Shown here piece by piece: positions 1-61,471 of a stretch of 61,471 nt of DNA. Positions within the stretch are counted from its first letter, which is position 1, and each line of letters starts with the position of its first letter. Origin of the DNA: an uncultured Lentisphaerales bacterium (lineage in GTDB: Bacteria > Verrucomicrobiota > Lentisphaeria > JABSQK01 > UBA12247); assembly GCA_943788985.1 (NCBI GenBank), contig CALSSJ010000014.1, positions 1 through 61,471 of the forward strand. The letters run 5' to 3'. The notes beneath the pieces are model-generated. The model worked only from the letters and a program-made list of their open reading frames with translations, did no database searches and was not told where the DNA came from. The translations under genes were made by a program, and so were the position numbers.

Positions 1-186
1 GTGATCGATACTGTAGCCAATGTAGGCGATCGCGATTTGCCTGAGGTTGTTGGTGCAGGCCGCGCGCCGAGTAGTCTCCCGGGCCTTAGAGAGGGACGGG
101 AGGAGTAAGCTGGCCAAGATGGCGATGATGCTGATCACCACCAGAAGCTCAATCAGGGTAAAGCGTCTTGATTTTGCAGGGATCAT
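1..186 (-). CDS. Prepilin-type N-terminal cleavage/methylation protein (type II secretion pseudopilin / DUF1559-like), 5' part only
   Basis: Manual translation gives [54 protein letters not shown], with the [30 protein letters not shown] pattern. Runs off the window edge and is missing from the ORF track. Confidence 0.92.
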
Positions 187-339
187 GGGAACTTCCCTAG
201 AGAAGCGGAGGGGAACTGGACTGCGGAGCGGCCCACTAAATTGATTGTCTTTCCGGGGAATGCTAGAGCGAACACCGGAATGGACTAAGGTTTTAGAAGT
301 GAATTTTTTTTGTTGAGTATTTTGCTCGCCGGCGCTAGG

Positions 340-720
340 ACGATTTCTGATGAGCCAGTCTCCGTAGCCACAGCCCGTATCGATCAATCGATAACCGGGT
401 TTCAGGCCAAGTTGGTCGATCATGAAATTCCATTTTTCGATCTGTGCCTATTCTCGCGTTTCGGTGAGATAGCCATCGTATAGATTGAACCCGAGGTCAC
501 GGCCGAAACCAGACTGTTCATCGTGCGGTGTGTGGGTAAATAGATAGGCCCGCTGGATCATGATCTCGGTGTCAAAGACCGTCCAGCCGGCACTGAAAAA
601 GAGTACGTCATCAAGTACCAAAAAGAACGGCCAGATCAGCAGAGCCAATGGATGAATAAACACGGCCAGTGAAACGCTTATTGCCAGCAGCATCACATTG
701 ATTATCGCATTGCGATCCAT
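340..720 (-). pseudogene. Truncated SAM-dependent methyltransferase, cyclopropane-fatty-acid-synthase-like, with an N-terminal membrane segment
   Basis: Reading through the TAG at 448-450 gives [32 protein letters not shown], matching the CFA-synthase AQ..K....L.LKPG..LD.GCG.G motif. Similarity ends just after it. Confidence 0.7.
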
Positions 721-1180
721 GCGCAGATTCACGATGTTGAATTGAAAGGTATGCAGCCCGCTTTTCATTTTTTAGGCCTTTTGTCGAATTTTGGAAGAAC
801 CTTGCTTAATATAAGTAGCATTTCATTTGCTAAAATTCCAATCACGAGTCGCAATAGCCAACGATGTCAGTCGGTGGTGGCTGTTGTCAAATGGCTGAGA
901 CGTTCTGTTGGCACGCGAGTGGGAAAGGCCGCAGGGCGTACCTGAGTACCCTCTGCTTGTGGCAGTTCAGCGAGTCTCCACATCTTCCCCTTGACCACGG
1001 ACTGCTACTAGCGCGGGTCTTGTCCGCGCCCCAAGATAAATCATCAGCTTTTGCGGTTCAAGTCCCATCGGTCCGCGATAAACACACCCGTTCTAAACAC
1101 TGCCGTTCGGTTAACTCCGAACCCTGCTTTTTGTCCTCACAATTTTCGTGTCCGAAGCCTACAACCGCACAATTCGCTGG

Positions 1181-1432
1181 TCATGATGCCCGGATGATTG
1201 TTTCAATCATTTCGGCTATTCTTATCAAGGGCACAACGCACATGCACAACCCGACCACCTTCTGCCGGCGTGCCCGATCAACTCCACGCCCAGTAAGCAT
1301 CTTGTTTATTGGGTTTTCCTGTGATGAAAGCCAATTAAAGGGCGGTCTGACAAGTAACGAAATACCGAATATAACGACCACCAGCAGTGGGGCGACGAAG
1401 AGAATCGCCATGATTACTATTGAAGTGCTCAT
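1181..1432 (-). CDS. Small hypothetical membrane protein
   Basis: 83 aa, ATG start, two hydrophobic segments, co-oriented with neighbours. Confidence 0.5.
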   Translation of the reverse strand: MSTSIVIMAILFVAPLLVVVIFGISLLVRPPFNWLSSQENPINKMLTGRGVDRARRQKVVGLCMCVVPLIRIAEMIETIIRAS

Positions 1433-1472
1433 GGTTCGCCCTCAGGCAACCAGCGCCAGCGCAGGGCGCGGT

Positions 1473-1494
1473 CCTTGCGAGGTACCTCGCAAGG
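1473..1494. other. Perfect 22-bp palindrome directly after the VF530 stop codon
   Basis: CCTTGCGAGGTACCTCGCAAGG is its own reverse complement; no U-tract follows. Confidence 0.6.
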
Positions 1495-1710
1495 TTAGAA
1501 TGTTGAAATGTACAAATTTTCCACCTTGTCCCTCGCCCACTGGGTTTTGCGTAAAAACTTCAATGTTGACTTTACTGATGGATCACTGTTAAAGCAGTTG
1601 ATGTTAATTCTCTCGGCCAGTCCATCCCAGCCGTAATGTTCTACCAGCCTCGTGACAACTTTCTCCAGTGTCACGCCATGCAGCGGGTTATTTGGTTGTT
1701 CATGGGTCAT
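1495..1710 (-). CDS. VF530 family (DUF2132) small DNA-binding protein
   Basis: [61 protein letters not shown] is the typical family sequence. Confidence 0.92.
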
Positions 1711-1762
1711 CGCTTTTGATTCACTCCCAGTGTGCCGTTTAGGGCGTCGTCGATTTCAACTG

Positions 1763-2014
1763 CTACTTTGTTGCATTGGTCTCAGCCTTCTTGACGCGAA
1801 CCTTGCTGCCAGCAAGGGTGGTGCCATTCAAGGTTTTCACTGCGACCTTGGCGTCGCCTGGCCTCGGCATTTCCACAAAAGCGAATCCCTTGGATTCACC
1901 TGTCTTCTTGTCTAAAACTAAATTACAGAACTGGACAGTGCCAAATTCTGTGAAAAGAGCTCTTATTTCTTTTTCAGAGGTGCTGCGATCAAGATTGCGA
2001 ATGATCAGTTTCAT
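1763..2014 (-). CDS. RRM-domain RNA-binding protein
   Basis: RNP2-like MKLIIRNL and RNP1 KGFAFVEM. Confidence 0.92.
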   Translation of the reverse strand: MKLIIRNLDRSTSEKEIRALFTEFGTVQFCNLVLDKKTGESKGFAFVEMPRPGDAKVAVKTLNGTTLAGSKVRVKKAETNATK

Positions 2015-2073
2015 TGGTGAGTAAACCATTAGGTGTCAAGTAAATGCGCAGAAATTTACCTTGCTGCGATTGC

Positions 2074-2129
2074 GAATAACGCTTGGTGCAGGGCTGACGC
2101 TAGCCGTTCCCTGCATCCGCTTGTCGGGC
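2074..2129 (-). mobile_element. Integron attC-like recombination site
   Basis: Minus strand GCCCGAC-AAGCG-GATGCAGG-(17 nt)-CCTGCAC-CAAGC-GTTATTC: R''/5-nt spacer/8-nt L'' with one extrahelical base/7-nt L'/5-nt spacer/R'. Begins at the stop codon of the 2129-2434 ORF. R'' has GAC instead of AAC. Confidence 0.55.
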
Positions 2130-2434
2130 TACAACGGCCACAGTCGATGAATCTCGGTATCGAACGGTACCGGGAAAGCTACGGATCGCCAATCCCGCTC
2201 CAGATTGTAGGATGCGCTCAACCATGGGAGGACCTCAACCCAACCTGCATCCGCCTCGGACATTTCGATGGAGTGGCCTGCTGAAAGCTTAAAAAACACG
2301 CGCTGCTCGTCTGTCGTGATCAAGTCCAGCGTGTAGCCAGGGATCTCAGCGATGTCCGGGCGGGACACAGTCATTACCGGCGATCTGGGAATTAAATACT
2401 CGATCGTATCGTGGAGGATGGTTATCCTGTTCAT
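2129..2434 (-). CDS. Hypothetical protein, possible gene cassette ORF
   Basis: 101 aa, ATG start, protein-like composition; stop codon overlaps the attC-like site. Confidence 0.6.
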   Translation of the reverse strand: MNRITILHDTIEYLIPRSPVMTVSRPDIAEIPGYTLDLITTDEQRVFFKLSAGHSIEMSEADAGWVEVLPWLSASYNLERDWRSVAFPVPFDTEIHRLWPL

Positions 2435-3324
2435 CTCGTTTGCTCACCGCCGGAATTGTGGTTTTCGGCTTGGTGTGGGAGGGCAGCGAAAGAACGGGCA
2501 GAGCCCTAAGCGAGGGAACTGTGGGGTACTCAGTCCTCCTATGATTCACTGTTGCCACGGTCATCCGTCTCGGGCTGTTCCGTTCGCCGACGCCCCAGTA
2601 ACTGCAAAGCCCGTCCGAATATTGCCATTACCCATCCAGACCAGGCTACGGCGCCTGAGGCAAGCCGAGGGTAACTGGCTGCTAGGCTGCCACTATGGCA
2701 GTGCCGACGATGTAGCAGGTCCACGAATCTACCGTTATCGTCTTTATGTCATATTCTTGCCCAACAAGTTGGCTGGTGGGGGGCAGGCGTGTCGTTGCCG
2801 AGAGTAGGTCACCGTAGGCAGAAAATTGGCGAGCGCAGGGAATTAAAATTGCGAATTTGTAGTACGGCGTCAAACCTTTAGTGGCACCAAACGACTAGCC
2901 TGTCGTTGATTCTTCGAACCCCAACTCGGTGCAGTCATTGAACGCGAAATAGTCGACTGTTCCCACCAGTATGAAAAGCGCTTGCATCACGAATAGCGAG
3001 TGCCCGAGGTATAGGTTCGTGTGGTAACCCAGTTTACTCACTTCATGGGAGTCCGTAATCGGGTTGCCAACGAAGTAGCGATCGTCCTCTATCTTTCCAT
3101 CACCAGCCTAGCCTCCCTGGATGAACCAGATTGCGCTATTGATTGAACGCTTTGTGGGCAATCGATTTGATCTTCTACCGCTCACTCACCAAGGAATTAC
3201 CAATCAGTATTTCACGAAACTTCGGCAGCAGAGTCTTTGCGGGAGAGCTTCTTCTGGTCGGGGCCTGCTGGCCGCCAAGGCTTACGGATATGTCTCGAGC
3301 TGGGAGACGCAGAAGGTGCTTTGA

Positions 3325-3762
3325 CTATTCGAGGCTGGCGATGAAGGTGGCGAGTTCGTCGTCCTCTATTCGGAGGCTGCGCTTGGCCCCGGGTAGGCAC
3401 CGCTGCGGACGTCTTCGGCAAGGGCCTGGAAGGCATCGATGCGGAGGTGCGGGACGCGGGCTTCTTCTTCGCCAATGTTGCAGTAGAGTTTGGCGTGGCG
3501 GGGGATGTGACCAGTATTGGTGCCCAGGGCGTCGGTGGCGAAGAGGTATTGGACGGCCGCCTTCACTGCTGCTGCCCATCGAGATGAGGGCAATGTCCAG
3601 CCGCTTGGCAATCTCGGCAGTGACTGCCGCTCGGACGATTTCGATTTCGACGCCGGCCTCGGCGCAGGCTACGGCCTCATTGAGATCGCTGGTGCAAACT
3701 TCGGGAAACTGACGGCCCTGTTTCTTCGCTTCAAGAATTTCGAGGATAGTGATTTTAGACAT
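3325..3762 (-). pseudogene. panB: PanB-like ketopantoate hydroxymethyltransferase remnant (internal deletion and frameshifts)
   Basis: N-terminus MSKITILEILEAKKQGRQF...AEAGVE is joined to the C-terminal segment (AEIAKRLDIALISMGS; in another frame QYLFATDALG...PRHAKLY...DVRSGAYP). The central catalytic part is missing. Confidence 0.7.
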
Positions 3763-3844
3763 GAAAGTCCGCTGCCCTGCTGATTGGTTGAGTCTCTCAG
3801 TTGGTCAACCGACGAGGTTCAGATTGGGCGTCAATACGATCTAC

Positions 3845-4711
3845 TCAATAGCCGTTCCCCAAATCTGCGCCCCACTGAGTGCGCCAAGTTTGGTAGTCGC
3901 AGACGGATTCCGGCGCGCGCAAACTGCGAGCGATAAAGCCGTATTCTTTACCGCCGCTGGTAGGAGTGTCAGTCGATTCGAAGCGCAGATCCATCGACCA
4001 GCGAACCTCCTGTCTCCTATTGCGCATTGCCCCATGTGGGGTCATCTGGGTGAATAGCAGCACGTCGCCACGCTTCATCTCGATCGGCTTACCCACTAGC
4101 GTCTTTCGCACCTCTGGAGTCACGCCGAGGAAGCCGGTCTCGGGGTCGTCGTAGCCTTTGTGGAGCTTGCCATTCTGCAGGCCGGGGGCGACTTGTAGGC
4201 AGCTGTTCTCGGGGGAGACGTCCTGCAGTGGAAACCACATGGTCGGTACGTGGATGCTTTCCGCATCGCGGAAATACTGTGCGTCCTGATGCCAGGGCGT
4301 ATCGGTCCAGGATTGTGAGGGTAGCTTGGGGCGGGCGTTGAAGATGCCATGGGCGGAGACTTCAGTGGTGCCAAGCAGGTCTTGGGCGATATCGACGAGT
4401 TCTGGAGCTTTTAGGATGTCAAACATTTCGGGGCTGACGAGCTCTCGCCTAGGGCTGCGATTGTAACCGGGGCGCCCTGCGGCTTCCCACAAAGCGAGCA
4501 AGCGCGTGCTGAATGGGGTATCTGACAAGGTGTCGTTGATGCGCCCTTCTGTCTGCCATCTGGCAGCCATGGCAGCCACCCAGCGCTCCAAGACCAGCTG
4601 AGAAAGCTCGAGGGTCTTTTCACTGACAGCATTCTCGAGCAGCAAATAGCCCTGCTTGCGATAGGACGTCATTTGTTCCGGTGTCAGGGAGGAAAGGGAG
4701 GGATGGCTCAT
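3845..4711 (-). CDS. Phytanoyl-CoA dioxygenase (PhyH) family Fe(II)/2-oxoglutarate dioxygenase
   Basis: LTPEQ...Y..QGYL, TPWHQD (HxD), ENSCLQV.PG, GDVLLF...PHG, R.SMDLRF. Confidence 0.93.
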   Translation of the reverse strand: MSHPSLSSLTPEQMTSYRKQGYLLLENAVSEKTLELSQLVLERWVAAMAARWQTEGRINDTLSDTPFSTRLLALWEAAGRPGYNRSPRRELVSPEMFDILKAPELVDIAQDLLGTTEVSAHGIFNARPKLPSQSWTDTPWHQDAQYFRDAESIHVPTMWFPLQDVSPENSCLQVAPGLQNGKLHKGYDDPETGFLGVTPEVRKTLVGKPIEMKRGDVLLFTQMTPHGAMRNRRQEVRWSMDLRFESTDTPTSGGKEYGFIARSLRAPESVCDYQTWRTQWGADLGNGY

Positions 4712-4815
4712 AGGAAAGTTCTCTGTGGAGTTAGCTACTTTTCTGCTGTCATTGTGTATGAACTCACGTATACTGAATTCCTTCGCGTGAGCAAGTTATC
4801 AGGAATCACTATCGC

Positions 4816-5634
4816 TTGTCAGAAATCACACAGATATCTCTCGGTCACTGTCCGCAGATCACGATGGCCGGCTCGGGCACTCAACCGGCGGGGCAAAGTG
4901 AGTACTACCTGCCGGATCGTTGGTGCCTGCATCTGTACACGTACCACGGCACCCTGACGGTGGACGGCGCTGAGTTCCCGATCAGGCCGGGGGCATGCAG
5001 CCTGGTGCCGCCGGCAGTTCGGCTTGTCTACGATCCCTTTGAGCCTGGGGGCAGCCATGGGTTTGTGCATTTTCAGGTGCCGCCACCTGGCGAGGATGCC
5101 TTGGGAGTTCCACGTATGCAGCAGTTGGCTGGCGAGTTTGGGAGCTGCTTTCGCACGCTGCAATCGGTGATTCGGTTTCGGGCGACGGACCCGGCGCGAG
5201 CGAACGTGCGGCTGCACGACCTACTGTATACGATCGCCGAGTGCGGGACGGCAGACGACGACGCCTACTCGCATCCGGTCATGCGGCCGCTTTTGGAATG
5301 GATCGAGTTGCATCTGGCCGAACGCTTTCAGGTAGCGCGCATTTGCCGGGAGTTTTCGCTGAGCCATAACTATCTAAACCGGCTGTTTCGCGCTGATCTA
5401 GGCTGTACGATTGGGGCCTACATTCAGCAGCGCCGGGCGGAGCGGGCAATCCGGTTGCTAACTGACACGACCATTCCGATCAAGGCGATTGCTGCCGATC
5501 TTGGCTATCTAGACCTGGCGCAGTTCAGCACGTTTATCAAGCGCCAGGGAGGGCAGGCTCCGCGTAGAATTCGCGGGGCGCTGATGGAGAAAAGGACTTG
5601 CCAACAGCCGGAGGCAGACGCAGCCAACGAATAA
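4816..5634 (+). CDS. AraC family transcriptional regulator with cupin-type N-terminal domain
   Basis: C-terminal double HTH (LSHNYLNRLFR...IKAIAADLGYLDLAQFSTFIKRQGGQAPR); divergent from the PhyH gene. Start codon uncertain. Confidence 0.92.
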   Translation: MSEITQISLGHCPQITMAGSGTQPAGQSEYYLPDRWCLHLYTYHGTLTVDGAEFPIRPGACSLVPPAVRLVYDPFEPGGSHGFVHFQVPPPGEDALGVPRMQQLAGEFGSCFRTLQSVIRFRATDPARANVRLHDLLYTIAECGTADDDAYSHPVMRPLLEWIELHLAERFQVARICREFSLSHNYLNRLFRADLGCTIGAYIQQRRAERAIRLLTDTTIPIKAIAADLGYLDLAQFSTFIKRQGGQAPRRIRGALMEKRTCQQPEADAANE

Positions 5635-5733
5635 CCAATTGCCAAGTGAAGACTTTTGAGGACAAATACAGAGCCCTGGGGGCGATAAAGAAGAAGGCGA
5701 GTAAGGCGTAGCTGGCAAAGGGACAGTTTTTTG

Positions 5734-5930
5734 GGCAGGATCACAGGGTTTAAAAGATTTTAGACAAGAAGATTTGGAGGACAATAAAATGAGATGCAGC
5801 TTTCTATTTTTGTGGCCCTAAAAAATCCTTGCTCAAATTATTTTATCCGATAGGGCTGGCGGGCGCGGGCGCTCCCAGTGAAAGATTTAATCCTGTCGAT
5901 TCTGTGATCCTGTCTAGAATCTTCTTGTCT
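5734..5930. repeat. Crossed inverted-repeat element containing a REP-like motif
   Basis: GGCAGGATCACAG (5734-5746) pairs with CTGTGATCCTGTC (5902-5914); AGACAAGAAGATT (5762-5774) pairs with AATCTTCTTGTCT (5918-5930); GCGGGCGCGGGCGCTCCCAG lies between. Confidence 0.55.
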
Positions 5931-5936
5931 GGTTGG

Positions 5937-6224
5937 ATGGGGTACCTTTCCGTACTCTGCCTGTCCGTCCTGCACCCCATCCCGTGTGGCGCTGATGACG
6001 GGGCAATGCCCAGACAACAACGGTCTGTTTAGCAACTCGCAGCGTTGCGTAAGACCTACGCCAAGTACGATGACGCGGTGCATAAGATAGACGAGAAGGT
6101 CGGGGAGGACTCACGCACACTGGTGCCAGTCCTGAAAACCCTGAAGATGGCCAAGTACGAAGAACGGCAGAGGCAGAACTTGCTGGCGCGCTTCAATGAT
6201 CTCGCTCCAATCCAGGCACCATAG
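5937..6224 (+). pseudogene. Possible small gene remnant with one in-frame TAG
   Basis: MGYLSVLCLSVLHP...SV*QLAALRKTYAKYDDAVHKIDEKVGE...AP*: signal-like start and a helical, protein-like continuation past the TAG at 6030-6032. Confidence 0.35.
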
Positions 6225-6243
6225 ACCTCGGGGCTTTCGGCCC

Positions 6244-7413
6244 TTAGCGGCTGAAACTGCGCCAGGCTTGGCGCACCTTATCGCAGGCGCCTTGCTCGGG
6301 ATCGGTCGCGAGCGGATAGATGTGATAGACCCCATCGACTATGACGTCGGTATTGTCGCGGTCGTGCAGGTTCATCTCGGCACAGAGCTTGGCGCTCTTG
6401 TACTTGCTGATGACAAAGGAAGAAAAGCTGGCCCCAGGGTCTTCGATCGTGACTTCGCCTTCGACGTCGAGCGGCAGGTCGTCCAGAGACGGGACGACGC
6501 GAGCATTGGGGAGGGCAGTCTGAATAGCCAGGACGCACGCGTCCAGCGCTAAGGCGCTGGTTGCTCGCTCGCGGGCGGTCTGCTGATTGATCCAAATCTG
6601 TTCTGCGGAGTTCGCAAAGGCTGGTGAGATAGGCACGTCATTTGCTTCTGCGTCTGGCAGTTCGTCCGCGGCCTTTTCCGCGACGGGCGGTGACGGCTCG
6701 GTATCTTTGTCAGACAGCACGAGGTAGAGCACTGTCTCGCCGCCATGTACAATTTTCCGAGCCCGGCCTTGGCGATCCACGTACACTTGGAATGGCTTGG
6801 GAACAGATACCTGAAAGCGGGCGCACTCCACTTTCTCGCCAAATACACGAGTCGGTTCGATTGCCATGCAGGCCACGTAGTAGAGGGAGTGGCCGCTGCT
6901 CTGGCGCAGTCGTGAATCGGCGTAGCTTTTGAAGGTAAAGGCAGCGCCGACTTGCTGGGGCAACTGGGGAATCACGCGCAGCAGAAACGCTTCGGTGACG
7001 GTATCAGCTGGGAAGTTACGGGCTACGGTGCGATCGTTCGCCTTGGTGTAGAGCTTACCGTCGTGGTACTTGCCGACGACCTTGCTGCTGCCTTGCCGAA
7101 TCACGAAGGTCTGCAAGGACAGCAATGCTGCGCGTGCGCCCTTTATGCTCACCGTTTCGTCCTGGCTATAGAGGTTGCGCGAGTCCTGGAGAATGACGTC
7201 GTCGTCGCGGACCTTCGTTTGTAGGGTGAGGCGCGCTTCGCTCTCGATCGAGCGCACGCTGTCACCGAGGGCGATTTGGGTCCCTACGGCGTAGCGTTGG
7301 ACCTTGTGTGTGGCGAGCTTCTGAAAATCAATTTCGAAGCTGCTGAGCGGTGTGGCCGCCCCGGCTAGCCCTATCACCTGGCAAGAAAGCGCGATGGCAA
7401 TGATTCGAAACAT
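6244..7413 (-). CDS. Secreted hypothetical protein
   Basis: 389 aa, signal peptide MFRIIAIALSCQVIGLAGA, Pro/acidic linker between two apparent domains. Confidence 0.75.
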   Translation of the reverse strand: MFRIIAIALSCQVIGLAGAATPLSSFEIDFQKLATHKVQRYAVGTQIALGDSVRSIESEARLTLQTKVRDDDVILQDSRNLYSQDETVSIKGARAALLSLQTFVIRQGSSKVVGKYHDGKLYTKANDRTVARNFPADTVTEAFLLRVIPQLPQQVGAAFTFKSYADSRLRQSSGHSLYYVACMAIEPTRVFGEKVECARFQVSVPKPFQVYVDRQGRARKIVHGGETVLYLVLSDKDTEPSPPVAEKAADELPDAEANDVPISPAFANSAEQIWINQQTARERATSALALDACVLAIQTALPNARVVPSLDDLPLDVEGEVTIEDPGASFSSFVISKYKSAKLCAEMNLHDRDNTDVIVDGVYHIYPLATDPEQGACDKVRQAWRSFSR

Positions 7414-7638
7414 AATGAAATGGTAGAGTTAGGTTGGTTCTGCGCATACGCTGTGCGCCGCGCCCCCGTTGTCAACGGCACTTGTACAATCCACACCTCC
7501 GGTGCAAAAATCCCGCGGAGCAATGGCACGGTACATGCATACGGGCGCCACGATTACATGCAAAAATAGCAGCACAATCCATTCCCCAGCAGCCATAGAG
7601 GACGCATAGTAGGTGAGGAGACCCAATGCGCCCTGCGC

Positions 7639-8954
7639 ATGGAGCAGGTCTCGAAGCAATATCCCGGTAAGCTGGCGGTTGATCGAGTAGATTTTTCGTT
7701 GCGGCCAGGTGTGATCCGGGCGCTGATGGGGGAGAATGGCGCAGGAAAATCTTCGCTTATGAAGATGCTGGCAGGGGCGTTAGCGGATTACACCTTGCAT
7801 ACTTTTGTGGCCGGCAAGCCAGTTTCACTGCAGACGCCCGCCCAGGCAGCGGCGTGCGGAATCGGCATGGTCTACCAAGAGCTGAGCACGGCGCAGCCGA
7901 TCAGCATCGGGGAAAACTTACTGGTGGGTCGCCTGACGGTTTCTGCTTTCGGGCTAGTGAATCGCAAGGCACTGGCCGAAGAAGCGCGGAGCTGTCTTAA
8001 GCAGGTGGGCCTAGAGCATCTGGACCTGGAGGCGCGCATCAAGGAGATCAGCCAGCACGAGACGCAGCTCGTCGAGCTTGCCGAGGTGCTCGGGCGTAAG
8101 CCAAATATTCTGGTGATGGATGAGCCGACCTCGGCCTTGTCGCACAGCGAGTTCGAACGGCTTTCCGAGATTATTCACAAGCTTCGGGCGCAGGGGATGT
8201 CGATTATCTACATCTCGCATCATCTGCCGGAGATTTTCACCATTGCCGATCGGGTTACGGTGATGCGTGACGGGAAAAAGTCGGCGAGGACGATATTGCC
8301 AATGTCACCCGGCAGTCACTGGTGCGGATGATGTTGGGGCAGACGATCGACGAGTTCTATCATCGGCGCGAGCCCAAGCTTGGTACGCCAATGCTCACGG
8401 TACAGCACCTGACGCGCCTTGGCTTCGTCCACGACATTAGTTTTGAGCTACAGACACTTGGAATCTATGCGATTGTACGCCACATACCCGGCACGTTACC
8501 GTTCTGCGCGCGCTCCTTTGCCCCCATCACGGAGTTAGGAAGCTACGCGCCGGAGATGAAGCTGCTCGCCATGGATAACGCAAACCTCGAGACCGAAGGC
8601 ACCATGCAGCTCGTTTCGGTCTGGCTGACCAAGCATGGCGACAACCTGAAGGGCATCATTCTTGCCGGAGACGGCTTCTCCATGACCGGCACGCTCGAAG
8701 CCGTGAAAAAGGCGGGGCGCTCCGACTTGATCATCGTCGCGGCTGGAAACAGCAAGACTGGCATGGACTCGATTATGGCTGGAGAAGCTCTCGCGATCAC
8801 TTATCAGTCTGCGGAGGGCTGCGTTGCGATCGCGGTCCGTGCGGCTGCCCGCTGGTTCAGGGGCGAAGTGCTGGATTCCGTGATCTACTTGCCCAAGCAC
8901 ATCATCACCCCGAGAGACGTCGCCAACTTTATGCCGGCACAGTGGTTAGTTTGA
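7639..8954 (+). pseudogene. Decayed sugar ABC transporter: RbsA-like ATPase N-half (frameshifted) fused to the C-terminal part of a periplasmic sugar-binding protein
   Basis: GENGAGKSSLMK, MDEPTSAL, YISHHL; frame change near 8280-8320; after HDISFEL the sequence switches to binding-protein-like text (TYQSAEG...AARWFRGE...YLPKHIIT...F.PAQW). Second ATPase domain and permease are absent. Confidence 0.8.
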
Positions 8955-8983
8955 GCGCAGTTCTTTAGCAATGAGGCACCCGC

Positions 8984-9565
8984 ATGGCTGACATTCGAGA
9001 CATTCGTAGCTTACCCGCCCGAGAGCTTGCGACAGCGATCGGGCGATTCGTCGGCTATCTGCTGGTTGCCAGCATCGTCTGGGTAGAAACAGGTCTCGGG
9101 GCCACCGTGGTTGCTCTGATGCATGCGGTAAGCCAGCCCTTTATCTCCCTGCTTCAACCGTTGGTCGAACCCGGTGCCACTGGTGCGGATGAGTTTCTCA
9201 ACCAATCCGCCCAGGCGTTGAGCGGCACGGCCAAACCGCTCCTGGAGACCACGTCCTACTACACCATTCTGCTCGCTCCTGCACTGGTCCTGCTGCTCCC
9301 GATCGGCTCACTGCGTACTCTCGCGCTACGAATCAGCTGCGCAGGAATGATTGTCGTGCTGCTGCACTGGGCACAAAGCATTGTGCACGCATTGTATGCC
9401 TATCACAGATCGATCAAGTATTTTGGCGGATCCTACGCGCCCATGAAAAACGAAGTCACCCTCCTGAGCGGCTTGAATTTTGCCGTCTGGCCGATGCTCG
9501 CGACATTGATCGCCTACGCGCTCACCCGGCGTTTCAGCCAATCGGAGGAAAGCAGTCATGACTGA
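8984..9565 (+). CDS. Multi-TM membrane protein coupled to the exosortase
   Basis: 193 aa, about 4 hydrophobic helices, GAGG RBS; overlaps the exosortase start by 8 bp. Confidence 0.7.
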   Translation: MADIRDIRSLPARELATAIGRFVGYLLVASIVWVETGLGATVVALMHAVSQPFISLLQPLVEPGATGADEFLNQSAQALSGTAKPLLETTSYYTILLAPALVLLLPIGSLRTLALRISCAGMIVVLLHWAQSIVHALYAYHRSIKYFGGSYAPMKNEVTLLSGLNFAVWPMLATLIAYALTRRFSQSEESSHD

Positions 9566-10130
9566 AACAGTGCTAGAAGACCGGCCGCTGACCGCAGATC
9601 CGCTTTGGTTTCTCGGCATCTCCGTGGGGTTGATTGCCCTCTTCGTGACCGCGGTTTCGATCTTTACCGAGCAGCAGTGGATGATTGATTACCGGACTGC
9701 CGATGTCACCTCAGGGCTCATGCGCATGCTAGGGCTCGAGGCCTCGAGTGAAGGCCGCAAGGTGGTCCTGATCTGGAATGACGTCACGCGCAATGCAAAC
9801 GTGGAGTACGGGTGTAATGGCCTGCTCATGTACCTCTTACTCACAGCGACCATGCTGCCGTTTCCGGTCAGCTGGCGCGAGCGAGCGCTTGGCTTGCTCG
9901 GCGGCTTACTATTTGCCTTCACCATCAATCAGATTCGGCTCGTCGCGCTGATGTTTTTGTTGTTCTGGGTCGACGCTGCCCGGTTCGAGATCTATCACAC
10001 GGGTTTCGGCCAGGCGTTCTCCGTCTTGAGCGTCGCATCCTATTGGTGGATCTGGCTCAAATTTCGCGGATCTGCGAACTCCGCACCGCCTGCTGACGTA
10101 CAGTCCGACGAGGTGCCAGACGCAGGATAG
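9558..10130 (+). CDS. Exosortase/archaeosortase family transpeptidase
   Basis: Cys-Arg-His triad motifs VEYGCNGL, INQIRL, IYHTG in a multi-TM 190-aa protein. Confidence 0.85.
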   Translation: MTETVLEDRPLTADPLWFLGISVGLIALFVTAVSIFTEQQWMIDYRTADVTSGLMRMLGLEASSEGRKVVLIWNDVTRNANVEYGCNGLLMYLLLTATMLPFPVSWRERALGLLGGLLFAFTINQIRLVALMFLLFWVDAARFEIYHTGFGQAFSVLSVASYWWIWLKFRGSANSAPPADVQSDEVPDAG

Positions 10131-10157
10131 AGTGGGCTGGCTCCGGCGATACGCAAG

Positions 10158-10199
10158 CTGGGACCGCGAGCGGCTCGCCCGCATCCGGCAAAGCGGATG
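10158..10199. repeat. REP-like GC-rich palindrome plus adjacent hairpin
   Basis: CTGGGACCGCGAGCGGCTCGCCCGC resembles the reverse complement of the motif near 5858-5878; followed by CATCCG-GCAAAG-CGGATG. Confidence 0.4.
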
Positions 10200-10283
10200 T
10201 TCTGACGCCTTCCTGTGCTAATAAGCGCCGTCCGCCTATCGGAGTAGCTTACGTCCTGTTGAAGACTCACTCAATGCGGGGGA

Positions 10284-11227
10284 TCAGATAGACGCGTCCC
10301 AGCAATTCTCGCCAAGGCCCAGAAATCTGGCCAAGCGAACGACTTCGAGCTCGGCCGCTTTTCGATACTCGCGTTCATCCAGCCGTCCGATGGCGTATCC
10401 AAAAGTCACGGTCAGGTGGCCGTCGGCAACTGCGGCATTTGCCCAGCGCACGATCTGCTCTGCCAGAGCACTGGCATCGCATAGTAGCCGAGCTTTCGCT
10501 TGGGCTTTGGTGTGTAGGCCTCGAACCGATAGGTCCAGTTCCACAGATGTTCGAACCGGGTTCTGTCCCCCAGACCGGATCAAAGGGGTCCAGGAGCCGA
10601 ACCTCAGCTGGCGTATTGTGGGCACAGCTCTGCTAATTCAAAGAGACATACTCTACAGAATCAACGAGGTCCACGTCAAGTCTCCCTGCGTCGGTCAGCA
10701 CCTTCAAACACTGCTGCCGTGCTTCCACTGTCGCAACAAGATTACCAAAATAAGAGAGCTCGCGTAATAGGAATTTACGGGTCATCGCACCCATGGCTCT
10801 TGACGCGGCCACGATGATTTCCTAAAAACGTTCCCCTTTGACAAGGTCTGCTCAAAGCCCGCGGCGGTCTTGTAAATACGAATGCCCTTTTTGCGCCGAG
10901 CGACTCTCAGAGCGCCTCAATTGGTTCATCCGTCTTTGGGTGAAGGATCTGCCACAGATCCTTCGAGAGGAAGCCATACCCGTACAAATAGCACTCCTCC
11001 AGCCCAAGTTCAGGATACGATCGCTCTAAGTCCCCGGCCCAATAATTCGTAACGCGGTGCCGCAAAATCAGATGCTGTGCCCGCGCTGGGCTACGAACTG
11101 GGACCGCTTGGACGAAGCCGAAACGCTCCAGCGCTTTGGCCAGGCCACACGGGGGAAGCAGACCGCTGCTCACCACTCGCTTTCTGGACTGATCCAACGA
11201 AGTCTTCCTTGATAGGATGCTACTCAC
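10284..11227 (-). pseudogene. YcaQ/AlkZ-like winged-helix DNA glycosylase family remnant
   Basis: Fragments in several frames: GFVQAVPVRSPARAQHLILRHRV..Y.AGDLER.YP; EAYTPKPKRKLGYYAMPVLW; WAN....G.L.V.FGY...LARFLGL. Confidence 0.75.
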
Positions 11228-11278
11228 GTTTTGGTGCGGGGCAATGAGCCGGACACACGGTGAGGGGGAGCAGATCCA

Positions 11279-12037
11279 TTAAGTCAGCGTGACGGTGCCG
11301 GCGACATGAGCGGAAAACCCGGTTGGGGTCTGAAGCACGAGGGCACCGTCGGCATTGACGTTGCGGCAGATGCCGGTGGTGCTGTCGTGCTCTGTGGAAA
11401 TGGTTACTTTGCGACCAGTCAGATACGAGCAGGTGCGGAGTTCGCAAACGACGGAGTCCGGAGAGTTGCGGAGTTCGCAAATTCCGGCTTGCAGGGCATC
11501 GAGGACGGCTGAAAGGACGTCGGTGACTGAGAGGTCGTTGCGTAGTTCGCACAGGGAGATGGCGCTGGTTGCGATGTCCGCAGTGGGAGTAATTGGATTG
11601 TTGACGTTTACGCCGATGCCGAGAATCAGGGCGTTTAGCTTGGCTGGCGAGGCCTCGATCAGGATGCCGCAAATCTTGCGATTTGCGATGTAGACGTCGT
11701 TGGGCCATTTAACCGAGAGGGGGGCGTCGGGCAGTAGCTGCTGCAGTGCGCGTCGAACGGCTAACCCAGAGGCGAGCGAGATCAGCGGCCAGGTCTCAGG
11801 CCGAAGCTTGAGCGCCTTGGTGTCGAGGATGATGGAGAAGGTGAGGGCACCGGTGGTGGCCTGCCAGCGGTTTTGGCGACGGCCACGGCCTGCAGTCTGG
11901 TTTTTGACCCAAATCAGGGTGACTGGAGCAAGTGGCTCGCTCTTGGCGACTAGCTCCTTGGCTAGGTCGTTGCTGGAGCCTGCGGTCTCGTGCAGTTGGA
12001 TCGTGTCGGGCCAGCTGTGGATGGGTTTAGTAGACAC
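11279..12037 (-). CDS. birA: Biotin--[acetyl-CoA carboxylase] ligase without an HTH domain
   Basis: SSND, QTAGRGRRQNRW, KWPND, KICGILIE, GIGVNV. GTG at 12037 chosen as start; it overlaps the upstream stop. Confidence 0.93.
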   Translation of the reverse strand: MSTKPIHSWPDTIQLHETAGSSNDLAKELVAKSEPLAPVTLIWVKNQTAGRGRRQNRWQATTGALTFSIILDTKALKLRPETWPLISLASGLAVRRALQQLLPDAPLSVKWPNDVYIANRKICGILIEASPAKLNALILGIGVNVNNPITPTADIATSAISLCELRNDLSVTDVLSAVLDALQAGICELRNSPDSVVCELRTCSYLTGRKVTISTEHDSTTGICRNVNADGALVLQTPTGFSAHVAGTVTLT

Positions 12038-13079
12038 CTTCGACAATCTTCTTTTTGCTGGCACCAAAGGGGCGAACTTGGCCAACTCCGTCCCAGGGAT
12101 AGCCTGGGATGGGGGGACAGCGGACGGCTTCGTCGCGCTCAAGGAAGCGTGGCACGAAGAACTCGTGGGTCATGGTGGTGAGCTCGACGCGGCCCCATTC
12201 TCCGTAGGCGACGGTCTGGTCAGTGTCGTCTGGATTCACAACCCGGGTGACGGCGCGGGGCTGTGGGGCATAGTAGGTGACTTCGTAGTTTTCTGCGGCG
12301 GTGAGCTTCTTGCTGTGCGCCAGGCCCATCAGGGTGTTTCCATAGACGGGCTTGAAGGCTACTTTGTTTTCGAGCACTTCTTCGACAATGAAGCGGACAG
12401 TTTGGGGGCTCATTTCGGTGCCGCCACAGAAGACGCCTTTGATGCCGCAGTGGGGCAGGGAGATGCGCTCGCCAAGGGCTTCGAGCAGCCGCGGGGTGGT
12501 GAACAGGGCAGAGACTTTGCGGTGCTTGAGGATGGTGACTGCTTGGTCGACGACGTGCTCCATGTAGGCCTGGGCCTGCTTGTGCTCGCCATTGCGAATG
12601 AGCCGCTTGACCCAGCGTGGGTCGAGGTCGATGAAGTAACAGCTGCCGCCGCGGTAGTTGGCGAGATGCTCGATGGACAGGCGCAGGCGGCGCGGCCCGG
12701 TGGGGCCGATCATCAGCCAGTTGGTGCCACGGGGGAAGTCGTCGTCGGAGAGGGTGTCGCCGAAGGATTCGTAGTCGTGCTTGTAGTCGTCCCAGCCAAT
12801 GCGCTGCTTGGGCATGCCGGTGGTGCCGCCGGTCTCGAAGATGTTGAACGGGCGCCCTTTGTACTTCTGCGGCACCCAGCGCTCTGGTTCTTCGAAGCGC
12901 AGCCAGTCGTCTTCGAAATGTGGGAATTTGCGGAGTTCGCAAAAGCTGGTGATTTCTCGACGCGGGTCCCAGCCTTGGTCGGCGGCCCAGTCAAGCCAGA
13001 AGGGGCAGCCGGTATCGGGGCTGAAGTGCCAGTCAAGGATTTCGCGGAGGTGTTGGGCGAGCTGTTCTTGGGGAGACAC
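12027..13079 (-). CDS. EhpF/GriC-like atypical adenylate-forming enzyme
   Basis: WHFSPDTGCPFWL, ETGGTTGMPK phosphate loop, GPTGP, FIDLDPRWVK, LFTTPRLLE, GGTEM, YGNTLMG, V.YGE.GRV, RFLERDEA. GTG start at 13079 with GGAG RBS; the 597-aa track ORF is over-extended. Confidence 0.8.
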   Translation of the reverse strand: MSPQEQLAQHLREILDWHFSPDTGCPFWLDWAADQGWDPRREITSFCELRKFPHFEDDWLRFEEPERWVPQKYKGRPFNIFETGGTTGMPKQRIGWDDYKHDYESFGDTLSDDDFPRGTNWLMIGPTGPRRLRLSIEHLANYRGGSCYFIDLDPRWVKRLIRNGEHKQAQAYMEHVVDQAVTILKHRKVSALFTTPRLLEALGERISLPHCGIKGVFCGGTEMSPQTVRFIVEEVLENKVAFKPVYGNTLMGLAHSKKLTAAENYEVTYYAPQPRAVTRVVNPDDTDQTVAYGEWGRVELTTMTHEFFVPRFLERDEAVRCPPIPGYPWDGVGQVRPFGASKKKIVEGVY

Positions 13080-13083
13080 CGCG

Positions 13084-14499
13084 TTACTCCGCCGCAATTG
13101 CGTACAGCTGAGTCTTGGTGGCGATGTACAGTACGCCATTGGCAGCAGTGGCGGTGCCGTAGACGGTCTCGCGCATGTCGATGGTGCGGATGTGTTGCTT
13201 GGTCTTGGCATGGGCAAAGATGTTGATCTTGCCGGTTTCGTCGCCGATGTAGACTTTTCCGTCTGCGACCATGGTGGAGCCCCAGACGGCGCTCTTGAGG
13301 TCATGGCTCCAGTGGGCTTTGCCGGTCTTTTGGTCGAGGCAGTAGAGGATGCCGGAAATATCAGCGATGTAGACGAGGCCGTCGAGCACGGAGGCGGTGC
13401 TGATGGTGCGGCCGAACTCGTCGTTACCGCGGTGCCAGAGGGCGCCGGTCTTGGTGATGTCGCCGGATCCTTTGGCGTTGATGGCGTAGAGATGGCCGAT
13501 GCCGACGCCGTGCTCGGGGTCCTGGCCAACGCCGATGTAGACGACGTTATCAGCAAAGACAGGCGTGGCGATGAGGTTGTTTTTGGTGCCATAGCCGCCC
13601 AACTCCCAGACTGCATCAGGGGGATTGCAGTTGAACTTCCAGATGAGTTTTCCGTCCTTGGGGCTGAGGGCGTAGAGCCAGCCATCGCCGCCAGGCAGGT
13701 AGATCTGTTTCTGGCCGTCGACGATGCCCATGGAGGGGGAGGACCACTGGCCATGCAGGATTCGCTCTTCGACGGCAAACTCCCAGAGCAACTCGCCGGT
13801 CTTGGCGTCAAAGGCGACAAAGCTGGGGGCGGAGTTGACGGGAATATTTAAGTGGCCTTCGTCGACGCCGTTGCCAGTGATGAGGAAGACGATGCCGTCA
13901 TCGACGAGCGGGGAGGAGGTGGCGAGGTTGTGAGGAAAGACGCCGAGCTCTTCGATCATGTCGTAGGACCAGATGACGTCTGCGTGGCCGGTGGCGGTGT
14001 AGGTCTCGGCGGTCATGCCGTCGTTCTGGTCGGCAAAGCCGTTGACATCGGCACAGGTAGCTTCGCAGCGATTGCTGAGGTACCAGAGGCGGTCGCCGAC
14101 AACTTGTGGCGTGGAGCAGATGCCCTGATGGGGCCAGTCGTTTACGCGCCCGGCAGAGAGCTTGTCGTGCACGGCTTGCCAAAGGAAGGAGCCGTCCTTC
14201 TCGGCGACGACGACGATGTTGCCTTTATCGCCTTTTACGTTCGGGTCGAGGTGGGCTTCGTTGTTGGTGCCGATGTAGACGCGGCCATCGGCAACGACGG
14301 CGCTGCCGTAGGTCAGCGAGCCGAGCTTGACCTTCCATTTTACACTTTTGCCGGACTTCACGTCCCAATCATCCGGGAGGTTCTTCTCGACGGTGTTGAT
14401 CATGTTTCGGCCGGAGCCGCCGCCCCAATGGGGCCAGTCTGCAGACTGACCGGCGATGGCGAGCAGGGCGCAGAGTAAAGTGGTCTGGTGGAAATTCAT
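13084..14499 (-). CDS. Exported PQQ-binding-like beta-propeller protein
   Basis: Signal peptide then DWPHWGG..GRN; repeated A.D.KTG..LW Trp-docking motifs. Confidence 0.9.
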   Translation of the reverse strand: MNFHQTTLLCALLAIAGQSADWPHWGGGSGRNMINTVEKNLPDDWDVKSGKSVKWKVKLGSLTYGSAVVADGRVYIGTNNEAHLDPNVKGDKGNIVVVAEKDGSFLWQAVHDKLSAGRVNDWPHQGICSTPQVVGDRLWYLSNRCEATCADVNGFADQNDGMTAETYTATGHADVIWSYDMIEELGVFPHNLATSSPLVDDGIVFLITGNGVDEGHLNIPVNSAPSFVAFDAKTGELLWEFAVEERILHGQWSSPSMGIVDGQKQIYLPGGDGWLYALSPKDGKLIWKFNCNPPDAVWELGGYGTKNNLIATPVFADNVVYIGVGQDPEHGVGIGHLYAINAKGSGDITKTGALWHRGNDEFGRTISTASVLDGLVYIADISGILYCLDQKTGKAHWSHDLKSAVWGSTMVADGKVYIGDETGKINIFAHAKTKQHIRTIDMRETVYGTATAANGVLYIATKTQLYAIAAE

Positions 14500-14522
14500 A
14501 GGGTGTGTCTCAGTTGCTTGGT

Positions 14523-16724
14523 TCAAGGACGGTCAATGATGACGTTGTCAAAGAGAACTTCGGTCCCTTTGGACTTGGAGGTAACGCCGACGGCGTAGGC
14601 ATAGAGGCCGGGGCTGCCGGCGGGGTTCGGATGGTCATCCTTCATCTGAATGGACCAAGCCGCGGGCTCGTCGGTGCCTTGCTTCCAGACTTTAGCGCTG
14701 ATGGTACCGACGCCTTCGGCGATCGAAACGTGCAGCTTGGCCGTGTACCAGGCATCGCCTTGCCAGGGAAACTCGACTTCTTGGATGATGCGCGGAACGG
14801 GGGCCCAAGAAACGAGGCGCAAGCGGCGAGTACGCTCCGAGCTACCGATCATGATCAGCAGATAGCGACTGTTGATCAGGCCCATGTCGGGCAAGAAGCG
14901 TTTCTTCTTCGTGATACCGAAGATGTCTGCTTGGACGCTGTAGCCAGCTTCGAGGGCGGGGGTCATGTAGCAGCGGAGGCGGGCGAAGGGCGGGGCCGGG
15001 CGCTCGGCGAGCTTGCGCAGGACTTTGTTGCCATCGTGTTCGGTGACGATGGCCTTGAGCTTAGAGGTGATCCAGCCGGGAGGGGGCAGGTCGGCCTTGA
15101 GTGACTCGAAGTCCTCCTCGTAGGGGAGGGCCGGGAAGATGCGAACGCGCGAGTTGAGGGTGGTCTCTTCAATTCTGGCAGTTACCAAGCCAGCCTGGAT
15201 GCGGTTGCCGCCCGCGCGGAACAGGCCGGTGCCGGACATGCCGCCGGATATTCCCTTGACTGCGAACTTCGCCTTGGGGGGCGTTTCGCCTGTAGGGGTG
15301 CCCTTGGCATCGAAGCCGACGAGACGGAACTGGAGGCTGTCGTTGGGGGCGAGCCAGGTTTCGGCTGGCTCAAGCTGCCAGTGCGCAGTCGGGCCGGGCT
15401 TGGGCATGCTGGGCGAGGCAGTGGAGATAGCGGAGCGAAAGTCAGCAGGCTTGGTGGAGAGGCAGAACATGCGGCTGAGTGTGCTGATGACGACCTTACC
15501 GTCGGCGATCGCCGGACTGGAATAGACCTCGTCTGGTCCGCCGTCGGGCCGGGTGAACTTCTCTTCGCTCAGGAGCTGGCAGCCTGCCTTGGATACTTTG
15601 AGAATGCGCCAGGCACCGGGGACATCGCCTAGGTAGATCTTACCGTCGGCATAGACTGGCGAGCCCTTGCCCTCGTTGCCGGCGTCAAAGGTCCAGTACT
15701 GGGTGCCGGTGTTGGCATCAAGGCAGATCAGGGTGCCGGTATTGGTGACCGCGTAGAGTAGACCACCGTGGAGGGCGGGCGTTGCAAAATGATCGGACAG
15801 GCCTTCGACGCGCCAGAGTTCCTTGCCGGTGCCAGCCTCGAGGCAGAGCAGGCGGCCCATAACTCCTGAGTCGACGTTGGTGCGGCCATGGACGGCGTAG
15901 ACCTTTCCGTCATGATAGAGGACAGAGGCCATGATGGCATCTTCGGACAGGGGAACGTTCCACAGGAGCTCACCGGTGGTGGGACGCATCGCGGCGATGC
16001 TACCGTCGCCAAGTCCGGTAAACATGATCCGGCCTTGGTCAAAGGTGGTGATGACAGGGACCGAGTAGGAGGTGTTCTTGGGCTTGCCCCCGACTCCCTG
16101 CAGCCAGCGAATCTCGCCGGTGAGCTTATCGAGACCGAAGAAGCGGTGCTGGCCCTTGCCATGCGGGCCCCAGCTGCTGGTGAGCGAGCTAATGATGACC
16201 AGGTCGCCTTCAACCACGGGGCTGTAGGTCCGTCCGCCGTAGCCGGAGATCCGGCCCAGTTCCTCACTGAGGCTGTGCTCCCAGATGATCTCGCCGTCTT
16301 GGTCGAAGCAAAACATGAGGCCCTGAATGCCGTGTGCGTAAATGTAGCCGGTTTCGGGGTCGATTGCCAGATTGGACCAGCCGAGGCGGTGGGCGACGAT
16401 GTCAGTTAGGAAGGCATTAAAACGATGTTCCCAGATGACCTTGCCGGTGTCTAGATCGAGGACCACGACGCGTTCCTGGGGCACTTCGCCATGGCTGGTG
16501 CGGGAGATGGCATAGACGCGCCCTTTGTGGATGAGCGGCGCGGATCGCACGCCGACGTCTGCGGACCAGAGCAAGTTCTCACCGGTCTGGGACCAAGTGT
16601 CCGGCAGGCCAGTTTCGGCCGATGCACCATGTGCGCCGTGCCCTCGCCACTGCGTCCAGTCCTGGGCTAGGGCGGAGCCGGCGAGAAGGGCGATGAGAAC
16701 GGGAATGCTACGAAGTACTGTCAT
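14523..16724 (-). CDS. Exported PQQ-binding-like beta-propeller protein with extra C-terminal beta-rich domain(s)
   Basis: Signal peptide, DWTQWRG, repeated LD..TG...W motifs; C-terminal YEEDFE...GSPGLY....FDNV resembles a lectin/ConA-like sandwich. Confidence 0.9.
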   Translation of the reverse strand: MTVLRSIPVLIALLAGSALAQDWTQWRGHGAHGASAETGLPDTWSQTGENLLWSADVGVRSAPLIHKGRVYAISRTSHGEVPQERVVVLDLDTGKVIWEHRFNAFLTDIVAHRLGWSNLAIDPETGYIYAHGIQGLMFCFDQDGEIIWEHSLSEELGRISGYGGRTYSPVVEGDLVIISSLTSSWGPHGKGQHRFFGLDKLTGEIRWLQGVGGKPKNTSYSVPVITTFDQGRIMFTGLGDGSIAAMRPTTGELLWNVPLSEDAIMASVLYHDGKVYAVHGRTNVDSGVMGRLLCLEAGTGKELWRVEGLSDHFATPALHGGLLYAVTNTGTLICLDANTGTQYWTFDAGNEGKGSPVYADGKIYLGDVPGAWRILKVSKAGCQLLSEEKFTRPDGGPDEVYSSPAIADGKVVISTLSRMFCLSTKPADFRSAISTASPSMPKPGPTAHWQLEPAETWLAPNDSLQFRLVGFDAKGTPTGETPPKAKFAVKGISGGMSGTGLFRAGGNRIQAGLVTARIEETTLNSRVRIFPALPYEEDFESLKADLPPPGWITSKLKAIVTEHDGNKVLRKLAERPAPPFARLRCYMTPALEAGYSVQADIFGITKKKRFLPDMGLINSRYLLIMIGSSERTRRLRLVSWAPVPRIIQEVEFPWQGDAWYTAKLHVSIAEGVGTISAKVWKQGTDEPAAWSIQMKDDHPNPAGSPGLYAYAVGVTSKSKGTEVLFDNVIIDRP

Positions 16725-16737
16725 GATGGGGACTCGT

Positions 16738-17952
16738 TCAGTTTGAGGCAGAGAGATCTAGGCAGACCAGCGCGCTCTTACTGCGAACGAGCAGTTTCTT
16801 GTTGGCGACGACCGGCGCTGTCCACGACTGTTTTTCTTCAAAAGGCTGGATGCGGCCAAGCTCCTGGTAGCTGTCTGGTGTCATGCGGGCCATGATGACG
16901 GAGCCATCCATATCACTGAGAGCGATGAGAACGTCATCCACACCAGTGAGTGCGCCATGTCCAACGCCAATCTCGTTGCTGCTCGTGGTGCGCCACTTTT
17001 CTTTGCCGGTGTACGGGTCGAAACAGACAATGAAGCGGGGTTCGGTAGTGGTGTAGATGTGGCCTTTGTAGAAGATCGGGCTGCTGAAACGGGTGTTGAT
17101 TTTTTTGTTTTCCCAGACGATTTTACAGGAGTGGCCTTTGATTTTGAGCAGGGCGGTTTTGTTGCGATAGCCGCTGGTGACGAGGACGCCGTCGTCGGAG
17201 ATGATAAAGGGGGTGGAGCCGTTGACGTCGTACTTGGTCGGCCAATCCATGGACCAGATGATGTCGCCGGATATCGGGTCGACCCCGCGGATGCTTTTGC
17301 CTGAAAAGGCGATGTATTGTTTCGTGCCGTTGATGGTGCCGATGGCTGGGGTGGCGTAGCCCAGTTGATCGGTACCGCCACCTTGCCAGATGGTTTTTCC
17401 GGTTTCTAGGTGGAGGCCCGTCAGGAGCGCGTTTTTGCCGGCAGTCATAGTCAGGAGCCGACCGTTGTCGATGATGGGGGAGTTACTGACTTGCCATTTG
17501 GGGAGCTCGCCCTCGGTGAAGCGCTTGGTCTGCCAGAGGCGTTCCTGGGTGCGAATGGTTACGGCGGTGACGGTACCCAAGCTGCTGATGGTGTAGATGA
17601 CACCGTTTTGCACCAAGGGGGTAGTGCGGGTGAGGCCGAATTTGTGTTCCTTGGCTTCTTTGAAGCTGTGACGCCAGAGTTCCTTGCCGCTCTTCTGGTC
17701 CAGGGCCAGTAGGACTTCCTGGCCATTCTTGTGATCCTGGATGTAGACGACACCCGCGACGACGACGGGACCGCCGTAGCCGCCATCAGACATGTTACGC
17801 CGCCATAGCTCTTTCGGCGGGTTTGCCGTCCAATCCTTGTTGATGCCGGTCTCGGTCGAGTAGCTTTTGCCGTCAGGGCCCAGGAAGCGCGGCCAGTCGA
17901 GGGCCTGCAGGGAGGTCGTGAGAACGAGAGAGAGTACGATAAGACGGATCAT
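16738..17952 (-). CDS. Exported PQQ-binding-like beta-propeller protein
   Basis: Signal peptide, DWPRFLGP, Trp-docking repeats, terminal WTAPVVAN.KLLVR....LVCLDL. Confidence 0.9.
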   Translation of the reverse strand: MIRLIVLSLVLTTSLQALDWPRFLGPDGKSYSTETGINKDWTANPPKELWRRNMSDGGYGGPVVVAGVVYIQDHKNGQEVLLALDQKSGKELWRHSFKEAKEHKFGLTRTTPLVQNGVIYTISSLGTVTAVTIRTQERLWQTKRFTEGELPKWQVSNSPIIDNGRLLTMTAGKNALLTGLHLETGKTIWQGGGTDQLGYATPAIGTINGTKQYIAFSGKSIRGVDPISGDIIWSMDWPTKYDVNGSTPFIISDDGVLVTSGYRNKTALLKIKGHSCKIVWENKKINTRFSSPIFYKGHIYTTTEPRFIVCFDPYTGKEKWRTTSSNEIGVGHGALTGVDDVLIALSDMDGSVIMARMTPDSYQELGRIQPFEEKQSWTAPVVANKKLLVRSKSALVCLDLSASN

Positions 17953-18386
17953 GGACTGGCTTCCTTTAGATACGGGCGAAGATGTTCGCGAATCCAGTCG
18001 GGAATACTGATCGCTTCGGGCGGGCAGCCTGTGCCGAGTTCAATCTGACAGCAGACGCTGGTGGATGTGCCACTGGCAACGACAGTTCCGTGATGGACGA
18101 TGTCTGCAGAATAGGTGACGGATTTATTGCCGATGCGGTCGATGCTTAGTTGGACGTCGAACTCGTCCTCAAAGCGCAGCGGGCGGGAGAACTCGAAGGC
18201 GCAAGAGCGGCGTGGCCAGCCCATGATGTGACCGTCATCAAGCTTATGGTTGATGCAGACGTTGAAGCTCCGGAACAGCGCGTGCTCGGTGGCTTCCATG
18301 TACTGATAGAACTGAGTGAAATGCACGATGCCAGCCATGTCTGTGTCTGCGTATTCGACACGTCGGGTTACTACAAAGGGGTGCAT
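17949..18386 (-). CDS. Acyl-CoA thioesterase, 4HBT/YbgC hot-dog family
   Basis: RRVEYADTDMAGIVHF..FY.YME..E, PLRFED; ATGA overlap with the next gene. Confidence 0.92.
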   Translation of the reverse strand: MHPFVVTRRVEYADTDMAGIVHFTQFYQYMEATEHALFRSFNVCINHKLDDGHIMGWPRRSCAFEFSRPLRFEDEFDVQLSIDRIGNKSVTYSADIVHHGTVVASGTSTSVCCQIELGTGCPPEAISIPDWIREHLRPYLKEASP

Positions 18387-18499
18387 ATCAGTACTCTAGG
18401 ATTGTGCATATCTCATAGACGATCTTACCATGCCTGCGTGCGCGGAGTTTTCAGGGACGTTGGGACGGCTGTCGTCCCTGCCTACGGAGTCGATCAACT

Positions 18500-19531
18500 C
18501 TACTTGGCATTAAGCGTGGCGCGCGGGTAGCTCCCGAGCACGCGAAAAGACTGGCAGCAAGCCTGGAGATCTTCGAGGGCCTGCTTGCTGGCACCTGAGT
18601 CCGCGTGGCCTTCATAATCAATGAAGAAGCAGTATTGCCAGTTTCCGGTCTGCGGGCGACTCTGGATCATGGTGAGGTTGATCCCGTGCTGGCTAAATGG
18701 GCTGAGAGCCGTATGCAGTCCGCCGATACGGTCTCGCAGAACGATGACGACGGAGGTCTTATCGTCGCCGGTCGCGGCGGGTTGATCGCGACCGATGACG
18801 AGAAAGCGTGTGGTGTTGTCGGCCATGTCCTCGATGTTCTCTGCCCGTACGGGCAGGTGATAGAGCTCCGCTGCGAGGAGCCCGGCAATGGCCGCGGTGG
18901 TTGCGGACTGCGCAGCTTTCTCAGCGGCTCGCGTGGTGCTGGACACAGCGACGCAGTCGACGTGCGGCAGGTGTTGCTGGAGCCAGCCGCGGCACTGAGC
19001 TAAAGCCTGTGGATGGCTGCAGACGGTGGTGACCTCGGAGAGCTCGCAGTTGCTCAGTAGGCTGTGATGAATCGGCAGCAGGATTTCTCCGCAAATGCCG
19101 ACGTTCGCATTCTGGAACATGTCGAAGGTGTGGGTGACAGCGCCCTCCGTGGAGTTCTCGATGGGAACGACGCCATAGCACACATTCTGCTTTTCAACGC
19201 TGTGAAAGACCCCGGAGATCGTCTCTGCGGTCTCGCCGAGGCATTGTTCGCCAAAGGCGTTGAGCGCAGCTTGGTGGGTAAAAGAACCTGCGGGGCCGAG
19301 ATAGGCGACGGTGACCGGCGCGTGAGCGGCGAACTCATCGAGCACGATCTCGCGCCAGATCCCGTGGACCAACGGCGCCGGCAGGTCCGGCTCGGAGGTG
19401 GCCACAGCATCTGTGGTTCGGCGCACTCGTGCGGGCAGGTCGTCTGCAACTGGCGCGGAGGAGTCGCCAGCTAAAGAGCGCCGCTGCTTTAGCAAGGCGG
19501 CGATTTGGCGGTCTATGTCTCCGGCAGTCAT
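18500..19531 (-). CDS. pheA: Prephenate dehydratase with a divergent N-terminal chorismate-mutase-like domain
   Basis: VAYLGPAGSFTHQAA, VVPIENSTEG, SHPQALAQC, NTTRFLVIG, ACT domain; ATGA overlap with the argF stop. Confidence 0.93.
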   Translation of the reverse strand: MTAGDIDRQIAALLKQRRSLAGDSSAPVADDLPARVRRTTDAVATSEPDLPAPLVHGIWREIVLDEFAAHAPVTVAYLGPAGSFTHQAALNAFGEQCLGETAETISGVFHSVEKQNVCYGVVPIENSTEGAVTHTFDMFQNANVGICGEILLPIHHSLLSNCELSEVTTVCSHPQALAQCRGWLQQHLPHVDCVAVSSTTRAAEKAAQSATTAAIAGLLAAELYHLPVRAENIEDMADNTTRFLVIGRDQPAATGDDKTSVVIVLRDRIGGLHTALSPFSQHGINLTMIQSRPQTGNWQYCFFIDYEGHADSGASKQALEDLQACCQSFRVLGSYPRATLNAK

Positions 19532-20430
19532 GCCATCAACTTGGCCATAATGGCTTTCTGGGCGTGCAGGCGGTTTTCTGCTTGATCCCAAATGACTGAA
19601 TGGCAGCCGTCCAGTACGGAGCCGGTAATTTCTTCGCCACGATGCGCGGGTAAGCAGTGCATGATGCAGACGTTATCCGCGGCTGCGGCCACGGTCGCGT
19701 CGTTCACTTGGAACGGACCGAGTGCGGACAGGCGCTCGACCTTCTCTTCTTCGAACCCCATGCTCACCCAGACATCTGTGTAGAGCACGTGGGCACCAGA
19801 GGCTGCGGACTCCGCATCTTCGGTCAGTGTGACGGAGCCGTTTTGAGAGACCTCGGGCAAGCCGTTGAGATCCAGTTGATACGCAGCGGGGGCGCAGATG
19901 TGCAGGTCCAAGCCAGTCTGATAGGCAGCCAGTGCCCAAGTGCGCGCCATGTTGCTGGCTCCGTCTCCAAAGTAGGCAACCTTGCGACCTTCCAGCGTGC
20001 CGAAGGTCTCCTGCATGGTCAGCAGGTCGGCGATTAGCTGGCACGGGTGAAACTGATCGGTTAAGGCATTGATCACCGGGACGCTTGCGAACTTCGCAAA
20101 CTCCGTTAGGTCTTCGTGGGCGTGGGTCCGAATCACAACTCCTTGGACGTAGCGCGCGAGCACCTGGGCGGTGTCATGAATGGACTCGCCGCGGCCGATT
20201 TGTAGGTCCTTGGCTCCCAAGAACAGGGCATTGCCGCCGAGCTCGTGAATGCCCACCTCGAAAGACACGCGGGTGCGGGTCGAGGCCTTGGAGAAGATCA
20301 TGGCGATGGTCTTGCCAGCAAGGATGTCGCGGCCGCTGGTAGCGCGTGATTTCTTGAGTTCATGGGCGTGAGCCAGGATGTCGTGTAATTCCTGGGGGGA
20401 CAGGTCTGCCAGATTGGTCAGATCCTTCAT
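19528..20430 (-). CDS. argF: Ornithine carbamoyltransferase
   Basis: STRTRVSFE, HPCQ, YTDVWVSMG, HCLPAHRG, QAENR. Confidence 0.97.
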   Translation of the reverse strand: MKDLTNLADLSPQELHDILAHAHELKKSRATSGRDILAGKTIAMIFSKASTRTRVSFEVGIHELGGNALFLGAKDLQIGRGESIHDTAQVLARYVQGVVIRTHAHEDLTEFAKFASVPVINALTDQFHPCQLIADLLTMQETFGTLEGRKVAYFGDGASNMARTWALAAYQTGLDLHICAPAAYQLDLNGLPEVSQNGSVTLTEDAESAASGAHVLYTDVWVSMGFEEEKVERLSALGPFQVNDATVAAAADNVCIMHCLPAHRGEEITGSVLDGCHSVIWDQAENRLHAQKAIMAKLMA

Positions 20431-21611
20431 GCTTGGGCCTCCGCGAGAGAATCTGCGAGGATCGCAACGGCTTGATCAATCTCGCCGCTGGTCACCGTTA
20501 AAGGGGGAAGTAGACGCAACACGTTGGCCCCGGCGCTAAGCACCAAGAGACCGCGTTTTGCGGCTGCTGCGACCACGCTGCTGACGGCATGGTCGCACGG
20601 TAAGCCGATCAATAGGCCAAGGTGCCGGACGTCGTGCCAGCTGGGAGAATTGGCCGTTAATTGGGTAAGTTGCTCAGCAAGATACTGGGCAGCTTGGATG
20701 CAGTTCGCCAGAATGTTCTGGTCCCGGATAGTGTCGAGCACGGCTCCGGCTGCGGCGCAAGCTAGAGGGGTGCCGCCGAAGGTCGTAGCATGACTGCCGA
20801 CACCGAGCACATCGAGCCAGTCAGGGCGAACGCCAAAGCCACCGATCGGGTAGCCATTACCAAGGGCTTTGGCCAGGGAAAAGGCGTCTGGCTGGATGCC
20901 ATAGAGCTGGTGTGCGAACATCGCACCGCAGCGCCCGATCCCGGTCTGCACTTCATCACAGAGCAAAAGAATGCCGCATTTATCGCACAACTCGCGGAGA
21001 GCAGTGAGGTAGGCTTGGTCCGCGGGGTAGACGCCACCCTCTGCTTGCACCGGCTCGAGCAGTACGGCGGCAGTCTCGGGCGTGATGGCATCACGGACGG
21101 CTTGGAGGTCGTTGAAAGGCACGAAGGAAAAGCCAGTCATTGCCGGCTCGAAGCCTTCGCGAATTGCCGGCTTATCGGTGGCCGCCAGTGTCCCCAAGGT
21201 CCGACCGTGGAAGGAGTGCTGCATGGCAATGATCTGGTTCTTACCCTGCGGATTGCCCCACTTTCTGGCGAACTTGATGAGACCTTCGTTGGCCTCGGCA
21301 CCGCTGTTCGCGAAGAAGAACTTGTAGCCATTGCTCAGGGTCGAGAGGCGTTCTGCGAGCTCGGCCTGAGGCTGGTTGTAGAAGAGATTGGAGACATGCA
21401 CAAGTTGGGCTGCCTGTGCGGAGACCGCAGCAGTGACTGGCTCGGGACAATGGCCGAGGTTACAGACGCTGATTCCTGAGGTGAAATCCAAGTATTCCTT
21501 TCCGTCGGCATCCCACACGCGACTCCCGCTGCCTCGCACGAGCGCTATCTTCGGTGCGTAGACCGGGAGCACGTGAAGGTCGTAGAGATGCGAAATGGCT
21601 GCAGTGTTCAT
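20427..21611 (-). CDS. argD: Acetylornithine aminotransferase
   Basis: NSGAEANE, SFHGRT, DEVQTGIGRCG, LAKALGNG; lies in the arg cluster. Confidence 0.95.
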   Translation of the reverse strand: MNTAAISHLYDLHVLPVYAPKIALVRGSGSRVWDADGKEYLDFTSGISVCNLGHCPEPVTAAVSAQAAQLVHVSNLFYNQPQAELAERLSTLSNGYKFFFANSGAEANEGLIKFARKWGNPQGKNQIIAMQHSFHGRTLGTLAATDKPAIREGFEPAMTGFSFVPFNDLQAVRDAITPETAAVLLEPVQAEGGVYPADQAYLTALRELCDKCGILLLCDEVQTGIGRCGAMFAHQLYGIQPDAFSLAKALGNGYPIGGFGVRPDWLDVLGVGSHATTFGGTPLACAAAGAVLDTIRDQNILANCIQAAQYLAEQLTQLTANSPSWHDVRHLGLLIGLPCDHAVSSVVAAAAKRGLLVLSAGANVLRLLPPLTVTSGEIDQAVAILADSLAEAQA

Positions 21612-21674
21612 AGGGGAAACTCTTGGATTAAACTACGTGCGGCTCGGGGGGATAGATGCGCCGAGCGGGCTCTT

Positions 21675-22547
21675 TCATGTGCCAATGATCTGGGTGCCGA
21701 CGCCGTGATCGGTAAAGATCTCGAGCAGCAACGAATGCTGAAGGCGCCCGTCAATGAGATGGACCTTGCGGACGCCGGCGGAGATCGCTGCCGAGGCGCT
21801 GGCAATCTTCGGAGCCATGCCGCCGGAAATTACACCGTCGGCCACAAGCTGAGCGATTTCCTTGGTGTGTAATGTGGAGATGAGGCTGTCTGGATTCTTT
21901 GGATCCGCCAGCAGGCCGGGGACATCGGAGAGAAAGACCAGCTTGGCTGCCTGAAGTGCCTGGGCGACGCGGCAGGCGCACAGGTCGGCGTTGATGTTAA
22001 AGGGACGCTGCTGGTCATCGAGGCCAACCGGTGTGATGACGGGAAGTTCGTTGGCCGCGAGCAACTCACAGATTGGGCCGACATCCACACTGACGACATC
22101 CCCGACGAAGCCGAGATCGACCGGGGCACCAGCCTCATCGGTGTGAGAAAGCCTACGGGCACCCAGAATTTTCTTGCCGGAAAGGTCGCGCGCCCTGCCT
22201 CCGAGCTTGCGAACGCCGTCCACAAGCTTCTCGTTGACGTCGCTGTGCAAGACATCGTCGACCACGCCAATCGTGTCCTTACAGGTATACCGCATGCCAT
22301 TGATGAAGCGACTGGCAATGCCGAGCTGGCCCAGCCGGGTGCTGATGGCCTTTCCGCCACCGTGGACAATGACCGGTTTCATGCCTACGCATTCCATGAA
22401 GACGATGTCCCGCAGGGTGCTGGCCACGCAGTCTGGATCTTCCATAGCGCTACCACCAAATTTGACGACAACGGTGTCCCCGCGAAACCGCTGGATGTAC
22501 GGCAGAGCTTCAATCAGCACTGCGGCTTTGTCGATATATTTGCGCAT
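21675..22547 (-). CDS. argB: Acetylglutamate kinase
   Basis: LIEALPYI, VVKFGG, VHGGG, NINAD, GGMAPK, LLEIFT..GVGT. Confidence 0.97.
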   Translation of the reverse strand: MRKYIDKAAVLIEALPYIQRFRGDTVVVKFGGSAMEDPDCVASTLRDIVFMECVGMKPVIVHGGGKAISTRLGQLGIASRFINGMRYTCKDTIGVVDDVLHSDVNEKLVDGVRKLGGRARDLSGKKILGARRLSHTDEAGAPVDLGFVGDVVSVDVGPICELLAANELPVITPVGLDDQQRPFNINADLCACRVAQALQAAKLVFLSDVPGLLADPKNPDSLISTLHTKEIAQLVADGVISGGMAPKIASASAAISAGVRKVHLIDGRLQHSLLLEIFTDHGVGTQIIGT

Positions 22548-22653
22548 TTTGGCAGGAGTATCCGCGTAAGAAAAAACAGCTAACAAACCACTTTCGCTCG
22601 AGATGTCAAGAATCTCCGGGAGAAATGGTCATAGCCGGGGATTCGTTGAAAAC

Positions 22654-22686
22654 AAAAAACGCCGGGCTCGCAGTGCGAACCCGGCG
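22654..22686 (-). terminator. Intrinsic terminator of the Cys-rich repeat gene
   Basis: Minus strand CGCCGGGTTCGC-ACT-GCGAGCCCGGCG followed by TTTTTT. Confidence 0.85.
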
Positions 22687-22738
22687 CTGTGATCAGGGGC
22701 GAAGTCAGCGACTTCACCCCCGGATCAAGAGGCCACTG

Positions 22739-23191
22739 CTATTCCGCGGCGTCTTTGGCGCAGCAAGGCTTGGTGCAGCCTTCCGCGCAAGACTTTGCAG
22801 CCTTCTTGCCAGTGCAAGTGGCGGAGCAGGCAGCTTTCTTTGCTCCCTTGCAGCAGGAACCGTCCGTGCCACAGCACTTACCTGACTTTGCATGGGAACC
22901 GTCTTTCTTTGCTCCCTTGCAGCAGGAACCATCCGTGCCACAGCACTTACCTGACTTTGCATGGGAATGCTCTTTCTTTGCTCCCGCACAGCAGGAACCA
23001 TCCGTGCCACAGCACTTACCTGACTTTGCATGGGAATGCTCTTTCTTTGCTCCCTTGCAGCAGGAACCGTCCGTGCCACAGCACTTACCTGACTTTGCAT
23101 GGGAACCGTCTTTCTTGGAGTGTGAGCCGCCAGCGAAGCCAGGCATTGCCAGGCCGATAAGAATTGCGAGAATGAATGCGGTTTTGGTCAT
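22739..23191 (-). CDS. Secreted Cys/His/Lys-rich tandem-repeat protein (metallothionein-like composition)
   Basis: Signal peptide MTKTAFILAILIGLAMPGFA; four copies of KK(DG/EH)SHAKSGKCCGTDGSCC(K/A)GA; Cys-rich tail; AAGGA RBS and its own terminator. Confidence 0.85.
   Translation of the reverse strand: MTKTAFILAILIGLAMPGFAGGSHSKKDGSHAKSGKCCGTDGSCCKGAKKEHSHAKSGKCCGTDGSCCAGAKKEHSHAKSGKCCGTDGSCCKGAKKDGSHAKSGKCCGTDGSCCKGAKKAACSATCTGKKAAKSCAEGCTKPCCAKDAAE
22834..23116. repeat. Intragenic tandem repeat, 4 x 69 bp
   Basis: Units start at 22834, 22903, 22972 and 23041; nearly identical and frame-preserving. Confidence 0.95.
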
Positions 23192-23444
23192 GGGAGTGTC
23201 GTCCTTGTCGTGTTTGTCGTGTTTGTGCGCAGTCTCTGCGCGTGGTTGTGAATGGTGAAAAAGATGTGGCGGTGAACTTTGGCTAGCTTACCTAGACCCC
23301 GGCTGCGGGCCAGAGTTGCAGGTGTCGGATATCTGAAAACGAAATGTACATGTTGACCGGTTGGATGCAACCCGTCAGGATTAGGATGCACGGGGGCTGT
23401 AATTCTATGTCAAAACGTTGGAAGAGCGCAGGCTATTTGCCGGG

Positions 23445-26400
23445 TTAGTTACGAATAGCCCGGGCAATTATGTCCAGATTCTTGACCTTGTCATAGGTCG
23501 TGACGGCCCAGGCTGCATCTGCCGTTCGCACGGTGGATACTTCCCGCATTTCGCCACCGGACGCCAGCTGTACTTTGCGGATCCGAGTCGAAAATGGACC
23601 AATGCGCACCTCTACCTGGCGCAGGCGCTGGTCGCAGTCAAGCACGAGATTGTAGCTAGAGTCCTTGAGTTTCTCAAAGCTGTAGAAGTTAATGGGCAGA
23701 GCCTTCGCGTCCTCGAAGTCATGGCTGATCATCCAGTCGGATACTTCAACTTTGGTCCAGTCGTTGTCGTCCTTGGAGTTATCGATGGGGAGGCGTGGCT
23801 CGAGACGCAACAAGCGGACGTTGTGGTCATCGATCCCGGCCATGGCGCGCGCGATCTGCATGGCGCCCACAGCGGTCGGAATGTTGAGGTCGTCGCCACT
23901 TGGGCCTAGATTCACGCCCACGCTGCTGACGTTAAGGCGCTCCTCAAAGGTGAACGGGGAGATTTCGCACTCGGCCACGCGTTCGCCGCTCACACGAGGG
24001 ATGATGCCTTCGTCGTAGGTGTAGCGGATAAAGCCATGCAAGGCCTTTTTGGCCCACTCCCGATTATCCAGCATGAGTGCCGCCAGCGTGGTCCACAGGT
24101 GTAGATCAGTGCTTTTGTAGGTCATGACAGTGGAGTGATGCCACGACGCATTGGAGAAGACCAGCGAATTTGCCAGCATATGGTCGAAGGTCTTCTGCAT
24201 GGCCTGCAACTTGCGCTTGTCGTTGATGGTGAAGCCAGTGCGGTAGGTTCGGAAAGCTTCTCCGGAGAAGAGGTAAGGGGTGTCGAATACGCGGACGTCA
24301 CCGCTGTAGCAGACTGGAGATCCGTCTTCATACCAGCCATAGAGCCAGACATCCTGAGGGATTTCTGTGGTAATCGTCGCGATGGAGGGCAGCCCGTAGG
24401 CCGCGGGGTAGATGGTGGTGGAGTTGATATCTGTCCCGCCATCCTGAGCGGCGAAGTTGCGACGGATGTTCTTATCGAAGGTGTCTAAGCTGCGCCTCCA
24501 GGTCGTGGCCTGAATGCCGCGGTCCGAGTCATAGGCCATTTCGATGGCTGCGTTGATCGCCGCGCTGACAGCCGAGGCAACGGGGCGCGTGTAGCCTTCC
24601 AATTCTGGGTTCTCCGCACCGAATTCACCGCGGGCGTTCACGAGGCCAACGGGATGGGCTTCTGCTACCTTGATGATTTGGTTGATTGGGCTGGACACAC
24701 AGGGAGACCAGAGACGCGAGAGCATCTCCTTGGGGCGGCCATTCTTACGCCAGGCGTTGTAAACGCCGAGCACCAGCAAAGGCTGCGCAGCCGTTAACTC
24801 GAGATTTTGATGTGAAATGCGGCGGCCCATCAGGGGGGGAACATTCCCAACCATCTTCTTTGCTTCCGGCAAGCTCCCCCAGCTTGCAAGTTCGTTCAGC
24901 AGAAGTGCGTAATCTGTGGGACTGGCCTTCTCACTTACGCCGCCGGGCAGGCTGCGAAAGGCGTTGCCTTTGGCGTCAATCATGTAGTTGCGCATGAAAT
25001 AGAGCGAGGTGTAGAGTTGGCGGGTGAAGTGCTCTGCTTCGTCGGGGCCGGAGAACTTCATTTCTGGTTGGCCGAGGCCATAGCCAGTGGCGGTGTCTCC
25101 GCCCACTACTGCCAGGAAGTCGATTTCGAGGAGGCCGCCACGGCGAGAGGAATTCTCTATGCGGACCTCGCGGTCCAGCCTGTCGGTGAGCCAGATGCGA
25201 AAGACATAGGAGTGAGCCTTGCCATCTTGAGGGGGCTGGATCGGGGTGTCTGGTAAGAGCTCAGTTTGCGCATTGCTAACCCGTAGGACCGGAGGCTCAC
25301 CACCGTCATTTGTGACAACCACGCCCAGGAGTAGGAGGCGTCTGAAAAGTTGGCCTTCTCTTGCCTTGGGCACTTCATTCTTCTCCACAATCTTAGGTAA
25401 CGGCTGCAACTTCTTCTCGAGACTCCCCATGTTGGGGTCAAACTTCAGAACAAGTGGCTCGGCTACACCATCGAGGGTATCGCCACCCCCGAACAGGGCC
25501 CAAGGTACATCGCCACTTTTGCCACCGGGGACTTGGACGATCCGCTCACCCGGGAGGCGAAGTTTCTCCCGGAGATCTGAAGACGAAGCCATTGTAGGTG
25601 CCTGCGCTCCACAGGACCTTTCCCGCACCGGCCATGTAGGAGAAGGCACGGCGGCTGGACATTTGGTGCTTGAACACTTGGAGGTCGCGCACCGGGCGCT
25701 TCTCACGCCGGGTCAACAGTGTCGGCGCATAGACGATGCCGCTTCCAGCGCTGTACGTCAACTTTGCCGAATCCGAGCCGGGGGGCGTAAGAGATCTTGG
25801 AACTCAAGGTATACGCTCCCGCTGGTAAGCCTTTGAAGTCAACAGTGATCGGATGCGCCTGAAAATATTTTCCTGCCGGAAGCGCAATTTCTTGTTCCAG
25901 TCGCTTTAGGGCTTCCGCACCAGGCTTGCCGGCCACGGTGATGACTACCTTGGCTGGCGAGTCAGTGAGATTTCCTGCGTCTAACAGGAGCAATGCGGAA
26001 TGCTCACCGGTCACTATCGCAGAAGTGTGTACGGAACTCCCAGCGGCCTCCAGTGAACGAGATGCGTCCATCTTCTACACGGCCCTGCTTGCCGGCGGCG
26101 AAGAGCGCGAACTCATGGGGGCTTCTTGTCTTCTGCGTCGACGTCACGAAAATGAGCCTGGAGGAGCATGGAGCCGCTCCGTTGGGGGGCTGCGTCCCAG
26201 CCCGTAGTTTCCAGGAATAGGAGGATGGAGTAGCCATCCACAGTGGTCAGGAACTGGGTGACAGGGTCGCCGACTTCTTCGCATTGAGGCGCCCGCTCGC
26301 CGATGACCTCAGTTTCGGTGAACTGCTCAGCGGCTTCCGGGTAGAGCGCCAAGTCCCAGCTTCGCACCGTCTTGTCCGGACCACAGCTGGAATGATGGAA

Positions 26401-26720
26401 TTTCAGCAGGATGCCGATCACCAGCCGTATCGCGGAACTGATTGTCATTGTCGGTGATATCGATGCGAAAGAAGAGGCCTTCCGTCGCCCAACAGGCACG
26501 CACGGCTGCGCTGAAGTCAGCGACGCCGGTCCAGCCTTCTGCCTGAACGACCTGGCGAGGGCTGTCTACCTGGTAAACGGGTAGAGGAGAGAAGAGGTCA
26601 TGTTCGGTCGTCGTCTCCAGCATCGGGAGCGTCCATTTCCGGAGCAAGGAGCACGTTCGTATTGATTGTGGCCATAGGAGAAATATGGCAAGGGAAAAGA
26701 AAGGGCAAAAAACGATACAT
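23445..26720 (-). CDS. Large (about 1090 aa) probably exported carbohydrate-active-like protein split by several frameshifts: CBM9/DOMON-like N-terminus, helical C-terminal region
   Basis: Overlapping minus-strand ORFs join into one protein-like chain; W.G..DFSA.VRA.W..EGLFFRIDITD resembles CBM9-like domains; the last ~700 codons are open. Pseudogene versus sequencing error unresolved. Confidence 0.55.
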
Positions 26721-27024
26721 GGCAAACCTCGAAAAGCTGGTGGGATGACAAACACGGCTGTGGTAACCTATCGTCCTCCTGCGGGTATTCAATGGACCGC
26801 TGCAGTCTCGGGACGTTCCCTTTCGCTTATGGAAAATTTCGATACGGGCAAATTCCCTGGCGGCTGCGTTGCGCCGAATGCGGCCACCCATACGATTACA
26901 TACTCGCTTCGATGCAGCCAAGAGCCACTGCGCGCCGTGATTAACCCCGCTACCCCGGCAGAATTTGTAACTGAGACGCCGATTCAGGCTCCCAGCTGTG
27001 ACACGCACACCCTCTGAGATTTCG

Positions 27025-29400
27025 ATGCAAATCGCCACACAGACCAAACGCCACCAAACCGTAATCGCCGCCCTGGTGTGCGTGTTGTATTGCTGGACCT
27101 TGGGCTTTGGCTTTGTGCTTGATGACGCCGTGGTCTACAGCGAAAATGCGCACGTCAAGCAAGGCTTCGGCGGGATTCCTTCCTTGCTTGCGACCGATGC
27201 CTTCTCTGGGCATTCGGATCTGACCAGCGTGGTCGGTGGTCGTTATCGCCCGCTATCGCAGGTTTCCTTTGCCATTGAGTACCAATTCTGGGAGCTGATT
27301 CCCGGCCTCAGCCATTTGCTCAACCTGCTGCTTTATCTCGGGTGCTGCTTGCTGATCTATCGTGTACTGCTGATCGCAAGCCGGGGCAAAGCGGCAACGG
27401 TCGCGCTATTTACGGCATTGTGCTTTGCAGCACATCCTGTGCACACTGAAGTTGTGGCCAACATCAAGGGCCGCGATGAGATCCTATGTCTGCTGTTTGC
27501 GCTGATGGCTGGCTGCCAGTTTCTGAGTGCCATCGATAACGATGAACAGGAATCATTCTGGCTGGGCACGCTGAGTTACCTAGCGTGCGTTTTCTCAAAG
27601 GAAACGGGTGTGGCTTACGCGGTGCTGATCCCCTTGGGCGTGCTTGTTGCGCGACCACAGGCAGGCGTCTGGGCACGCAAGATTGCCATGGCCTGCGCCG
27701 CCTGTGCACTCGCTTTTGTGGCCGTACGTTTTCTGGTGCTGCAAGGCCTTGAGCGGCCGTTGGCCACAGTGATGAATGATCCGTTTGCGAACTCCGCAAC
27801 CGGTGAACGGCTGGCCACCGCGACATTCGCGCTTGCGAACTACGCAAAACTGCTGGTCATCCCGCATCCGCTGCTGTACGACTACTCCTACAATCAGATC
27901 CCAGTGCAAAGTTGGGGGAGCTGGGTCGTTTTGCTTGCGCTGGTGGTGCATCTGACGCTGATCGGGACTGCCGCGGCCCGGTGGCGATCCAAGCCGGTGT
28001 TTGCGTACGGCGTGGCCTGGTACGTGCTGCTATTGCTGCCGGTCTCGAACCTACTGTTCACGGTCGGCACGGTATTCGGAGAGCGCTTTTTGTTTGCGCC
28101 CAGTCTAGCTTTCTGCGGGCTGGTGGCAGCTGTGCTGGCTGGAACTCGGATCCCGAGAGGATTGGCAATTGCTGGTATTGTGAGCGTCGTGGCACTTGGC
28201 TCTGGGCGTACGCTCGCTCGCTTGCCAGCCTGGAAAAGTACGTATGCGCTGGCCACCACGGACTGGGAAGGATTACGCAACAATTCTCGTGCGCAGCTCC
28301 TGCTCTGCCAGCAGCTGATGCAACGCCGAGGAGAAGGAGACCCCGAGAAGTGGGTGAAGGGCGCGCTAGAGGCCGTGGCACGCAGCATTAGCGTGCATGA
28401 GGATGGCGGCGCGTATGCCTGGCAGGGCGATTGCCTGCGGCTACTGGGCCGGAATGACGAAGCTCTCGCTTCGTACGCTAGGGGGATCCAGTTGCTGCCG
28501 GACTACTACATGAACTACCTGGGGGCGGGCTTGGTCTGCCGCAAGCTGAACCGTCTCAGCGAGGCCGTGCACTATTATGAACGAGCCGATGCGCTGAACC
28601 AGAAGAAAGCGGATGTCCGCCGTGACTGGGGGCTCCTGCTGCAGAAACTTTCCCGGCACGAGGAGGCAATCCCGCTGCTCGCTGAAACCGTGAAGGCAGA
28701 CCCTTCCTTCTCCGAGGCGCACCGCTTGCTGGCCGAATCTCAGCTAGCGGTCGGTGATGCGGCGTCCGCATTGGCCAGCTTCGAACGCGCTGCCCGGACG
28801 GATCCTGCTCACCTGCAGGCCAGGCTTCAGTTTGCCCAGGCACTCAGGGAGGCGAATGACATGGATGGGGCGATCGAGGAGTTATCTGCGGCCTTGAAGG
28901 TGGCCCCGAACGTAACGCAGCTCCGCCAGGAACTGGCGAACTTCTATCTCGCCTCATCGCGCAGGAGCGACGCCCTGCAGGAGTACGAGCGAATCTTGGT
29001 CAGCGAACCGACGCATCCGTTGGCTAACCTGAATCTTGGCACCTTTGCGCTTGAGGATGGCAGGACCGAGGACGCGCTGCTCTTCTTCGATGCGGCGATC
29101 GCGGTGGATCCAGAATACGCAATGGCCCACAGCAATCGCGGCAACGCGCTGCGCAAGCTGAAGCGCACCTACGATGCGATCGCCGCCTATCGGACAGCGA
29201 TCGAGATTGACCCAGATTTCCCAAGCCCGCATTACAATCTGGGGTTACTGCTGCTGGAAGTTGACGATCTCGATACGGCAGCGGAGCACTTCGGGACCTT
29301 TGCTCGGTTGCGCCCGGAACATGAGGGGGTTCAGAAGATTCTGGCGAACATTGCAACTTATCGAGCCAAGGAGGCTCAAAAACAAGAAGCCCCCCAATGA
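27025..29400 (+). CDS. TMTC-like GT-C membrane glycosyltransferase (DUF1736-like) with C-terminal TPR array
   Basis: FVLDD in the first loop, RYRPL..SFA, FAAHPVHTEVVANIKGR.E, SKE.G, PHPL.YDYS, FGERFLFAPS, then many TPRs. Confidence 0.88.
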   Translation: MQIATQTKRHQTVIAALVCVLYCWTLGFGFVLDDAVVYSENAHVKQGFGGIPSLLATDAFSGHSDLTSVVGGRYRPLSQVSFAIEYQFWELIPGLSHLLNLLLYLGCCLLIYRVLLIASRGKAATVALFTALCFAAHPVHTEVVANIKGRDEILCLLFALMAGCQFLSAIDNDEQESFWLGTLSYLACVFSKETGVAYAVLIPLGVLVARPQAGVWARKIAMACAACALAFVAVRFLVLQGLERPLATVMNDPFANSATGERLATATFALANYAKLLVIPHPLLYDYSYNQIPVQSWGSWVVLLALVVHLTLIGTAAARWRSKPVFAYGVAWYVLLLLPVSNLLFTVGTVFGERFLFAPSLAFCGLVAAVLAGTRIPRGLAIAGIVSVVALGSGRTLARLPAWKSTYALATTDWEGLRNNSRAQLLLCQQLMQRRGEGDPEKWVKGALEAVARSISVHEDGGAYAWQGDCLRLLGRNDEALASYARGIQLLPDYYMNYLGAGLVCRKLNRLSEAVHYYERADALNQKKADVRRDWGLLLQKLSRHEEAIPLLAETVKADPSFSEAHRLLAESQLAVGDAASALASFERAARTDPAHLQARLQFAQALREANDMDGAIEELSAALKVAPNVTQLRQELANFYLASSRRSDALQEYERILVSEPTHPLANLNLGTFALEDGRTEDALLFFDAAIAVDPEYAMAHSNRGNALRKLKRTYDAIAAYRTAIEIDPDFPSPHYNLGLLLLEVDDLDTAAEHFGTFARLRPEHEGVQKILANIATYRAKEAQKQEAPQ

Positions 29401-29478
29401 TCGCAAAACTTTGACATTGGCTGCTGCCAACTTCGTATACATGCGAGTACTGCATTTTCATTCTAGGAGCTTGAGTTC

Positions 29479-31458
29479 ATGACTCTGGTCTGTCGCCTTC
29501 TCGCTGTTCTGTTCGTTGCTGCCCCGTGCTTTGCACAGTTCGGAAATCTGCCACTGCCCGGTCGCGCCAACATCGAGGCCAGACTGCTGTTGGAACGCTC
29601 GCAAACGACTCCCTGTGACACCTTTCTGGTGGGCGTGGAGCTGGAGATGCAGAGTGGTTGGCATACGTATTGGAAGAATCCGGGCAATACCGGAACTGCT
29701 ACCTCTGTCACCTGGACACTCCCGGCTGGTGTGACCGCTGGCCCGTTGCACTGGCCAGTGCCCGCTCGGTTTGTGGATGGAGAGTTCGTTAACTTCGGCT
29801 ACAAAGACAGGGTCGTGCTGGTCACCGCGATCCACGTCGGACCGGAGGTGAGCGGGCCGTTGGCGCTGCAAGCCGACGTGCGCTGGCTCGGTTGCAAGGA
29901 GGCATGCATTCCCGGCAAAAAATCTCTGCATTTCGAGCTGCCGACAGGCGATGCGATTGCGGACTCCGCAAATGCCGCGCACTTGCAAGCTGCGCAGCAG
30001 GCGTTGCCGAAGCCGCTCGAGGCGGTCGTCGAGCGGCAGGGAAATGCGCTGCACATTCGTCATGCCGCCGTGGGAGAGCTGACTGACTTTTTGCCGTCTT
30101 CGGCGGCGTTCAATAAGGCGCAGCTTACGGCGACTGCTGCCGGATTCCAAATCCCCGTAGCGGAAGCCACGCCGGATCGATTCGCCGGGGTGCTGGTCAC
30201 TGCATTCGGGGCGTATGCGATTGACGCCCCAATTCCGCAGGTTACGCCGATTTCAACCGAGCAAAAAAGCATCCTATTGCTTTTGTTGGGTGCGTTTGCC
30301 GGAGGCTTGATCCTGAACTTGATGCCCTGCGTGCTGCCTGTCATTTCGCTGAAGGTCATGGGCTTGATCGAGGGGGCAAATCAAGAGGGAAAGAGCGCGC
30401 TAAGTCACGGATTTGCCTTCGTCGCAGGCGTGCTGTTGTCGTTCTGGGGCGTCGCTGGGATTCTGTTGGTGTTGCGTGCTGGTGGCGCCGGGCTGGGCTG
30501 GGGGTTTCAGATGCAGAATCCACTGTTTGTGCTGATTCTGCTAGTGCTTCTGGTGTTGCTGGCGTTGAACTTTTTAGGAGTCTTCGAGTTTGGCGTCGGC
30601 CTTACTTCGGTGGTTGGTGGGCAACGCAAGGGCTGGGGTGGAAGTCTGATGAGCGGCGTATTGGCGACTGTGGTGGCAACGCCGTGCACCGCCCCGTTCA
30701 TGGGAACGGCGATCGCTGCAGCACTTACGACTTCGCCGCTGCAGGCCATGCTGATCTTTACAGCGCTGGGGCTTGGGATGGGGCTGCCAATGTTTGTGCT
30801 TACTGCCGTGCCCGCGCTGCTGAAGTGGGTGCCTAAGCCTGGCCCTTGGATGGAACAGCTCAAGCAGTTACTGGCCTTTCCGCTGCTGTTCACCGCAGTT
30901 TGGCTAGCTGACGTATTCATCGGCTTGCGTGGTGATAGCTCGGTCTTGCGCGTGATGTCGGCGCTGGTGCTGCTTGGCTTTGGTGCGTGGGCATACGGCT
31001 CGCTGGTGACGTTCGGCGCATCCCGAGGCCGCAAGACAGTGGGCTGGGCGCTGGCGCTAGCGGCGCTAGTTGGTGCGCTCGCGATTCCGCTGGGGGTGTC
31101 GCAAGCTGAGCAGGATTGGCAGCCATATTCACCGGCACTGGTGAACGAGTTGGAGGCGGCTGGTACGCCTTACTTTATCGATTTCACCGCCAAATGGTGC
31201 CTGACCTGCCAGAGTAACAAGGCACTGGCATTGCATCGCCCAGAGGTGCGGGACTTTTTTGAGGAGCAGGGCATTGCAACGCTTCGCGCAGACTGGACGT
31301 CACAAGACGCCACGATCACGAAAGCTCTCGGGCATTACGGCAGGGCAGGGGTGCCGGTCTACGTCTTTTGGGCGCCCGGTGGAGCCACGATGGTCTTGCC
31401 GAACATTTTGACGCCGGACATTGTCATGGACGGAATACGCAAGGTACTCGCTCAGTAG
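29479..31458 (+). CDS. dsbD: Protein-disulfide reductase DsbD/ScsB family
   Basis: GWHTYWKNPG..G, CKEACIP, LNLMPCVLPV, TPCTAPFM, thioredoxin FTAKWCLTC. Confidence 0.92.
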   Translation: MTLVCRLLAVLFVAAPCFAQFGNLPLPGRANIEARLLLERSQTTPCDTFLVGVELEMQSGWHTYWKNPGNTGTATSVTWTLPAGVTAGPLHWPVPARFVDGEFVNFGYKDRVVLVTAIHVGPEVSGPLALQADVRWLGCKEACIPGKKSLHFELPTGDAIADSANAAHLQAAQQALPKPLEAVVERQGNALHIRHAAVGELTDFLPSSAAFNKAQLTATAAGFQIPVAEATPDRFAGVLVTAFGAYAIDAPIPQVTPISTEQKSILLLLLGAFAGGLILNLMPCVLPVISLKVMGLIEGANQEGKSALSHGFAFVAGVLLSFWGVAGILLVLRAGGAGLGWGFQMQNPLFVLILLVLLVLLALNFLGVFEFGVGLTSVVGGQRKGWGGSLMSGVLATVVATPCTAPFMGTAIAAALTTSPLQAMLIFTALGLGMGLPMFVLTAVPALLKWVPKPGPWMEQLKQLLAFPLLFTAVWLADVFIGLRGDSSVLRVMSALVLLGFGAWAYGSLVTFGASRGRKTVGWALALAALVGALAIPLGVSQAEQDWQPYSPALVNELEAAGTPYFIDFTAKWCLTCQSNKALALHRPEVRDFFEEQGIATLRADWTSQDATITKALGHYGRAGVPVYVFWAPGGATMVLPNILTPDIVMDGIRKVLAQ

Positions 31459-32123
31459 CGCAGGCGCGGCGCCAAGGCCTGCTGGGTCCGCTCGAACACC
31501 TCGCGCGGAGCACCGCTGGCGTCGACACGAATCAGCAGCTCACGTTTGTCGTAGTAGTCCGCCAGAGGCCGCGTGCGTGCCTCGTAGTTCTCCATGCGGA
31601 CGCGGATAGCAGCCGGATTGTCGTCTGACCGCTGATACAACTCACCGGCACATTCATCGCAGCGCCCAGGGCGACACGGTGGCATGAACTCCAAGTGGTA
31701 GGTGACTTTGCAGTGGCGGCAGGTCCGTCTGGCTGACAGGCGCTGGATGATGACGTCCGTGTCCAATTCATAGGAGACGACGCCGTCCAGTTCGATTTGC
31801 CATTCGTGCAGGAACTCAGCCAGCGTATCCGCCTGCACTGTTGTGCGCGGGAAGCCATCGAGCAGGAAGCCGCCGCGCGTGCGCCGCACATGCTGGATCT
31901 TCTCTCGCACGAGATCAATAACGATTTGATCGGCGACGAGCTGTCCGCGCATAATCGCGGCCTTTGCTTCGCGCATGGCATTACTCAGCTCATGATCGGG
32001 AGCGGCCATCACTGTCCGAAACAGGTCACCGGTGGAAAGCTGGCGCGCGCCATATTGGCCCGCGAGCATCTGAGCCTGGGTTCCTTTGCCGACACCAGGC
32101 GCACCAAGTAACACCAAGCGCAT
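31452..32123 (-). CDS. adk: Adenylate kinase with zinc-binding LID
   Basis: GAPGVGKGTQA, LSTGDLFR, LDGFPRT, CRHC...CDEC, QRSDD. Confidence 0.95.
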   Translation of the reverse strand: MRLVLLGAPGVGKGTQAQMLAGQYGARQLSTGDLFRTVMAAPDHELSNAMREAKAAIMRGQLVADQIVIDLVREKIQHVRRTRGGFLLDGFPRTTVQADTLAEFLHEWQIELDGVVSYELDTDVIIQRLSARRTCRHCKVTYHLEFMPPCRPGRCDECAGELYQRSDDNPAAIRVRMENYEARTRPLADYYDKRELLIRVDASGAPREVFERTQQALAPRLRY

Positions 32124-32224
32124 CGGGTGGAGGCTCACACCAGCGGCGCTGATAGAGGGGAGTTGACACGGTACGTCTGAATGCATCGAAGGAGGATCCT
32201 GCGGCAGTGAAGCGAGCTTGGAAA

Positions 32225-32743
32225 TCAGCGGCGGGAAGTAGGGGCGATATTAGATTCGCCACGAATCTCCTGCAAGCGAATGACGCGCGGGGCCAAGACT
32301 TTCTTTAATCCTCCGTCGTACTGCATGGCTTTGCGATAGCTAGCCTCAGCGTCATCAAGCTCATTCAGTGCCGCCTGATGATCCCCCAAACGCGCGAGTT
32401 GATCGGCGCGCTGGCTGCAGATCTGGCCGATGATTGTGCCAAGCAGATCTGCACGCTTCGTGAAGAAGCGGGTGGACACGGCCTGAAAGTGCCTGCGGGC
32501 TGAGCGGAGATGCGAGAGGCATGCCCCCTCGTGCCCTTCAAAATAGGCGACGATCGCGGCCTGGTAGGCTGCTTCCCCTTCTTGGGCGTTTTGGACGCGC
32601 TCGAGCAGAATGTCGTGATCGCCAGAGGGCAGGTCGCGCATGTCTGGATAATCGCTAGATAGAGAGCGGGGGAACTCAATCGTTCCGCCACTCTGACAGC
32701 TACAAAAGAGGAAAGCGGCAAGTAAAAGAAGGGTGGGGCGCAT
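32225..32743 (-). CDS. Hypothetical helical lipoprotein
   Basis: Lipobox-like MRPTLLLLAAFLFCSC; TPR-like helices. Confidence 0.7.
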   Translation of the reverse strand: MRPTLLLLAAFLFCSCQSGGTIEFPRSLSSDYPDMRDLPSGDHDILLERVQNAQEGEAAYQAAIVAYFEGHEGACLSHLRSARRHFQAVSTRFFTKRADLLGTIIGQICSQRADQLARLGDHQAALNELDDAEASYRKAMQYDGGLKKVLAPRVIRLQEIRGESNIAPTSRR

Positions 32744-32822
32744 GGCTTGGGATCTGTGCGTTCAGAACAGGAAATGGGTACAGTACGAACCCGCCTTGGA
32801 TTGGTCAACCTCGACTTGGCCG

Positions 32823-33686
32823 TCAAAGCACGCGCGAGGCCCACGCGTAAAACAGCGGTGCCGCAAAAATGACGCTGTCGACGACATCGTAGACTCCGCC
32901 CATACCCGGAGCAATCGCGCCCGAATCCTTGGTGTCGGCTGCCCGCTTGATCACGGACTCGACGAGGTCGCCAGCCAGGCCGATCAGGGCCAGGGAAAAT
33001 CCTGCGATTACGCCCGTGAGCGGTGTAACGATCGCGATGCCATTCACGGTGAGCGTCTCGGCAAAGGCAAACGCCAGATAGCCGCCGAGCCCGCCGCTGA
33101 AGATCAGACTGCCGACCAATCCTTCCCAGCTCTTCCCCGGGCTGAGACGCGGCACAAGCTTGTGGTTACCCCCCTCGCGTGTGCTGGTAACCTTGCCAAA
33201 GAAATAGCCCCCCATGTCGGAGGCCTTGGTGACCAGCAAGAAAAAGAATAACAAAATGGGGCCGACTCCAGCTGCGGAGAAAAAGTAAATTTTCATGGTA
33301 AAGGCCAGACACCAGCCGAAAAACAGAAAGCCGCCCAGCGTGACCATGGCGTTGCGGATTCCGGTGGCGTGATCATCGTGGCGCATCCCCTTGACCAAGA
33401 CGGCCAGCACGGTGCTGGCGATCACCGCGGTCTCGAGACTGCTTACATCGTACCTAGCCTGCAGCACCGCGAGACCGAGCATCAACAGCGATGCAATCTT
33501 CGAAATGGCGCAAAAGCCCGGCAGGCCTGCTTTCCCGCACAGGTCGAAGTACTCGCGGTTCGCGCGAAGCGAGAGCAACGCTGTCACGAGAAACAGGCCC
33601 AGACCGGTATACGGGCTTGGCTTGAAGGAGACAAACAACAAAAGCACGAACATAATCGTGCCTGTGATGAGGCGCAGTTTTAGCAC
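32823..33686 (-). CDS. cdsA: Phosphatidate cytidylyltransferase
   Basis: SDMGGYFFG, SPGKSWEG, GDLVESVIKR...KDSG...PGMGG..D..DS; GTG start chosen at LKLRLIT. Confidence 0.94.
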   Translation of the reverse strand: MLKLRLITGTIMFVLLLFVSFKPSPYTGLGLFLVTALLSLRANREYFDLCGKAGLPGFCAISKIASLLMLGLAVLQARYDVSSLETAVIASTVLAVLVKGMRHDDHATGIRNAMVTLGGFLFFGWCLAFTMKIYFFSAAGVGPILLFFFLLVTKASDMGGYFFGKVTSTREGGNHKLVPRLSPGKSWEGLVGSLIFSGGLGGYLAFAFAETLTVNGIAIVTPLTGVIAGFSLALIGLAGDLVESVIKRAADTKDSGAIAPGMGGVYDVVDSVIFAAPLFYAWASRVL

Positions 33687-33836
33687 ACGAATCCCCGTCC
33701 AGTCGGTGTGAAGCTGGTATTTGTGGCGCCAGCAGGAACAGGCAATATGCCGGAGTGTCACAAGAAATCACGTCAGATTATGCCAACAGACATGTTGACG
33801 GATTGCAACTAGCCAACCTCGACGTATGATTCGAAC

Positions 33837-34655
33837 ATGCCAGACCTGCTCTATAAACTCACAGTGAATGACGCAATCAAGCTCGATTGTATCGGCGCAG
33901 ACAGCCTTCACCTGAAACGTAACGACTGGTGCATCGCCAAAAACGATCGCTATCAGGACAACGGCCGGGTGACTTGGGTTGGACCGGTTCCAGACGGCAC
34001 GGATATCTCGGAGATGCCGCGCGTTCAACGTCGCGCTACGCTGGTGGACCAGGGTAAGGCAAACGAGAACAACTTCCGCAGCAAGTCTCTACATCGCAGC
34101 GTGCAGCAGCGCATTGATCACCATAAGTTGGATATGGACCTGCGGAGTACGCACCTCACCTACGACCGCAAGCGCGTCATCTGCGTGTTTACCGCCGAGC
34201 ATCGCGTAGACTTTCGTGATCTGGTGAAGGACCTGAATCACCGTCTCGACGCTCGCGTGGAGTTACGGCACGTGGGCTGGCGTGACTATGCGGGCATTGT
34301 TGGGGGGATGGGCAGCTGTGGGCGGGAACTGTGTTGTTCCTCATTCCTGACAAATTTCACCAGTATAAATTTGAAGATGGCAAAAGTGCAGGGCGCCTCG
34401 CTGAACCCCAGTAGCCTGAATGGTCTCTGCGGGCGCCTGAAATGTTGCTTGGACTACGAATATGAAGGCTACCAGGTGTTGCTGGATAAACTGCCCAGAA
34501 TTGGTGAGCGCTGCACGTGTGAGGGCTGCGGGAGCGGGCGTGTGATTCGCCAGGATGCGTTGAAGCAGGAAGTGACGCTGCAGCTCGAGGATTCCCGCAT
34601 TGTGACCGTTCCGGCAGATCAGGTAGCACCGCTGCAACATGCTGCGCGAGGCTGA
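33837..34655 (+). CDS. ricT: PSP1/YaaT (RicT) regulatory iron-sulfur protein
   Basis: FTAEHRVDFRDLVKDL, GGMGSCGRELCC, GLCGRLKCCL.YE. Confidence 0.93.
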   Translation: MPDLLYKLTVNDAIKLDCIGADSLHLKRNDWCIAKNDRYQDNGRVTWVGPVPDGTDISEMPRVQRRATLVDQGKANENNFRSKSLHRSVQQRIDHHKLDMDLRSTHLTYDRKRVICVFTAEHRVDFRDLVKDLNHRLDARVELRHVGWRDYAGIVGGMGSCGRELCCSSFLTNFTSINLKMAKVQGASLNPSSLNGLCGRLKCCLDYEYEGYQVLLDKLPRIGERCTCEGCGSGRVIRQDALKQEVTLQLEDSRIVTVPADQVAPLQHAARG

Positions 34656-36469
34656 CGCTCACGCGAAAGAGCCGGTCTATTGGCTTGAGCGACTGACCAG
34701 CGGCGGAATTGCCGTCTTGCTGTTGGTGGCTCCCATCAAGTTTGCCTCCGTCGTGAATAGTGCGGGCGTGAGCCTGTACCCGACCAGTTTTGAGTTGCTG
34801 ATCATCGGGACCTGGCCTCCCTTTGTTCTGCCGATTATTACCAGTCTCCTCTTAGCACTGGCGCTACTGCGCACCTGGCAACGCCAGGACGGGGCGGCCG
34901 TTCCCTTACTGCTATTCGGCCCGCCTGCACTGCTGATCGCAGTCGCCGGACTGGGCATGTTTTGGACGACTGAGCTGGACGGCGCCAGGCAGTTTGTACT
35001 GCATCTGGCCAGTTGCCTGCAACTCGCCTTGGCCGCTTGGCTGCAAGTGCAGGCGCACTCGCGCTGGCGCAAGCAATTCTTCGTGTGCATGCTCCTGGGA
35101 GCGACGATGAGCTGCCTGCTGGGCTGGGCACAGGTGAAGGGGGGGCTGGCCATGAACTCGGCGCAAATCAAGGAAATGGCAAAAATCTACAATTGGCAGC
35201 TTCCAGACCTGATGGTGATCCGGATGAACAGCCGGCGCGTCTATTCCACATTCACGGTGCCGAACAGTTTCGCCGCACACCTGCTGTTGCTTTACCCACT
35301 GATCATCGCTCTCGCTGTGGTGATCGGCCGGCGGGGTATGCCGCCGATCGCCTGCGTTGTCCTCTTGGTGGTCACGATCTCGACCTTCTGGCTGGTCCCG
35401 TTCTATCACGCTGGCAGCCGTGGCGCCATGCTCGGTGCCGTCGGTGGCATTGGGCTCTCTGCCTTGTTCGGCGGCTGGACTATCCGGAAGCGAATCAAGC
35501 GGCTGCGACTCTGGGTCGGTCTCCTTCTGGTTCTCGGGTTTGCGATGGGGATCGCGGGTCATCGAGTCTCGAAAGGCCGAGGCATGCGTTCCGCCGAGGC
35601 TAGGCTGGACTATTTCGCCGCAGCGGGTCGGATGTTCGCCCAACAGCCACTAACTGGCGTCGGCACCGGCGAGTTCTATCCGTGGTATATGCGGTTGAAG
35701 CCGGCCGGGGCCGAAGAGACCCGGATGCCGCATAATCTGTTTCTGCTCTATCTGGCAGAAACCGGAGTCGCGGGAGGTCTGGCTGCGTTGATCTTTCTGC
35801 TTTGGCCTCTGGTTCTCGCGGAGGCCTGGCGCCGAGGTCGTCTAGAGACTGATCATCCGGAGCTGGCGGCTGGTGTGCTGATCGGCCTACTCGCTTGGTG
35901 CTGTCATTCGCTCTTCGATTTTAATATCCGGACGCCAGCCACCGTGATGCTGGTCTTTCTGCTGCCAGCACTGCTATTCAAGCCCAAGGCTGTTGCGAAC
36001 TCTGCAGCTCCGCGCTGGATCTGGGCCGTGGCCACCTTGAGCTGCCTGATTGCTATCTGCGCAATACAACGCATTCCCGCGGAACGCGCGTATGCGGCTG
36101 TGGCAGGAAGTGGTTTTAGCTTTGGCGCGGTCCAGGCCCCCCCCGCCCTACGCGCAGGTTCGCGCCGACGTGCTGCGCAACGAGCGCGTGTTTGGGACTT
36201 GGCCATATCCGTGGGAGCGGCTGGCCCGCTTGGCCATCCAAAATCGGGATTTGGATACCGCCGTGCTTGCCTTTGAGCGCGCGATCGAGTGCGCACCGCA
36301 TCGCGGTGGATTTCACAGCGGGCTGGCAAATATCTACCTTGCAACAGGCGATCTGGCCGCAGCAAAAAGGGAGAATGCGCTCGCCCTGACTTGGTACCCG
36401 TATAACCCGCGCTACCTTGCGCAAAAAACTGTCGTCGACGCGCAATTGCGCGCCGCAAAATCGCCCTGA
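34639..36469 (+). CDS. O-antigen-ligase-like membrane protein with C-terminal TPR; frameshift near 36090-36140
   Basis: STF..PNSFAAHL, SRGA, RL.Y...A..M...PL.GVG.G.F, PHN.FL..LAE.G; TPR helices continue in ORF 36050-36469. Confidence 0.85.
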
Positions 36470-36493
36470 GTTCACTCCTTGATCGGACCCTGC

Positions 36494-38167
36494 ATGGACG
36501 TTTCCAATATCTACGTTTTCGGCCACCGCAACCCTGACACTGATGCGATCTGTTCCGCGATTGCCTATGCGAATCTGCTCCAGAAGCAAGGGCAGCCAGC
36601 CCGCGCTGCACGCTGCGGAAATATCAACCCGCGCACCGAGTTCATTCTGCGTAAAGCGGGCGTGGCTGCCCCAGAGTTGCACACCGATGTCCGCCCAATA
36701 GCAGGGCACCTGCCGAAGCATATCCCGGTGGTGGCAAAAATGGGGGATCCGTTCTTTCGGGTCTATGAACGTATGCAGAAGGAGACGTTGCGGACGGTGC
36801 CGGTGACCTCGGAATGTGGTCGGCTGGTTGGACTTGTCCCACTACTGAACCTGTTGGACATGTTGTTTCCGGACGCAAACGAAGCGACAGACTCTAGACG
36901 CGTGGTCCACAGCACGCTGCAGAATATTAGGGAGGTGCTGGGGGGGCGCTTTGGCCACCGTATTGATGTGGATCGCACAGAAAGTCTGACCATGATGGTC
37001 GGGGCGATGCAGGCGAAGGGTTTTCGTGAGCGGTTGCATCAGCATGACCCGCGCAGTCTTGTGCTCGTCTCCGGCGATCGTAAGTCCATCCACAAACCCG
37101 CCATTGAGTTTGGGATTCGGGCGCTAATTGTAAACGGCGGCTTCAAGTTAGAGCCGGATCTGATGAAGCTGGCGAAGGCCAATGGCGTCTGCGTGCTCTA
37201 CACCAAGCACGACACCGCCATGACGACTCTGCTGGCGAAGACCGCAAAGATTATTGATCAGGCCGTAGTCACCGACTTCCTGTCATTCAGCGAGGAGACC
37301 CTGCTCGATTCGGTTCACCACCAGGTGCGCGAGAGCCATCAGGACCTGTTTCCAGTTGTGGATAGCCGGGGGAATCTGATCAACGTGTTCTCCCGCGGAG
37401 ATCTGATGCATCCGCCGGCGCAGAGAATCGTGCTCGTCGACCACAACGAACTTTCCCAGGCTGTGCCAGGTGCCGAGAAGGCGGAGATTCTTGAGGTTAT
37501 CGACCATCATCGGCTGGGCGGTGGGTTGCGGTCTGCGCAGCCCATTCGCTTCATCAATGAGCCAGTCGGCTCGACCTGCACCATCGTCGCGTTGCGTTAC
37601 CAGCAGTCGGGGATCACCCCAGATACGGGCATCGCCGTATGCCTGGCATCGGGAATTGTGGCCGACACTCTCCTGCTCTCCTCACCGACCACCACTCAGA
37701 TCGACCGGGATGTGCTGGACTGGCTGGAGCCGATGTTGCCGTGCACCGCTGCCACGCTGGCCGAAGAGTTCTTTGCCACGGGCTCGGCTCTGCTGACGTT
37801 GAACAGCGATGAATCCGTGATTCTCGATTGCAAGGAGTACACCGAGAACGGCTGGGCAGTCACGATTTCTCAGGTGGAAGAGCTCGGCTGGGACCAATTC
37901 TGGGGGCGCGCCGACGAGCTAGAGGCGGCCTTGGAGCGGTTACGGAAGGACCACGGTGCCGCATTCAGTTGCCTGCTGGTCACAGACGTCTCCAAGCGCG
38001 ATAGCCTGCTGCTCGTGGTAGGCAGTGACGAGATCATCCGGCGCATTGGCTATCGCCGAGAGCGGGCGAACTTGTTCCGCCTCCCCGATGTAGTCAGCCG
38101 GAAAAAGCAATTGCTGCCCCACATCGTCTCTGTGCTGCGGCAACGCCCGCCAGACGAGGTCAGCTGA
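36494..38167 (+). CDS. ppaC: Manganese-dependent inorganic pyrophosphatase with CBS and DRTGG domains
   Basis: GHRNPDTDAICSA, LVDHNE, IDHH, PVGSTCTIV, VSRKKQ. Confidence 0.95.
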   Translation: MDVSNIYVFGHRNPDTDAICSAIAYANLLQKQGQPARAARCGNINPRTEFILRKAGVAAPELHTDVRPIAGHLPKHIPVVAKMGDPFFRVYERMQKETLRTVPVTSECGRLVGLVPLLNLLDMLFPDANEATDSRRVVHSTLQNIREVLGGRFGHRIDVDRTESLTMMVGAMQAKGFRERLHQHDPRSLVLVSGDRKSIHKPAIEFGIRALIVNGGFKLEPDLMKLAKANGVCVLYTKHDTAMTTLLAKTAKIIDQAVVTDFLSFSEETLLDSVHHQVRESHQDLFPVVDSRGNLINVFSRGDLMHPPAQRIVLVDHNELSQAVPGAEKAEILEVIDHHRLGGGLRSAQPIRFINEPVGSTCTIVALRYQQSGITPDTGIAVCLASGIVADTLLLSSPTTTQIDRDVLDWLEPMLPCTAATLAEEFFATGSALLTLNSDESVILDCKEYTENGWAVTISQVEELGWDQFWGRADELEAALERLRKDHGAAFSCLLVTDVSKRDSLLLVVGSDEIIRRIGYRRERANLFRLPDVVSRKKQLLPHIVSVLRQRPPDEVS

Positions 38168-38200
38168 CGCCCCGATGAACATCGAATAACGGGCTTCTGA

Positions 38201-38250
38201 GAAATCGACTTGAGTCGACTTCCATCGACTGAAGTCGACTCGAGTCGATC
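38201..38250. repeat. Five 10-bp-phased TCGA(CT) repeats upstream of gap
   Basis: gaaatcgact tgagtcgact tccatcgact gaagtcgact cgagtcgatc. Confidence 0.8.
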
Positions 38251-38368
38251 CTTTTTCGGTGTTCCTTTCGATTTTGAGGTGCAGTTCGTCATAATTTCTC
38301 GCCATTTCCATAAGAGTATCTGGGTTCGTCGCGCGTTGGCCAGTTGAAACTTTTTCGCCTGTCGATAG

Positions 38369-39430
<1,062 letters not shown>

Positions 39431-39444
39431 GATCGTTCCTTTGG

Positions 39445-39485
39445 AAGCGGCTCTGCGGTCTGAGTTTAGGCCCGGGGCCGCTTTT
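39445..39485 (+). terminator. Probable intrinsic terminator after gap
   Basis: AAGCGGCTC...GGGCCGCTT stem followed by a short T run. Confidence 0.6.
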
Positions 39486-39493
39486 GTGTGCCT

Positions 39494-42045
<2,552 letters not shown>

Positions 42046-42053
42046 TTGTCCCA

Positions 42054-42085
42054 TACCCGGGCCTGCCAGTAGGCAGGTTCGGGTA
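42054..42085 (+). terminator. Hairpin after eno (possible terminator)
   Basis: TACCCGGGCCTGCC-AGTA-GGCAGGTTCGGGTA; weak U-tract. Confidence 0.5.
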
Positions 42086-42370
42086 GTTGCTCCATTTCCT
42101 GCATACAACTTCAGTCTGTTGCGGTCTTCGCAGGCTTGCGTCGGAATCATCGAGAAAGATGATGAGGAAAATGTGCCTGTGGCTTGCCAGAGTCGCATGT
42201 TTGACGCTGCGCTCCGAATTCAGGTGGTTCGGCTCTATCCCGATGGGATGGTTGGGCGTTCAATCTTCTTGTCTAGTTCAATCCGCAGCCAGTGCCTCCC
42301 GCGTGATTTGCTCTTGCCAGACCGGCTAGTTCGAGTAAGGTCGCGGATCTGCCAGACAACGAAACGGATC

Positions 42371-42778
42371 TTGACCGTCGTGCCTACCACCTCACACTTT
42401 ACGCCACCATACCCAGTCGAACTGCTGGCCCCGGCTGGTTGTTTCCCCTCGCTGCAAGCGGCCATCTCCGCCGGGGCAGATGCTGTGTACTTCGGACTCG
42501 CCCAGCTCAAGATGCGGGCACGCGCCGGCCGCAGTTTCGAGTTGACCGACCTGGAAGAGATCATGTTGCGCTGCAAGTCTGGCGGGATCAAGGGCTTCCT
42601 GCCCCTCAATACGATCCTCTAAGATCACGATATTCCCATGACGCGTCGCCTGCTGTCCGAAGCCGCCCGCTACGGCACCGACGGGGTGATCGTCTCGGAC
42701 ATGGCGGCCGCCATCTAGGTGGCATTGGAACTAAACCTGGAGGTCCAACTTTCCACGCAGCTGTCGTTAATAGCCTAA
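42371..42778 (+). pseudogene. Peptidase U32 family N-terminal remnant
   Basis: [33 protein letters not shown]; in-frame stops at 42620 (TAA) and 42716 (TAG); truncated. Confidence 0.85.
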
Positions 42779-43155
42779 TGGTGGCCATTCCGTTCTCGTT
42801 TTGCGCAAACGAGCTTCCGCAAGGCGGCAACGTGACTGCCGCTGCGGCAACGATTGGGACCGCTGGAAGCGCAATGAACATCAACCACGTATCTCAAGTG
42901 CAATTATTGACTGGCAGTCATTCAGTGCCGGCCAAGCCAACGCGGTGTTTGGTAACCAGTCAACGACGACATCCGCGCTGCTGTCAAGAGTCAACGGGAT
43001 CGACTCGTCGGTGATTTTGGGTTCGCTGCAGGCGAATGGCTCTCTGTATCGGTTACCCCCGAACATTGTGGTCCTCAGGGTAAATACGACTATCGGCGTG
43101 GGCTCGATTTTGGTCTCGACGGTGAATATGGCGGATGACGACTTGTGGCGGGGCG
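42778..43155 (+). pseudogene. Filamentous-haemagglutinin N-terminal (TPS secretion) domain remnant
   Basis: LPQGGNVT...IGTAGSAMNINH, frameshift, then SAIIDWQSFS...LSRVNGIDSSVILGSLQANG; no downstream repeats. Confidence 0.75.
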
Positions 43156-44250
43156 CGATGTCTTCAACGAGGACATCAACGGCGTCGGGGCCACGCTGGA
43201 CTTGGTCGATGTTTGACCTGCCCCTACGCTTCTGGACAAGGCCAACATTATTGCTGCGCAACCTGCGTTCTCTGTAAATGCAAGGCTAGCAGGCGCTCCT
43301 CTCTCTCAGCAAGCGCTTGGTTCCGATGGCGAGTTTACCTTGACCGTAGAACGCGGAGCGTCGCTGCAGACAAAGCCCAAGCCCCCCGAGATCCAAGTCT
43401 CTGGGGGAGTTCCGATAAGGCTGCACCAGGATCACTAAACCTTGAGGCACTAGCGCACCAGCTTGGGGAGCTCGAAGCTGGGCGGCAAGCGACTCAGCCG
43501 CCCTCCGCTGCGCCGCCGACCGCCAGTCGATCGCGCACGCTTGATAGAGGAGCATTCAATGACGCCCCCGATGCACCTGCTGGAGATGCGCTAAGGGGGA
43601 TAACCTTCGACTCCGACTAGGCGAGCCGCCCTCATGCAACACGCCCTTAGGGGCAAATGGCGACAGATCCGGGAGATGATTCTCTCCGGCACCGCCGTAT
43701 TAAATTAGTCACACGGTGGCGATGTTAGTAGGACAAAAGCTCGGAGCGGGTGCATATCGCTACCGCGATGTGGAATTGGCTCTACTCCGAGGCAGGGCCC
43801 ACGTTTCGTAATTGGCGTAGCGAATACAGTGCCGTCCCTTCCGAGAGCAACCCACGCCCATACCCGTCGTTTACTCGCTCGCTCTTGCCCCACCACATCC
43901 GCACTCAGATCCATCACAAAAGCCTTGGAACCGATGATGGCTCCATCGGTCCCATAGCGTGCGCTTGCAGCGGTCGTCTACAAGACGCAGTCCAACTTTC
44001 ACAGGAGCGTGACGTCGACCCGGCGAGCAGGAGTACCCACGCGTGTGTTGGGGAAACAGACCCCATAGCGCTCTTTGCCGACAGGGACGTGATTAATAGG
44101 GGGACAGATTTGGCGCAATGAGGTATGCCCAAATGGCGATTCCCGTGGTAATTTAGCTGCCATCTACGCAGTTCGGGAAATCAGTCTTCCCAAAGGACGA
44201 CTGATGCAGCGAGATGCGCGAGCATCAAGCCATTTACAACGAGGACACAC

Positions 44251-45739
44251 ATGAAACCCGCGATACTGATGATCGGAGCAGTCTACCTGCTTGGCACGCT
44301 TACAGCCGGCATAGCTGCTGAGCCGGTGAAGTCGAGTGCACCAAATATTCTGTTTATTCTCACTGATGATCAGGGGTACGCCGATCTCAGCTGTAATGGG
44401 CATCCGCATCTCAGGACACCTCACATGGATAAGATTCGGAACGAGAGCGTGCGGCTCGAGAACTTCCATGTCGCGCCGAGCTGTTCGCCGACTCGGGCTG
44501 GTTTGCAGACGGGCATGCACGAGTTCAAGAGCGGCGTCACCCATACTAAGCCCGGGGACAGACAGCAGCTAAGCCCAGAGCGGACCACGATCGGGCAGCT
44601 CCTGCAGAAGCAGGGCTACGCAACGGCCCTGTTCAACAAGTGGCACCTAGGAGGGCCCTCTCCTGATAAGCGTGGATACGACCTGTATCTCCGCACGGAA
44701 TCTCCGCCACCTCGTGCGACAATGATGTACTGGGACCCGACGGTATTCATCAACAATAAACCTCAGGGTGACCCGATTCAGGGATTCTCACCGGACATTC
44801 TCACGGATCAACTCCTCAAGACCATGACAGAGCAGGTGACCGCGGACAACAGCAAGCCCTTCTGCTACTTCATGTGGACTGTCACGCCACATACACCGGT
44901 CATGGCTCCGGGCAGGTACAAGGAACGCTTTGTTGGCAAGATGACGGAGCAGGAAGCGGCCTACTGCGGAATGGTCGAGAACATCGACGACAACGTCGGC
45001 CGGATCATGGCGAAGCTCCACGAGCTTGGAATCGACAAGGAGACGTTGGTCATCCTGATGAATGACAATGGCGGCACGGTGGGCGTGGAACTGTACAACG
45101 CCGGCATGCGCGGCACCAAGACCTCGGTCTGGCCCGGAGGAACGCGGGCCTTTTCGTATTGGCGCTGGCCCGGAACGCTGAAGCCGCGCACGGAGCATGC
45201 GCTCACCGGCTACGTGGATGTGTTTCCGACACTGGCTGAGATCGCCGGAGCAGAGATTCCGCAGGACATTGCTGCGGAGTTGGATGGCTACAGCCTCGTC
45301 GACTCTGCTGAAGTCGGCGGGCGGTGCGTTTCCGCGCGATCGGATGCTCTTTCTCCATGGGGCGCGCTGGGAGAGCGGTTTTGCGGAGCAGCACAAACAC
45401 ATCCAGGCAGCGGTGCGCCAGGGGAACCACTTGGCCATTCGCATCGATACCTGCCCCTGTAGAGAGGGCGTTTGTGCCAGAGGGCGAGCCGCCCAAAAGG
45501 GCACGATCGGTCCCGCCGTATACACCTCAACAAAGGAGAGCAGCGCCTTTCATTGGTCTGTGACAGACGGCTGGGAACTCTACGATGCAAGGAAGGATCC
45601 AAGCTGCAATTCGAGCTTGTCGGCGGCCATGCCCGAACTGCAACAGCGACTCACTGCCTCATACGAGAAGTGGTGGGATGACGTATATCCCGAGATGATG
45701 AAGCGAGGCGGCGATGCCCCGATCCCAACTCAAAAATAG
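44251..45739 (+). CDS. Arylsulfatase family protein, frameshift near 45305
   Basis: Signal peptide, PNILFILTDDQG, CSPTR, KWHLG, DNG; C-terminus (WELYD..KDP) in ORF 45197-45739. Confidence 0.88.
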
Positions 45740-47232
45740 TAAGACCCCCTCAGACAGCTCCAACGGAGGACGCACTCCCGTCTTCGCACCCAATTCGGCT
45801 TTCTTGTCAGCCTTTATGATCGGACTACTGGCTACAGCATTTCTGTCGTTGGGTTGCCTGGCCGAAGAAACAAATTCGAGCCCCAACGTCATCTTCATCC
45901 TGACAGATGATTTGGGCTATGGCGACCTTTCCTGCTATGGGCAGAAGAAGCTCAAGACGCCGAATATCGACCGGTTGGCTTCTGAAGGTCTGACATTTAC
46001 CGACTTCTATTCCGGCAACACGGTCTGTTCCCCTTCCCGCTTCTCCCTGATGGCTGGGCAGCACCCGGGGCATGCTACATGCCGGGGGAATGCGGGTGGA
46101 GTCAGAACACTCGATCCGCAGATGACGACCTTGGCGAAGGTATTCAAGAACGCTGGCTACGCCACCGGGATGTATGGCAAATGGGGACTGGGAACCACAC
46201 ACGCAAAGACCGATGAAAATCCTTTGCGTCATGGATTCGATGTGTTCTACTGCTGGGAAACGCAGGGCACGGCCCATACCTACTTTCCCATACATATGGT
46301 CGAAAACGGTGAGTTGATTGATGTGCCGGAGGGCACCTACGTCCACGATGTGATGGTGGAGAAGGCATTCGCCTTCATCAAAAAGAACGCTGAGCAAGAG
46401 CAGCCGTTCTTCTGCTACATGCCAGTGGCGATTCCTCACGCGGCGATGCACGCGCCGAAAGAGCTGCACGAGAAATGGCGCAAGGTATTTCCTCAGTTCG
46501 ACGGCAAGATCAGTCGCTATGGCGCAGGCAATAATGAGCCGTGCCCAGAAGTGGTCAATCCCATCGCCGGCTATGCTGCCATGATGGAGAATCTCGATAA
46601 TCAGGTCGGTGAACTCCTCGCGTTGCTGAAGACCTTGACCATCGATGCCAACACGCTGGTTGTGTTCAGTAGTGACAACGGCGGCCATTCAGCCGGTGGG
46701 CATGACCGTATCTTCTGGCGTTCAAGTGGGCCGCGTGCCGGGCTTGGCGCGCTGGCCCGGCGTCATCTCTCCCGGAAGCGTGACGGACTTTGTCAGTACC
46801 GCATGGGATATCTTGCCAACCATGGCTGATATTTTGCAGCAGCCCGTACCGCAGCAGTGTGATGGCATATCGCTTTTTCCCGTGCTTAAGGGCGGCACGG
46901 CGAAACAGCCGACCTATCGTTACTGGGAGTTCTGGCGCGTATTGCCGAAGGGCTCACGCACGAAAGAGTATCTCGATAAGCAGGGCATTACCTGCCAGGC
47001 GGTTCGCTCCGGCAAGTGGAAGGCCTTTCGTGGCTATGGAAACCACAACCTCAAGGGCTTCCAGGACAAGCCTCCAGCTCCCGACTGCGACATGGAACTC
47101 TATGACTTGGAAGCCGACCCGGGCGAAACCACCAACCTGGCCGCTGACTATTCTGAAATCGTCGACCGCATGGCGGCCTACATGGCTGAAGCGCACACGC
47201 CTTTGAAGACAAAACCGAAAACGAGACGATAG
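45714..47232 (+). pseudogene. Arylsulfatase family protein with frameshifting internal deletion near 46730
   Basis: PNVIFILTDDLGYGD, CSPSR, GKWGLG, SDNGG; the usual LRG.K..LYEGG segment between SSGP and RVP is absent; C-terminus in ORF 46645-47232. True start probably near 45817. Confidence 0.8.
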
Positions 47233-47235
47233 CCG

Positions 47236-48645
47236 GTGAACCAACTCAAGAGACTCACCCGCCTGCTTGTCTTAGCCGGCTGTGTCCATTCACTTCTTGG
47301 CGTGGCTCCTGCCAAGCCCAACATTCTGTGGATCGTGACGGAGGACATTGGCTGCGATATGGCATGCTACGGCACCAAGGGCGTGCACACGCCCAACATG
47401 GATCAACTGGCCGCCGAGGGGACGCTGTACACTCGTGCCTACACCAGCGCGTCCATCTGCAGCCCAAGCCGCTCTAGCTTTATGACCGGGCTTTATCCGC
47501 ACCAAGTCCACTCCAAGAACATGCGGATTCGGCCGCCATTGAAGAAGAAGCCTCTGCCTGATGGCGTCGACATCTTCACCAAGTATCTGCGCGATGCCGG
47601 CTACGCCATCGGCTTTCCGGGGCACGGCAAGAAGGATTGGGGATTTATCGAGCCCACTTCTCCGCCCTACGACATCGGGAATTGGGATAGCCTGACGCAG
47701 AAGCAACCGTTCTTCTGTCAGTATCAGTTCTACGACACCCATAGGGTAAACAAGAAAATCGACGGCACGTTCTTCCCCTTCCTCCCTTGCCCGGAGCACC
47801 CTGTGGATCGTGCCAATGTCGAGCTTCACCCGTATACGCCCGACACACCCGAGGCCCGTGAAGAGTTAGGCGCTTATCTCGAAAACGTCAATCTGCTGGA
47901 CATGAAGATCGGCGCGTTGCTCGCCGATCTGAAAGCCAAGGGCCTCTACGAGACTACGATAATCGTGGTGATGGGGGATAACGGCCCGCCGATCTTTCGC
48001 GGTAAAGGCTTCCTCTACGAACGTGGCATTCGGATGCCCTTGATCGTGCGTATTCCCGAACGCTTCAGCCCGGGGGTGAAGCCGGGTACGATCACGGATG
48101 AGTTGGTCTCTGCTTTGGACATGGCGCCCACCTTCATTGATCTGGCGGGTGGGACAATCCCCGACTACATGGAAGGCCGCATTTTCTTCGGGCCGAATCA
48201 ACAACCAGAGCCCGAGTATCTGTTCGCCATGCGGGATCGCCATGGGATGAACGTGGACCGCTGCCGCAGTGTGGCTTCGAAGACCGACAAGTACATCCGA
48301 AACTACGTCCGCGGCATGACCTGTTTCGAGAATAGTCTCGGCAATGTGGCTGGGAGCCGCGCCGGCCTGAAACTCTTTGAGCAAGGAAAACTCTCCGCTG
48401 CGCAGGCTGCCTATTATACGGACAAGCCCGAAGAGGAACTTTACGACCTAACCACAGATCCCTTTGAGCTTAACAACCTCGCTCAAGATCCAGCCCGGGA
48501 GGAAACGCTCACAAAATTCCGGAAAGCACTTACAGGCTGGATCGATGAGACTGAGGACGACGGCGCATTCGAAGATCCTGACGCGCTGAAGGAAATGGAC
48601 CGCCTCTTTGAGCGCCAGAAGCAGCGCCGGCGTACAGGTAAATAG
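47236..48645 (+). CDS. Sulfatase family protein
   Basis: Signal peptide, KPNILWIVTED, CSPSR, GDNG, KG.LYE.G.RMPLI, EELYDL..DP.EL.NLA. Confidence 0.93.
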   Translation: MNQLKRLTRLLVLAGCVHSLLGVAPAKPNILWIVTEDIGCDMACYGTKGVHTPNMDQLAAEGTLYTRAYTSASICSPSRSSFMTGLYPHQVHSKNMRIRPPLKKKPLPDGVDIFTKYLRDAGYAIGFPGHGKKDWGFIEPTSPPYDIGNWDSLTQKQPFFCQYQFYDTHRVNKKIDGTFFPFLPCPEHPVDRANVELHPYTPDTPEAREELGAYLENVNLLDMKIGALLADLKAKGLYETTIIVVMGDNGPPIFRGKGFLYERGIRMPLIVRIPERFSPGVKPGTITDELVSALDMAPTFIDLAGGTIPDYMEGRIFFGPNQQPEPEYLFAMRDRHGMNVDRCRSVASKTDKYIRNYVRGMTCFENSLGNVAGSRAGLKLFEQGKLSAAQAAYYTDKPEEELYDLTTDPFELNNLAQDPAREETLTKFRKALTGWIDETEDDGAFEDPDALKEMDRLFERQKQRRRTGK

Positions 48646-48742
48646 CATTGCCACCATGAGAACTCGAGCAACAGAGTCAGCAAATAGCAAAAGGATTAGG
48701 CAAAGAACCACAGCGTGCCCGGCGCAAAAGAGATAATCAAAA

Positions 48743-49576
48743 GTGAGCTATTTTACAATGAGATTCATGTGTACATCCCTTGTCGTGATGGTCTTGTCAG
48801 CAGGCCAAGTCTGCCTTGCCGCCCCGGCGCCAGATCAGGCAATTTCCGTACGTGTTGCCGCTTACAATGTTGAGTTCGGCAAAAGCACGACCCCCGAGCA
48901 GGTTGGCGAGATGTTCCAGCCGTACAACCTGGATATCATTGGTTTCAATGAAGTCCCAGATGGTGATTGGACGGCCCGCGTGGGGACCGTGCTGGGGATG
49001 GAATACAGCTATGTGGGTAAGATCTCCTCGGCGAATCATAAGGACAAATACAAGTCGATCCTGAGCCGAACGCCACTGAAGGGCACCACCGAGCATGAGC
49101 TTACCCATACAAAGCGTAGGCGCGGTTGGAATCCCGCGTCGGTCGTGCGAGCCGTGACGGAGCTTGATGGCATTTCCATCGCATTCTATTCCTTGCACAT
49201 CTGCAAGTCGGGCAAGGATGATGGCCATGCCTATCAGCTTGCGACTGAGATTTTGCCGAAGGAGAAAACAGAGCGGGTCATTGCTGTTGGAGATTTTAAT
49301 AACAACATCGGCGATGAGGCAATGAACACTATTGAGGCCGCGGGGATGAAACCGACGTGGAAGGATCTGACTATTGATCTATCCACGCAGTTTACCTACA
49401 ATGCTCTAAATCCCGATAAGAATCTTGGCGTGATTGATCACATTTTCTACAATCATGCTTCCTCCGGCGCTAAGACTGTAGACAGTGGCATCATCGAACT
49501 GGAAGAGCCCTTGTCCGACCACAAGCCCATCTGGGCACAAATCGTGTTTCCCCGAGATCTCGAAGTCGTGAAGTAG
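48743..49576 (+). CDS. Exported endonuclease/exonuclease/phosphatase family protein
   Basis: AYNV, DII..NEV, GDFN, IDHIFY, SDH.PI; N-terminal signal-like segment. Confidence 0.9.
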   Translation: MSYFTMRFMCTSLVVMVLSAGQVCLAAPAPDQAISVRVAAYNVEFGKSTTPEQVGEMFQPYNLDIIGFNEVPDGDWTARVGTVLGMEYSYVGKISSANHKDKYKSILSRTPLKGTTEHELTHTKRRRGWNPASVVRAVTELDGISIAFYSLHICKSGKDDGHAYQLATEILPKEKTERVIAVGDFNNNIGDEAMNTIEAAGMKPTWKDLTIDLSTQFTYNALNPDKNLGVIDHIFYNHASSGAKTVDSGIIELEEPLSDHKPIWAQIVFPRDLEVVK

Positions 49577-49655
49577 GCTGATCGTTTCGATACCAAAATC
49601 CAAACTTGTGGGTGAAGGTGACTTGTGGCATGGGCTGTTCTAGTTGGGGCTGGGC

Positions 49656-50855
49656 TCAGAGCACCAGGGAATCAAGGCGGCGACCATTTCCCTTGAGTGC
49701 TTGAATGCGCGCTTCCGCTTTCCCGCGACAGCCTGCGTTTGTAGCGGCTTTCATCGTGTATTGGTAGGCGTCGTCGATGTTCCGGCTGGTGATTTCATAG
49801 CCGTCGCCAGCAGCAATCCAGCGCAAGGCGGCGAGCCCGGCTTCCATGGCGAATGTTGGATGGGATTCAGCCGCCTTACGCGCCGCACGAGTCAACGTCC
49901 TGGGATCGCAGGGAGACTGATTCACTAGCGCAATTGCCGTATCGTAGAGCCCGGTGCTCTTCGCCGCGGCAAACCACTTTTCCTCGGCCCCCGGAGTGCT
50001 TGCCGCCAGGTCTAGCAGGATGCTCGCTGGTGTGCGGTCTGGATACTTGGCGACGATGGCCCGGAAGGTCGCCAGATTGGTCGACCGGTGGTTCGCGCCG
50101 AAGGCATGGCGCTGGTAGGCCTCGTCGGCTTTTCCCAAAGACAGCAAGATTGCTTCACACGTGACATGCACTTCACCATAAGCACGAAAGCTGTCATCCG
50201 TTGCTTCTGCATAGGCCAATGCGTCATGCGGCTTGCCCTGGGCGACCAGCGCCTTTACGACCCAGTGTCAATCTGTTCAATACTGATGCTTCATCGTCGC
50301 AACCAACTCAGTCAACTCCTCGTACCGCTCTGCGGTTAAGAGAGCACCCAGGCAGGCTGATCGACCGCTGAAGTAGGCTCCAGGAAGTGAATCGGCGGAG
50401 TAAGACATACGCCAGGCTGGCAGGAAGCTATCGGCCCAGCGCGAGGCACGCTCTCGGGTCACGCAGAACTCGCCCCAGAATTCAGGCAGTAGCTCGATAT
50501 AGGGCATCTGGTCCTCTTGGATCGCTGTCCAGAGCCTTTCGAGCCAGTCGTCGCGGATGGCAGCGTCGACCTCCGCTTGGACCACGATCGGGGCCAGCGC
50601 GTCGATCGCGGCGTTTGCGGCCCCACCAATCGCCCCGGATGAGCTGTCAGCATGCTCGATGGCTGGCGAGATGCGCTCCAGGAACCGCACTGCGCCTTCG
50701 GCGGCAGTAGCAGGGTCCGTGCTGGCCACCTTCTTGATCTCGCTGACTGCTTCCTTGATCCGCTTGATGGGCGTTTGAGATTTCCAGCCATAGGCACCGG
50801 CGCGGAACCGAGCTGGAAATGTCCACTTGTGAGAAATATTCCTCTCAGGGGGCAT
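49656..50855 (-). pseudogene. Helical hypothetical protein interrupted by two in-frame TGA codons
   Basis: ORFs 50277-50855 and 49656-50219 share a frame; the bridge reads Y*TD*HWVVKALVAQGKPHDALAYAEA. Confidence 0.75.
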
Positions 50856-50885
50856 AACGTCTCGGTTCGTTTCGGTTGAAGGTTT

Positions 50886-52025
50886 CTACTTTCCGCCTTC
50901 GGTGAGAAAGCCGAGCGCTAGCGCCATCTCGACTTCGGTGCCATTCTCATCGACTAGCGTCACTGTTTCTGCGTCGCGCCGCTGGATGTCGGTGACCCGC
51001 CCAAAGCCGGCAGGTGTTGGGCAGGCAGCCATGATGTAGTTCACGACCAACGGCTCATTCGGGTCTAGCTCTACCGTTGTGGGAATTCCCTGTTCCCGTA
51101 AGGAGTTGGGAGCGGCAGAGCGGGCTAAGCCGTAGTGGAAGTAGGCGGTGATTTCCTCCATGCCGAGGACATTGCGATGCCGCCCGTTCCAGGGCGCATA
51201 GTGGCGCCCACCGTTGGACCACCAGTAGAGGGTGGAACTCAGGACCCGCGGATCCTTGATGCTCAACCAGACATAGCCGAGATCTGGATAGCTGACTGCG
51301 TTCCAGGCAAAGGGCAGTGTTGGGGCATCGCACTGGATGAAGATGTCTTCGAAGCCACGACGCAGGGGAAACTGGGTGAGGTCTGCTGTGGTTCCAAACA
51401 CTGTTGGACAGGCGGACAGGTCGTCGATGATCGCGCCTGGTTGCAAGCACGAGTAGCCGCCTGTTGCTGGATCCTCCGCCGGGTCCACAAACACCTGGCG
51501 GTGGATCTTGCGACTGCTGGAAAGGCGCCCGGATCCTTCGACATCCGGAAACTTCAGGCAGGCATGATGGCCGATGGGAATGGGGCCCGTGCCGCCGCTG
51601 ACCTGATGCTGAGAATAGATCGCGTTGTGGCCAGGGCGAAGGGAAATCCGTTTATCGACCACTGCGGGGCGGACGTTGGATTCCATTCGCAGATGCAACT
51701 CATCGGCGGTGTGCGTCACCAGTTCCCAGTCGAGGTTAGCTGTGGCGCCATGGACCTGATGGTCCTCGCCCTCCCAGACCTCGTCGTTGCCGCCAAACGG
51801 CATGCAGAAAAAATCACCGCGGAGTGACCGAATAATCGGCGGGGTATCTGGTGGGAGGTCTTCCTCTGCCCACGGGGCTACTGCATACGGGCGGATGGCT
51901 GCGCCGCCGCGGGCAAAGGTGACTGGTGCCAGATGGCCACCGGTCCGTGTGACGAATAACTCCACCTCTGCGTTTGCCAGTCGCCATGAAGGCTGCCCGG
52001 CTACCGTCGTCATCTTGCTTGGCAT
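50886..52025 (-). CDS. Galactose-mutarotase/aldose-epimerase-like fold protein
   Basis: GDFFCMPFGG, HG.TAN..W, GHHA, W..NGGR..APWNGR...LGMEE. Confidence 0.7.
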   Translation of the reverse strand: MPSKMTTVAGQPSWRLANAEVELFVTRTGGHLAPVTFARGGAAIRPYAVAPWAEEDLPPDTPPIIRSLRGDFFCMPFGGNDEVWEGEDHQVHGATANLDWELVTHTADELHLRMESNVRPAVVDKRISLRPGHNAIYSQHQVSGGTGPIPIGHHACLKFPDVEGSGRLSSSRKIHRQVFVDPAEDPATGGYSCLQPGAIIDDLSACPTVFGTTADLTQFPLRRGFEDIFIQCDAPTLPFAWNAVSYPDLGYVWLSIKDPRVLSSTLYWWSNGGRHYAPWNGRHRNVLGMEEITAYFHYGLARSAAPNSLREQGIPTTVELDPNEPLVVNYIMAACPTPAGFGRVTDIQRRDAETVTLVDENGTEVEMALALGFLTEGGK

Positions 52026-52156
52026 GCTCACTCTCCCGTTGCGCTCTCATTCAACATGGCGCATTGTAGCGCTTGTTGCCGCGCATCGCAACGCCAAGAC
52101 GCTTCCGGGGTAATAATTTTTTTGTGCCCGACCTTACTACTGATGCGGAATAGACA

Positions 52157-52642
52157 ATGACGATAGTCACCACGATTTATCTTGAGATGACGGATGTCTC
52201 GCAGCTTCGGGCCAAGCCTTGCGACGATTCCCGTTTTCGCGTGCTTGAGGCGACCGAAAACCAATGGCAGATGAATCGATCTCTTTATGAAACTATCGGA
52301 GCGAATTGTGCGTGGCGGGACAAGCTCTCGTGGAGCGATAACCAATGGCGTTGCTATGTCGACGACGACAACCTGCGGACGTTCATCGCGTACTACGACG
52401 GGGATGTCGCGGGGTACTTTGAGCTTTTTAAGCAGGGCCAGCAGGTGCAGATCGCCTACTTTGGCTTGACCCCCGGCTTCATCGGGAGAGGCTTCGGCGG
52501 AGCGCTTCTCACGCGAGCGCTCGAGCAAGCGTGGCAGACCGATCCCGAGCGGGTGTGGGTTCACACCTGCAATCTTGACCATGAGGCAGCGCTGGCCAAC
52601 TACCTGGCCCGGGGAATGGCCATCTACAAGACCGAGACTTGA
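52157..52642 (+). CDS. GNAT family N-acetyltransferase
   Basis: AGYFEL, IAYFGL.PGFIGRGFGG.LL, RVWVHTC.LDH..AL.NY.ARG. Confidence 0.93.
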   Translation: MTIVTTIYLEMTDVSQLRAKPCDDSRFRVLEATENQWQMNRSLYETIGANCAWRDKLSWSDNQWRCYVDDDNLRTFIAYYDGDVAGYFELFKQGQQVQIAYFGLTPGFIGRGFGGALLTRALEQAWQTDPERVWVHTCNLDHEAALANYLARGMAIYKTET

Positions 52643-52949
52643 GTAATATCCAACGGCCCGAGGCCGCCAGTTTACCCGTGCCCCCATATACCGATGGTCC
52701 TGCTACTAATCTCGGTACGACGCGTCTCCGTGCCCGTCCCCACTACTATCAGAGTGACGCGCACGGAGACGCGTCATACGGGCTCCCGGAAGAGCGTTAC
52801 TTACCGTCAGCCTTCGCGACCGGTTGCCAAACTTGGAGCTGGATCCAGAACCGCGCTGCGGTCCTTACAGGAATGCTGGCGGAAGCGCACCAGCCTGCAA
52901 GTCCATACGGCAGGGGGGAGTGGATTTTAAGTCGGAATTAATTGATGAA

Positions 52950-52966
52950 ATTATTGACTCAATAAT
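52950..52966. promoter_or_regulatory. Perfect inverted repeat overlapping a TTGACT -35-like hexamer
   Basis: ATTATTGA-C-TCAATAAT in an AT-rich patch upstream of the ATPase gene. Confidence 0.5.
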
Positions 52967-53041
52967 GGATTGGTGTTGGTTTCGTGTAGTATTTCAATCG
53001 CTATATTTATGATTTAAAATCGACATTGTGTAGTCACCCCA

Positions 53042-54458
53042 GTGTGCGTGGGACGAGAAAGAGAGTTAGCGCTACTGCATGAGTTTCGCGAGCGGCGCAC
53101 CGCGGGCCTGGTGGTTTGCCGGGGGCGCAGACGCATTGGTAAAAGCACCCTGATCGAGCAATTTGGCCAGCACTGCCGTTTTTACGAATTCTACGGTCTG
53201 GCACCGCGTGCGGGCATTACCAATGCAGACCAGCTGGCGCATTTCGGGGAACAGTTGGGCGCAGCCTTCAATCTGCCAGCGATGCATTTCCGCAATTGGC
53301 ACGACGCATTAAGCACCCTTGCGGGGCTGACTGCAGAAGGGGAGATCGTGATCCTGCTAGACAAGATTTCCTGGATGGCGTCGAAGGACAAGGACTTTGC
53401 CGGCAAGCTCAAGGGCCTCTGGGATAATCGTTTCAAGAAGAATGACCAACTAGTCCTGGTGCTTTGCGGCTCGGTGACCTCGTGGATCGACACCAATATC
53501 CTGAATGACAAAGGTTTTGTCGGGCGTGTGTCGCTCACCCTCACCCTGGACGAACTCTCCTTGTTTCACGCCAACTTGTTTTGGGGGTGAGACCACCGTG
53601 TCGGATGCCGAGAAACTCCGGCTTCTGTGTGTCACGGGGGCGGTGCCCCGGTATCTTGAAGAGATTCGCCCTCGCCAAAGCGTTGCGCAAAACATCAAGC
53701 GCATGTGCTTCTCGCCTGAAGGTCTGTTATTTAGCGAGTTTGAAAAGATTTTTCATGACATTTTCGCGCGGCGGTCCGGGAGTTTTAAGAGAATTGTGCA
53801 CGCGCTTTCGGGCCCCGCCTTACAGCCTGGAGAGCTATGCCAGGCACTGGGTGTGAAGCCCACCGGCGATCTTTCCGAAAAGCTCGCGATTCTGGTCGCA
53901 TCCGGCATGGTGGCTCGCGACTACAGCTGGGATCTGTCAGGGCAGCAGACCGCCATTAGTCGCTATCGGATACGCGACAACTACCTGCGGTTCTACCTCC
54001 GTTACATCGATGGCGGACACAGCAAGATAGCCCAGGGCCTCTACCGGGACGTCCATCTCGAAAACCTGCACCGCTGGGATACGATCATCGGACTTCAGCT
54101 TGAGAATCTCATTCTCAACAACCTCACGGCCTTGATCCGCCGTCTTGACATCGCGCCTGAAAGCATCATCAGCGCCTCGCCGTATCGGCAGCACCAGACC
54201 AAGCGTCACGATGCTTGTCAGGTCGACCTGCTTATCCATACCCGCAACAGTGTTGCCTATGTCTGCGAGATCAAGTTTCGCGGTAAGATCGAGAATTTGG
54301 TGATCGCCGAACTACGGCAGAAGATCAAACGTATGCTAGGAATGGCTGGCAGGTCCATTCGTCCCGTGCTGATCTATCACGGCGAGTTAGCCCCTGGAAT
54401 TAAGGAAAGCGACTTCTTCTCGTATTTGATTCCCGTCGGGGAGTTTCTGCACCAGTAG
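53042..54458 (+). pseudogene. Archaeal-type AAA ATPase with C-terminal PD-(D/E)xK-like (DUF234-like) domain, frameshifted
   Basis: VGREREL, GRRRIGKS, Walker B reads LLDK rather than LLDE, LCGS; frameshift at the T/G runs near 53579-53587; C-terminal QVDLLI...CEIK. Confidence 0.82.
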
Positions 54459-54495
54459 TGAGACCGTGCAGGCCGACAGGCTCTCGGAAGAGCGT

Positions 54496-54873
54496 TTACT
54501 TACCGTCAGTCTTCGCCACCGGTTGCTCTACCTGGAGTTGGATGAGGTGACGGAGCATCAGCATTTTGGTGAACTGCAGGGTGGCGTGCCTGCTTTGATC
54601 GACCGTCAGTGAGAACTCCGTACGAAGCTTCTGCTCAATGCTACGCAGGTCACGTTTGCCGTCCACCTGGCTCCAGAAGAAGCTGCCGTGAGCATCGAGG
54701 TTTACACGAATGTTACGATAGAGGCGAAACTTGCGGATGAGTTTGGCACCAAAGCCGGAACCGCGCTGCACTGGCATGCGAATCTGGCAGCAGTTGTTCT
54801 GATCCAGCAGAACCTCCGCCATCGGGTTGTGACAGGGAACGGCCTCGAACGGGTTTTTTGCCGGAACAGCCAC
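54496..54873 (-). CDS. PqqD-family / RiPP-recognition-element-like small protein
   Basis: VNLDAHGSFFWSQVDGKRDLRSIEQKL..EF......A..QF..ML..RHLI; GTG start 11 bp after the transporter stop. The 238-aa track ORF is over-extended. Confidence 0.8.
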   Translation of the reverse strand: MAVPAKNPFEAVPCHNPMAEVLLDQNNCCQIRMPVQRGSGFGAKLIRKFRLYRNIRVNLDAHGSFFWSQVDGKRDLRSIEQKLRTEFSLTVDQSRHATLQFTKMLMLRHLIQLQVEQPVAKTDGK

Positions 54874-54884
54874 ATCCGGTTTGG

Positions 54885-57013
54885 TCAAAACGGTGCGCCC
54901 GAGATGGCGTTCTTCATCAGTTGCATGGCGATGGTAAACATACTGATGAGGCCGACGCCGGTAAAGTAGCCGGCCATGAGGGCAGGGGCCTGTTTGAGGA
55001 AGTTGGTCTGGCCGTACTTCTTCTGAAACCAGTACCGGCCAAGGAGTGCCCCCAAGACTTCGAGCACCATGGTATGCGGCAAGGCCCCAAAGCCTCGGAC
55101 CATGCCGTAGATCAGCATGATCGGCAGGTTGAAGGCGGAGAGCGCACCGTAGAGGATTACGCAGCCGACAAAGCCAGCTCCGATTACTTCGGGATGTACA
55201 GCTTTTTTCCAAAATTCGCTGTTGGTGATGCTCTTCTCATTCGGGTCCTCTCCGGGGACGATATGGGTGGAGGAGAACAACAGCACTTGGTTCTTGGCCT
55301 GCAATTCCCAGTTGATCTGGGCCGCAGGGAAGACATCGGAAGGAATTGGGTTGGCCTTCCAGATGAAGCCCCAGAGGAAGAGGGACAGGACAAGGAGAAC
55401 CGGTAGGGCCACGAGGTCGGTTTTAAGCAGCGACCCAAAGCGGACACCGGTGAGTTCGTTAATCCGAAATGACTGGGTCATAGGACCAAAGTTCTCGATC
55501 GGTACTGGTGCCAGCCAAATGTCTACACCTTTGGCGCCAGAGAGCAGAAAGAAGGTCTCGCGCACGAAGGGAATGTCGACGGACTGGCCGGAAATTCCTA
55601 GGAGCCGGGCGTTGACGTAGGAGAGCAGAGGGCTGTAGATAAAGGCAAAGATCAACAGAAACGCCAGGATACTGAAGGACTTAGGCAAGACTACGTAACA
55701 GAGGATGACGACCGACGCTGAGGAGATGATGTAGGCGACGATGGCAATCCAGAGCGGGCAGTCACCGCGTTCGCCGTTGGGCGGCGCCCACAGGTCCACA
55801 CGCTTCTCTTGCTGTTTCTTGTGCTTGCGAATTTCGCGCATTTTTCCGGCTGCATCTCGGATCGAGGCGATCAGGCAGACGGCGGCAATCCCCAGCCCGG
55901 AGCCAATGCCGAAGCTCATCCAGAAGTCCATGGAATTGGCGAAGGTGGTATTGACGGTGTCCATGCCCGGGCGCCAAGTTGGCAGGTAGCCAGTGAGATG
56001 GAGTAAAGGATTCATGATGGCCGTGAGCAGAATGGCAATGAAGGTGCCAATGACGGACCAGAACGGCAGAACGAAGCCGAGAAAGACGATACCAAGGTCC
56101 ATGACCACACCAGTCGGTGTGGCAGGCAGCAGCGTCTCGGTCATGGTCGTGGTGTCGACGAATGGCTGCGGGACCAGAGAAGAATGGCTTGCTCAAGAAC
56201 AAGCCCCGATGATCGCCGGGATGCCGACTTGGATGAAGCCGAAGGCCAGGCCAATGGTCACGCCCAGCGAGAAGATGCGGGCGCGCGTGCTTTTCTGTCG
56301 CTTGCCTGGCTTGTCGGGGACGGCACCCTCTGCATCATCATCGCCTGTGGCCTCGCCGTTGGTCTGCTCCGGCCCGTCTTCGACGCCATCGCTCTCCGCG
56401 AGGGCCATGGCACCCTGAGCGGCAATGGGTGCGAGGGGGAAGGGCAGTTGCTCGATGTCAGAGGTCAGCCGGAAGAAGACGTAGCCGAGTGCATAGCGCT
56501 TGATCAGGGTGACGACGGTGAGGAAAACAATGATTGCAATGGGCACGAACCAATCGACGTGAAAGAGGTCACGATTGAGAATGGCGGGGCTGTCGGGCGA
56601 CGGGACGAACCAAGTCGGGAAGGCGTTATACATGCCGGCATCGCGCGCCGCATCACTCCCAGCCAAGTAGGCGCGATAGACCATTTCGCCCATTGGCCCA
56701 CCTGGAAAGAGCACGTGGCCCATCATCATCACGCTGGCAGCATGCAGCAACACGACCAGGTGCTGTTTGGACATCGGTTTCATGGCGCGGCGAGCAATCT
56801 CCATGAACAGAATCACGGTCACCCACGAGGCCGCTGAGCCAATGCCCTGGCCGGTCATCAGTCCCAGGTAGATGCCGCCAGGCATCATCACGAGGCCGCA
56901 AAAGATGATGCCCACTACGGTGGGACCAGCCGAAGCCATCCTTGAACTCAGTGGGAGTTTCGAGTAAGGAGCGGTAGAGCTCTTACCTCTTTGTCTACGG
57001 GTTTCTCAGCCAT
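54885..57013 (-). CDS. OPT-like multi-TM peptide transporter, frameshifted near 56190 and 56920-56990
   Basis: Many TM helices, DIEQLPFPLAPIAAQGAMALAE, YVNARL.G..GQ, DIWLAP.P; reconstructed start MAEKPVDKEV overlaps the upstream stop. Confidence 0.75.
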
Positions 57014-60000
57014 GGTGGGCGGTGCCCTCCTGGTTCAGGAGTTTTTGTGCCATGAGCTCACTGGCCTCGGTAAACATCTCGCTGCGGTCTTCCTCGCTCA
57101 CAGCACGCCAGTGGAGGAAGTGCTTGCGCAGCTGGGTCACGAAGCCATGATTGAGGCGCAGCCACGACTCGCTGCTGCCAGACTGGCGGACCAGTGCGAT
57201 GTGGGCGATGAACTCGCCTGTTGCCGCATCGGTAGGCAGCGAGATCAACATGCGCTGGGAAACACTAAGGTCGTAAGGCTTGAGCCAGATGGTGGTGGCA
57301 ATCTGTGGGACATACGCTTGCTCAGCTAGGGCGTCAAGCTCGTCGGCCAGTCCCATTTCCGGAGGCCCAGCGAAGAAACGGCCTGAGCTTCCCTCGCCGT
57401 GATTCTCCATATAACGATGGAAGAAAGCGAGCACGGCGATGCGATCGCGATGCGTGAAGGTGAACGGAAGGTCGAAGCTGAGCACGTCCTCCTTAGGCTC
57501 CGGCAGCTTCCAGCCAGCATCGTCGGCCGGGCTGGCGACCTCCATGGCCGTGCGCGCCGGAAAAATGGTCGAGAAAATGGTGGATGCAGCCACTGCGATT
57601 GAGGCGTAGATCGTAGTCACTGAGGTAAAGGTCATATTTAGTCCGCCGGTTAGCTCCATCTCGGTCAGGATGCGGCCGACGCCTTGGCTGAGGAGGTAGC
57701 CGAGCACTGCACCGACCACCGAATAGACGACGGCCTCGGCGAAGAACATGAAGAAGACGTAGCGCGGGGCAATTCCGATGGCGTTGTAGACGTAAATCTC
57801 CTCCCGTCGCTCATAGACGGAGCCCTTGAGCGTATTCAGGACCACCAGGCCGGTCATGAGCAGTGGCACAAGCATGTCGAGCAGTCCGGCAAGGCTGGCC
57901 TCACGCGCTCCGCTTACCAAGGTAGGCGATTCCATCCAGGCCGTAATAGACGGCGCGGGCGCTTCGCTCCATGTAGGTTTCGATCCGCTCGCGGGCATCC
58001 GCGAATTGCAGGCCGGGCATGGAAACTGCGATCGATGAAATGATCTTCTTGCTGTACATGCCTTGGCAGGAAGGTGGATCGCGGTCTATCGGAAAAATGA
58101 TGATGTGGCTGGCTGGGAGGCGAGGCGCATCTAGATCGGCTAACACCTGCCAGGTAACGTTGTCCAGGCTGACGGTTTCCAAGGCGTCGATATCGAAAGG
58201 CAGCAGGTCCTGACCGTCGAGGTCGCGCAGGTTGTCCAAGGATTCTGCTGCGAAGATCGCAACCACGGGGTGCACCTGTGATTCGATCGTCACAGTTGCG
58301 CGTCCGGCTTCGATATCAGCTGGGGAAATGCCCAACTCTTCTGCCGCAGCATCGGGGATTATCACTGGTGCTGGCGAGTCGGAGAAGATGCAGTCCTCCG
58401 CCGTGAACCAGGCCTTCTTACCGATGAAGCGCAGCTGATCACGAATCGGATCGCGATCGTTGAAGGTCAGAATTGAGGAGAATTCCACCGCGCGCCGAGC
58501 CCCTTGATCGGACGTGAAGACTGCCTCAATCTTCGGATTTTCGTAATTGCTCTCCCAGTCGATGCTCCCGATCAGGAAGGTGCGTGGGCAGATGTCGTAG
58601 ACATGCCCGTATTCTTCATTGAGCGCGTAGACCTCGCCGGTTGTCATGCCGCGGAACCGCTCCTGCTTCACCAGAAAACCCTGGTAGTTGGCCTTGCCTA
58701 GGGAGATCTGCTTGTCCACGAGGTCGGATTGCACAGACGTGAAGCAGATCATGACAAAGGTCATCAGGACCAGGGTGGCGCAGGTGAGGGGCCCGGTACG
58801 GACTTTACGCCGGTGCATGTTATTGAGCCCCAACATCACGGCCGAGCCGATCGCGCTCATCATCTTCACATCCGCGCCTTTGACCTTGCCGGAACGCTTG
58901 CTCAACTCCTCCAGATTCTCACTGAACTTGCTGGAGGCCAGCACCGTCACGCCGCCAGATATGATCATGATGATAAAGCCCAGCAAAATCATCAGCGACG
59001 AGCGGACCATCGAGAACGCCGGATGCAGGATATTCAATAGCGTATAGGCCACTAGGAAAATCACGGCCTGAGCGGTGAGTTGCTTGCGAATATCGCTAAA
59101 GCCGAAGACCAGTTTCTCGAAGAAGAAGACAAACGGCACCAGCAGCCCTAGATACCAGAGAATGCCGAGGACGGCTTCGAAGATCGACTCGCGCAGGACT
59201 GGATGGTTGTGGATCGAGTAGGTGATGGATTCGCGCGCCTGGCGGACAGCATCGGCCAATGGCAGCTCCCCGCTCTCACTAGCGTCGCTTAGCTCCTGAC
59301 CCTTCTTCTGATAGGCCACCGTTCGTTCATCAGCCATGTTATGATGCACCAGCAGATCGAGCCGTCGACCGTTCAACGACGCCATCGAACGCGCCACATC
59401 GAAGGCGACATCGCTGATCAGTTCACTGTCTTGGGCGAGGTAGCCAGCACCATCAATCTCGCGGTCTGGATCGGGCACGAAGTCGTCTTCAATGTTCAGC
59501 ATGAAGGCCCGGGTTTCATTGGCAAACTCGTTGTCGGCTGTGCCGGACAGCAGCTTGATATAGACGGTCTCGTCCGGCGAGACAAAGGTCGTCTGGATGC
59601 CGTCCTGCGTGCCGGAGAATGGAAACCGGCAGGTCTTATCCAAGGCCGCCAAGCCGAACTTATCGACGAACTCCACGCCGGAGTACTCGCGCATGGTCTG
59701 CGGATTCAGCAAATCCAGCAGGGTGACAGGCGATGCCCGGAAGGTGACGATCGTGACCGACTCCATGATTTCCTTGACCCAAGTGGCAATCCCGGTGGAC
59801 TTGAATAGTCGCTGCCCGGACGGCCCTTCATCCTTCATGAAATGGATCAGCCCATCCTCACCGTAGCCGACGGCGAGCGGCGCATAGCCACTCACATGAT
59901 GGGTGGCAAAGCCGAGGACGTGGTAGGGCAGGGCGTAGTTTCCGTACGGGTCTGCGTGATACAGTGGGTGATCGTAGTAGCCCGCTCTTATTGGGACATT

Positions 60001-61471
60001 CGGCAACCGTGCGCCCGCTATCAGCGCCCCGCTTAGGGGGAAGTTGGGCACCATGGATTGGCCTACATTGGAGACCAACACGCTGCCGCCGAGACTGACG
60101 TTTGCCGAATTAGCGGGGATTTCTGCGGTGCGGCCCTTAAACTCGCCGGGATTGCTGCCCATGGCGAGGGCGAGAACCACTTCACCGGTCAGGTGCAGGG
60201 AGTGGCCCACACTGTCGAGTTCGGACATGAACGGCAGCGCGACAGGGAATATGTACTTTTGGTAGGAGGGGCCGCGGTTGTAGTTGATCGGTGCGAAGAA
60301 GGCATAGCCAGCGTATCGGCCCATCGCAAGAATGAAATGCCCGGGCGCGCCCATGATGTGTGAGAAGTTGTCGTTCGCCCGGCCCTGCACGTTCGGCTCG
60401 ATTTGCAGTTCTGAGGCAGCCAGCCCGCGTTTCTGTTGGGCCCAGACGTACAATCCGTCGAAGATCTTAGGCTGGTTGTCGATGTTGTTCCCGGCCAGAA
60501 TCGTCAACTGCTCACGGGTTTCTTCTTGGGATGCTGGGGCAAAGTACGGATGGATAAACACCTTCTCGTTGTAGCTACCCAGCAGGTCGATGAGGGCCCG
60601 GTCTTGGACCAGCTGGCCCTGGCGGCGCTCGTGGTAGCTCAGTAGCTCGCTGAAGCGACCGCGCCAGCGCGCACTCAGCTGACGCTGCTCCATGAAATCC
60701 TGCTTTGTGCCTACGATCTGTTTGAGGCCAAACCCAGCCACGGACATGGCTCGCTCGTAGTGGGACTTGGCTTCCTGGTAGGCTTTGAACTCCTGGCTCT
60801 CGATACTCGCATCAGCCAACTTCTCAAAGGCGATCTTGGTCTGCAACGTTGGCTCAGACAGCTCAAGAATCAGCGCATTCATGACATAGTCAATCTGCTC
60901 GTCGAAGAGGGTGCGAGCCTTCTCGGACAGGGCCTTGACCGCCGACTGAGTGGCGTCTGGTTCCAGAAACATGCCAGGGGAGTCAAGGGCTTTTGCGATC
61001 TCCGCAAGCAGCGCCAGCGAGGCGTCGTTGGCGAGGGTCTGCGCCTCGTTCTCAAGCCCGGTTTCGGATACCGCAGCGGCATCTTCGGAGGCTGATTCAT
61101 TGCCGCCCAACGCCCGCAATACAGGATTCTCATCCTCGGCCAGAGCGCCGGCGTTCGGCCCATGACCCGAAGCAGGTTGTACTTGCCGTCGTGACTCATG
61201 GCCTGGCCACCAAAGCTGACGAAAATTACATCGCGGTGCAGTTGCTCGCGGTAAGGAAGCAGACCTTTCAGAGCCTGGAGATGCAGGGCGGGGCCGACCG
61301 CTTGCATGGTGCCTGGCGCAAGGTCGGGCAGGACTGAGCAGGCGTCGTAGTCGCAGCTCAGCAGCAGCGCTGGCGGCCTCTCTGCGGAGTTCGCAGTCGC
61401 GCGCATGACGCCGACCAGCGTGGTATGCTTGGTGGAGGCAAACTCAGTGCGTACGTTCAAGGTTACTGAGC
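57006..61471 (-). CDS. Giant FtsX/MacB-like permease fused to a degenerate M28-peptidase-like region; 5' end outside the window; frameshifts near 57910 and 61120
   Basis: FtsX signature SVYERREEIYVYNAIG...EA; NMHRRKVRT..LT before the periplasmic core; upstream LLLSCDYDA...PG...RDVIFVSFGG is M28-like. Confidence 0.8.

Follow-up and report, generated by a model that had tools for sequence, protein, structure and literature searches.

An EhpF/GriC-like adenylating enzyme and three beta-propellers of a Lentisphaerales bacterium are encoded in one half of an eleven-gene unit divided between two contigs

In the LuxD/LuxE/LuxC system, an acid is released, re-activated and reduced to the aldehyde. 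For GriC and GriD from the grixazone pathway of Streptomyces griseus, acyl-AMP formation and subsequent reduction to an aldehyde are stated in a part of PMC10179220 that cites Suzuki 2007, while EhpF and EhpG are encoded in the D-alanylgriseoluteic acid phenazine cluster of Pantoea agglomerans (PDB 3hgu, 3hgv, 3l2k). Planctomycetales strain 10988 produces 3,5-dibromo-p-anisic acid, for which an adjacent chorismate lyase-halogenase gene pair, baaA-baaB, has been proposed; BaaB was likened to Bmp5 (about 44% similar), and the report mentions neither a reductase nor propellers and no knockout (bioRxiv 10.1101/723874).

The window studied here, i.e., the whole stretch of 61,471 nucleotides from an uncultured Lentisphaerales bacterium, contains an ehpF-like gene within a group of six open reading frames (Table 1). 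The ORF coordinates agree with the preliminary description in that the six genes are co-oriented, begin 113 bp from pheA and are separated by gaps of 23 bp or less or overlap: thioesterase and propeller C genes share an ATGA overlap, the gaps between propellers C and A, A and B, and B and the enzyme amount to 13, 23 and 4 bp, respectively, and the enzyme gene and birA have 11 bp in common. Matches to Pfam and NCBIfam comprised 4HBT_2, PQQ_2 (three times), BirA and PDT/ACT. The junction of the enzyme gene and birA is spanned by single contigs from two DNA runs of two studies (run X4, 11833-13988, from the same study as a possible source run, and run X7, 11797-13824), and positions 11279-18386 show few differences and zero indels in other runs. 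Contigs from RNA libraries cover parts of the operon as well as its flanks and are thus no proof of transcription or of a single mRNA; a promoter and terminator scan stayed at chance level. Genes for a reductase, a carrier protein or phenazine formation were found neither among 13 window ORFs in one scan nor among 35 in another, just as stated earlier for the window.

Table 1. Genes of the operon, with positions in the window
Feature	Position	Strand	Remarks
Thioesterase	17949..18386	-	hotdog, 4HBT/YbgC type
Propeller C, 404 aa	16738..17952	-	PQQ_2-repeat beta-propeller, signal-peptide-like start
Propeller A, 733 aa	14523..16724	-	propeller of ~400 aa plus unnamed C-terminal region of ~300 aa
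Propeller B, 471 aa, start ATG 14499	13084..14499	-	PQQ_2-repeat propeller
EhpF/GriC-family adenylating enzyme, 350 aa, start GTG 13079	12027..13079	-	
birA, housekeeping biotin ligase, start GTG 12037	11279..12037	-	TIGR00121 above cut-off

The enzyme had been described as EhpF/GriC-like, and this is borne out by full-length similarity to EhpF (33%, E 8e-49, residues 12-351), the sole PDB match of the enzyme profile at E ≤ 0.01, by the common P-loop, ETGGTTGMPK in the enzyme, and by the common EGVY end. The chain terminates at this xGVY motif, where the C-terminal subdomain of PaaK would begin, and the C-terminal subdomain of ANL enzymes is absent. Family cut-offs for PaaK and LuxE were not reached; there was a weak AMP-binding match below cut-off and no LuxE match. 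Unlike EhpF, the enzyme falls into a separate PVC/Acidobacteria clade in a quick tree (43 rows, SH-aLRT 99), on a long branch from PaaK. GriC/GriD, with which the two-protein carboxylic acid reductase logic is shared, were compared via plasmid genes labeled 'arylcarboxylate reductase' only (31-35%) and differ in context, which here consists of propellers, a halogenase and a GT4 protein. Neither phzA/B nor phzD, phzF or phzG had a match in the genome, which is 83.6% complete, and phzE gave weak partial matches only.

The enzyme was previously regarded as an orphan. This is true for the window only and is not supported for the organism, because an EhpG/GriD-type reductase is encoded in the same genome on contig C22 (198681-200117), i.e., outside the window and not in the operon; a genome search for a GriD- or LuxC-like reductase, as had been suggested, thus yielded the GriD type, whereas the LuxC family had no match. 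Pantoea ehpF and the window enzyme gene (33%), and likewise the gene at the ehpG position and the C22 reductase gene (23%, E 4e-22), are reciprocal best matches, although the partner gene lies on another contig here. On plasmids, the best matches of the reductase are mostly aldehyde dehydrogenase (ALDH)-family genes adjoining matches to ehpF or 'arylcarboxylate reductase'. Like the ALDH-fold partner of EhpF, the C22 reductase has the aligned catalytic cysteine (Cys292), and Asn168 and Lys189 are also retained in the alignment. Classical ALDHs possess a glutamate with a hydrolytic role; a histidine occupies its position in the C22 reductase.

On C22, the reductase gene is followed by genes for a chorismate-lyase-like, a flavin-halogenase-like, a membrane, a CoA-ligase and a DUF3179 protein, in this order. 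At locus L012 on a Phycisphaerales chromosome, the five window genes and the six C22 genes are all contiguous and arranged identically, and the five window genes are intact and 45-75% identical to their L012 orthologs. Genome G180 also harbors the two halves, located in each case at the end of a contig; we looked for an exact end overlap in G180 and for a repeat common to the two break regions and found neither. Of this 11-gene unit, the first half (thioesterase, three propellers and adenylating enzyme) is in the window and the second half on C22.

Co-inheritance was assessed in 151 Planctomycetota genomes by comparing 30 with a close enzyme ortholog to the other 121; six distant EhpF-like matches (32-36%), none of them accompanied by a reductase match, were left out of the carrier set before counting. 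With thresholds that we chose once the score gaps were visible, and with related genomes counted though not independent, the reductase was present in all 30 carriers and none of the 121 others, the halogenase (query from G178, also the center of the sample) and a radical SAM protein in 29 vs. 0 each, propeller A in 28 vs. 0, propeller B in 28 vs. 3, the thioesterase in 24 vs. 0, the CoA ligase in 20 vs. 0 and GT4 in 30 vs. 11. GT4 is not specific to this chemistry because 11 genomes carry it without the enzyme. Where there is room for it, the reductase gene follows that of the enzyme at a distance of at most 1.5 kb (61 of 66 loci). In line with the proposed link, genes for propellers A and B accompany that of the enzyme in 36 of 54 loci that have room upstream, which together with the genome counts marks this linkage as conserved; the link between enzyme and thioesterase is likewise conserved at the genome level but rarely seen locally (five of 80 loci). 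The gene set is retained even when dispersed, with enzyme and reductase genes megabases apart in G217 and G302. Dispersal of this kind is frequent, G217, G271 and G302 being examples. An Fe-alcohol dehydrogenase occurs in 44 and a symporter in 48 of the 80 related loci; no cluster-type version of either was found in G000, G178 and G180, and a form of the system devoid of alcohol dehydrogenase, symporter and radical-SAM genes is a new finding. In the organism's own phylum, enzyme and reductase were each present in two of 150 genomes, the same two, which is too few carriers for a linkage test. No paper describing this system was found in the freely accessible literature.

A role of birA as a pathway member is not supported: together with pheA it is absent from all 80 related loci and for this reason is a bystander. 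It is the strongest PF03099 match and the only clear BirA match in the genome, and both birA and pheA are incidental neighbors of the pathway genes. The thioesterase exceeds the PF13279 cut-off, contains the conserved Asp of D-T-D-x-x-G and is 50% identical to its L012 ortholog. Its best solved relatives are aq_1494 and a 4-hydroxybenzoyl-CoA thioesterase (E 1e-10 to 5e-10), and it is likely to release an aryl acid from CoA.

Among 11 solved relatives of the intact L012 halogenase at E ≤ 1e-15, ten are halogenases or halogenase-type flavoproteins, nine being named as halogenase-type and one as 'flavoprotein/dehydrogenase'. GxGxxG, the conserved Lys and WxWxIP are present in the intact orthologs and in the separate pieces of this genome's copy, so that the C22 gene is annotated as a putative flavin-dependent halogenase, frameshifted in the assembly. 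The flavoprotein also scores below cut-off to the maturases QhpG and LodB. The chorismate-lyase-like protein resembles, by atlas features (0.95-0.97), clusters in which 11-19% of the members bear Chor_lyase/Rv2949c; Pfam gave no match for two orthologs, the PDB gave no meaningful match, and its identity as a UbiC/Rv2949c-type chorismate lyase is a lead only. Both genes are adjacent on C22, L008, L009, L012, L111, L114, L135, L136 and G254, an arrangement that likens them, by description only, to baaA-baaB. A co-inherited GT4 is encoded on contig C43 and a MacB/FtsX-type permease on contig C21. In genomes that lack the enzyme, the same genes for GT4, permease and propellers adjoin genes for NuoEF-like proteins (five of nine loci) and NapH-like polyferredoxins (six of nine) in a scan of 55 of 127 unlabeled ORFs, picked near GT4 genes, plus four others.

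Gene content, gene order, homology and co-inheritance are what we observed; from them we infer a pathway, including all of its chemistry, its substrate and the part played by the propellers, which we advance with moderate confidence: the 11-gene unit would convert chorismate via a probably halogenated 4-hydroxybenzoate and its adenylate to an aldehyde, a derivative of which would be exported to the secreted propellers. The chorismate-lyase-like protein would form 4-hydroxybenzoate, a PaaK-like ligase its CoA thioester, and the flavin halogenase would act on the CoA-tethered ring before the window thioesterase sets the acid free. The window enzyme would then generate the aryl-AMP, and the C22 reductase would bind the acyl moiety through its conserved Cys for reduction with NAD(P)H to the aldehyde. 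GT4, the MacB/FtsX-type permease and the small membrane protein may modify and export the product. For an aromatic acid substrate, one of the options put forward earlier, the C22 genes for chorismate-lyase-like, halogenase-like and CoA-ligase proteins now provide better support. Release, re-activation and reduction would parallel LuxD/LuxE/LuxC, with the difference that the LuxC family has no match in the genome, LuxE none in the enzyme, and a hotdog thioesterase takes the place of LuxD. Against the pathway stand the cost of two ATP for hydrolyzing a CoA ester and re-activating the acid, and the fact that CoA ligase and thioesterase exceed the threshold in only 20 and 24 of the 30 carriers.

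All three propellers begin with a hydrophobic segment (best 9-residue KD 2.96-3.07 vs. 0.6-1.6 in cytoplasmic genes) that ends right before a (Q)DW mature start; judged from hydropathy, these signal-peptide-like starts suggest export. Propeller C is 45% identical to its positional counterpart in L012 and 44% to that in L013. Alignment of propeller A revealed invariant Arg, Asn and Glu and near-invariant His and Asp beyond the repeat scaffold, and Ig-like and LamG-like character of its C-terminal region is a lead only. Four invariant His and invariant Asp, Glu and Asn of propeller B (alignment A2) lie in loops between strands, a position from which their clustering is deduced, and form a candidate metal or ligand site. 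An AlphaFold2 model of propeller B (pLDDT 86.8, pTM 0.90) matched BamB, tetrathionate hydrolase and PQQ dehydrogenases at 12-18% identity. Fold and repeat are those of PQQ-dependent dehydrogenases and BamB, but the invariant residues differ. Assignment to the former was rejected, since the propellers reach 40-55 bits vs. a cut-off of 480 (TIGR03075/TIGR03074) and vicinal Cys-Cys is absent from all three; assignment to BamB was rejected as well (TIGR03300, 64-75 bits vs. 285). A pqqC search gave no match in five of five genomes, but none in the control genomes either.

The same genes could, as a tentative alternative, make a redox cofactor or shuttle, with the flavoprotein hydroxylating or halogenating the ring; propellers A and B would then be enzymes of the periplasm that bind and re-oxidize a reduced, glycosylated aryl compound. 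The invariant residues of both propellers beyond the repeat scaffold would fit such a function, as would the NuoEF-like and NapH-like neighbors in enzyme-less genomes, the Fe-alcohol dehydrogenase and symporter of most carriers, the below-cut-off scores to QhpG/LodB and a parallel to the fungal aryl-alcohol redox cycle, as outlined in part of PMC8140971; yet no re-import loop is visible in the variant without cluster-type alcohol dehydrogenase and symporter, and the propellers lack both the vicinal Cys-Cys and the scores of PQQ dehydrogenases. In its widest form, which we likewise consider possible though improbable, Planctomycetes, Verrucomicrobia and Acidobacteria would share a novel halogenated, glycosylated aryl redox cofactor or shuttle exported to PQQ-fold propellers without a PQQ-dehydrogenase signature, propeller B would be a new His-ligated metalloenzyme, and the same export chassis would be fed by NADH-linked Fe-S chains in lineages without the aryl reductase. 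Rather less probable as the product is a glycoconjugate of the envelope or an aryl glycoside that is secreted, with propellers that have no catalytic role and serve the export route by binding or assembly. The logic of chorismate lyase, aryl-AMP ligase and glycosyltransferase is that of mycobacterial p-HBAD and phenolic glycolipids, the fold of propeller B is matched best by scaffolds of the BamB type and the permease is MacB/FtsX-like. However, identity to BamB is just 16-18% with scores far under cut-off, the strictly conserved polar residues are more in keeping with a ligand site than with a mere scaffold, and the annotated recurrent neighbors included neither a PKS nor a lipid carrier gene.

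Decay of the system in this genome, which would make the window half a relic of a split and partly broken cluster, is unlikely. Decay would fit the division of the unit between contigs and the frameshifts that the assembly shows in four unit genes not located in the window, namely the halogenase, which is in three pieces and whose activity may for this reason be lost here, the membrane gene, an ABC ATPase and one C43 propeller. Unrelated genes in the same stretches, which we take to be HepA-like, sulfatase-like and TrmH-like, also look frameshifted, which suggests assembly errors; moreover, the five window genes are intact and free of indels in other runs, and dispersal is no peculiarity of this genome. 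Least credible is an ordinary stand-alone PaaK/LuxE-type ligase beside unrelated genes. Relatives do carry the database label 'PaaK-like adenylate-forming protein' and the AMP-binding match exists, but the enzyme does not group with ordinary PaaK/LuxE ligases, in line with the preliminary description: the PDB match to EhpF alone, the long branch from PaaK and the conserved linkage refute this reading, and the missing C-terminal subdomain and the lack of a LuxC match in the genome also speak against it.

About a fifth of the sampled Planctomycetota (30 of 151) keep the set together even when it is dispersed, which is more suggestive of a function that the cell needs than of an optional antibiotic cluster. 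The proposed pathway would provide a first functional handle on the many unassigned PQQ-repeat propellers of these phyla and possibly a widespread marine source of halogenated aromatics. For biochemistry, it offers an abundant and conserved predicted two-protein carboxylic acid reductase, and the variant of 11 genes, in which alcohol dehydrogenase, symporter and radical SAM are missing, represents a minimal set to reconstitute.

With regard to the window operon, six open reading frames with the order and spacing given in the preliminary description were all borne out on the window sequence, and a family scan returned a hotdog thioesterase, three propellers with PQQ_2 repeats, a weak AMP-binding match and BirA. 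The proposed relationship of the adenylating enzyme to EhpF was confirmed, EhpF being its sole significant solved relative (E 8e-49, residues 12-351) in agreement with a profile search; like EhpF, the enzyme ends with EGVY, where the C-terminal subdomain of PaaK would start. Its relatives number at least 8000, 575 of the first 600 pattern matches in GTDB genomes were likewise relatives, and the best 80 loci (57-77% identity) stem mostly from Planctomycetota, Verrucomicrobiota and Acidobacteriota. In a quick tree of the enzyme and relatives (56 rows), the deeper order of which is unsure owing to long branches, relatives from these phyla form one clade (SH-aLRT 99) separate from plasmid-borne EhpF-type genes, and the Phycisphaerales locus L012 is located together with locus L013 within the three rows nearest to the window enzyme. 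An assignment as ordinary PaaK was rejected, the clade being far from PaaK in this tree.

The enzyme had been taken for an orphan, which is incorrect: contig C22 of the same genome encodes an EhpG/GriD-type reductase in which Cys292 is retained and the hydrolytic Glu is missing. Window enzyme and C22 reductase are the best matches of Pantoea ehpF and its downstream neighbor, which carries the name ehpG in PMC11278526. In L012 a single run comprises thioesterase, propellers C-A-B, enzyme, reductase, lyase, halogenase, membrane gene, ligase and DUF3179 gene, i.e., the window's five genes followed by the six on C22, and in genome G180 the same two halves are each located at a contig end. Directly upstream of the C22 reductase, close to a PIN-like gene, is a short element that recurs on several contigs and may mark the rearrangement. 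Many genes on C22, C43 and C21 (loci L099, L100, L101) look frameshifted, system members and unrelated ones alike.

Coordinates of features in the window (operon genes on the minus strand), on other contigs of the genome and in other genomes
Feature	Location	Coordinates	Remarks
Thioesterase	window	17949-18386	
Propeller C	window	16738-17952	
Propeller A	window	14523-16724	
Propeller B	window	13084-14499	
EhpF/GriC-like enzyme	window	12027-13079	
birA	window	11279-12037	
argB-argD-argF-pheA-like genes	window	18500-22586	same strand as thioesterase gene, leading into it; gap 113 bp
AlkZ-like fragment	window	10907-11227	after birA
Membrane gene without assigned family and exosortase-family gene	window	8984-10130	the two overlap; exosortase-family gene scores below named-subtype cut-offs
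Truncated sugar-ABC ATPase	window	7639-8954	runs into fragment of binding protein
Region with LarC-type nickel-insertion gene	window	38384-42045	between gap and eno
ALDH-fold reductase	C22, gene 1		
Chorismate-lyase-like	C22, gene 2		
Flavin-halogenase-like	C22, gene 3		three pieces in assembly
Small membrane gene	C22, gene 4		frameshifted
PaaK-like ligase	C22, gene 5		
DUF3179 gene	C22, gene 6	L099:13781-15649	C-x-x-C motif
Short repeat element	C22	~197970-198360	directly upstream of reductase
GT4	C43	L100:9083-10363	with two further propellers
MacB/FtsX permease	C21		
Alcohol dehydrogenase, radical SAM, chorismate-lyase-like and halogenase island	G254	G254:C1:1549914-1555530	4.5 Mb from enzyme
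Enzyme-free chassis L103, L104, L105, L109, L110	G188, G190, G196, G242, G222		
Enzyme-free chassis L106	G327		

Among the 80 loci, many of them truncated and scored at a threshold of at least 80 bits, the reductase occurs in 71, the symporter in 48, the Fe-alcohol dehydrogenase in 44, propellers A and B in 42 each, GT4 in 19, the permease in eight, radical SAM in seven and the halogenase in three. No match to birA, pheA or argF was found in any of them, and birA is thus dropped as a pathway member. An enzyme match was present in 36 of 151 sampled Planctomycetota genomes, 30 of which were kept as carriers (at least 50% identity) while six (32-36%) were dropped. With author-set thresholds, 7-12 candidates scored per genome and kin that are not independent, carriers compared with the 121 others as follows: reductase 30/30 vs. 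0, GT4 30/30 vs. 11, halogenase and radical SAM 29/30 vs. 0 each, CoA ligase 20/30 vs. 0. The claimed linkage of the propellers to the enzyme found support in the same comparison (A 28/30 vs. 0/121, B 28/30 vs. 3/121); that of the thioesterase holds at the genome level (24/30 vs. 0/121), but locally in only 5/80 loci. Co-inheritance persists even where the genes are scattered: megabases separate enzyme and reductase in G217 and G302, and in G271 the two are not even on one contig. In G315 and G286 the system is contiguous, with about 16-17 genes. Within the phylum to which the window belongs, only 2/150 genomes contain the enzyme and the same two the reductase; among closer relatives the enzyme occurs in 9/40.

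The six dropped genomes feature a distant EhpF-like clade (e.g., L125-L128 in G326, G283, G312 and G208) with no EhpG-type reductase match nearby or genome-wide, and these proteins are possibly true orphans. On a plasmid of the haloarchaeon Halalkalicoccus jeotgali (NC_014299.1, locus L123), an EhpF-like gene is grouped with symporter, ALDH-family and SDR genes. This arrangement shares the import-and-reduce layout but has no propellers.

The source genome (83.6% complete), the G178 chromosome and G180 gave no match to a radical SAM, alcohol dehydrogenase or symporter of the cluster type, while G217 and G254 contain all three. As the absence recurs in G178 and G180, these genomes probably represent a real subtype bearing DUF3179 instead; the DUF3179 gene closes the cluster in all three. 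The G254 island resembles the published baaAB layout, and G240 and G280 possess a second adjacent radical SAM-halogenase pair.

Two DNA runs from two studies span the enzyme-birA junction, so that an assembly artifact is unlikely, and window DNA is present in marine and estuarine metagenomes. No terminator-like site was found in the 113-bp gap on scanning the window, and read-through from the arg/pheA-like genes into the thioesterase gene is possible. The pheA-like frame has no Pfam match to a chorismate mutase domain.

Starting from the observed gene content, homologies and co-inheritance, a pathway can be proposed in which chorismate would yield 4-hydroxybenzoate through the chorismate-lyase-like protein, at present a lead only. 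The acid would be ligated to CoA, halogenated as the thioester, released by the window's thioesterase, then adenylated and reduced after the model of GriC/GriD, as outlined in PMC10179220. The subtype without alcohol dehydrogenase would end at the aldehyde or rely on another reductase. CmlS, ChlB4 and PltA are among the solved halogenases nearest to the C22 type, several of which act on tethered substrates. A planctomycete produces 3,5-dibromo-p-anisic acid, for which a lyase-halogenase pair, baaAB, has been proposed as source (bioRxiv 10.1101/723874); the compound also appears in a review (PMC12078418). The C22 chorismate-lyase-like and halogenase-like genes are possible counterparts of baaAB, but the baaAB paper compares its halogenase to Bmp5.

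Alternatively, the system may handle redox cargo. This reading stays alive because, in Planctomycetota loci without the enzyme, the chassis of GT4, ABC/permease and propeller genes adjoins NuoEF-like (5/9) and NapH-like (6/9) genes; an Fe-S oxidoreductase gene joins the NuoEF-like and NapH-like polyferredoxin genes there. In L108-L110 the block is also joined to DUF116-polyprenyl synthase or squalene-hopene-cyclase-like genes. All three window propellers start with a hydrophobic signal-like stretch and share only 19-24% pairwise identity, and are therefore not recent duplicates. Assignments as PQQ dehydrogenases or as BamB were rejected on membership criteria; propeller B has a confidently predicted BamB/PQQ-type propeller fold. 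Invariant in 37 propeller B sequences are H170, H196, H229, H310, D193, D307 and E309 (mature numbering); in 36 propeller A sequences several Arg and N263 are invariant and H259, E262 and D265 nearly so. Judged from conservation, these residues look like candidate ligand or metal sites. GT4 and its orthologues carry an N-terminal Y-C-x-x-C motif (8/8 aligned sequences), a possible metal or redox site.

Literature searches found no paper describing the system. The enzyme pair is of the EhpF/EhpG-GriC/GriD kind and belongs to a widespread, undescribed system, for which three things are new here: an 11-gene variant in split form, counts of co-inheritance at the genome level, and a candidate alternative electron-transfer partner of the GT4/permease/propeller chassis.

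Follow-up and report, generated by a model that had tools for sequence, protein, structure and literature searches.

What kind of machine is encoded where a giant permease, an OPT-like membrane protein and a small PqqD-like protein lie back to back in the genome of a marine bacterium? The window, that is the whole stretch of 61,471 nucleotides analyzed here, spans an entire contig (G000:C14), and all three genes are found on its minus strand. The initial annotation took them for a candidate peptide-handling membrane machine. As described below, the trio is rather the tail of a larger system, because DUF6785, a small FtsX permease and two ATPases are members as well. The features discussed are the following.

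57006 to 61471, minus strand: giant permease, about 1,730 residues when whole, 5'-truncated at the contig end
61190 to 61400 (approximate limits), minus strand: remodelled M28 active-site region of the giant, with the first Zn-binding His, the bridging Asp and the catalytic Glu-Glu replaced
57543 to 57863, minus strand: FtsX-like permease domain (PF02687) in the giant's C-terminal piece, Pfam E 2.9e-15
57024 to 57539, minus strand: cytoplasmic domain of about 170 residues at the giant's C-terminus, conserved and used as family marker
54885 to 57013, minus strand: OPT-like polytopic membrane protein, about 700 residues, broken in the window by assembly errors only
56920 to 57013, minus strand: N-terminal cytoplasmic tail of the OPT-like protein, acidic and conserved, its motif present in 26 of 32 aligned homologues
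54496 to 54873, minus strand: PqqD-like protein of predicted RRE fold, 125 residues, whose strands 2 and 3 are separated by a basic helical insert

The coordinates bear out the tight coupling and the gene sizes first described. The giant's reading frame enters at the contig end (61471) and runs over about 1,487 codons to its stop at 57008-57006; as the window is the whole contig and cuts the gene, some 245 N-terminal residues are missing. The OPT-like gene starts with ATG at 57013, overlapping the giant by 8 bp, and stops at 54887-54885, and the PqqD-like gene follows after an 11-bp gap with a GTG start at 54873 and ends at 54496. The initial annotation had looked to upstream sequence for the start of the giant. 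It matches nothing on the other contigs of this genome; a near-identical contig supplies it, together with a DUF6785 gene further upstream.

Are the interrupted frames real? The breaks at 61158, 57908, 56983 and 56922 are absent from the contigs of all four sequencing runs compared and are assembly errors. A 3-base insertion at 58790 is missing from 3/3 DNA runs, and near 56195, where the window shows a slip and a TGA, the same three runs have one-base gaps at low depth and in differing places. In the metagenome contig L036 (99.77% identity over 3,858 nt) the giant is a single uninterrupted frame. Since independent contigs carry intact frames, programmed frameshifting and pseudogenes were ruled out. 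Contigs from two metatranscriptome runs cover the cluster and the motor locus described below, which is no proof of expression, as they cover the neighbours too and a silent control is lacking.

The giant starts with a signal anchor, followed by a PA/M28 pseudo-peptidase ectodomain, a further ectodomain and three transmembrane helices, before a MacB/FtsX-type module of four transmembrane helices leads into the cytoplasmic C-terminal domain. The FtsX module noticed at the outset is thus there, although it is not the last domain as had been thought. MacB_PCD is found in an orthologue (E 6.9e-8), the giant's profile matches MacB, YtrF, LolF and LolC, and hydropathy agrees with a large periplasmic MacB core domain preceding the FtsX-type module. 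The M28 likeness, also part of the initial annotation, gives no Pfam match on the window's own pieces and emerges with orthologues and profiles, which reach E 6.5e-23 to the PA-M28 aminopeptidase 2ek8. The catalytic Glu-Glu is found in none of 18 homologues and, when 120 homologues are aligned, in 0 of the 117 rows that cover the site; HxD persists in 12 of these rows. With zinc ligands and Glu-Glu replaced, an active peptidase was ruled out; on sequence grounds the giant joins an inactive PA/M28 head to the permease of a type VII ABC system.

Nicastrin and nicalin are non-catalytic M28 relatives that reside within membrane complexes. The giant's profile matches both (E 6.6e-8 and 2.9e-6, respectively), and RREs bind protein segments, which together suggest membrane-protein assembly or quality control: the head would recognize clients, the motor would remodel them, DUF6785 would be adaptor or client, and the RRE would bind client N-termini. 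We regard this as improbable. The far better score of active PA-M28 aminopeptidases means that the likeness may reflect a mere shared fold, the distribution of the system is patchy, and the loci contain no protease or insertase gene.

The second gene of the trio is about 60% identical to orthologues in the same gene order. PF03169 gives no match on its pieces in the window or on close orthologues, and passes the cut-off in homologues further removed (E 3e-13 to 1e-17); the proposed OPT likeness appears by way of orthologues and profiles. A collection of plasmids yielded no match to this protein. By profile it aligns with DUF6785 (hhalign probability 92, E 5e-7), a family of 650-900 residues predicted to adopt the OPT/YS1 fold: the model (pLDDT 87, pTM 0.89) best matches barley YS1 (PDB 7WSR) with Z 21.1 and rmsd 4.5 over 553 residues, and a Foldseek E of 2e-6. 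The copy beside the trio has a CBM-like jelly-roll insert, which indicates glycans just as well as the peptides favoured originally. Sugar binding by the insert stays putative, as Eph, MAM and toxin jelly rolls match at similar Z and neither Pfam nor a PDB profile search returned a sequence match. Profile searches of the PDB also gave no sequence match for the OPT-like protein and no useful one for the giant's mid-ectodomain or a 290-residue helper, and the giant's C-terminal domain matches nothing in Pfam or, by sequence, in the PDB; none of these results argues for a new fold.

Some of the longer OPT-like homologues (8 of 12 scanned) have two-component-regulator propellers, WD40, PDZ or FGE-like domains inserted. 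Might the system then be a sensor? Outside ligands would be bound by the OPT-fold subunits and their variable ectodomains, and the motor would pass the signal on to the RRE, the helper and the C-terminal domain of the giant with no net transport, much as FtsEX functions without transport (PMC7828314). No conserved kinase, regulator or other output gene appears in the loci examined, however, and we hold such a role to be distinctly improbable.

How general is this gene set? An OPT-like gene lies within 900 nt after the giant in 88 of 90 matches, the two misses both falling at contig ends, so that synteny is well conserved elsewhere. Among 151 genomes of the same class the OPT-like gene occurs in 45 and the giant's C-terminal domain, the PqqD-like gene and DUF6785 in 44 each; all four are confined to the same 45 genomes and absent from the other 106, counts that are not independent because related genomes are included. 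Sixty 20-kb loci, two of which overlap, contain the OPT-like gene 59 times, DUF6785 56 times, an ATPase 47 times, the small FtsX 43 times and the RRE 34 times. These synteny counts apply within Verrucomicrobiota; for Planctomycetota, Armatimonadota and Bathyarchaeia, homologous subunits are indicated by the source names of single proteins. Literature searches, with subscription journals and supplements outside their reach, found no description of DUF6785 or the system, in line with the initial view of an undescribed membrane complex.

The ABC ATPase that had been sought upstream exists, as a pair of MacB-type genes, and in this genome it lies on another contig rather than at the trio. In orthologues the small FtsX and both ATPases are in the operon; here they occupy a separate contig, with the ATPases at G000:C17:157403-158933 and their Walker A, signature, Walker B and His switch intact. 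The three motor genes are 47/77/75% identical to the in-operon copies of another genome (G006) and share DNA runs and contig depth with the window. The ATPases group with in-operon copies in a quick tree (SH-aLRT 100) and form two distinct clades. In NCBIfam the ATPases come nearest to the LolD/MacB models and the permeases to those of LolC/E, MacB and FtsX, every score being below cut-off.

These affinities also suit an ATP-driven machine for envelope building or export. Its task would be to carry lipid-linked glycans, glycoproteins or lipoproteins outward, or to pull them out of the membrane in the manner of LolCDE and MacB; the OPT-fold subunits would act flippase-like or as selectors. The best-known type VII systems work on the outer side (PMC7828314), and the system is retained in genomes of 1.7-1.8 Mb. 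The surroundings of DUF6785 point the same way: many of its neighbours are housekeeping genes rather than catabolic ones, and one copy in the genome studied here is near BacA and a GT2 gene. Glycoside hydrolases, lyases or sulfatases accompany stand-alone DUF6785 genes at 4 of 19 loci at E 1e-5 and 2 of 19 at E 1e-10, the latter against 6 of 19 random loci, and clustering with CAZymes was ruled out. On the other hand, the sole solved OPT-fold relative is an importer (PMC9691689), neither MacA, TolC nor LolA is among the cluster proteins scanned, and absence from 106 of the 151 genomes is unlike a core envelope function. All in all we consider envelope building or export unlikely.

The third gene passes the Pfam cut-off for PqqD barely (E 4.2e-5). 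A search of Atlas structures returned PqqD clusters (score 0.94), and the model superimposes on TbiB1 with Z 12.0 and rmsd 1.9 over 84 residues; the protein is accordingly predicted to be an RRE with a three-strand, three-helix winged fold, as first supposed. Hydrophobic residues of the cleft are retained (L59 in 31/33, an aromatic at 101 in 33/33, L105 in 30/33). Asp stands at the equivalent of LppB N33, a conserved Asn, and the equivalent of D70, the Tyr-binding Asp, is mostly Ala.

Fold and modelled leader cleft could point to a cluster for RiPP synthesis or export, with the RRE presenting the precursor peptide, and in one genome the RRE and a family-5 solute-binding protein form a single in-frame fusion. 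This we judge very improbable. A radical-SAM motif occurs in none of the called genes of the 60 loci, the one match being a shadow frame over DUF6785; no maturase family is among the scanned cluster proteins, and orthologous loci have no RiPP genes upstream of DUF6785. Instead, the RRE follows the transporter genes genome by genome, which agrees with the initial idea of a transporter accessory and leaves the protein stand-alone by gene rather than by function: it is co-inherited with the system. Unlinked RRE genes are next to the motor genes, next to the helper gene or solitary, and in three near-complete genomes with the core none was found. A fusion of RRE and giant (G079) was dropped as proof of contact, because the other RRE fusion partner is an unrelated exported protein. 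We predict a built-in adaptor rather than a component of a peptide-antibiotic pathway, and consider one of the machine's subunits a likelier ligand for it than the cargo. The acidic tail of the OPT-like protein is a weak candidate for such an internal ligand; its aromatic residue sits one position later than in the lasso motif, and two of five genomes with a tail-less OPT-like protein keep the RRE, one at E 2.6e-25.

Taken as a whole, we see about even chances that the conserved machine is an importer of bulky nutrients, in which a type VII (MacB/Lol-type) ATP motor serves OPT-fold carriers that are swapped as in ECF transporters. The giant and the small FtsX would make up a heterodimeric type VII membrane domain, with the two ATPases as its source of power. 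The constant OPT-like subunit would dock on the giant and pair with one DUF6785 protein in the way of YS1 protomers, YS1 being a homodimeric elevator-type importer whose coupling to protons involves Asp446/490/494 (PMC9691689). DUF6785 genes are expanded and scattered (2 cores and 11 DUF6785 matches in the single-contig genome G035), and their products may be exchangeable specificity subunits for one shared motor, like the scattered S-components that have one motor in common in group II ECF systems (PMC4245157). The ectodomain of DUF6785 and the dead peptidase head would catch the cargo, and ATP would power the elevator stroke, for which YS1 relies on protons. The RRE, on the cytoplasmic side of the inner membrane, would grip a leader-like stretch of a subunit, likeliest the OPT-like tail. 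We found no precedent for import driven by a type VII motor, since MacB is thought to move no molecules across the inner membrane (PMC7828314). The paucity of catabolic neighbours at stand-alone DUF6785 genes likewise weighs against import.

If this copy is an importer, a glycan or glycopeptide would be its somewhat favoured cargo, a plain peptide a less likely one and anything else rather unlikely. More tentatively, it is possible, if on balance doubtful, that the system represents a novel class of primary active importers, made up of a MacB-type motor, an OPT-fold heterodimer as carrier with a variable half drawn from at least 10 scattered paralogues, a dead aminopeptidase as outer receptor and an RRE that clamps the carrier's leader-like tail. 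Such a class would bring together two superfamilies thought to work separately, the type VII ABC motors and the OPT carriers that protons drive, give DUF6785/DUF6784 a class of function, place an RRE at work outside RiPP synthesis, and add an unrecognized uptake route to uncultured degraders of complex organic matter. Genome mining based on RREs would flag these loci as false RiPP clusters.

How does the system relate to those already known? With the type VII ABC systems MacB, LolCDE, FtsEX, YtrF and LolF it shares the FtsX/MacB module of four transmembrane helices, the periplasmic core domain, LolD/MacB-type ATPases with intact motifs and, as in LolC/LolE, two unlike permease subunits. It differs in an extra ectodomain of about 1,000 residues with the dead peptidase, in additional transmembrane helices and the cytoplasmic C-terminal domain, in its two distinct ATPases and in near-obligate OPT-fold and RRE partners, with no MacA, TolC or LolA seen. 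The PA and M28 fold is common, by profile, to PA-M28 aminopeptidases, nicastrin and nicalin, whereas the giant has lost the catalytic residues and is fused to an ABC permease. Discrete RREs of lasso and PQQ pathways (TbiB1, PqqD, LppB) resemble the small protein in predicted fold and in hydrophobic cleft residues, and lack its basic helical insert, the loss of the Tyr-binding Asp, the maturase-free locus and the inheritance with a transporter. The OPT/YSL family is linked through the predicted DUF6785 fold and through PF03169 matches in homologues of the OPT-like protein; YS1 is a stand-alone proton-coupled homodimer, whereas the present system associates an ABC motor with two diverged proteins of predicted (DUF6785) or putative (OPT-like) OPT fold, the former expanded and with variable ectodomains. 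Closest in logic, by analogy and not by homology, are the group II ECF transporters, with one motor, two different ATPases and many scattered, likely exchangeable membrane subunits. Neither EcfT nor small S-components gave a Pfam match in 39 cluster proteins, and the variable subunit would be an OPT-fold protein of 650-900 residues in place of a small S-component.

The giant permease, the OPT-like membrane protein and the 125-aa PqqD-like protein (RRE) are encoded on the minus strand, in the tight coupling that the initial annotation had seen: the first two genes overlap by 8 bp and an 11-bp gap precedes the third. Pfam recognizes FtsX (E 2.9e-15) and PqqD (E 4.2e-5) within this trio. The window is contig C14 of the source genome in full, and the giant gene is interrupted by its end. 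The frames seem disrupted by indels, but the breaks at 61158, 57908, 56983 and 56922 are absent from contigs of three DNA runs and one RNA run; in metagenome contig L036, which has 99.77% identity across 3,858 nt, the giant is a single frame. L036 also delivers the upstream part that had been sought: it supplies ~245 absent residues, so the full giant has ~1,730 aa, comparable to its orthologues (1,697–1,721 aa), and an 870-aa gene for the partner protein DUF6785 lies immediately upstream. At least half of the sampled words occur in 18 of the 24 sequencing runs listed, 17 of these being labelled marine or estuary metagenomes. Next to the trio, the window contains:

44251–48645, plus strand: run of sulfatase-like genes (family by eye), several apparently split by frame breaks resembling those shown to be assembly errors in the giant and OPT-like genes
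50886–52031, minus strand: 381-aa ORF with no Pfam match at E 0.1
52715–52779: strong hairpin, past the far repeat copy
52778–52844 and 54476–54543: direct repeat of ~68 bp (85–90% identical), a duplicated 3' end of the PqqD-like gene, flanking a 1.7-kb stretch
53042–54458, plus strand: archaeal-type AAA ATPase gene within that stretch (Pfam ATPase_2, E 8e-7); both ORFs are probably one gene, because two DNA runs are without one base at 53321–53322

The 1.7-kb stretch looks like an insertion separating the end of the PqqD-like gene from its terminator.

The trio is a portion of a larger gene set. In the closest orthologous loci (genomes G009, G001 and G006) the order is DUF6785, giant, OPT-like, small FtsX, ATPase, PqqD-like, ATPase. 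In the source genome the small FtsX and both ATPases, which we call the motor, are located away from the window, at 156369–158933 of contig C17, with 47, 77 and 75% identity to their G006 counterparts. In a quick 55-row tree each of these ATPases clusters, at SH-aLRT 100, with its in-operon counterparts. A single contig of run X4 spans the motor locus and depth there equals that on the window in runs X2 and X4, so the split is real. The displaced genes follow, on the same strand, a stretch (C17:151948–156135) with two genes that we take to be peptide-ABC-permease-like and a presumably mannosyltransferase-like membrane gene. The genome carries a second, complete cluster on contig C7.

How widespread is this arrangement? 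Synteny, proposed as a check on the trio, holds: the OPT-like gene follows the giant in 88 of 90 matches. A survey took in 151 genomes of the class, with a completeness of 85% or more plus the source genome. The OPT-like profile matches 45 of them; for the RRE, for DUF6785 and for the giant C-terminal domain the number is 44 in each case, and all matches are confined to one shared group of 45; the two exceptions to four-marker co-occurrence are 86%-complete assemblies. Presence is patchy within families (16/37, 1/40 and 2/20), whose related genomes are not independent. Of 79 RRE matches (one half-gene row dropped), 64 are no more than 20 kb away from the core. Elsewhere in the phylum the giant marker domain occurs in 43 of 300 genomes, and the OPT-like gene adjoins the giant in 19 of 20 retrieved loci, the remaining one stopping at a contig edge. 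At E ≤ 1e-10 the profile of the OPT-like protein retrieves 920 representatives, and single proteins homologous to subunits come, by their source names, from Phycisphaerae, Planctomycetota, Armatimonadota and Bathyarchaeia.

Profile comparison links one end of the giant to PA-M28 aminopeptidases (E 6.5e-23), nicastrin and nicalin and the other to MacB, YtrF, LolF and LolC; hydropathy indicates an N-terminal anchor, three helices and then 1+3 helices of MacB type. The catalytic Glu-Glu is absent from 18 of 18 aligned copies and from all 117 rows of a closely related set of 120 homologues, in which conserved Arg, Asn, Asp and His occupy the former M28 site. This pattern suggests that a pocket has been retained. 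For the system as a whole, a role in membrane-protein quality control seems quite improbable to us, and one in sensing slightly more so.

OPT-like and DUF6785 proteins are related by profile comparison, and only more distant OPT-like homologues reach the PF03169 cut-off. Some OPT-like homologues, 820–1,080 aa long (P0040, P0041, P0044, P0047, P0056, P0059 and P0061), have regulator-propeller, WD40, PDZ or FGE-like domains inserted near the C-terminus. For DUF6785, a model built on 45 sequences, with pLDDT 87, has barley YS1 as its best structural match (Z 21.1), far above all others; PMC9691689 describes YS1 as a proton-coupled, homodimeric elevator importer. The DUF6785 insert of ~165 residues is modelled as a jelly roll; at Z 12–14 it resembles CBM16, CBM22, CBM4 and a porphyran-binding module, though matches to Eph, MAM and toxin domains occur as well. 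This CBM-like insert occurs in 10 of 60 loci; other DUF6785 subtypes have different inserts. Glycan-degrading neighbours are not enriched at stand-alone DUF6785 copies (4/19 loci, 86/99 ORFs scanned at E 1e-5, versus 6/19 random loci, 93/128 ORFs at E 1e-10; one locus pair was omitted because no DUF6785 gene was called there). DUF6785 is expanded: genome G035, a single contig, has 11 matches but only 2 cores. In most genomes no more than 9 candidates were scored, so counts there are lower bounds. The source genome has a stand-alone copy at C11:105069–107441, flanked by BacA/GT2 genes and an OsmC-YcaO gene, and a C-terminal fragment at C17:31208–31780.

We give about even chances to an ATP-driven importer, in which a heterodimeric type VII motor would work with the OPT-like protein as constant subunit, DUF6785 proteins as exchangeable ones, the dead peptidase head as receptor and the RRE as adaptor. 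For the exchangeable subunits the analogy is with group II ECF systems (PMC4245157). The main objection is that MacB, according to PMC7828314, is believed not to carry molecules through the inner membrane; the OPT-fold subunits would furnish the path that a MacB-type motor is missing. Export or envelope assembly, the tasks that the Lol and MacB matches bring to mind, we hold to be unlikely.

The RRE model (pLDDT 88) matches lasso-peptide RREs, among them TbiB1 (Z 12.0, rmsd 1.9 over 84). Compared with LppB (PMC13381572), the hydrophobic cleft is conserved, but with changes at the Asn and the Tyr-binding Asp; a helical insert has a net charge of at least +2 in 28 of 33 sequences. The loci examined show no maturase in their vicinity, and RiPP synthesis appears very improbable indeed. 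Unlinked RRE copies stand beside motor genes, beside a helper gene or alone. The helper (L022:6094–6966; ~290 aa, two internal repeats), found in 19 of 60 loci and usually adjoining the RRE gene, has no Pfam or PDB match and is missing from the window's subtype. In two genomes the RRE is fused in frame into a signal-like stretch of an exported protein:

L046:4240–10098 (genome G079): RRE–giant fusion
L124:1480–3348 (genome G342): RRE fused to a family-5 solute-binding protein

These fusions suggest that the RRE tolerates a membrane tether. The N-terminal tail of the OPT-like protein conserves a motif resembling those of leaders (hydrophobic-x-x-Pro-x-x-aromatic, 26/32). Of 5 genomes whose sole OPT-like copy is tail-less, 2 have an RRE; among genomes with the tail 5 of 5 have one, as do 5 of 5 in a mixed set. 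This is only suggestive of a link, and G342 contradicts a strict one; the tail would be a candidate RRE ligand.

A literature search, with subscription journals and supplements outside its scope, found no description of the system. To its study this locus contributes gene intactness at read level, a split motor, an RRE coupled genome by genome, a CBM-like insert, a CAZyme control that came out negative and an RRE-tail hypothesis open to testing. The system belongs neither to the M28 peptidases nor to MacAB/Lol, the ECF importers or the RiPP clusters: each component is of a known fold or family, and it is their combination that fits no known system.
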